Part shown: positions 1 to 64,000 of the stretch, piece by piece | Numbering within the stretch: position 1 is the first letter of the stretch | How the letters are laid out: each line of letters starts with the position of its first letter | Origin: the human T2T-CHM13v2.0 reference genome, Homo sapiens | Assembly: GCF_009914755.1 (NCBI RefSeq) | Contig: NC_060943.1 | DNA: 64,000 bases | Strand: one strand, 5' to 3' | Position numbers and translations under genes: made by a program | The notes under the pieces: model-generated | Told to the model about the DNA's origin: nothing | The model's database searches: none | What the model saw: only the letters and a program-made list of their open reading frames with translations

Positions 1-27
1 TGTATTACTGATGTTGTTAAAAAGTTA

Positions 28-413
<386 letters not shown>

Positions 414-502
414 TTATGCTAACGTAACAGAATAAAAGCTAATCTCAGAAGGTTGCAAACTATAGGATTCCATTTACACAAAATACTCAAAGTGAAAAAT
501 TG

Positions 503-1225
<723 letters not shown>

Positions 1226-1295
1226 TCGTACAGATGAAGAACAGATTGGTGATTCCTGGGCTTAAAGAAGGTGCATGTCTCAAAACTGCACAGAA

Positions 1296-1297
<2 letters not shown>

Positions 1298-1335
<38 letters not shown>

Positions 1336-1504
1336 GCGTACACACACGCACGCAGACACAGACGCAGACACGCACACACGCGCAGACGCACAGACACGCA
1401 CGCGCAGACGCACACACACGTGCGCACACACGCACGCACACGCACAGACGCGCACACGCACAGACACACACCCGCACGCACACACAGACACACACACGTG
1501 CGTG
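1298..1504. repeat. (CA)n followed by a CACGCA/CAGACG compound microsatellite
   Basis: Directly visible ~200-bp mostly alternating purine-pyrimidine tract. Confidence 0.97.
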
Positions 1505-1821
1505 TAAAGCCGGTGGAATCTGATCAGGATCTGTGGACGGCACCAATGTCGGCTTCCTAGGTCTGACGCAGCACCACGGGTGGGCGGGACGGTACCCCTG
1601 GGGGTGGCTAGGTGAGAGGAGAACACTCTGCCACTTCCTGTGAATCCCGAAAGACTTCAGAATAAAAAGTGGATCAACTTCAAGGACGAGGGCCCAAGAG
1701 AGTAACAGAAAATTCACCAGAGAGCCATTCACAGGGTCAATCCCCTTCCGAGAAGACCACCGCCCTCTATTAAACAAGTGGCAGGTGAAAGGACACGATC
1801 TTTGTCACCTATTAAATGAGA

Positions 1822-2845
<1,024 letters not shown>

Positions 2846-5520
2846 ACCTAACTCCTCTCTCGACACCAATTTTTAAATATTTATAAATATCGAAGAACAG
2901 GCAGACCCTTCACAGGGGAAAACTTATGTTTAATTAATTTTCAGGGACACCTTTTATTCTCACCTGGGTTTCTGGTTCTCAAATCTAAAGTTTCCTTTCA
3001 AATGAACTTAAGAAAAGCGAGGTGACTTAAAAGGGAGCTAGAACAGGGCACATGAAGAAGGGGCCAAGGTGGAGAATGCGGCTGGGGTACCCCATCAGCC
3101 ATCAGCGTTGGGGACTCCTGGCGAAGGGTGGCGTCCCCGAAGCCAACTAGGCCCCGCCTGGAAGGAAGCTGCACCCACTGTTCCAGGAAGAAGCCGAGGT
3201 TTGGGAAGGGATCCCACAGCTCCGGGGCTCCATCCTGCTGATGAGCCCCAAACTCCCCTCTTCCTGGGTCCTCGGAGAGGAGAAGCAGGAAGCGGGGAAA
3301 TGAGCTACTGCAGCTCCTGGGCCCTGCCGGGATCCCTCCGCCCCTCGCACCCATCGACTCGCTGAACCTGACGATGGAAGAGAGCAGGTGCCCATCTTGC
3401 GGGAGCTTCGGGAGGGCCACACCTGGGGCCAGCGCCACAGCCTGCAGGGGCCTGGGGGAGTGGAGGCAATGAGGAGGGTGCCACCAACTCAGGCCTTGGA
3501 GCTCTGCATCCTCCACCACCCCCGGGCTCAGGCGGGCGTTAACTGCATGGACTGAACGGGGAGGGGGTCACCCCTCTGTGTCCAGGAGCTGGGGGGTCCC
3601 AGGCTGGAGCAGCCACATCACGTCCCTCAAGGGCAAAAAATGCAACATACTGGGCCTCACTGGGCCCTCCAAAGCCTCCGCCCTAACGTGTGAGGGGACA
3701 AGGCGAGACCCTCCCAACCTGCAGCATTGGGGCAGGGCCGGAGCACAGGGCGAGACTCTGTGGGAACCACAGAAAATACATCTGCAAACATTGGCAGGTT
3801 CCTGCTGGGACCGGGCTGGGCGTCCAGGGAGAGGCAACCCAGAGGGAGCATTCTCAGGTCCACACGGCCTACACACCACAGCTCTGGTTACCCAGGGACC
3901 AATCTCACAGTGGTCCGTGCCAGGGCTGAGGGGGTGAGAGGCGACAGGGGACGAGGGAAGACACCTCCCACCCCACCCTCCCCACCAGGCCCTGCTGTAA
4001 GCCCACCCAGAGGCCCAGGAGAATGGGGGTGGACGGCCTTGGGAGTTGCGCTTCCTCCTCCAGGAAGCCCCCAGGGCCTGACCCTCTGCCTCACACAGGG
4101 AAGCATTAGCATGTCCGGTTCCTGGGGCTGTTTCCGGGGGGCTGGCAGGGTGGCGTTTGGGGATTTCCACGCCTCAGGGAGCATATTCCGGCCAGCCCTG
4201 TGGCCACTTCCTCACGTAGAGGGGAAGGCCAGTGTGAGGCAGTGGGGGCAGCAAAGCGATGTCTCTCCATGTGGGGGTGCAAGTGCCCAAGTACAGAACC
4301 CCCTTTGCCCACCACTCAAAACCCCGACACTCCAGCCAGGGCCCACCCCTGGGGGATTCTGGAGATAACTGCAGGACGGCGCTTTCCACCCAGATCCCGG
4401 AGGCAGGAAGGACACAGCTTCAGAGGCCCCAACCCGAGGCCCCCACTCCCCGGAAAGATGCTGATGTCCACAAAGAGACCCGTGGCTCTGAAGCAGCATC
4501 GGGGGCACCCGCCCCAACCTCCCCCACCAAATCCTGTCGACAGCCAGCCTGGGCCGCCCAAATGCACATCAGACTAGACCCTCTCTCCATTCACAACCAT
4601 CCAGGGCTCCCCGCTGCCCCTGCAACGAACACAGCGCCCCTAGCCCGCCCCGCCGGCCGGTCCCACCGCAGGGCGTCCGTACGGGCTGCTCTCTCTGCCT
4701 GGCAAATTCCTCCCCTCATGCTCCCACGGCCCCTTCCTCTCACCCTCAGGGCTCTGCCCCGACACGCCCTCTGCGGAGACCTTCACTAGAGGTCCCGCTT
4801 TGGGGCAACCTGGCCCTCGCTGGGTGTGCCGTGAAGCCCTGCCCATGCTCCAGAGTGTGATTTTCAGGCCACCCCCAGGACCCCACGTCTCCCCTATCTG
4901 TCCCGCCCACTGCTGTGTCATCAGCGAGGGTGACCCGCTCATCCAGGTCAGCCTGGGATGTTTCTGCTTTGAGCACTCAAAGCCGCGGGTCCCAGGAATT
5001 GCCCCTCAGTCCTGGGCAAACCACAATGGCCGGTCACCCTGGTGCTGGGCCCTGCATACAGCAAGCGCCTAATACCTGCTTAAATGAAAGTCGTCGAGGC
5101 TCACAAGGTGGGTGGGATCCAGTGAGAGCCGGGATCCCGCACCACGCCCTCTCCAGAGCCTCAGTTTCCCCCTTATGGATTGACTGGAGAAACGGATGCT
5201 CGAGATCCCCACCCACACACAGGCCCAGCTCCAACCCTGCGCCTAAAAACAAGCCCCACCCAGCCCCCAGACCCAGGCTCCAGGCGCGGGAGGGACGAGG
5301 GGACGAGGGGCTCAGGGGCTCGGGCTCCCAAGGCAGGTCACACGGGCAACGGCAGCTGATTTCAGGGGTCTTCAGGCTCGCTGCCCCCGACCCGGCCTGT
5401 GTGGCCCTTTCCCCATTGTCTCCCTCCTTTGCTGCCCCAGCCTCCCTCGCCCGCACACTGTCTTCAACAGACCCTTGATCTCCTCACTCCACGAGCGCTG
5501 GCAGGAAGGCGGGGTCCTAC

Positions 5521-5593
5521 CTGAACCTCCGAACTGCGCCCCGGCCAGGGAGGCGGGCCGGCCCTTCCCGTTGGTGACAGGCAGCGGGAACAT
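5521..5593 (-). CDS. TCF3: TCF3 exon 3 (73 nt): MFPLPVTNGKGRPASLAGAQFGGS-G
   Basis: Pyrimidine tract and CTGCAG acceptor directly before ATG at 5593; donor GTAGGA at 5520-5515; peptide visible inside ORF 5372..5635(-) and continues exon 2 in frame. Exon 4 is left of the window. Confidence 0.97.
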
Positions 5594-8584
5594 CTGCAGG
5601 GAGGGGAGGGGAGACGTGAGCGGGGCGGGTGGCAAACCAAACCCTACAGTCCCGGGTTCAAACCCAAGCTGGGAGCAGAGCTGGGGACACCCGGGAACCT
5701 GAGACTGCGCTCCATCTAGGCCCGGCCCGTCCTGCTCCGCCCCATCACAGACCAGAAGACTCTGAGGACTCGCGTGCCCTCAAGTGACGCTGCACCCTGG
5801 ACACCCACGCCCAGAGTGAGAAAACTCCAGACGATGACCCCGCTGTACCGCCAGGCAGAGTCCCTGCCGCTGAAAACTCGCTGTTCCCCCTGCCTTTGCT
5901 CTGGGGGGAGGGGTATCCCATTAGGCGAAGGATACAACTTATCAGCTCTTGACAGTGATACAAAGTTGTCTTTACGTTTCAGCTCTGAAAAGTGAGAGGT
6001 TTACACTCAACAGGTGGACATGTGGAGAGTCCCCGGATGCCTGAGCCCTGGCTGACTCCTCGTTTCCTGTGTGTGCACTGGCCCCGCATGGCAGGCCCTG
6101 GAGCAGGGGGTCCCTGGAGCGGGGGGTAGGGCCCAGTGTCCCCCTACCAGGGCTGGGTATGGGTTTGCTTGGCAAAAGGGGAAGCCGAGGCTCAGACAGG
6201 CAGCAGGTCGAGGAAGACACGGGATGGAGCCCCGGGCCCGGCAGGAAGCTGGAGGGGCTGGGGAGAGGCTGCACCCCACAGCTGATCCAGCTCCTGGGTG
6301 CTAGGGGTGTGGGACTGCCACCCTCCCTCCCGCCCGGCTCACCCGTACCCAGAACACTAAGTCCCTAAAGATTAACGGGCTCAGCGGCATTAACCGGAAA
6401 AGCCAACGGCAACAAACCCTTTTGCCACAGAAAAAAACACAACAAGCCTCCGCCCTGCCCCAAGGGGCTGCGTTTTAAGGCTCCCATCGGGGCTTAAGTG
6501 ATCAAAGTGGCTGGAATCAGAGCCAGGGGCTTTCTGAGGAGCAGCCAAGATCCCCAACACCTTCCCCAGCCAGCCAGGAGGCGAAGGCACAGCGCCTGTG
6601 GCCACGATCCACAGGTCCAAAGGGGACCCAGGAAGCGGGGTTGTCCCCCACTCCCTGGTCCTGCAGAAGGGGAAACGGAGGCCGCATTCTCACCTGGCCC
6701 TGGAGAGGAAGAACGGTCTTGCGGGTAGGGGTGGCACCCGCGCTGAAGGCAGTGTTCGCCCTGGACCACACCCCCTCCCGCAGGCTCCGGTGCACCCAGC
6801 CTCCCCTGGACCCAGACCTCCAAGGGCCAACCTCTCATTTGGGAAACAAAGGCCTGCTGTGGGGGACAGCCAACTGCATTTCTATCTGCTTTGTCCCCTA
6901 GGACACCAGGGCTGCACCAACGTGCCACAGGTCACATGGGTACCGGGCTGTGTCCTGTGGGCTCTGCAGGCCTCATGAGCAGCCCAGAACAGCCCCCGCA
7001 CCCCTTGGAGCATCAGTTTCCTCTTCTGAGAAATGGACCGAGGGCTCTGGCTGTGTGGGACGTGGTGAAACCCAAAAGCCCATGGGAGTCTCGCACGCGG
7101 CAGGGCCTGGGGAGCTCGCTTCCAACAGCCTCGGTCCTAGGGACTCGCTCCCCCTTCATTCCTGAAGCCCCTGACTCAGGCCCAGGGACTGCCTGGGACC
7201 CAGGCAGGGCATGTCAGCCCAGGCCAGTGCTGGCGGGTCCTTCGTTCCCGACCAAAGCTAGCCTGGGTCAGGGCAGGACAAAGGCGCGCTGGGAACAGCC
7301 TGGGTTAGCGTTCTCCCTCGTATTTATTTGGAGTTCCCTGTTCTCTCACTTTATACGCATCTGGTCCAGGGAAGTAAGTGCTTCCCCTAGGACCCAGCCT
7401 CGGCAGGGGCAGAAGGCAGGCATGCAGGAACAGAGTGGGGATGCGGGCAGTCACAGGGGCTGCCTCTGCCTCCCCGTCCTGGCCAGGGAGGTGGAACTCC
7501 ACCTCTGGGTAAAGCCCGAGGGGGGACGCCCGGAGAGGACGGGCACCTCGCCGCTCCCAGCCTGTTTCCTCATCTGGGAACGGCTCCGACCCGGGATGGG
7601 GAGACGTGCTGAGTGGCTTGAGGTGAGGAGTCAGGTCCTGGGGCTGAACCTGTGCCCCCTCCCCCCAAACGCTGGTCTGTTCCAGCCCAGCGGTCTGTGA
7701 CTTGTCAGTTTAACAAAAAACAACCCAACTGCACCTCGGGTTACTCAGCCAGGGAAGCAAAAATAAAACGGGGCTTAAAAATACCAGCATGGCCCTTCCG
7801 GAGCCTTGGCCCCTCCGGCCCTTGGGCTGTTTTTTTCCGCAGGGTGGCCGGTGTTGTTTCAGTTTGGGGACTTTTGTTTTTGACAGACCTCAGTGGCCTG
7901 TGCCTCATAGGCGGGAGGGTTAAATTCAGACTGAAAGTGCCCTCCCCCAACCTGTTTCAACCCCAAACGCTGCCACTGGGCATGGGGGGGGGGGGGGAGC
8001 AGAATTTAAGGACATCTGTAGACAGGCCAGAAGAAACAAACCAAGGTCCCTGGGCTTCTCCAGGAACCCATAACACATGGCCCCACTGTACCAGCAGGCA
8101 AACCGAGGCCCCGGGCCTTTACAGCACCCGTCAGCGGCCGGTACCCCAGGGGGCTCCGGCATTCCAGCCTCACTGCACCTGCCTGAACTGTGTGACTTCT
8201 GAGGACCAGCACCCTCTGAGCCTCCGTTCACCCAGGTGGAGAATGGGCCGTACAGGGACAGATCCAACCACCTAAGACTCTGAAGAAGCCGCCCCGCCCT
8301 CCCCACCGGGCCTGCCTGCTCCGCAGTGATAACCGTGGCAGTCACAATGGTGGCGCTGCTGTCTGCTCGGTGGCCCATGAATTCCCACTCAATCCCAATC
8401 CAGCCTCCTCCTGGCCCAAGCTCGGCTTCTGGCAGCTTAACTTCAGCACCCACGTGTGACTAATTAACCACACAGTCAGTTTCATGCCCGCATCCTCTGC
8501 CCACCAGGGGAGTCCCGTATGGGGCAGGTTGTGTCTGCCCTGTTCACGGAGGGTGGTCCGCTCAGCACTGGGCACCCCCTCCTT

Positions 8585-8890
8585 TACTTCTTTGAGGAAG
8601 GATCTTACTCTATCGCCCAGGAAGGAGTGCAGTGGCGCAATCACAGCTCACTGCAGCCTCAACCTCCAGGGCTCAAGTGATTCTCCTTGCCTCAGCCTCC
8701 CAAGTAGCTGGGACCACAGGCATCTACCACCACTCCTAGCTAATTTTTTGAGTTTTGTTTTGTCTTTTTGAGAAATGGGGCCTCACTATGTTTCCTGGGC
8801 TGGACTTGGAACTCCTGGCCTCAAGCGATCCTCCCGCCTCAGCCTCCCAAAGTGCTGGAATGACAGGTGGGAACCACTGTGCCCAGCCCC
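8585..8890 (-). mobile_element. AluJ-like element in TCF3 intron 2, followed by MIR-like fragments (~8990-9125)
   Basis: Reverse Alu dimer; cccattttacagat and ctcagtttccccatctgtaaa are MIR core motifs. Confidence 0.85.
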
Positions 8891-9342
8891 CCTCCCATTT
8901 ACTGAAACAGGGTCTCCAGGGTCTCACTGTCAACCAGACTGGAGTGCAGTGATCTTTTACTTACTTTTAATTTTTGTATCTACAATGAGGTAAGCGACCC
9001 TGATCAGGCCCATTTTACAGATCAGAAGATCAAGGCCGCATTTTGCTTACCCAGCCAAGCTGGGGGCCCAGGACCATGCCCCTGAGGACTCAGTTTCCCC
9101 ATCTGTAAAGCAGTAGGCTGTAGAATGCTGCGTCCGGGCAAAAGCCCCATAGCACACGTGCTGCCGTGCGCTGTCAGCCTCCTGCCAGAGAGCGGCCCAC
9201 TCCCCCAGCCCCACCGGGGCCTCCCATCCAAACAGCTGAGGCTCCATCGCTGAAGTATTCAGCAAACACTCTCCCCTGAAAACCTTCCCGTGAACTGTGG
9301 AGGCAAAGGGGTGTCGGGGGCTGGGCGGGGGTCCTGGCTCAC

Positions 9343-9414
9343 CATGCTGAAGTCCAGGAGGTCACTGAGCTCCTTGTCTGTGCCCACAGGCGCCATCCTC
9401 TGCGGCTGGTTCAT
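9343..9414 (-). CDS. TCF3: TCF3 (E2A) first coding segment, exon 2: [24 protein letters not shown], containing the AD1 PCET/LDFS motif
   Basis: Reverse complement of 9414-9343 gives 24 codons matching the recalled E2A N-terminus; followed by donor GTGAGC (plus-strand gctcac 9337-9342), phase 0. Confidence 0.98.
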
Positions 9415-9453
9415 TCTCCTGGGGCCAGGGCGGGCACCTCAGGCCTGGAAACC
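9415..9453 (-). other. TCF3: TCF3 exon 2, 5'UTR part (39 nt)
   Basis: Minus strand ...ccaccaagcag|GGTTTCCAGGCCTGAGGTGCCCGCCCTGGCCCCAGGAGA-ATG matches the recalled TCF3 mRNA leader; pyrimidine-rich tract upstream. Confidence 0.93.
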
Positions 9454-10699
9454 CTGCTTGGTGGATGTGGGGACAGATGGACAGGGAGAAACAGGGAGGG
9501 GAGAAGAGTTGTGAGTGGTCAAAGCACAGAGTGCTAAAAGCCACCTAAAAAACCCTCAACCGCCCTGGGGTCTGAGTTCCAGCAGAGCCCTGGGGGCACG
9601 GGGAGCCCTGGGAGCAGGCGCAGGGAAGCTGGAATTCCAGAGTCTAGGTCCCTGCAGAGTCCTCCCCAGAGACCACAGGGAGTCTGAAAAATGGGGGGAG
9701 GGTGTGCAAATATAAACTCCCTAACTCCCCCAGGGAACACCAGGGCATCAAGTTGCCAAGTTTAAACTGCACGCAGGGCAGCCAGAACCTCTCCTTTCTC
9801 CAACTCTCTCATTTCCAACCAACCCCGGGCTTCCTCTGAGGCCCCCTACCCCCGGGAAAGGGAGGAACAGCCCGATCCTACCCCGCCCCGAGGGAAATTT
9901 GGTGATTCCCCCCTCCCCCAGCAGATGGCACAGCCCGTTGAAGACCAGGTCGCCCCCAAATTCAACATGAAGGAAATCCACAAGTCAGAAAACCACGAAA
10001 CTCTTTTACAAGCTTCAAGACTTAAAGTGCCGGGGGTGGGGGGGACGCGCATCCTATGCAGGGACCAGCAAAGCTTTCCTCCACCCTCAATCTCCCTCCC
10101 CCCAAGAAAACCCCAACAGTATTCAGGAAAGAAAAAAAAAACAGCCCTAGATTGCTTTACTGTCGCGATGTATCCGGGAATTATTTTTAAGCAAAACTTT
10201 GACAACATCCCTTGCCTGCCCTCCATGAGCGGGGAGAGCGTCTCAAGACCAGGGTGCTCCCGCGTGGTCCCAGGGGGCTCCATTCTAAGATGGGGGATGG
10301 GGGATCCACCTGCCAAGACCCATTCCACCCCCAGAAAAAGGTACAGAGAAAAATTTCCATTCCAAAGAAATGCACTCCAGGCCCCTCCAGTCTCGACTTT
10401 CCCCAGGGGTCCCCAGGTGGGGACGGGGGCAGCCCGGGAGACACCTCCGAGGCTGGGGGTGGGGAGGAGCCTCCGAGGTCGAGGGAGACCCAACTTCAGA
10501 AGCAGAGAAATCCCCTCTTTGTCTGCCAACTGGAGGCCGGGTGTGAAGCGGGCGCCCCAGCGCAGCCCCTCCCCCGCTCAGTTTTTTTCTTTTTTGGAGG
10601 GCGTGTGAAACTGACTTTTTTTGAGGACTACGAAACCGCACTTTTTTGTGGGGTAGCTGAAACCGATTTTAAGACAGACTTAGTTGGGGGGGTGGCGAG

Positions 10700-12500
10700 C
10701 TAAAACGGGCATTCTACGGGAGCTGGAAGACTTCTGGGGCGTCCCAAGGACTTTGAGAGACTTGGAGAATGTTTGAAGCCACTTTGCACGGCGCCGAAGG
10801 CGGGGGGCGCGCTGGAACGCCTTTTTCCCGGGGGGAGGCGGCCCGGGAAGCCGGACCCCCCTCCCCCCGCAGCCGGTGCAGGCGGTGCGGCCCGGGAGCC
10901 TTTGAAGCTCGCAGCGCGGCCGCCGCCTCGCCCCGCATTAACGCGGAGCAGATGTTACCCGCGCGCCCCCCCCCGGCCCGCCCGGCCCCGACCAGCGCCT
11001 GCAGCGCGCGGCACCTTCCCCGCGCAGACAAAAGGACGTCCCTCCCGCGCGCTCCCCACCCCAAACTCCGGCGCCCGGGCCGGGCCCCCCTCTACCCGAG
11101 AAAGGGGGCGCCCCGGGGTCCCCGTGCGCCCGGGCTGGGGGGGACGGTCCTCGCGCCTAAGTTGCACAGCCCGTCCGGCGCCCCCCGCGCCCCCGCCCGG
11201 GGCTGCTTAAAGTTTCCCGAAGTGCCCGGCCCGACGGGGGCGACGCGGGCCTGGCGAGCTCCGGGCTCCTCCACGTCGCCGCCCCCCCGGCGCCGCGCGA
11301 AGTTGGAGAACAATGACTCCCGGGCCGCGGGGCGCCCCCCGACACCGCCCCCGCCCCAACTTCCTCCGCGCCCCCCCCCAACAAGCGCGCGCGGGGCGGG
11401 CCGGGGTTCCCTGGGCACAAAGCACGGGGGTACCGGGCGCGCCCCCCGCCCCCCGCCGGGCTCACCTGCTGGGCGCGGCCGGGCACGCGGCGCGTGGGGG
11501 GGGGCGGCGGCATGAAGCGGGGGGGCCCCCCCCCGGACAAAGGTGCGTCGCGGCCGGGCCCCCGAGGGTCGCGCGTGGGCGGCGGCGGCGGCGCGCGTGG
11601 CCCGGGCCCCTCCCACCCCCGCGTGGCCCGTCCCGCGGGGCCCGTGCGCGCGGCCGGCCGGGGCGCCCCTGGGGCAGCGGCGTGCGCGGTGCCCGCGGTG
11701 CCCGCCGCCGCGTCGGCTCCGGCCCGCTACGCCCGCAGCCGCCGCCGCTGCCTCATCTTCCTGCGGCGGGAGACATGTTCCGCCCCCCGCCCGCGCCGCC
11801 CCGCCCCGCCCCGTGCAGGCCCCGCCCCTGCCCCGCCCCCGAGTGCCCCGCCCGGCGGCCCACGCGGATCCCTCCGCCACCTCCGGGCGGCTCGGGCCCG
11901 AACGCCCTAGCTCGGCCTCTCGAGCACCCTCGTGAGGACCCCGAATCCCGTGAGGTCCAGAGCCTGGGAGCGGGGACGCGCAGAGGAGGCGGTCGGGCCA
12001 CGGCGCGGGGAGAAATCACGGACTATCCCCGTCCGCGGAAGCACACACGAGCTGTGCGCTTAGTCCATGACGCAAGCGAGTAAGGCCCGTGAGATTGAAA
12101 GCTAAGGCAGAGCAGTCTGGTCAATCGGAAGCCGCGAAAGTCTGATGGGCGGGGATCCTAGCCATTCGTGGTGAGGCCCCGCCTCCTTTCTTCTCGGCCC
12201 CGCCCCTCAGCAGAGGCGGGACTCTGCGAGCGAGAGGCCGCGAGAGGCGGCCGGGGTGGGTCCTGGAGTTTTGTTCTCAGGTTGGCGTGGCCGCCCGCGC
12301 GGAGCCTTCTGCTTGGTTATATTTGCGTTCCTCGGGCCGGCCCCGCGTGCTGAGTGGTGCGAGCGGGTATCACGGCCCCGAGGGGGCTACGTCAGACCCA
12401 TTTTCCCGGCGGGAAAACCGACTCTGGCTCCGGCTCTGGGTCAGAGAGCCCCGCGGGGAGTCTCAGCGGTGCCTTTGCCGACTTGAGTCTCCGTCTCGGC
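10700..12500. promoter_or_regulatory. TCF3: CpG island / TCF3 promoter
   Basis: Very high GC and CpG density; tandem CCCCGCCCC SP/KLF boxes at ~11781-11850; CGGAAG ETS cores at ~12036 and ~12126. Confidence 0.92.
11466..11780 (-). other. TCF3: TCF3 non-coding exon 1 (5' boundary/TSS approximate)
   Basis: Near-consensus donor CAG|GTGAGC at 11466/11465 in the CpG island core, with GC boxes just upstream (11781-11850). The exact TSS cannot be read from sequence. Confidence 0.8.
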
Positions 12501-12602
12501 ATCTGTGAATTTGGACCTGACTTTGGACAGAACTCAGGCCAGATCTGGCTTCCTGATTCTTAGTAGTCCGTGTCTACATTTTAGTAAAAAGTGACCCCGC
12601 CT

Positions 12603-13334
<732 letters not shown>

Positions 13335-14005
13335 TTACACTCCACTCCCAGCCTGGGAAGATGCCACCATCTCGCTGGCCCGCTTGGCTCCAGCCATCCT
13401 GCCCTCTGGATGGTCCAGAACTTGCTAAGCTCATCCCCACCCCGGGCCTCTACGTTTGCTTTGTCCTCTACCTGGGAGGCTTTTCCCACCCCTATCTGGA
13501 GCCCCTGAGTCATCACAGTTCAATGCTGCACCTATGCCAGGCCGGCGGGGAGGCGGGGCCACAGGGGCCCCCCACCAAAGCCACAAGCCCCTCCTGCTAT
13601 ACACCCAAACTGGGCTGTCCACAGTCCGACCCTCCGTGCCCAGAGAGTTCCACGTGCCGCAGGTCTGGGGAGAGGGCTGTGGGTCCCAGGGTCTGTGCTG
13701 CAAATCCCTCATCCCTCTCCACCTCACTGTGACCTCAGGCAAGTTCGTGCTACTCTCCGGGCCTCGGTTTCTCCATCTGGACAGTGGAAGGGGGGAGTCT
13801 GGCACACAGTAGGTGCTCACAGCTGATGCCTGCCTTCCTCAGCCGCCCCCCACCCCCGCAGAGGCCTCTCCGGAGCCAGGGTCTCCAAGCAGCTCCAATC
13901 CCACCCCAGCCTCCTCAGCCCCCGGCCCTTCCTTGTGGCCCAGCCCTGACCCCATGGGTCTGAGGGTGTCTGTGGCCGGGTCTGGCTCTCCCCATTCCAG
14001 TGTAG

Positions 14006-14497
<492 letters not shown>

Positions 14498-15539
14498 TGA
14501 CAGCGAACGGGGCCTTGTGCCGCGCATCGTAGCACTGTGGACAGTGATGGACTCAGTCCCTGCTGTCCCGGCAGGATGACCCATGAGGGACCCCTTGTCT
14601 AGTCCTGAATGTGGCTCTTTCCTGTGAGGTCCTCCTGCCTGTGTGGTTCCACGTATCGTACAGATGAGGAAACTGAGACTAGGGGTCTCCTCCCTGGGCC
14701 CCAGGGCACCCTGGGGCTCGCGCCTGCCAGGAGGTTCCGCTGGTAACCACAAGCCACCATTGTTTTCCCCAAGGAGGTCAGTCCTGGGGCTGAGTCACTG
14801 GGTGGAGCAGCCCGTGGGGGCCCCCCACTTGGCCACCACCTCTGCCCAGCCCCGAGGCCTGGGTGCTCCCTCCAGGGCCCTGGTACGGGGACAGGCAGCA
14901 AGCTATCCTCCTGACTGTGGCCTTTGTTTTGCTCTGGGGCCGGGCAGGAGGAGGAGCAGGGCCTCTGCACCTGCCGCCTGTTCCCTCCACACCTACTGTG
15001 TGCGCCCCCGCCAACATGAACCACGTATGTCAGAAAAACTGAGGCCAAGGACAACTTCCCACTAGGGAGACACAGAAGCGAGGGGGGCGAGGGGCGGCGA
15101 TGGCGAGGTTTCCAGAGACAGACGCAGTAGGTGTGCAGGCCACAGCTGTCCGCAGAGAGACTGGGCTTGGATTAGGACTTCGGGGCCACCCTCCAGATTT
15201 CTGTTTCCATTTGTCCCTAAAGTGGGCACCTTTGACTTCTCCCAGGGTATGAACACACTCCCCCAACCCCCAGCGCCCTCCAGCAGGGGCGGAGAAGGGA
15301 GTGGCGGCCCAGCACTTATCACCCACGTCAGGCCCTGGGACAAACCTCGCTCCGGCGTCCACTGAGCACGGGCAGCTGGGGCGATCGGTGTCGCCTCCCA
15401 AAGTGGGGGCTTCCTGCTCGAGCTCAGACCTCCAGTGAGGGGCCTGATCCCAACACGACCAGATCAGGACCACCCCACAGAGCCCTGGGCTGGGACTCGG
15501 CCAGGGTAGGGCCCATTCCCTTATTCTCCACAACTTCGT

Positions 15540-15940
<401 letters not shown>

Positions 15941-18105
15941 CCATTCTTCCTGCCTTCTGGGAGGAGGCGTCTCCAGGCTTGCTGGTTGGACCTGGGCAGG
16001 GAAGCCTCCTGAGATTGGGAGTGCTAGGGGCTTATGATTGTTCTCCCCTAGCGGAGGGAGGAGATTCTGGTGTGAAATGGAGCAGTGGGGACACACTCCA
16101 GTTCCTGGGGTCTGATCACAAGGGTTCCTGACTCCTCGGGCACTTCCAGCTATGAGGACACCAAGGAAGGGAAGAGGCTTGTCGGTGATCAGACCCCTAC
16201 CCCTCCACCCAGACTTATGGGAGCCAGAGGGCCAGGAGAGCTGGGCAGGAGGCTCTGAGGTTGACGGGAATGGGAACACAGCCTCACACCTCCTGCTGTA
16301 GGGCATTCAGGGGAAGAAGGACCATCTCCCACAGGGAGTGGGTCCCCTGGGGCAGTGACTCTTGGGCTATGACCTCAAGATGCATGCGGTCGACAGGCAG
16401 AGAGCGGATACCATGCCAGGCAGGGGAAGCTGAGGGACAAAGGTACTGAGGTGGGAGGGGGTGTGGGGTGTTCAAGGAACGGGGCCTGTGAGGCTGGAGC
16501 CCAGAGAAGACCAGAGAAGAGGAGCCAAGATCAGAGAGAGGGGCAGGGCCTCCTATGCCACAGGGAGGAATTGGGTCTTCATGGTGAGAGGACTAGGGAA
16601 CCATGGTGGGAGTTTGAGCAAGAGACGGACGTGATCACAGGGACCATGAGTTGGGGTGGATCTGGGGTACATTTGGAGGATAACTGAGGGCTCTCCCAGG
16701 GGGTGGGTATGAGGGGTTAGCAGCCTGCCTACTAGGTGTGGGGTTAGGGACCTGGGCCTGTGAATGGTGGTATCGTTCTCTGAGTGGGGCCAGCGTGGGT
16801 CAAGGGAGAGGCGTGAAGGGGGAACAGGAGGCTCATGTCCCAGGGTGGTGTCCAGGCCCCATGAGACAAGGCGGGTCATGGCCAGGAGGGGCTGCGTGAG
16901 AGGGGGCACCAGTGAAGAAGGCACAGTCCCCAGTCGGGGGGAGCCCAGCTCTGGATGCAGCCTGGCCTCCCCGAGCCCTCCTTCTGTCCGAGCCCCCCAC
17001 GCAGCCCCTCTGCACCTGCCGGGTGCCCGTCCACCCCAGGGCCAGGGCCAACTGCCGAGGATGGTCCCACCCCCTCTTGGCCAGGCGCCCACAGCTCCTG
17101 ACTCAGGGGCCCCCGGGGGCCTGTCCTGCCACATTCCGGGGCCGCCCGTGCAAACACAGGGCGCCTGCCCATCACCCCCCATGGGGCATTGTTTGGCCCA
17201 GTTACCCCGAGGCGGGGGCAGGGCAGGGGACAGGGAGCCCAGCCAGATTCTCAGTTCCCGCCACCCATGCACCTGCCCACAGGCAGCCCTGCTGACCTGC
17301 ACCCGCCTTGACATGGGGGGACGGCGCCTCTGCAGTGTACCCTGGGCACAATGGGGGCATCTCCCTTCTTCCCGGGGGTCTTCACCTCCCCTGAACTTTG
17401 CTCAAGGCACAGAGGACGTCATCCCATTGTTCAGATGGGGAAACCGAGGCAGGACTCAAGTGGCCTCATGCCTGAAGCTGAGCCAGGCTCCCATCCCCGG
17501 CCCACCTGTCCTGTCCCCCACCGACCCCACCTCACCCCGCCAGGCTCCTTCACCTGCACCTGGTGCCTTCCAGAAACGGGGGAGGCCACTCCAGGCTGTC
17601 AGCCCTCTGGCACAAAGGCTGGGAGGTCAGAAGCCATCCAGGGACGCCTTGCCACGCTAAGAAGGTTGGGTTTCATTCGCGGGTTTGGAGGAGCCGAGGG
17701 GGCCACGTGGTCTCACTGGGGGTTGGGAAGGGCATCTGGGAGACCGAGGTGGAGGCCGGTGACGTGGCTGTGGAGTGGGATGCCCAAGGCAACAGGAGGG
17801 GTGGAAAGAGATGCCTGTTAGACGGGAAACTGGGGGGGCGCCCCTGGGGAAAGACGACAAGGATCCTAGGAGGGCGGGGAGCACAGGTGCCCCCAACCCC
17901 AAGGGGTGAGAACTAGACTCAGGAGGAGACTCAGGGCTTGGGGGCTGCAGGGATGGCTGCCTGGAGCTGAGCCTGCAAAGCTGGAACAGGGAGGAAGGGT
18001 AACTGAGCAGAGGGAACAGCAGAGGCAAAAGCTACGAGACGAGGAAATGCAAGTTGTTCCCTGGGTTTGGGCCGAGGGCCAGGGGGCGGGGGCGGGTGGC
18101 ACTGA

Positions 18106-19556
<1,451 letters not shown>

Positions 19557-19559
19557 GTT

Positions 19560-21470
<1,911 letters not shown>

Positions 21471-21542
21471 CCACAGAATATTTGGAAGGTGAGGCTGACA
21501 GGAGAGCTGCTGTCCTGGAGACATTGAATAAATACTGCCAGG

Positions 21543-23040
<1,498 letters not shown>

Positions 23041-23399
23041 CGCTTTTTAAAATTAAAGAATGTTTAGTTTTTCACCTCACCATAGATGCTGCATGACTGA
23101 GATTGCAGAACCACAGAACGGGCGTGGGTGGGCTTCCACCGGGGCACCCCCTCCTCCTGCAGGATCCGCACTGCCCGGGCATTTCCCTGGGGGTGGGGAG
23201 GCCTCTTGCTGTCCCAGGGTTCCCTGGGGGAAACCCCTGGTGTCCTGGGGAGGCCCCACCAGGTTGATCGTGAGCTTGAGCTCAGGGCAAGGAGCACTGC
23301 TCAGCGAGTCCACTGTGGTTGTGGTCACACGATGGTGTGAGCTCTCATCTGTCAAAGGAGTTTAACAAGAGCACCCACCAGGGTGAGTTCAATCTGTCC

Positions 23400-24720
<1,321 letters not shown>

Positions 24721-25031
24721 CAGGGCAGTCCTGCCCGGGAAGGAGCAGGTGCTCTCTGCTGCTGAGGCCCCTAGCAGAGGCTGGGCCTCTGGGTCTCCCA
24801 GCAGGTGGCAGGGGTGTGAGAAGGGGAGGCCCCTTTCCAGAGGCCAGGGACGGCCCCAAGGGCTGCCCGGGAGATACTGGGTCATGTGACCCCCCGGAGC
24901 CACCCCCTGAAGCTTGGTCTCAGGTTTTCTATTTGCTTCAGACTCTTGTTAGTCCCCCCCAGCTCCTGCTCCATCAGGCCTGGCCTCCTTATCACCCCGG
25001 CTGTCTGGGTGGGGGCATGGCCCCCTCGTAA

Positions 25032-26470
<1,439 letters not shown>

Positions 26471-27164
26471 CCTGAGCTTTATTTTGTCTCGGAGGACTCC
26501 ACTGCCCTCCATGTCCGGCCTCCCGAGCCCCCTCTGCCCACCTCCCTCCAGCTGCGCTGGCCACCTCCTCGCTGCTGCTTGGACACCGTTTTCTCCCTGT
26601 GACCTCAGGGTCTGTGCCCAGGATGTCCCTCGGCCGGGAGCCGTTCCTCCCCACTCTCAGGCCCCTTTGCCGGTGTATCATCAGTTTATCGTTCCTCCCA
26701 CTCTCAGGCCCCTGTTTCTCCCCCTTGCGCCTGTGGGGCTTGCCTGGCTCTGTAAGGGGAGCCCCGGGCCCAGCCTGGCCGCCCCACACCTCCAGCATCC
26801 ATCTGGGGCCTGACACACAGTAGGTGCTCCATAAATGCACAGGCTAAGTTGGGGGGTTCCCCATCTTACAGGTGAGGAAACTGAGGCTCCGAAGAGGGCG
26901 GCCTGACAGGCATCTGGGAGCCCCGGCCCAGGCGAAGGTATTTCCTCCTGGCCCAGGGCGCCGTGGGGTCCCGGGGCAGCTGGTGGGGCCGCCAAAGGGT
27001 GGCCGTGTGTGTGGCGGTGGCAGCTGGGGCTCTGGCAGTGGGGGAGGGTGGGCGGGAGGCAGCAGCTGGTGGCTGGCCCCAGGCCAGCTGGAGCCTGTGC
27101 AGAGGGAGGGCGCTGGGTCGGCTCACGCTGCCTCTGGGTCCCCTTCTGAGTCCCCCTCAGCCTT

Positions 27165-27680
27165 TCTCGGTTGGTCTCCATCTCTGTCTTTGTCTCTCTG
27201 TCTCTGTCTCTTTCTGTCTGTTTCTCTCTGTCTTCTTTCTCTGTGCTCTCTCTGTGTCAGCCTCCCTGTCTCTGTCTCTTTCTCTTCCCCATCTCTGTCT
27301 GTCTTTTTGTCTCTGTCTCTGTTTCTTTCTGTCTCTGCGTATCTCTTTCTGTCCCTCTGTCTCTGTCAGTCTCTCTGTGTCTGTGTGTGTCTCCATCTCT
27401 CTCTGTCTCCATCTCTCTCGTTGTCTCTCTGTTTCTCTTTATCTCTTTCTGTCTCTCTCTGCCTGTCTCTCTGCCTCTCTGTCTCTCTGTTTCTCTGCCT
27501 GTCTCTCTCTCTGCCTCTCTGTATCTCTATCTCTCTGTCTCTTTGTCTGTTTCTGTTCTTCTCTGTCTCCTTCTCTGCTTCTCTGTCTCCTTCTCTTTCT
27601 GTTCCTATCTCTTGTCTTTTTCTCTGTCTCTCTCTGCCTCTCTGTCTCCCTCTGTCTCTGCCTCTCTCTCCTTCCCCTTC
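27165..27680. repeat. TCTCTG-type low-complexity pyrimidine tract
   Basis: About 500 bp of CT/TCTG units. Confidence 0.95.
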
Positions 27681-28071
27681 ACACTGGGGACTCCCCTGAC
27701 TGGCCCGGACAGGGGCTGGTTACACTGCTGCACCCTCTCTTCCAGACCTCCCGCTCCACCCCACTCCCTGCTGCCTGCACCCCTGCGTCAGCCAGCACCT
27801 CTGTGCTGGCATGAAGGTCTCTACCCACCGGGAGGAGCCCAGGACCCTCTCACGGGCTGGGGACCCTGTGCGCATCGCTCCCCCTGTGAGCCTGCATTTC
27901 CCCACATGCAGGGTGTTTGCAGAGCCCTCTCAGAGCGGTGCTCTGGGGAACCACAGGGCAGAGGTCTCAGCCCGTCGGGGCTCCCAGCCAGATGGGGAAG
28001 GAGAATTTCGAAGGAATCGCCTTACAGGCATTTGAAACTCTGCAGGCAGAGGCCAGGGGAATCCCGGGTGG

Positions 28072-28155
28072 AGGAGCAGGCAGGGTGAGGGCCCTGAGAG
28101 TCCCTCCCCGGGTTAGGAGCAGGCAGGGTGAGGGCCCTGAGAGTCCCTCCCCGGG
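28072..28155. repeat. Tandem duplication, 43-bp period, 2 copies
   Basis: aggagcaggcagggtgagggccctgagagtccctccccggg at 28072-28112 and 28115-28155. Confidence 0.95.
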
Positions 28156-28395
28156 CCACCCCCAGCCACACTCCCCCGTCACACAGGGAACCTGGCCCAG
28201 TTGCCCGTACCCACTGGTCCTGGGGAGGGCAGCTGGGAGGGGCTGTGTGTGCACTAGGGGGGCGGAGCTGGGACTCCCCCCAAGGACCCTCCCTTCCGGG
28301 ATCTACACCCCTGATCCCCCCTCGCCAGCACATCCACCCACCACCCTCGCAGACAATAGAATTCATCACTGTAGAAACATCCTCTGGGGCTGGGG

Positions 28396-28475
28396 CTTAA
28401 TCAGTTCCTGATTTGCATTTTTGCATATTAATGACAGCAGAGCTGCTAATTTTGGCACATGATTTTAAAGGTGCA
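28396..28475. promoter_or_regulatory. Candidate enhancer module with octamer ATTTGCAT
   Basis: AT-rich island in GC-rich context: TTCCTG, ATTTGCAT (28411-28418), TTTTGCAT, TAATGACAG, TTGGCA. Confidence 0.5.
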
Positions 28476-28502
28476 GTAGCTCTGAAACTACGGAGGCGGT
28501 GA

Positions 28503-30635
<2,133 letters not shown>

Positions 30636-31311
30636 CTTTGCCACTCTTGCATTTGGGCATCAACGCTGGCATTGGCCAGGGGAACTGGGATTCTGGAATT
30701 TTCTCCAATTGGCTCCATCCTGAGAATCCCATATTTGGAAAGCTGTGAATTCAAGTTCCGAGTATCTTAAAACCTTTGGATTTTACCCATCGAGGCTGAG
30801 GATAGTAAGAATATTTACCGGCCAAGAATATCACTTTAAAAAAAAATCAAAACAAACCTTTGTATTCTCTGTCCTAGGTAGACCCTAAATCCTGCCCTTG
30901 TCCTCACCTCCTGCGCTCAGATCGGAAACCTGGGACCTTTGCCTCCAAACCCCACCCCACAATCCCGCCCAGGCTCAGGACTCAGTTCCCTTCGCCCCCA
31001 CCGCGCCCTCCCCCGGCCCTCTGCACCTGCCGCGTCCCGTACCCGGCCTGCTCTTCTTCACCATTGGTGCCTTTTTGCCTTTTCCTTCAACCCCACCTCC
31101 CCAGGGAAGCCCTCCTGGTGACTTCACCACGCCTGTGTGTTCAGTTATTCTCCCTCTCCCTGGGAGGTGGGGAAACCGAGGCATAGAGCGGCGAGGCTGG
31201 TGCTCACGGCCCCCCGGGGTCCTCCCCAGACCCCTCCCCTCCCTGTGGTCCGGGGGTGCATGGGGTGGGGCGCGGGGGCCTCGCTGGTCCTGGGGTTCAG
31301 TCGGGCGCGCG

Positions 31312-31330
31312 TGCTGCCACCTGGTGGCCA
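31312..31330 (-). promoter_or_regulatory. CTCF motif
   Basis: Minus strand TGGCCACCAGGTGGCAGCA, a close match to the CTCF core consensus, in a small CpG-rich island (~31180-31760). Confidence 0.8.
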
Positions 31331-31594
31331 ATGGGGCAAGGCCGCGGGTCCTCCCCGGGCGTCGGGGCCCCCACCCCACGGAGCCCACCCTGCGCTGGGG
31401 GAGGTGGGCTCAGGAAAGCCGCGGCCCCCGCTCGGGACGCCAGGGGTGGGGGACACGGAGCTTCGCCAGACTCCCCCAAACTCGGGCGCGTCATGGGAAG
31501 AATGGAGGGAGCTGGATGATGGGGGTCCTGCGGGCTGCCTTCCCTGGGTCTTCTGGTGTTGTCCCCGTCCCGTCCCCTTCTTACCCCTGCGTGA

Positions 31595-32510
<916 letters not shown>

Positions 32511-33481
32511 CACAGCCACAGCCCATGCTGGCGTCCCTGAGTGCAATGGCCCCTTATGGACTGGGTCCTACAGGACACCCCTGAGTCAGGCCCCACATAC
32601 CCCAGGGCCCTCCCACAGCTCCACTGCCCCAAACCCCCTGGCCCTGTGAGCCGATCCCTGCAGCCAAAGGGTCCAGGTCGCCCCCAGTCGGCCTCTCCCT
32701 GGTCTGCCCCAACCCCCAGCTCTCCACTCGATCTCCCCCACTTCAGTGGCTGCAGCCTCCTGCACCCGCACCCTCTTCCTGCTGTGGTGGCTTCTGGGTC
32801 CGGTCCCCAGTCAGCCCCAGCTGCTGCCTGTGCCCCCAAGAGATGCAGAGCTCTTAGGAGGCAGGGCCGTGTCTGGGGTCCACGGCTGCACCCTGATCTC
32901 TGGTATCCAGCCGGCACGCGGTAACCAGGTCAGAAGCCTAACCGTCCTTCAGCCGTGCCCAGCAGCTCCCGTCACTATGGGAAATCCATGCTCAGCTCCC
33001 ACAAACCCAGCAGTCACCAGCTGGCCTCAGCCAGAGGTTCCCCTGTCACAGAGCCTGCCAAGCAGAGACCCTCCTGACACTCACTCACCCCTTCCTCTCC
33101 AGTGGTGGGGCTGGATGAGCGGGCCGCCTCCCTCCTCTTTACCGTTCCCTCTCCACCTGGCAAACTCCTATTCATCCTGTGGGGCCCTGGAACATGGGCC
33201 CCACTTCTAGGATACCTACCCCAGTCCTGGGGGTGAATGGACCAGAAGCTACCTTGGAGAGCAGACCAGGTGCCAGCTCCCAGGCTCCCAGCCCTCCTGG
33301 GTGAACTTGGGTGGTGGCAGCTGCGTCTCATTTCCAAGCCAAGCCTGTAGACAGGAGCCCAATGGCGGTTAGTCAATGGCAGACCGCCAGGGAGGGGTGA
33401 ATGCTGGTTCCCAGGCTGTGTCAACATAGCCAACCAGCTGCCCAGGAGGCTCTGATGTGAGGACCGTACCCACTGCTGGTG

Positions 33482-33600
33482 CCTCCCTCCCTCCCTCCCT
33501 CCCTCCCTCTCTGTCTCTCCCTCCCCTCTGTCCCTCCCTCCCCTCTGTCCCTCCCTCCCTTCCTTCATCCCTCCCTCCCTCTGTCCCTCTGTCACTCCCT
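33482..33600. repeat. (CCCT)n-rich tract
   Basis: Directly visible. Confidence 0.9.
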
Positions 33601-34132
33601 GGCCCTGGCCACCCACACAGCCCCCAAGGGCCATCTCCTTGGCAACAGTGGCCACAAGGTCGTCTGCTGGATCAATCTCCTCTCACCCCTGCAGCCCCGA
33701 CCCCGGACCCGGAAGGTGACAAGGAAGTGGGGTCAGGCCTGGCTTCCCGGGAGGGACCCAGTGTGTGTAGGACAGGGGGGGTCCTTTGGCTGGAGCAGGG
33801 GTGGCAGGACTCAGATAGGGTGAGCCGGTCCCTGTTGAGAGGGTCAGCAGGGCCAAAGGTCCGGCGAGCCCTGGGCCACACACTGCGTGTGACCCTCCCT
33901 GGGCCTCAGTTTCCCTTGAGGCACAGCCTCTCTGATGTCTGGACTCCGGGTCCAGTCCAGGACAGTCCTTTGGAGAACCCAGTGCGTGGGAGACACAGTC
34001 CCTGGGCTGACGGTGAGAAAGGACAACGCTGCCCTCATCCCAATTTACACGCCCCGAAGACACTGGCCTCAGGCCGCTGGGCCAGGCAGTGGTCAGGGCT
34101 GGGGACCAACCAGAAAAGAAGTCACTATTACT

Positions 34133-34982
<850 letters not shown>

Positions 34983-35029
34983 TCAGAGAGGTCAGGCTGC
35001 CTGCCTAGGGCCACACAGCCTGGAGGTGG

Positions 35030-35545
35030 GGGCCGGCCGGGGGGCGCAGACGCGCAAAGCCTGTCCCCACCTCACGGCCCCCTCCCCGCCGGCCCGGGCG
35101 GGGCTGCTGGCCCTTTAAGAGCCTCGTTTTGGCGCCGCCTCGGGGTTATCGATCGCAGCCTTGGAAACGCGATTAGATTATCCCGGCTGGGAACGGCAGC
35201 CTGGCGGGGGCCGCGCGGGGGAAGCGCGCCGCTTCTTGTAAACGGTTCCCCGAAGGGCGCTGGGCCAGGGGCCTGGGAGGGGGCTCGTTCCCGGTGGGGG
35301 GGGCGTCCCGGTGCGGCGCGGCCCAGCGCTCCCGGGAACGGGGGATGGGTAACTGGGGCCCCCATTTTGTGTTTTGGGTTTGGAAATTGAGGCGCAGAGA
35401 GGGGTGCGCCTTTCTGCGAGGCCGCATACCCAGGAAGACGGGTTTATTTGTTCAGCTGCATTTATTGAGCGCCTAGTGTGTGCCGCGCATGCGCGGGGCC
35501 TATTAATCCGATTAGCGTTTCGCATAAAAATAGAGTCGCGGATGA
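35030..35545. promoter_or_regulatory. Orphan CpG island / candidate enhancer or promoter
   Basis: CpG-dense unique sequence with TTATCGATCG, GATTAGATTA, an NRF1-type palindrome CCGCGCATGCGCGG (35483-35496) and TAATCCGATTA (35504-35514). Confidence 0.65.
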
Positions 35546-36541
35546 TGATGATGGTGATAATGAATATCCGTGCTCCTGACTCGCTCCTGCCGTGCCACCA
35601 AGCCTTTATGTGCGTTGTCTCTGATCCTCACCCCAACACTTAGAGTGGCAGAGGCCCTGGTCCCATTATACAGATGGGGAAACTGAGGCCGGAGCTCAAA
35701 CAAGCCAGAGGGGCCGAACCGGGACAGGCGGGCCCCCGGCTCGCTCCTGGGAGCCTCCCTAGTAGGGTCACCGTAGAAGGAAGGGAAGGGATGGGTTGTG
35801 GGGGGAGTTGGGGACCAGCCCCTCCATCCACTGTGACCCCTTCTGCATCCGCCAAGGCCTCTGGTAGGTGCCTGAGCTGAAGCAGATGAACCCTTGAGTG
35901 TGGGAGGAAAGGATGGGCCAGCGGATGGGTGGGGGCAGGAGGAGGCCCTTCCACCACCAACTTCTGACGCCTCAGCAGAAAGGCCCCGGGCCCATGAGCT
36001 TGAGTCGGGGGCTGGTGGGCAGTGGACAGGACCAGCTTCCCTTCCACTCCGCGGTCGTTTGCTCCCACATGTGACCCCATGCCCACGGGGGGCTGGAGGG
36101 TGGGCAAGCACGCATTCGTTGAACACCTGCTGTGTGCCAGGCCCTGAACCGTCCCCCTGCCAATTGTGGCACAGTAGGAGCTGGTTCCAATGCCCACCCA
36201 CATTCACCCTGATGCACCCCCAGAGACCCAGTCCAGTGGTCCCACAGTCAACGTTTGTTGATTGACCAAATGACAGTATTTTGCAATAGCAGTAAATACA
36301 AACCACTTAGACTGGACTTCACTTGGGTCTCAATGACCCTTCCTGCCCCATCGTCCCTGAAAACCTCTATCCTTCCATCGTTCCTAACATTATGGAGCAC
36401 CGACTGTATGCCCCAACTACCTTCTTCATCCTCTCAGCAGCCTGTGAGGCAGGAAATATGACTGGCCTAGTCTACAGAGGGGGAAACTGAGGATCTGGGG
36501 GGTGGAGGGCCTTGTCTGAGGCCGCAGAGCCCAGAAGATGA

Positions 36542-36891
<350 letters not shown>

Positions 36892-37317
36892 TAGGTTGTT
36901 TCCTAGGAAAGGGGCCGGGGCTTGTACTTCTGAGGCTCTGAATGGGAGGAAACCGAGGCACAGAGCTTTCATGAGGAGACAGGAGGCCAAGACTCACCCT
37001 CCAGGTTGCAGGCAGAAGGAGGGGATGTGGCTGGCTTGAGCTACAACCACACGGTACCACCTGGGACCTCTTCAGTAGGGACCAGCTGGGCGAGGACCCC
37101 GCCATGGTGGGGAGGACAGGAGAGGAGGGAGCTCAGGAGAGGAATGTCAGGGAGGTCACACTTAGGGGTCGAGGCAGGTGATTCCTTCTGCTGGAGAGGG
37201 TTGCCAGGGTGTCTCAGCCTCTGGGCAGGGCCAGAGCAGGGATGGGGGGCCCACCCGTGTCCCCCCAGAGTCTCCCCTGCAGCCCCCCAATGCCGGACAT
37301 CCAGAAGGGCGAGCCTG

Positions 37318-37960
37318 TGTCTCTCTCCTCTGTCTCTCTCCTTCTCTCTCTCTTCATCTCTCTTTTTCCATCTCTGCCACTGTCTCCCTCTCTATCTCTC
37401 TCTTTCCTTCTCTCCATCTCCATCTCTTTCTGTCTCTCTCCATGTCTCTGTCTCTTACTCTTTCTTAATCTTTGCCTCTTTCTCTCCATCACTGTCTCCA
37501 TCTCTGTCTCTCTCTGTCTCTATTCCATCTCTGCCACTGTCTCTCCCTCTCTCCCTTTTTGTCTCTCTCCATCTTCATCTCTCTCCATCTCTGTCTCTCT
37601 GTCTCTCTCTCTCCCTTTGTGTCTCTCTCTCCATCTTCACCTCTCTCCATCTCTGTCTCTCTGTCTCTCTCTCCCTTTGTGTCTCTCTCTCCATCTTCAC
37701 CTCTCTCCATCTCTGTCTCTCTGTGTCTCTCTCTTCCATCTCTGCCACTGTCTCTGTCTCCCTCTCCCTTTGTGTCTCTCTCTTTCCATCTTTTCTGTCT
37801 CCCTATCTCCATGTCTCTGTCTCTTACTCTTTCTTCATCTCTATCTCTTCGACCCTCTCTCCTCGTCCCCCAGTCCCTCTCTCTGTCTCTGTCTCTCTCT
37901 TTGTCTCTCCATCTCTCTCCATGCTCCTATCTCTGTCTCTGGCCCTCTCCTCCCCCTGAC
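37318..37960. repeat. CT-rich tract with an internal ~60-bp tandem repeat
   Basis: Units starting near 37561, 37621 and 37681 are nearly identical. Confidence 0.93.
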
Positions 37961-38852
37961 TCCGGAGCCACATCTCTCCCCTTCCCAGCTCCCTGGCCCC
38001 CTCCCCACCCGCCTCAGGAGCCCTCAGCTGTGGTCTCTCCAAGTGCCCCCACTCCTGCCGGGAAGGGCCTCATGGGGCCCTGGTGGGCCTTGGTGCTGGA
38101 CAGGTAGAGACTTGAGAAGCTCCTGGGTGCCCCAGCTCCACCCTGTCCCCTGACCCGAGCAGGCCGCATGGCCTTGGCCAGCCGCTGCCCTCTCTGAGCC
38201 CTGCCCTGCCCTTGAAATCTGGGAGGGTCGGTGTCTGGCTTGGTCCCCCCAGCCTAGGACTTCATAAAAGCCCAGCACCCATCGAAGGTGGACACCCTAG
38301 AGCTGGGAGAAGAGAATAAATGAGCCAACCAGGACCAGCCCCTCAGGCCTCACCTCACTTCTGCCAGATCCCCGCAGAGACCCCCCATCTTCTGGGGAAA
38401 CTGAGGCACAGGCAGGGTACAGGTGCCGGAGGAGGGCTAAAGGCGGCTAAAGGCTCCCGCGCCCGGGCGTCCCTCTCGTTGTCTGCAGGGTGTGGAGATG
38501 CCTCAGGCCAGGGGCTGGGGCTGGGACCACCTCCCCCATGGCATCCCCCCAGGTGCTCCCATGCTGGTTCCTGGCCCTCTTTCCAGCCTTGATGAAGGCA
38601 GGGGCAGGAAGGGGCTCGGCCTGCACGTCCCTGCCAGGAGCATCGTCATGAGCGTGAAGGGGGCAGGCGCCTGGTCAGGGTCACTTCCCGCTGGACAGAT
38701 GGGGAAACTGAGGCCGGGGTCTGTAGGAGGCTTTGGTCCTATCCACTCCTCAACGCACTTCCCTAAAGCCAACTCCATGCCCGACCCAGCAGTGATCCGG
38801 CCAGGTCCTGTCCTGCCCTCCCAGGCTTCAGGGCAAAGAAGGAGGTTCATTC

Positions 38853-43790
<4,938 letters not shown>

Positions 43791-44279
43791 AAAGTTCCAG
43801 TTAGGGATTCTGATCTGGGGAGGGCACTGGGGAGCCACGCAGGGTCTCAAGCAGGGGGAGGGATGTGTCCCAACTGGCCTTCAAGAGTGATCGCTGCACT
43901 CTGAGTACAAGTGGGAGCATTCGAAGTTCCATTAGCAAGCTCCGGTTTGGCAAGCATGGATTGAGCACCTACTGTGTGCCCGTCTTTGGCCTCAGCCTTA
44001 GAGGCCAGATCACACGAAGGCTTGTGGGCACGCAGTTGGGGGCCAGCCCCACAGGCGAGTCCAGGCTTTCAAATCAGGAATCCCCCTGCCCTGTCTGCAC
44101 TGGTGGAAACTGCTGAAGCCGTCAGGAGCTGGGAGCCGGCTCTTGGTGGCTTGATAGTGTGCGATGGGCCAGTGTAGGCTCCATCCCAGGCTGGACACCG
44201 GTCAGTCCCCAGAGGAAGTATCGCCGAGTCTGGGGGTGGCCCTGGCGCACGTGCAGAACCTCTCAGCCACTCTGATGGT

Positions 44280-44485
44280 GCTTAAGGCAGGCGGTCAGGG
44301 TATTCAAGTTAACTTCCTCTTAAACAGACTTAATTAGTGTTCTCCAGTCCCACATAAATTAATCGTGGCCGGCCACGGAGGCTGAAACACCCGATCGATG
44401 GGGTGGCTCGGCGACGGCCAGGAATTCTCCGTCTCATCCGTCACCACAGCACCGGCTGATAACGGCTCACGGCTTTATCTTCTCC
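44280..44485. promoter_or_regulatory. Candidate conserved non-coding element
   Basis: CTTAATTAG, ATAAATTAATCG, CGATCGATG (44392-44400), TGATAA and TTTATCT, with retained CpGs. Confidence 0.45.
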
Positions 44486-44640
44486 AACCTGGCATGACCA
44501 GCCGGGGGAAGGCGGCCAGAGGGGTCTGGGGGGGTGCTGGCTGCTCTCTGAGCCTCAGTTTCCACTTCTACAGGATGGGATCGTGCTCCCACAATAGCAG
44601 ATTGGCAAAGGGGCTGGAAAACAGCTAATAATAACAACTT

Positions 44641-47480
<2,840 letters not shown>

Positions 47481-47859
47481 CTAGGTGTGGATGACCTCCA
47501 GCCCTGTGGGACCAGAATGGGGTGGGAGAGGGAGACCCGGAGCTGAGGAGGACCCGGAGGGTACCTCGGAAGCTCTGCCTGGGATCGGGGAGGGCTCCTG
47601 AAGGAGGCGGCTTTGAGGATACAGAGGACAGCCAGCTGACAAGACAGAGAGGGTGCATGTGCAAAGGCCTTGAGACACCAGCAGAGTAAAAGCCAGTTTG
47701 CCTGGAGCAGGGTGCATGGTGCGTGGAAGAGCCTGGGAGACCAGGTGGAGACGGGGACAGGGCGGGGATTTGTGCTTTCCGGAGAAGTGGAGAAGCCATG
47801 GGGGCTTCTGGCAGGTGGAGATGGGCAACGATGCAGTTCGTATAAAAATATAAAAATTA

Positions 47860-49635
<1,776 letters not shown>

Positions 49636-50101
49636 AGACAGTTGGCATTTCTTTCTGGAGCCGCCTGGTAGGAAGGAGGAGGTTGGCAGTTTGAGGACAA
49701 TTTTGCATGAGTTTGGAAATTGGTGGTCTGGGGGAGGCTGAGGCCGGATTCCCTGTAAGCCTTCTAGAGGCAGCCGGACCCGAGTTCAGACCCTCTGTGG
49801 GCCTTGGGCAAGCTGCTTGGCTTCTCAGAGCCTCAGTTTCCCCATCTGTGAGACAGGTGATTTGCAGCGAGGGTGAAATGAGGTGGAGTTCCAAAGCAGC
49901 AAGTCAGAGGCTGGGTGGCAAGAACGAAATATACTCCGTGTCAAAGGAACCACTGCTGCAGTCCACACCCCCGCCCTGCTAGACCCTCAGCTCCTGCAGG
50001 GAGAGGCCGGCTGACTGCGTTCTGTGTCGCTTCTCCAGAGCCTGGATGTGGAAGGGAGGGAGGGAGGTCGCAAATGTCCCCTTCCATCTAGGGGACCTGG
50101 C

Positions 50102-50345
50102 GTCACGCCCCATGAGAAAGCCGGCCACAGCAGGCCACGCCCAAACACAGGCCACGCCCACACAAGGTAGCGCCCCTCCACCAAAGCCACGCCCACCTGC
50201 CCCGCCCCTCGTCAGTTGCCTCCACATGAGGCCACGCCGCACCCACTCGGTTCCCCTCTCTGAACTCATGGGAATGACCCAAGCAGGTCTTGTCTTTGCG
50301 CCTCAGTTTCTCCAACACGGAAGTGGCCACAGCTGATTTCCGTGC
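50102..50345. promoter_or_regulatory. KLF/SP plus ETS motif cluster
   Basis: GCCACGCCC at 50134, 50151 and 50186; CCCCGCCCC at 50200; CGGAAGTG at 50318; CAGCTG at 50330. Confidence 0.55.
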
Positions 50346-51449
50346 CTCTGTCTGAGCTGGGAAACGACCCTCACCGGCTTGGAGGAAGCCTTGGTCCCCA
50401 GCCCGGCCCCCATCTCCGCGCCGGCTTGCACTCCCCAGGGACGGGGAGCTCACCCCCTCCCAGAGCCCTGGAGTGGAGGTTTGATGCCTGTCAGGCTGGG
50501 GCCCGGGGATGGGTCTGGGGGAGGCACTTCTGAGAAAAGGTGGAAACGGTTCTCAGAAACCCCGAAACCCTGAGGGACTCTTTTCCTTCTCAGAAATGCT
50601 CCCCCCGCCCCAGACTCGGGAAAACGCCTGTTCGAGAAAGCTGGGCTGGCTGTGGGCAAGAGGCTTGGACCGGCCCCTGTGGAGCCCCTGCTCCAGGCTG
50701 CTGGGAATGTCCCCCTTCTCCAGCTGTGACCTCCACCCCAGGCAAGTGTTTCCTGCCACCTGCCTGTCCCCAAGGGGTCCCCATGTTCCCCGCCTGCTGC
50801 CGTCCACCTGCCGTGTCCTCTGTCCCTCCCCACACGGGGCAGGGGGCCACTGTGACCTGAAGCCCGTCCTCCCCACCAGCTTGGCCATGCTAGACACAGG
50901 GGCCTCCCCAGAGTGTATCCTCCCCAAAACAGCCCAGGAACACACCACACCCCACCCCCGAATTTGCAGCCCTGGGGCGGGCTGTGGACTCACCAGCTGA
51001 TGGCGGCCCCTGACGGTGGTCTCAGCCAGGGCCCTGCCGGGAAGAGAGAGACTCATCCTCAGTCAGGTGTTAATCCACCTGTGCCCCTCACTTGTCCCAG
51101 GTGCCCATGAGAAGGAAGGGGGCCGTGGGCAGCTGATGGCCAAAATGCAGGGGAGCCCCAGTGTCAGGGAGGGACACAGCACCTGCCCCGAAAATCCAGG
51201 CAGTCCTTCCGGAAGGAGCCGGAGCCTCTGTGTGTGGAGACGGGTGGGAGGTCCCCAGCCTGGCGCCCGGCTGCCCCTGTGCCTAGGGTGTCCTAGTTCA
51301 GAGGTCCCCACTGTCCCCGCTTTGGGGTCTCCCATAGGGTAACCCCCCCATGAAGGCCCTGCAACCCTCTCCCCTCCCCTGGTGTGTCCCCCCTCCTTCT
51401 GAAATCACTAATGGGTTACCTCCTCTAGCCTCCAAATTTCCCAGCCTCC

Positions 51450-52180
<731 letters not shown>

Positions 52181-52329
52181 TGATCCTCTCGCCTTGGACT
52201 TCCAAAGTGCTGGGATAACAGGCGTGAGCCACCGCGCCCGGCAAGAAGAATCAATTTTCAGAATGTGGGTGTGTCAGACAGATGCAAGCAGAGTCCTGTC
52301 CTCCAGGTGGGGGTGCAGGCTGGGTGCCT

Positions 52330-53036
<707 letters not shown>

Positions 53037-53219
53037 GAGGACACTTCCCTACACAACTCCCCCATTCCTGACCCTACCTTGGAGCTGGGAGATGTTCACA
53101 GCCTCTGAGGCTGCCAGGAACACTGCAAACCCCCAGAGATTAGATGATCTCCAACATATTCCAACGATTTACTTGGCAAGCATTTGTTAAGTGCCTGCTG
53201 TCTACCAGGCCCATCTGGC

Positions 53220-55815
<2,596 letters not shown>

Positions 55816-55889
55816 TGAACTCCTAACCTGGGGTGATCTACCAGCCTTGGCCTCCCAAAGTACAGGCATGAGCCACAGCACCTGGCCAG

Positions 55890-56584
<695 letters not shown>

Positions 56585-56834
56585 TCATGCAGAGAGGACA
56601 GACCAAGGCCCCAGTGGACCCTGGGGGACCCTGTGGCTGTCTTCAGAGCAGCCCCCGAGGTATCAGTGCTCACAGCAACTTGCGGATACAGCCTAGAAGG
56701 CCCCATGCCTCAAAAATTCTTAGAGTCTGAGGAGCTCAAGAGGCTCACATCAGCTTCGGGAAGCTCTGTAGGGCGGCCACCAAGCTGGACTGAGGGATGG
56801 GCGGAAGCAGCTAAGGCCTAAATTGGTGGAGGTT

Positions 56835-57460
<626 letters not shown>

Positions 57461-57889
57461 AGAGAAGGAAGTTGGTGGAGGACATTCCACGCCAAGGAGC
57501 CCATGAGCCCCGGCTGGTGGTGCACGTGGAGCATTTGAAGTCACCACCAGTGACCCGGCCCAGGTGCCTCTGCAGTGGGACGGGAGGCCGGCTTTGGTCC
57601 AGCTCAGACAGAGCTTCAGATGCCCATCAAGGGATGGGGGGCTTTGTTGGGAACCCCATGGTGCCCCCTGGGCCTGCACATGTCGCCCCAGTCCCAAATA
57701 TGCTCCCACCTCTGGGGCCAGGCCACTGAACGCCCTTCAGGACACTGTCCAGGGGCCAGAGTCACCATCTGCTGACCCGGCACCCGAATCTTCCGCCTCA
57801 GACCCTCCTGGCCCTCCGGTTCTCCCTCTGGCTGGCCCTCAGCCCTCCCTGGCACGGACCACGTCTTCCGAGGATGCCCCGGAAGATGC

Positions 57890-58480
57890 ACCGTGGATAA
57901 GGCCATGCGATCAATAGGTCCATCGGCCGCCGGGGGGGCGGAAGCGCGGCTCATCAGGGCGCCTGCTGTCCCCTCCCCACCCTCCAGGAAGGCGGATAAG
58001 GCCCGGGGACCCTCTTAAGGGACGCCTGGCACCCGCCCGCCGCCCGGCACTCCTATCTCCCATGGAAGGACCCAGTTCCTGAATTGCCCCATGGGCCGCG
58101 CCGCAGGCCTGCACCGAAGCTCTTAATAGCCTGGGCCTAATGTTTTATTGTTGGTTTTAAAAGTGTAATTAGTTCAAGTGTAAACAGAAAAAACCTGCTT
58201 AATTAAGAATTTTTAAACAGGGGCATAAAGCGGGAGCGGGAGCATTGACGAACCCCAAGCTGCTTCATAACATCGATCGGAAGAGGCTCCGAGTGGAGGG
58301 CTGGGCGGGGCGGGCGCCGCGGGGGCCTGGGAGCCTCCCCTGGATGCCATTTGCCGCCCGGGTGAGGGCCCCGGGGACCTGCTGGTTTACGATCGGGGTC
58401 TCGGGACCGGTGCCTAATGATTTTTATGCATTAATGGAGATGACAGTTGGCCAAGCAGGCTGTTTAAGAAGCCTTTATGG
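57890..58480. promoter_or_regulatory. Strong candidate developmental enhancer (CNE-like)
   Basis: CpG-rich flanks around an AT-rich core with GTAATTAG, TCAAGTG, TGTAAACA, CTTAATTAAG, ATCGAT, TGATTTTTATGCATTAAT, TGACAG and TTGGCCAAG. Confidence 0.6.
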
Positions 58481-59974
58481 GGGGCTGGGAGCCCAGTCCT
58501 GTGACCCTGGGCTGTCTCGGGGGTGAGAACCCCCGCTGGGAGGGAGGCCCTGGCGCTCCCACCCTCCTGGGGCCGGCTTGCTGGGCGGGGTCCGGGTGTT
58601 GCCCCCTCTCCAAGTGGCACCCACCGAGGGAGTCTCAGCATCACCGTGTCACCTCCCGGCCGATCCGGCCTGTCTCGGAGTCAGGACTTGAATTTCCTTC
58701 GAACTGCAAGGGGCTCTGCCTTCTACTCAGGCCGGGGCGGCCCTGACAGTGGGGCTGGGGGCGTGGGCTGTGCCATGTGCCTGGCATGGGGCCTCATGCC
58801 GGAATGAACCAGAGCCCAGGGTATGCTCAGCCTGGCCCCGGCCGCTGGGGAGGGGAGGGTGGGGCCCTGACCCTTCACCAGGAGGTGGGGAAGACCCCAG
58901 GCGGGGCTTAGGGGCACCCTGTGTTTGGAGATTTGGCTGCTCTAAACGTAGAGAGCCTGGTGGCCCTTGGCACCCATGACCCTGGAGAGCAAGGCCTGGG
59001 GGTCTTGGGGGGCCACAGGCGAGCCCAGGCAGGGGCTCTGCTCCAGCCTCAGTGCCCTGGTCTGTGGCAGGTCTGGGGGTTCCTGCCCTTGTGAGCCCCC
59101 AAGGATGCATACACGGAGGGGGGCTCAGAAGGCACCAGCACGTGGAAGCTGGTGGGGTCCTGCTGTCCGCCTGAGCCTCACAGAGCCGGGGGGTTGCTGG
59201 TCCCGGTCACTTCCCACCCCCATACTGACCCCTATGTGGAGATGGGGGACAGGAGCTGGCCTGGACTTTGGTCCTTGCCTTCCAGGAGGAGCCCAGGCTC
59301 TGGAGTTACTGTCACCGCCTCCCTTGTGGCCGAGACGCGGCCCCATTTGACAGGCGTGGCCACCAAGGCTGGCCCAGGCCCCATGGGGACCCAGGTGTCG
59401 GATCCGACTGTGCCCGGCTTCAAGGCTCCAGCCTGGACCTGGCAGGGAGCCAGAGAGGGCCCAGGCTTGAGGCCCCAGATGGATGCTCTGTTTCCAGAAC
59501 AAAGAGGTGTCAAGACCCACTGTGTGCTGGGGGTCCCACCCCCTGGCCCTGGAACCTGGGGCAGGAAGGATACTCCATGCACACCTTTCAGGGGGTCAGA
59601 GGCTGAGACGGTGCCTGGGGCAGACCCGTGGGTTGGGGTGGGGGTGCCCAGATCTTGACCCCCATCCGTATTCCCAAGGGGCAGAGATGGGACGTGACTC
59701 CTCCTGGCCCCCGCCGCCGGCCCGCAGGTGTTGGGGTCTCTGGGCTGGGTCTCCCGGCGTTGTGGCTGCTGCCGAGGGAGATGAGGCCACCCTGATCCCC
59801 GCCTGCTCCAGCCGCAGCAACCAAGGACGATCGATAGCCGAGGCGGCCGCTGGGGCTTCTCTCCTCTTGCTGTGGGGTGGGGGCTGGGTGCGGGGCAGCC
59901 AGAACTGGGGCCAGAGGTGCAGACGGGCGGGAGCATCTGCAGCCCACCGGTGTCCCTGGCTCCTGCGCGCTCTC

Positions 59975-60425
59975 CGTCTCTCTCTATCTCTCCGTGTCTC
60001 TCTATGTCTCTGTGGGTCTCTGTCTCTCCCTCTTAGTTTCCATTTCTTCTGCCTCTGTCTCTGTGTCTTTTTGTCTCTCTGTCTCTCTGTTTCTGCCTCT
60101 CTCTGATTGTGTCTCTTCCTATCTCTCTATCTCTGTCTTTGACTCTCTGTCTCTCTCTGCCTCTATCTCTGTTTCTGTCTCTCTGTGTCTCTCTCTGTCT
60201 CTATCTCTTCTCTATTTCACTCTCTGCCTCTCTCTGTCTGTGTCTCTGTCTTTTTCTGTCTCTTTCTCTGTCTCTCTGTGTCTCTCTCTGCCTCTATCTT
60301 TCTCTCTGTCTCTGTGTCTGTCTCTGTCTCTCTGTCTCTGCCTCTCTCTCTCTCTGTCTCTATCTCATTCTCTGTCTCTCTGTCTCCCTCTCTCCTCCTC
60401 CCTCTCTCTCTTTGCTCCCCCCTCT
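59975..60425. repeat. TCTCTG-type pyrimidine tract
   Basis: Directly visible. Confidence 0.95.
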
Positions 60426-61215
60426 CCATCACAGAACCCAAAGCAGGACCTGAGATCTCCCCCAGAAGGTGCCCTGGGGAGCCCCCATCACAGCTGAGGA
60501 CGGGCAGACTCAGGATCACCCCCGTGGCTCCTGGCCCCCGCCCGGCCCTGGCCGAGTCTCCTGTCCACCCAGCCTTTGTTCAAGTTTGAACCTTCCCCAC
60601 ACATCAGAGGCTTCAGATTTCCCCGGAGAATCCGATTTGGGCCACTCCGACGCTGCAGCTGCGTCTGTATTCCGGGCGGGTCCCGGCCCCACAGACTTCC
60701 CGCCATGGCCCACTTCCTGGCACGGGTTGGTTGGCCCCTCACCGGCTGTGAGGTGGGGTCCCTCGCCAGTGGGCAGATGAAAGCAGTCTCCCCTCCTTTC
60801 CCCAGCCCCCCGGCCGGAATCCACAGCCTCAGGTGGTGGAAAGAGCACTGTGCGGGGGGAGTCACACCCTCCCAGGTTGGAGTGTCCCTCACAGTGGGAC
60901 CCTGGAGCCTCAGGGCTCTCGTCTGCAAAGTGGGGGTGAGTTTGAGGAAACAACACCATTTCCTGGAGACAGGCAAGGGCCCCTTAACGGCCAAGACACT
61001 TGCAGTACAAGAACTAGGAAACTGGGCTGGGCACGGTCGCTCACACCTGTCATCCCGGCGCTTTGGGAGGCCTAGGTGGGTGGATCACCTGAGGTCAGGA
61101 GTTCGAGACCAGTCTGTTCAAGACCAACCTGGCCAACACGGTGAAACCCCGTCTCTACTAAAAATACAAAAATTAGCTGGGCGTGGTGGTGTGCACCTGT
61201 AATTCCAGCTACTCA

Positions 61216-61356
<141 letters not shown>

Positions 61357-61618
61357 CTAGGAAACTGTACTTAAATGGCAAGAACAATTGAGTGAAGGTG
61401 GGGTGGAAATTCAAATCCAGCTGCAGTATCAGTATTTTCCAAAATGTCTACAATTTTCACTTGTTACCTTGGGCGAGGCACAGTGGCTCTTGTCTATAAA
61501 CCCAGCTACTCAGGAGGTTGAAGCGGGAGGATCGCTTGAGCCTGGAGGTTGAGGCTGCAGTGAGCTGAGATCACACCACCGCATTCCAGTCTGGGCGACA
61601 GACGGAAACCCTGTATCT

Positions 61619-61749
61619 AAAGAGAAGAGAAGAGAAGAGAAGAGAAGAAGAGGAAGAGAAGAGAAGAGAAGAGAAGAGAAGAGAAGAGAAGAGAAGAGAA
61701 GAGAAGAGAAGAGAAGAGAAGAGAAGAGAAGAGAAGAGAAGAGAAGAAG
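61619..61749 (+). repeat. (AAGAG)n pentanucleotide Alu tail
   Basis: About 130 bp, with one interruption near 61648-61653. Confidence 0.96.
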
Positions 61750-61785
61750 ACACCACAGGCCAGGCGCAGTGGCTCATGCGTATAA

Positions 61786-62070
<285 letters not shown>

Positions 62071-62415
62071 TAGAGACGGGGTTTCACCATATTGGCCAGG
62101 CTGGTCTCGAACTCCTGACCTCGGCCTCCCAAAGTGCTGGGATTACAGGCATGAGCCACTGCACCTGGCCGAAAATTTTTTTTAGAAAAGAAAAGGCGCA
62201 ACAATGAGCATCCTTGGACATGAATCTCTTACACTCTCTGAAGTTTTTCTTCAGGACAAATTCATCCTGGAGTTGCTTGTCAAGAGACCATAAAACAAAT
62301 AGTAAGGCTTTTGATACATTTTATCAAATTATCTCTGAAACTTCATAAAATACATATCCTTCCATTGTACATCAGCCTGTTCATTTACTCTCATCCATGC
62401 CAATAATGGGAGTTG

Positions 62416-62868
<453 letters not shown>

Positions 62869-63251
62869 TAGCCAGGATGGTCTCAATCTCCTGACCTCGT
62901 GATCCACTCGCCTCGGCCTTCCGCCCACCTCAGTCTCTCAAAGTGCTGGGATTACAGGCATGAGCCACCGTGCCCAGCCCCAGGAGTTGTTATATTTTAA
63001 AAATCAAGGTATATCATCTAGCAAGTCTACTTCTAGATCTGTGTCCAAAATAGTTGAAAAGAGGTGTTTAAACAAATACATGGCTGGGCACGGTGGCTCA
63101 CACCTGTAATCCCAGCACTTTGGGAGGCTGAGGTGGGCGGATCACAAGGTCAGGAGATTGAGACCATTCAGGCTAACACGGTGAAACCCCATCTGTACTA
63201 AAAATAGAAAAATTAGCCGGGAGTGGTGGCGGGTGCCTGTAGTCCCAGCTA

Positions 63252-63350
<99 letters not shown>

Positions 63351-63429
63351 CTAAATAAATAAATAAATAAATAAATAAACATAAATATATTTGTTTGTAA
63401 ATATCAATATATTAATAAATAATATCAAT

Positions 63430-63847
63430 AAATGGTTGGTGGATGAATGGAAGAGATGGATTGATAGATCAGTGGGTAGGCAGTGTATGGATGAATGGTT
63501 GGATGCGTGTATGGATGAATGATCACAGGAATAGATGGATGAATGGGTGTACAGATGAATGGAAGAATGGATGGACAGATGAATGGACGGATGAATTTAT
63601 GGAAGGTGTATTATAATAGATGATGGATGTATAGATGGAAAAATTGATGATAGGTGGATAGATGAATGAATGGATGGATAGGCGAATGGATGAGTCTATA
63701 GATGGATGATGAATGTATGGTGGCAGTACGGACGGACAGATCAATGGACAGATGGATGGATAGTGAATGTATGGTGGAAGTATGGATGGACAGATCAATG
63801 GACGGATGGATGGGTAGACAGTTGGGTAATAGTGGGTGGATGGATGG
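63430..63847. repeat. Degenerate (GGAT)n tract
   Basis: Directly visible. Confidence 0.92.
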
Positions 63848-64000
63848 TGTCTTAGTCTGTTTGTGTTGCTACAAAGGAATGCCTAAGTCTGGGTAATTAA
63901 TTTTTTTAAAGAAGAGGCTTATTTGGCTCATAGTCCTTTTTTTTTTTTTTTTTTGGAGATGGAGTCTCACTCTGTCGCCCAGGCTGGAGTGCAGTGGCGC
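63848..64000 (-). mobile_element. End of an MST-type MaLR LTR interrupted by an Alu (truncated by the window edge)
   Basis: tgtcttagtctgtttgtgttgctacaaaggaatgcctaagtctgggtaatt resembles the reverse MST terminus; poly-T and Alu from ~63937. Confidence 0.7.

What the first reader, a model, noticed from the sequence alone, without database searches (positions are those of the whole stretch)
5521..11513. In-frame uORF plus a symmetric exon 2 could yield an E2A isoform lacking the AD1 PCET motif
Seen: a minus-strand ATG at 11513 gives 16 codons (MPPPPPTRRVPGRAQQ) ending exactly at the exon 1 donor (phase 0). Spliced to exon 2 it reads GFQA then TGA (9441-9439), a 20-aa uORF in frame with the main ATG and ending 24 nt before it. 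Exon 2 is 111 nt and holds the uORF stop, the main ATG and the whole [13 protein letters not shown] motif; exon 3 starts with a phase-0 ATG. Known: this motif (PCET) binds p300/CBP and ETO-family corepressors. Inference: skipping exon 2 turns the uORF into a proline-rich N-terminus fused to MFPLPV..., or allows a start at Met25, giving a DNA-binding E2A without the PCET docking site.
Basis: partly seen in the sequence, partly recalled or inferred. Interest (0 to 1): 0.8.

Follow-up and report, generated by a model that had tools for sequence, protein, structure and literature searches.

The report
TCF3 uORF; exon-2-skipped isoform unsupported

Summary
The minus-strand ATG at 11513 opens 16 codons to the exon 1 donor. 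Four codons and a TGA follow in exon 2, 24 nt before the main ATG. Exon 2 is 111 nt, and exon 3 begins with Met25.

The coincidence is not unusual. 35% of 5,000 shuffles of exon 1 give an ATG open to the donor in phase 0.

The proposed isoform has no support in what I could reach:
- 0 of 50 RefSeq/Gnomon TCF3 models skip exon 2, although 7 of 50 skip exons 4+5.
- The old retrocopy TCF3P1 carries exons 1-2-3 contiguously.
- 0 of 11 short E2A-like database proteins start at the uORF fusion or at Met25.
- Eight literature searches found nothing on a TCF3 uORF or exon 2 skipping.

The frame logic does hold: a skipped mRNA would encode 646 or 630 residues. The paralogue TCF4 really does skip its homologous LDFS exon (PMC3137626).

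Both candidate start codons sit in weak context. Most likely this is a constitutive exon 2 behind a weak, mostly bypassed uORF in an 85% GC leader. Junction reads, the decisive data, were not available.

The parts
11466..11781 (-). TCF3 exon 1, non-coding, 316 nt, 85% G+C, inside a CpG island
   Evidence: RefSeq table: it is the first exon of 34 of 50 models. G+C content. CpG observed/expected is about 0.9-1.05 from 10600 to 12400.
11753..11776 (-). uORF 1: ATG at 11776, 7 codons plus stop, out of frame with the main ORF
   Evidence: It lies only 5 nt from the annotated 5' end.
11727..11756 (-). uORF 2: ATG at 11756 (A at -3, A at +4), 9 codons plus TAG, in the main frame
   Evidence: After its TAG the frame stays open down to the TGA in exon 2.
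11601..11620 (-). G-quadruplex-type motif (four G runs) in the leader RNA
   Evidence: Regex scan. A motif match only.
11519..11534 (-). G9/C7 palindrome 6-21 nt upstream of the uATG
   Evidence: Read directly.
11466..11513 (-). uORF 3, exon 1 part: ATG at 11513 in weak context and 16 codons ending at the donor in phase 0. It contains a C9 run at 11504-11496.
9454..9459 (-). Tandem (NAGNAG-type) acceptor of exon 2: the exon starts at 9456 or 9453
   Evidence: 9 of 50 models use 9456, 25 use 9453, and 16 read through from an upstream start. Sequence.
9439..9453 (-). uORF 3, exon 2 part: four codons and TGA (9441-9439)
9343..9453 (-). Exon 2, 111 nt: 39 nt of leader plus 72 nt coding residues 1-24
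9412..9414 (-). Main start codon (A at -3, A at +4)
   Evidence: RefSeq coding start in 50 of 50 models. Context.
9343..9384 (-). Codons 11-24: the LXXLL/LDFS core of the PCET motif
   Evidence: Translation. 24 of 24 match to PDB 2mh0_A. The 11-24 peptide binds KIX (PMC4066744).
5521..5593 (-). Exon 3, 73 nt: begins with Met25 (5593-5591) and holds the C-terminal part of PCET (Met25, Phe26, Pro27, Leu28)
   Evidence: PMC3874172 section 14. PMC8283981 passages.
10848..10853 (-). Alternative transcript starts inside intron 1. These transcripts read through to exon 2 and lack exon 1 and its uATGs.
   Evidence: 16 of 50 models. The leader is 1,439 nt with 10 uATGs.

Best explanation
This is the ordinary 5' end of TCF3.

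Structure:
- A CpG-island promoter drives a non-coding, 85% G+C exon 1.
- Exon 2 is constitutive. It carries the real start codon and the LXXLL/LDFS core of activation domain 1.
- Exon 3 continues the same motif.

Mechanism:
- The ATG at 11513 opens a 20-codon uORF (21 codons with the alternative acceptor). It sits in a poor initiation context behind a very stable leader.
- Most scanning ribosomes probably pass it by leaky scanning and start at 9414.
- The minority that translate it terminate 24 nt before the main AUG. That spacer is too short for efficient re-initiation, so the uORF at most dampens E2A synthesis slightly.

Why the features line up:
- Met25 at the first codon of exon 3 is conserved because it belongs to the docking motif, and because the intron position is ancient in the family. 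It need not be a start codon.
- The frame match between the uORF, the 111-nt exon and exon 3 is a coincidence of about 1 in 8.

Shown versus inferred:
- Shown: the anatomy, the frames, the annotation and the retrocopy.
- Inferred: leaky scanning, poor re-initiation and constitutive splicing. The scanning rules I apply are recalled, not taken from a call.
For: Annotation:
- 50 of 50 RefSeq/Gnomon models contain exons 2 and 3 and start translation at 9414.
- The same set does carry rare N-terminal variants: 7 of 50 skip exons 4+5, 9 of 50 use the tandem acceptor, and 16 of 50 use an intronic start. It is therefore not blind to such events.

Retrocopy TCF3P1 on chr9:
- It is a processed copy with a poly(A) tail, 86.5% identical to the E12-type mRNA over positions 303-2854.
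- Exon 1, exon 2 and exon 3 sequence lie contiguous in it.
- A gelada protein record shares its private substitutions: 45 of 48 identical to the retrocopy frame against 41 of 48 to the parent. The mRNA therefore already had this exon structure before the human / Old World monkey split.

Other evidence:
- The donor directly after the codon that follows LDFS is at the same place in TCF3, TCF12 and TCF4.
- 9 of 11 short E2A-like proteins, from mammals, birds, a turtle, a lizard and a frog, keep the exon 2 and exon 3 peptides contiguous.
- Start contexts: weak for 11513, and A at -3 for 9414.
- The leader is 355 nt with a predicted energy of -211.9 kcal/mol.
- Chance level: 35.3% of 5,000 shuffles.
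Against: - No transcript-level data (junction reads, long reads, CAGE) and no ribosome profiling could be consulted, so constitutive splicing rests on annotation and one retrocopy.
- In a rough matrix built from TCF3's own 20 donors and 25 acceptors, the exon 1 donor (95th percentile) and the exon 3 acceptor (96th) are the strongest in the gene. Exon 2's acceptor (48th, 12 of 18 pyrimidines) and donor (55th) are only average. That layout would tolerate some skipping.
- The homologous TCF4 exon is a genuine cassette exon (PMC3137626).
- The uATG and the 16 nt around it are identical in the roughly 13%-diverged retrocopy. This hints that the uATG is old, although the retrocopy's uORF body is 29 nt shorter.
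- Mouse Tcf3 is named among mRNAs whose translation resists eIF2-alpha phosphorylation, a class enriched for translated uORFs (PMC10962698 passages). The uORFs may therefore matter more than 'slight dampening'.
Confidence: 0.75

Rival explanations
1. Exon 2 is skipped in some cells. The uORF then becomes a proline-rich N-terminus fused to exon 3 (646 residues), or translation starts at Met25 (630 residues). Either way the product is a DNA-binding E2A that keeps AD2 and the bHLH domain but lacks the LXXLL/LDFS core. It would be the TCF3 counterpart of the TCF4 isoforms that lack the LDFS exon.
For: - The frames work: the open frames of 646 and 630 codons run to the normal stop, so no premature stop arises.
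- Exon 2 is 111 nt, or 114 nt with the other acceptor, so it is symmetric either way.
- The flanking exon 1 donor and exon 3 acceptor are the strongest in the gene by a rough within-gene matrix.
- TCF4 skips the homologous exon, at levels comparable to inclusion for two of its 5' exons, and the resulting isoforms are weaker activators (PMC3137626 passages).
- AD1-less forms of HEB and E2-2 are established (PMC4066744 and PMC3346973 passages).
Against: - 0 of 50 models skip exon 2, while 7 of 50 skip exons 4+5.
- The retrocopy retains exon 2.
- 0 of 11 short E2A-like proteins start with the fusion or Met25. A further 13 candidates were left out unseen by the tool, and full-length proteins were outside the search's length range.
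- Searches for TCF3 with exon 2 skipping, with 'lacking AD1', and with alternative translation found nothing on TCF3.
- Both start codons have weak context.
- 16 of 50 models start inside intron 1, so exon 2 is their first exon and cannot be skipped.
Confidence: 0.08
2. The leader is a regulated translational switch rather than a passive one. In one version, the short uORF at 11756 (good context) permits re-initiation, and the uORF at 11513, which ends 24 nt before the main AUG, then acts as the inhibitory second uORF. It would be bypassed when ternary complex is scarce, by delayed re-initiation or by stress-induced bypass of a weak-context uORF. In a second version, the five prolines directly after the uAUG make the uORF ribosome depend on eIF5A, so a stalled ribosome blocks scanning when eIF5A activity is low.
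For: - Two uORFs lie in series, with 213 nt between the stop of the first (11727) and the uATG at 11513, and only 24 nt between the second stop and the main AUG.
- Mouse Tcf3 is listed among eIF2-alpha-phosphorylation-resistant mRNAs. 43% of that class have a translated uORF against 27% overall, and the class has more structured leaders (PMC10962698 passages).
- The uATG was already present in the mRNA copied into TCF3P1.
- The five-proline run is read directly. The eIF5A dependence of proline runs is recalled knowledge, not tested here.
Against: - The paper does not say that Tcf3 itself has a translated uORF, and whether the mouse leader has the same uORFs could not be checked.
- The first two uATGs lie 5 and 25 nt from the annotated 5' end. 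They are absent from the part of exon 1 preserved in the retrocopy, whose homology starts near 11632, so many transcripts may lack them.
- The retrocopy's uORF body differs by 29 nt, so the peptide and its length are not demonstrably conserved.
- Searches for TCF3 with 'uORF' or 'upstream open reading' gave 12 and 14 papers. None concerns a TCF3 uORF, judging by the listings and by the two I opened.
Confidence: 0.15
3. The uATG is largely irrelevant because most TCF3 transcripts start downstream of it. That could be through dispersed starts within the CpG island, or through the intron 1 start near 10850.
For: - 16 of 50 models start at 10848-10853.
- The CpG island extends to about 10600.
- CpG-island promoters typically have dispersed starts (recalled).
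Against: - 34 of 50 models, including all four curated NM records, start at 11781.
- A cluster of GC boxes lies immediately upstream of 11781.
- The retrocopy's homology begins about 119 nt upstream of the uATG, so its source mRNA contained the uATG.
- The 1,439-nt alternative leader has 10 uATGs, so it looks poorly translatable.
Confidence: 0.1

Closest known systems
TCF4 transcripts lacking internal exon 3 (delta-3), giving TCF4-C-type isoforms (Sepp et al. 2011, PMC3137626; passages read)
   Same: - The homologous exon carries the main ATG and the LDFS motif. I located it on chr18.
- It has the same donor position, after the codon that follows LDFS.
- Skipping it leaves a protein with the rest of AD1, AD2 and the bHLH domain, and that protein is a weaker activator.
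   Different: - In TCF4 the skipping is documented by RT-PCR and RNase protection. For TCF3 there is none in 50 models.
- The TCF4 exon, as I read its acceptor, is 92 nt, and the TCF12 one is 97 nt, so neither is a multiple of three. The paper says the frame shifts on skipping. Only TCF3 would allow an upstream ORF to fuse in frame.
HEBAlt and E2-2Alt (AD1-less E proteins made from an internal promoter and an Alt exon)
   Same: They are natural E-protein forms that lack AD1/PCET but keep AD2 and the bHLH domain (PMC4066744 and PMC3346973 passages).
   Different: - They arise from a separate transcription start and a dedicated, conserved 23-residue Alt exon, not from exon skipping.
- The reviews read here credit E2A only with E12 and E47.
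A single weak-context inhibitory uORF that is bypassed under stress (CHOP type), or the two-uORF delayed re-initiation of ATF4
   Same: Short uORFs lie in series, and the last has a suboptimal start close to the main AUG. Mouse Tcf3 falls in the same translational class as Atf4 in one data set (PMC10962698 passages).
   Different: - The last uORF does not overlap the main ORF.
- No footprint, reporter or conservation evidence exists for TCF3.
- The mechanisms of the comparison genes are recalled or cited second-hand from that paper.

Membership tests
Upstream open reading frame (uORF) | An AUG inside the annotated 5' leader, upstream of the main AUG | tested here: met
   ATG at 11513 lies within exon 1 of 34 of 50 models.
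Upstream open reading frame (uORF) | An in-frame stop before the main coding sequence in the spliced mRNA | tested here: met
   TGA at 9441-9439 after exon 1-exon 2 splicing, 24 nt before ATG 9414.
Upstream open reading frame (uORF) | Evidence that ribosomes initiate on it | not testable with these tools
   No ribosome profiling is on hand. Supplementary ORF catalogues are closed. Literature searches found nothing specific.
Upstream open reading frame (uORF) | Conservation of the start codon and the frame | tested here: inconclusive
   The retrocopy TCF3P1 keeps the ATG and 16 identical nt around it, but its uORF body is 29 nt shorter. No other mammalian genome is available.
Cassette (skipped) exon | At least one transcript or junction that joins the flanking exons | tested here: not met
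   0 of 50 RefSeq/Gnomon models. The retrocopy contains the exon. 0 of 11 short proteins lack only exon 2. Junction reads were not available.
Cassette (skipped) exon | A length divisible by three, so that skipping keeps the frame | tested here: met
   111 nt, or 114 nt with the other acceptor.
Cassette (skipped) exon | Splice sites weaker than those of the flanking exons | tested here: inconclusive
   A within-gene matrix of 20 donors and 25 acceptors places the exon 2 sites at the 48th-55th percentile and the flanking sites at the 95th-96th. The training set is small and circular.
AD1/PCET-less E-protein isoform | The open frame keeps AD2 and the bHLH domain but lacks LXXLL/LDFS | tested here: met
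   This holds on paper only. The joined exon 1-exon 3 mRNA gives 646- or 630-codon frames to the normal stop.
AD1/PCET-less E-protein isoform | The mRNA or protein has been observed | tested here: not met
   Paper searches. Full-length database proteins and GENCODE were out of reach.
PCET motif of E-protein AD1 | Overlapping LXXLL and LDFS sequences near the N-terminus | tested here: met
   Translation. Identical to PDB 2mh0_A over residues 1-37, using the chimpanzee record P0001, which equals the human translation over residues 1-95.
PCET motif of E-protein AD1 | The whole motif is encoded by exon 2 | tested here: not met
   Residues 11-24 are in exon 2. Met25, Phe26 and the Pro27/Leu28 flank, which modulates ETO and TAZ2 binding, are in exon 3.

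The most novel reading that the evidence does not exclude
In some cell type or leukaemia, TCF3 exon 2 is skipped often enough to matter. The mRNA is then translated from the weak uATG at 11513, or from near-cognate codons in the roughly 90-codon open stretch above it, or from Met25. The product is an E2A that binds DNA and dimerises but cannot dock CBP/p300 KIX, TAZ2 or ETO through the PCET core. This would be a natural attenuated form, or one blind to corepressors. It would be unique among E proteins in borrowing a uORF as its N-terminus, because only TCF3 has a symmetric LDFS exon.
Probability: 0.07. Interest if true: 0.55.

Novelty: new member of a known kind. Interest (0 to 1): 0.2.

Why it matters
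The PCET core of E2A is where CBP/p300 and ETO-family corepressors compete. Its strength of binding matters for E2A-PBX1 and AML1-ETO leukaemia (PMC3874172, PMC4066744). HEB and E2-2 have natural forms without AD1, and E2A is thought to have none. A real PCET-less E2A would therefore fill a gap, and it would change how E2A dosage and E2A fusion proteins are read.

As it stands, the sequence only permits such an isoform. The evidence within reach points to an ordinary constitutive exon and an ordinary weak uORF. The idea is cheap to settle with public junction counts.

Tried and rejected
1. Reaching full-length E2A proteins of other species, to look for N-termini without exon 2. This was not possible. 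The word search accepts only candidates of 0.55-1.75 times the query length, spliced proteins may not be typed in, and no stop-free reference longer than 110-196 codons exists in the gene or in TCF3P1. I ran one search with the 110-codon stop-free N-terminal frame of TCF3P1. It sees only proteins of about 60-192 residues, and 13 further candidates were withheld by the tool.

2. Splice-site strength. No standard scorer is installed. The within-gene matrix is small and circular, so I use it only as a hint.

3. Conservation of the uATG. No mammalian genomes are on hand. The only time point is the TCF3P1 retrocopy. I cannot tell whether its 29-nt difference is a loss in the retrocopy or a gain in the gene.

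4. Locating the TCF12 and TCF4 exons that follow the LDFS exon, using the exon 3 peptide. This found only TCF3 and TCF3P1. That Met25 is shared with HEB rests on the statement in PMC3874172 that only three PCET residues differ.

5. Rfam scan of 5000-12500 on both strands: 0 matches at gathering score.

6. Literature.
- 'TCF3' with 'uORF': 12 papers.
- 'TCF3' with 'upstream open reading': 14 papers.
- 'TCF3' with 'exon 2', 'exon skipping' and 'AD1': 0 papers.
- 'TCF3' with 'skipping of exon 2': 7 papers, which by their listings concern other genes. The one I opened mentions TCF3 only for its E12/E47 exons.
- 'E2A' with 'lacking AD1' and 'isoform': 1 paper, the TCF4 paper.
- 'E2A' with 'AD1', 'alternative translation' and 'truncated': 1 paper, on adenovirus.
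- None describes a TCF3 uORF or exon 2 skipping.
The supplements of PMC3137626 (isoform sequences, EST counts) and of PMC10962698 (per-gene uORF calls), and the published Ribo-seq ORF catalogues, could bear on this and were not seen.
- GENCODE/Ensembl transcripts and UniProt isoform records were not available.

7. Considered and rejected: that Met25 at the exon 3 start signals an alternative start. It is a contact residue of the motif. The intron position is shared by all three paralogues.

Full report
**What is in the sequence.**

Reading the minus strand and translating the spliced exons in a script confirms every coordinate of the finding.
- Exon 1 (11781-11466) is non-coding and 85% G+C.
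- The ATG at 11513-11511 opens 16 codons that end on the last base of exon 1. The donor GT is at 11465-11464.
- Exon 2 (9453-9343, 111 nt) adds four codons and a TGA (9441-9439).
- After a 24-nt spacer comes the main ATG at 9414.
- Exon 2 encodes residues 1-24. Exon 3 (5593-5521) starts with ATG, which is Met25.
- The exon 2 peptide is identical to residues 1-24 of the E2-alpha fragment in PDB 2mh0. That construct covers residues 1-37, so it crosses the exon 2/3 boundary.

- Exon 1 has two more uATGs, at 11776 (7 codons) and 11756 (9 codons, good context, same frame as the main ORF).
- Exon 2 has a tandem acceptor, 9456 or 9453. 9 of 50 models use 9456. It adds one codon and keeps the frame.
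- 16 of 50 models start at 10848-10853 inside intron 1 and read through into exon 2, so they lack exon 1 altogether. Their 1,439-nt leader has 10 uATGs.
- The start contexts are poor for the uATG (T at -3, C at +4), adequate for the main ATG (A at -3), and poor for Met25 once exon 1 is joined to exon 3 (C at -3, T at +4).
- The 355-nt leader folds to a predicted -211.9 kcal/mol.

**Is it more than chance?**

No. In 5,000 dinucleotide-preserving shuffles of exon 1, 78.8% contain an ATG that stays open to the exon end. 35.3% contain one that ends in phase 0. Stops are rare in 85% G+C sequence.

The symmetric exon and the match to the main ATG's frame are one and the same condition. Exon 2's coding part is 72 nt, so the condition is that its 39-nt untranslated part be a multiple of three. 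That has a prior of about 1 in 3 (my inference). The joint chance is roughly 1 in 8.

**Is exon 2 skipped?**

The RefSeq table for this assembly has 50 TCF3 mRNAs, 4 curated and 46 Gnomon. 50 of 50 contain exons 2 and 3 and start at 9414. The set is not insensitive to rare N-terminal events, since 7 of 50 models skip exons 4+5 (74+79 nt, in frame).

An independent record is TCF3P1 on chr9.
- It is a processed retrocopy with a poly(A) tail.
- It is 86.5% identical to the E12-type mRNA over positions 303-2854.
- Exon 1 sequence (from about 11632), exon 2 (88% identity over 111 nt) and exon 3 (93% over 73 nt) are contiguous in it.
- A gelada protein record carries the retrocopy's private substitutions: 45 of 48 identical, against 41 of 48 to the parent. 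The retrocopy therefore predates the split from Old World monkeys.
- It keeps the uATG with 16 identical surrounding bases. However, its uORF body is 29 nt shorter, so the frame relation is not preserved there. I cannot tell which state is ancestral.

One protein word search used the retrocopy's 110-codon stop-free N-terminal frame.
- It returned 11 proteins of 72-147 residues.
- 9 keep the exon 2 and exon 3 peptides contiguous, one has an insertion between them, and one is an ab initio model that lacks both.
- 0 of 11 start with a uORF fusion or with Met25.
- The tool withheld 13 further candidates. Full-length proteins were outside the length range, so this is a weak negative.

**The motif.**

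[quoted passage not shown] A peptide of residues 11-24, all from exon 2, binds KIX with Kd 5.2 uM (same paper, Table 1 passage).

The motif continues into exon 3.
- A review lists Met25 and Phe26 among its residues, and Pro27/Leu28 as TAZ2 contacts (PMC8283981 passages).
- Met24, Pro27 and Leu28 are the E2A-specific changes that weaken ETO binding (PMC3874172 section 14).

But Met25 is explained as a motif residue. The donor after the codon that follows LDFS sits at the same place in TCF3, TCF12 and TCF4, so the exon boundary is old.

**Precedent.**

The closest known case is in the paralogue. In TCF4 the 'exon 3 encoded LDFS motif' lies in a cassette exon.
- Its skipping is minor for most 5' exons, but comparable to inclusion for two of them.
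- Isoforms that retain only the part of AD1 coded by exons 4-6 activate far less than TCF4-B (PMC3137626 passages).
- As I read their acceptors, the TCF4 and TCF12 exons are 92 and 97 nt. This fits the paper's remark that the frame shifts on skipping.
- Only TCF3 could fuse an upstream ORF in frame.

HEBAlt and E2-2Alt lack AD1 by another route, an internal promoter with an Alt exon. The reviews I read give E2A only E12 and E47.

**Paper check of the hypothetical mRNA.**

Joining exon 1 to exon 3 gives open frames of 646 codons (from 11513) and 630 codons (from Met25), both to the normal stop. The next in-frame ATG with a purine at -3 is 118 codons further down. So the isoform would not be a nonsense-mediated-decay target, but both of its candidate starts are weak.

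- A rough matrix built from TCF3's own 20 donors and 25 acceptors ranks the exon 1 donor and the exon 3 acceptor top of the gene, and exon 2's sites as average.
- The uATG is at least as old as the retrocopy.
- Mouse Tcf3 is named among mRNAs whose translation resists eIF2-alpha phosphorylation, a class enriched for translated uORFs and structured leaders (PMC10962698 passages). That paper does not say that Tcf3 itself has a translated uORF.

**Verdict.**

The frame logic is correct. The existence of the isoform is unsupported by everything within reach, and the coincidence it rests on is common.

The best reading (0.75) is a constitutive exon 2 behind a weak, mostly bypassed uORF in a highly structured leader. 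The rivals are:
- a regulated uORF switch (0.15, not exclusive of the best reading);
- transcript starts mostly downstream of the uATG (0.10);

If the isoform were real, it would be a new member of a known kind, the E-protein isoforms that lack the LDFS exon. Interest is 0.2. Public junction counts would settle it quickly.

**Literature searches for prior description.**

Searches found no paper on a TCF3 uORF or on TCF3 exon 2 skipping. Supplements, GENCODE and the Ribo-seq ORF catalogues were not visible.

Noticed in passing
window 5521-5593 joined to chr19:1598184-1598251 (outside the window): 7 of 50 RefSeq/Gnomon TCF3 models skip exons 4 and 5 (74+79 = 153 nt, in frame). This removes about 51 residues of the C-terminal half of AD1 while keeping the PCET core. 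It is an annotated AD1 variant of a different kind from the one proposed.
   Followed up: partly
window 9453-9459: Tandem NAGNAG-type acceptor of exon 2. 9 of 50 models start the exon at 9456, which adds one in-frame codon to the leader and the uORF.
   Followed up: yes
window 10848-10853 down to 9415: 16 of 50 models start inside intron 1, at the downstream edge of the CpG island. They give a 1,439-nt leader with 10 uATGs. Six of these uATGs open frames of 40-145 codons, so it looks poorly translatable.
   Followed up: partly
window 11601-11620, 11519-11534, 11496-11504: The leader RNA has a four-G-run quadruplex-type motif, a G9/C7 palindrome just upstream of the uATG, and a C9 run inside the uORF. 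A length change in the C9 run would shift the uORF frame.
   Followed up: no
G000 chr9:5115924-5118480 (L004, L009): TCF3P1 is a processed retrocopy of an E12-type TCF3 mRNA that used a proximal poly(A) site. It sits directly beside IGHEP2 and a string of mitochondrial-gene pseudogenes within the JAK2/INSL6 region.
   Followed up: partly
protein P0003 (Theropithecus gelada, UniRef 'uncharacterized protein', 86 aa): It looks like a translation of the gelada orthologue of TCF3P1 rather than of TCF3. It shares the retrocopy's private substitutions.
   Followed up: partly
window 11726-9439, main frame: After the TAG of the uORF at 11756, the main frame stays open for about 90 codons through the rest of exon 1 to the TGA in exon 2. 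Near-cognate starts there would lengthen the uORF, or the hypothetical fusion.
   Followed up: no
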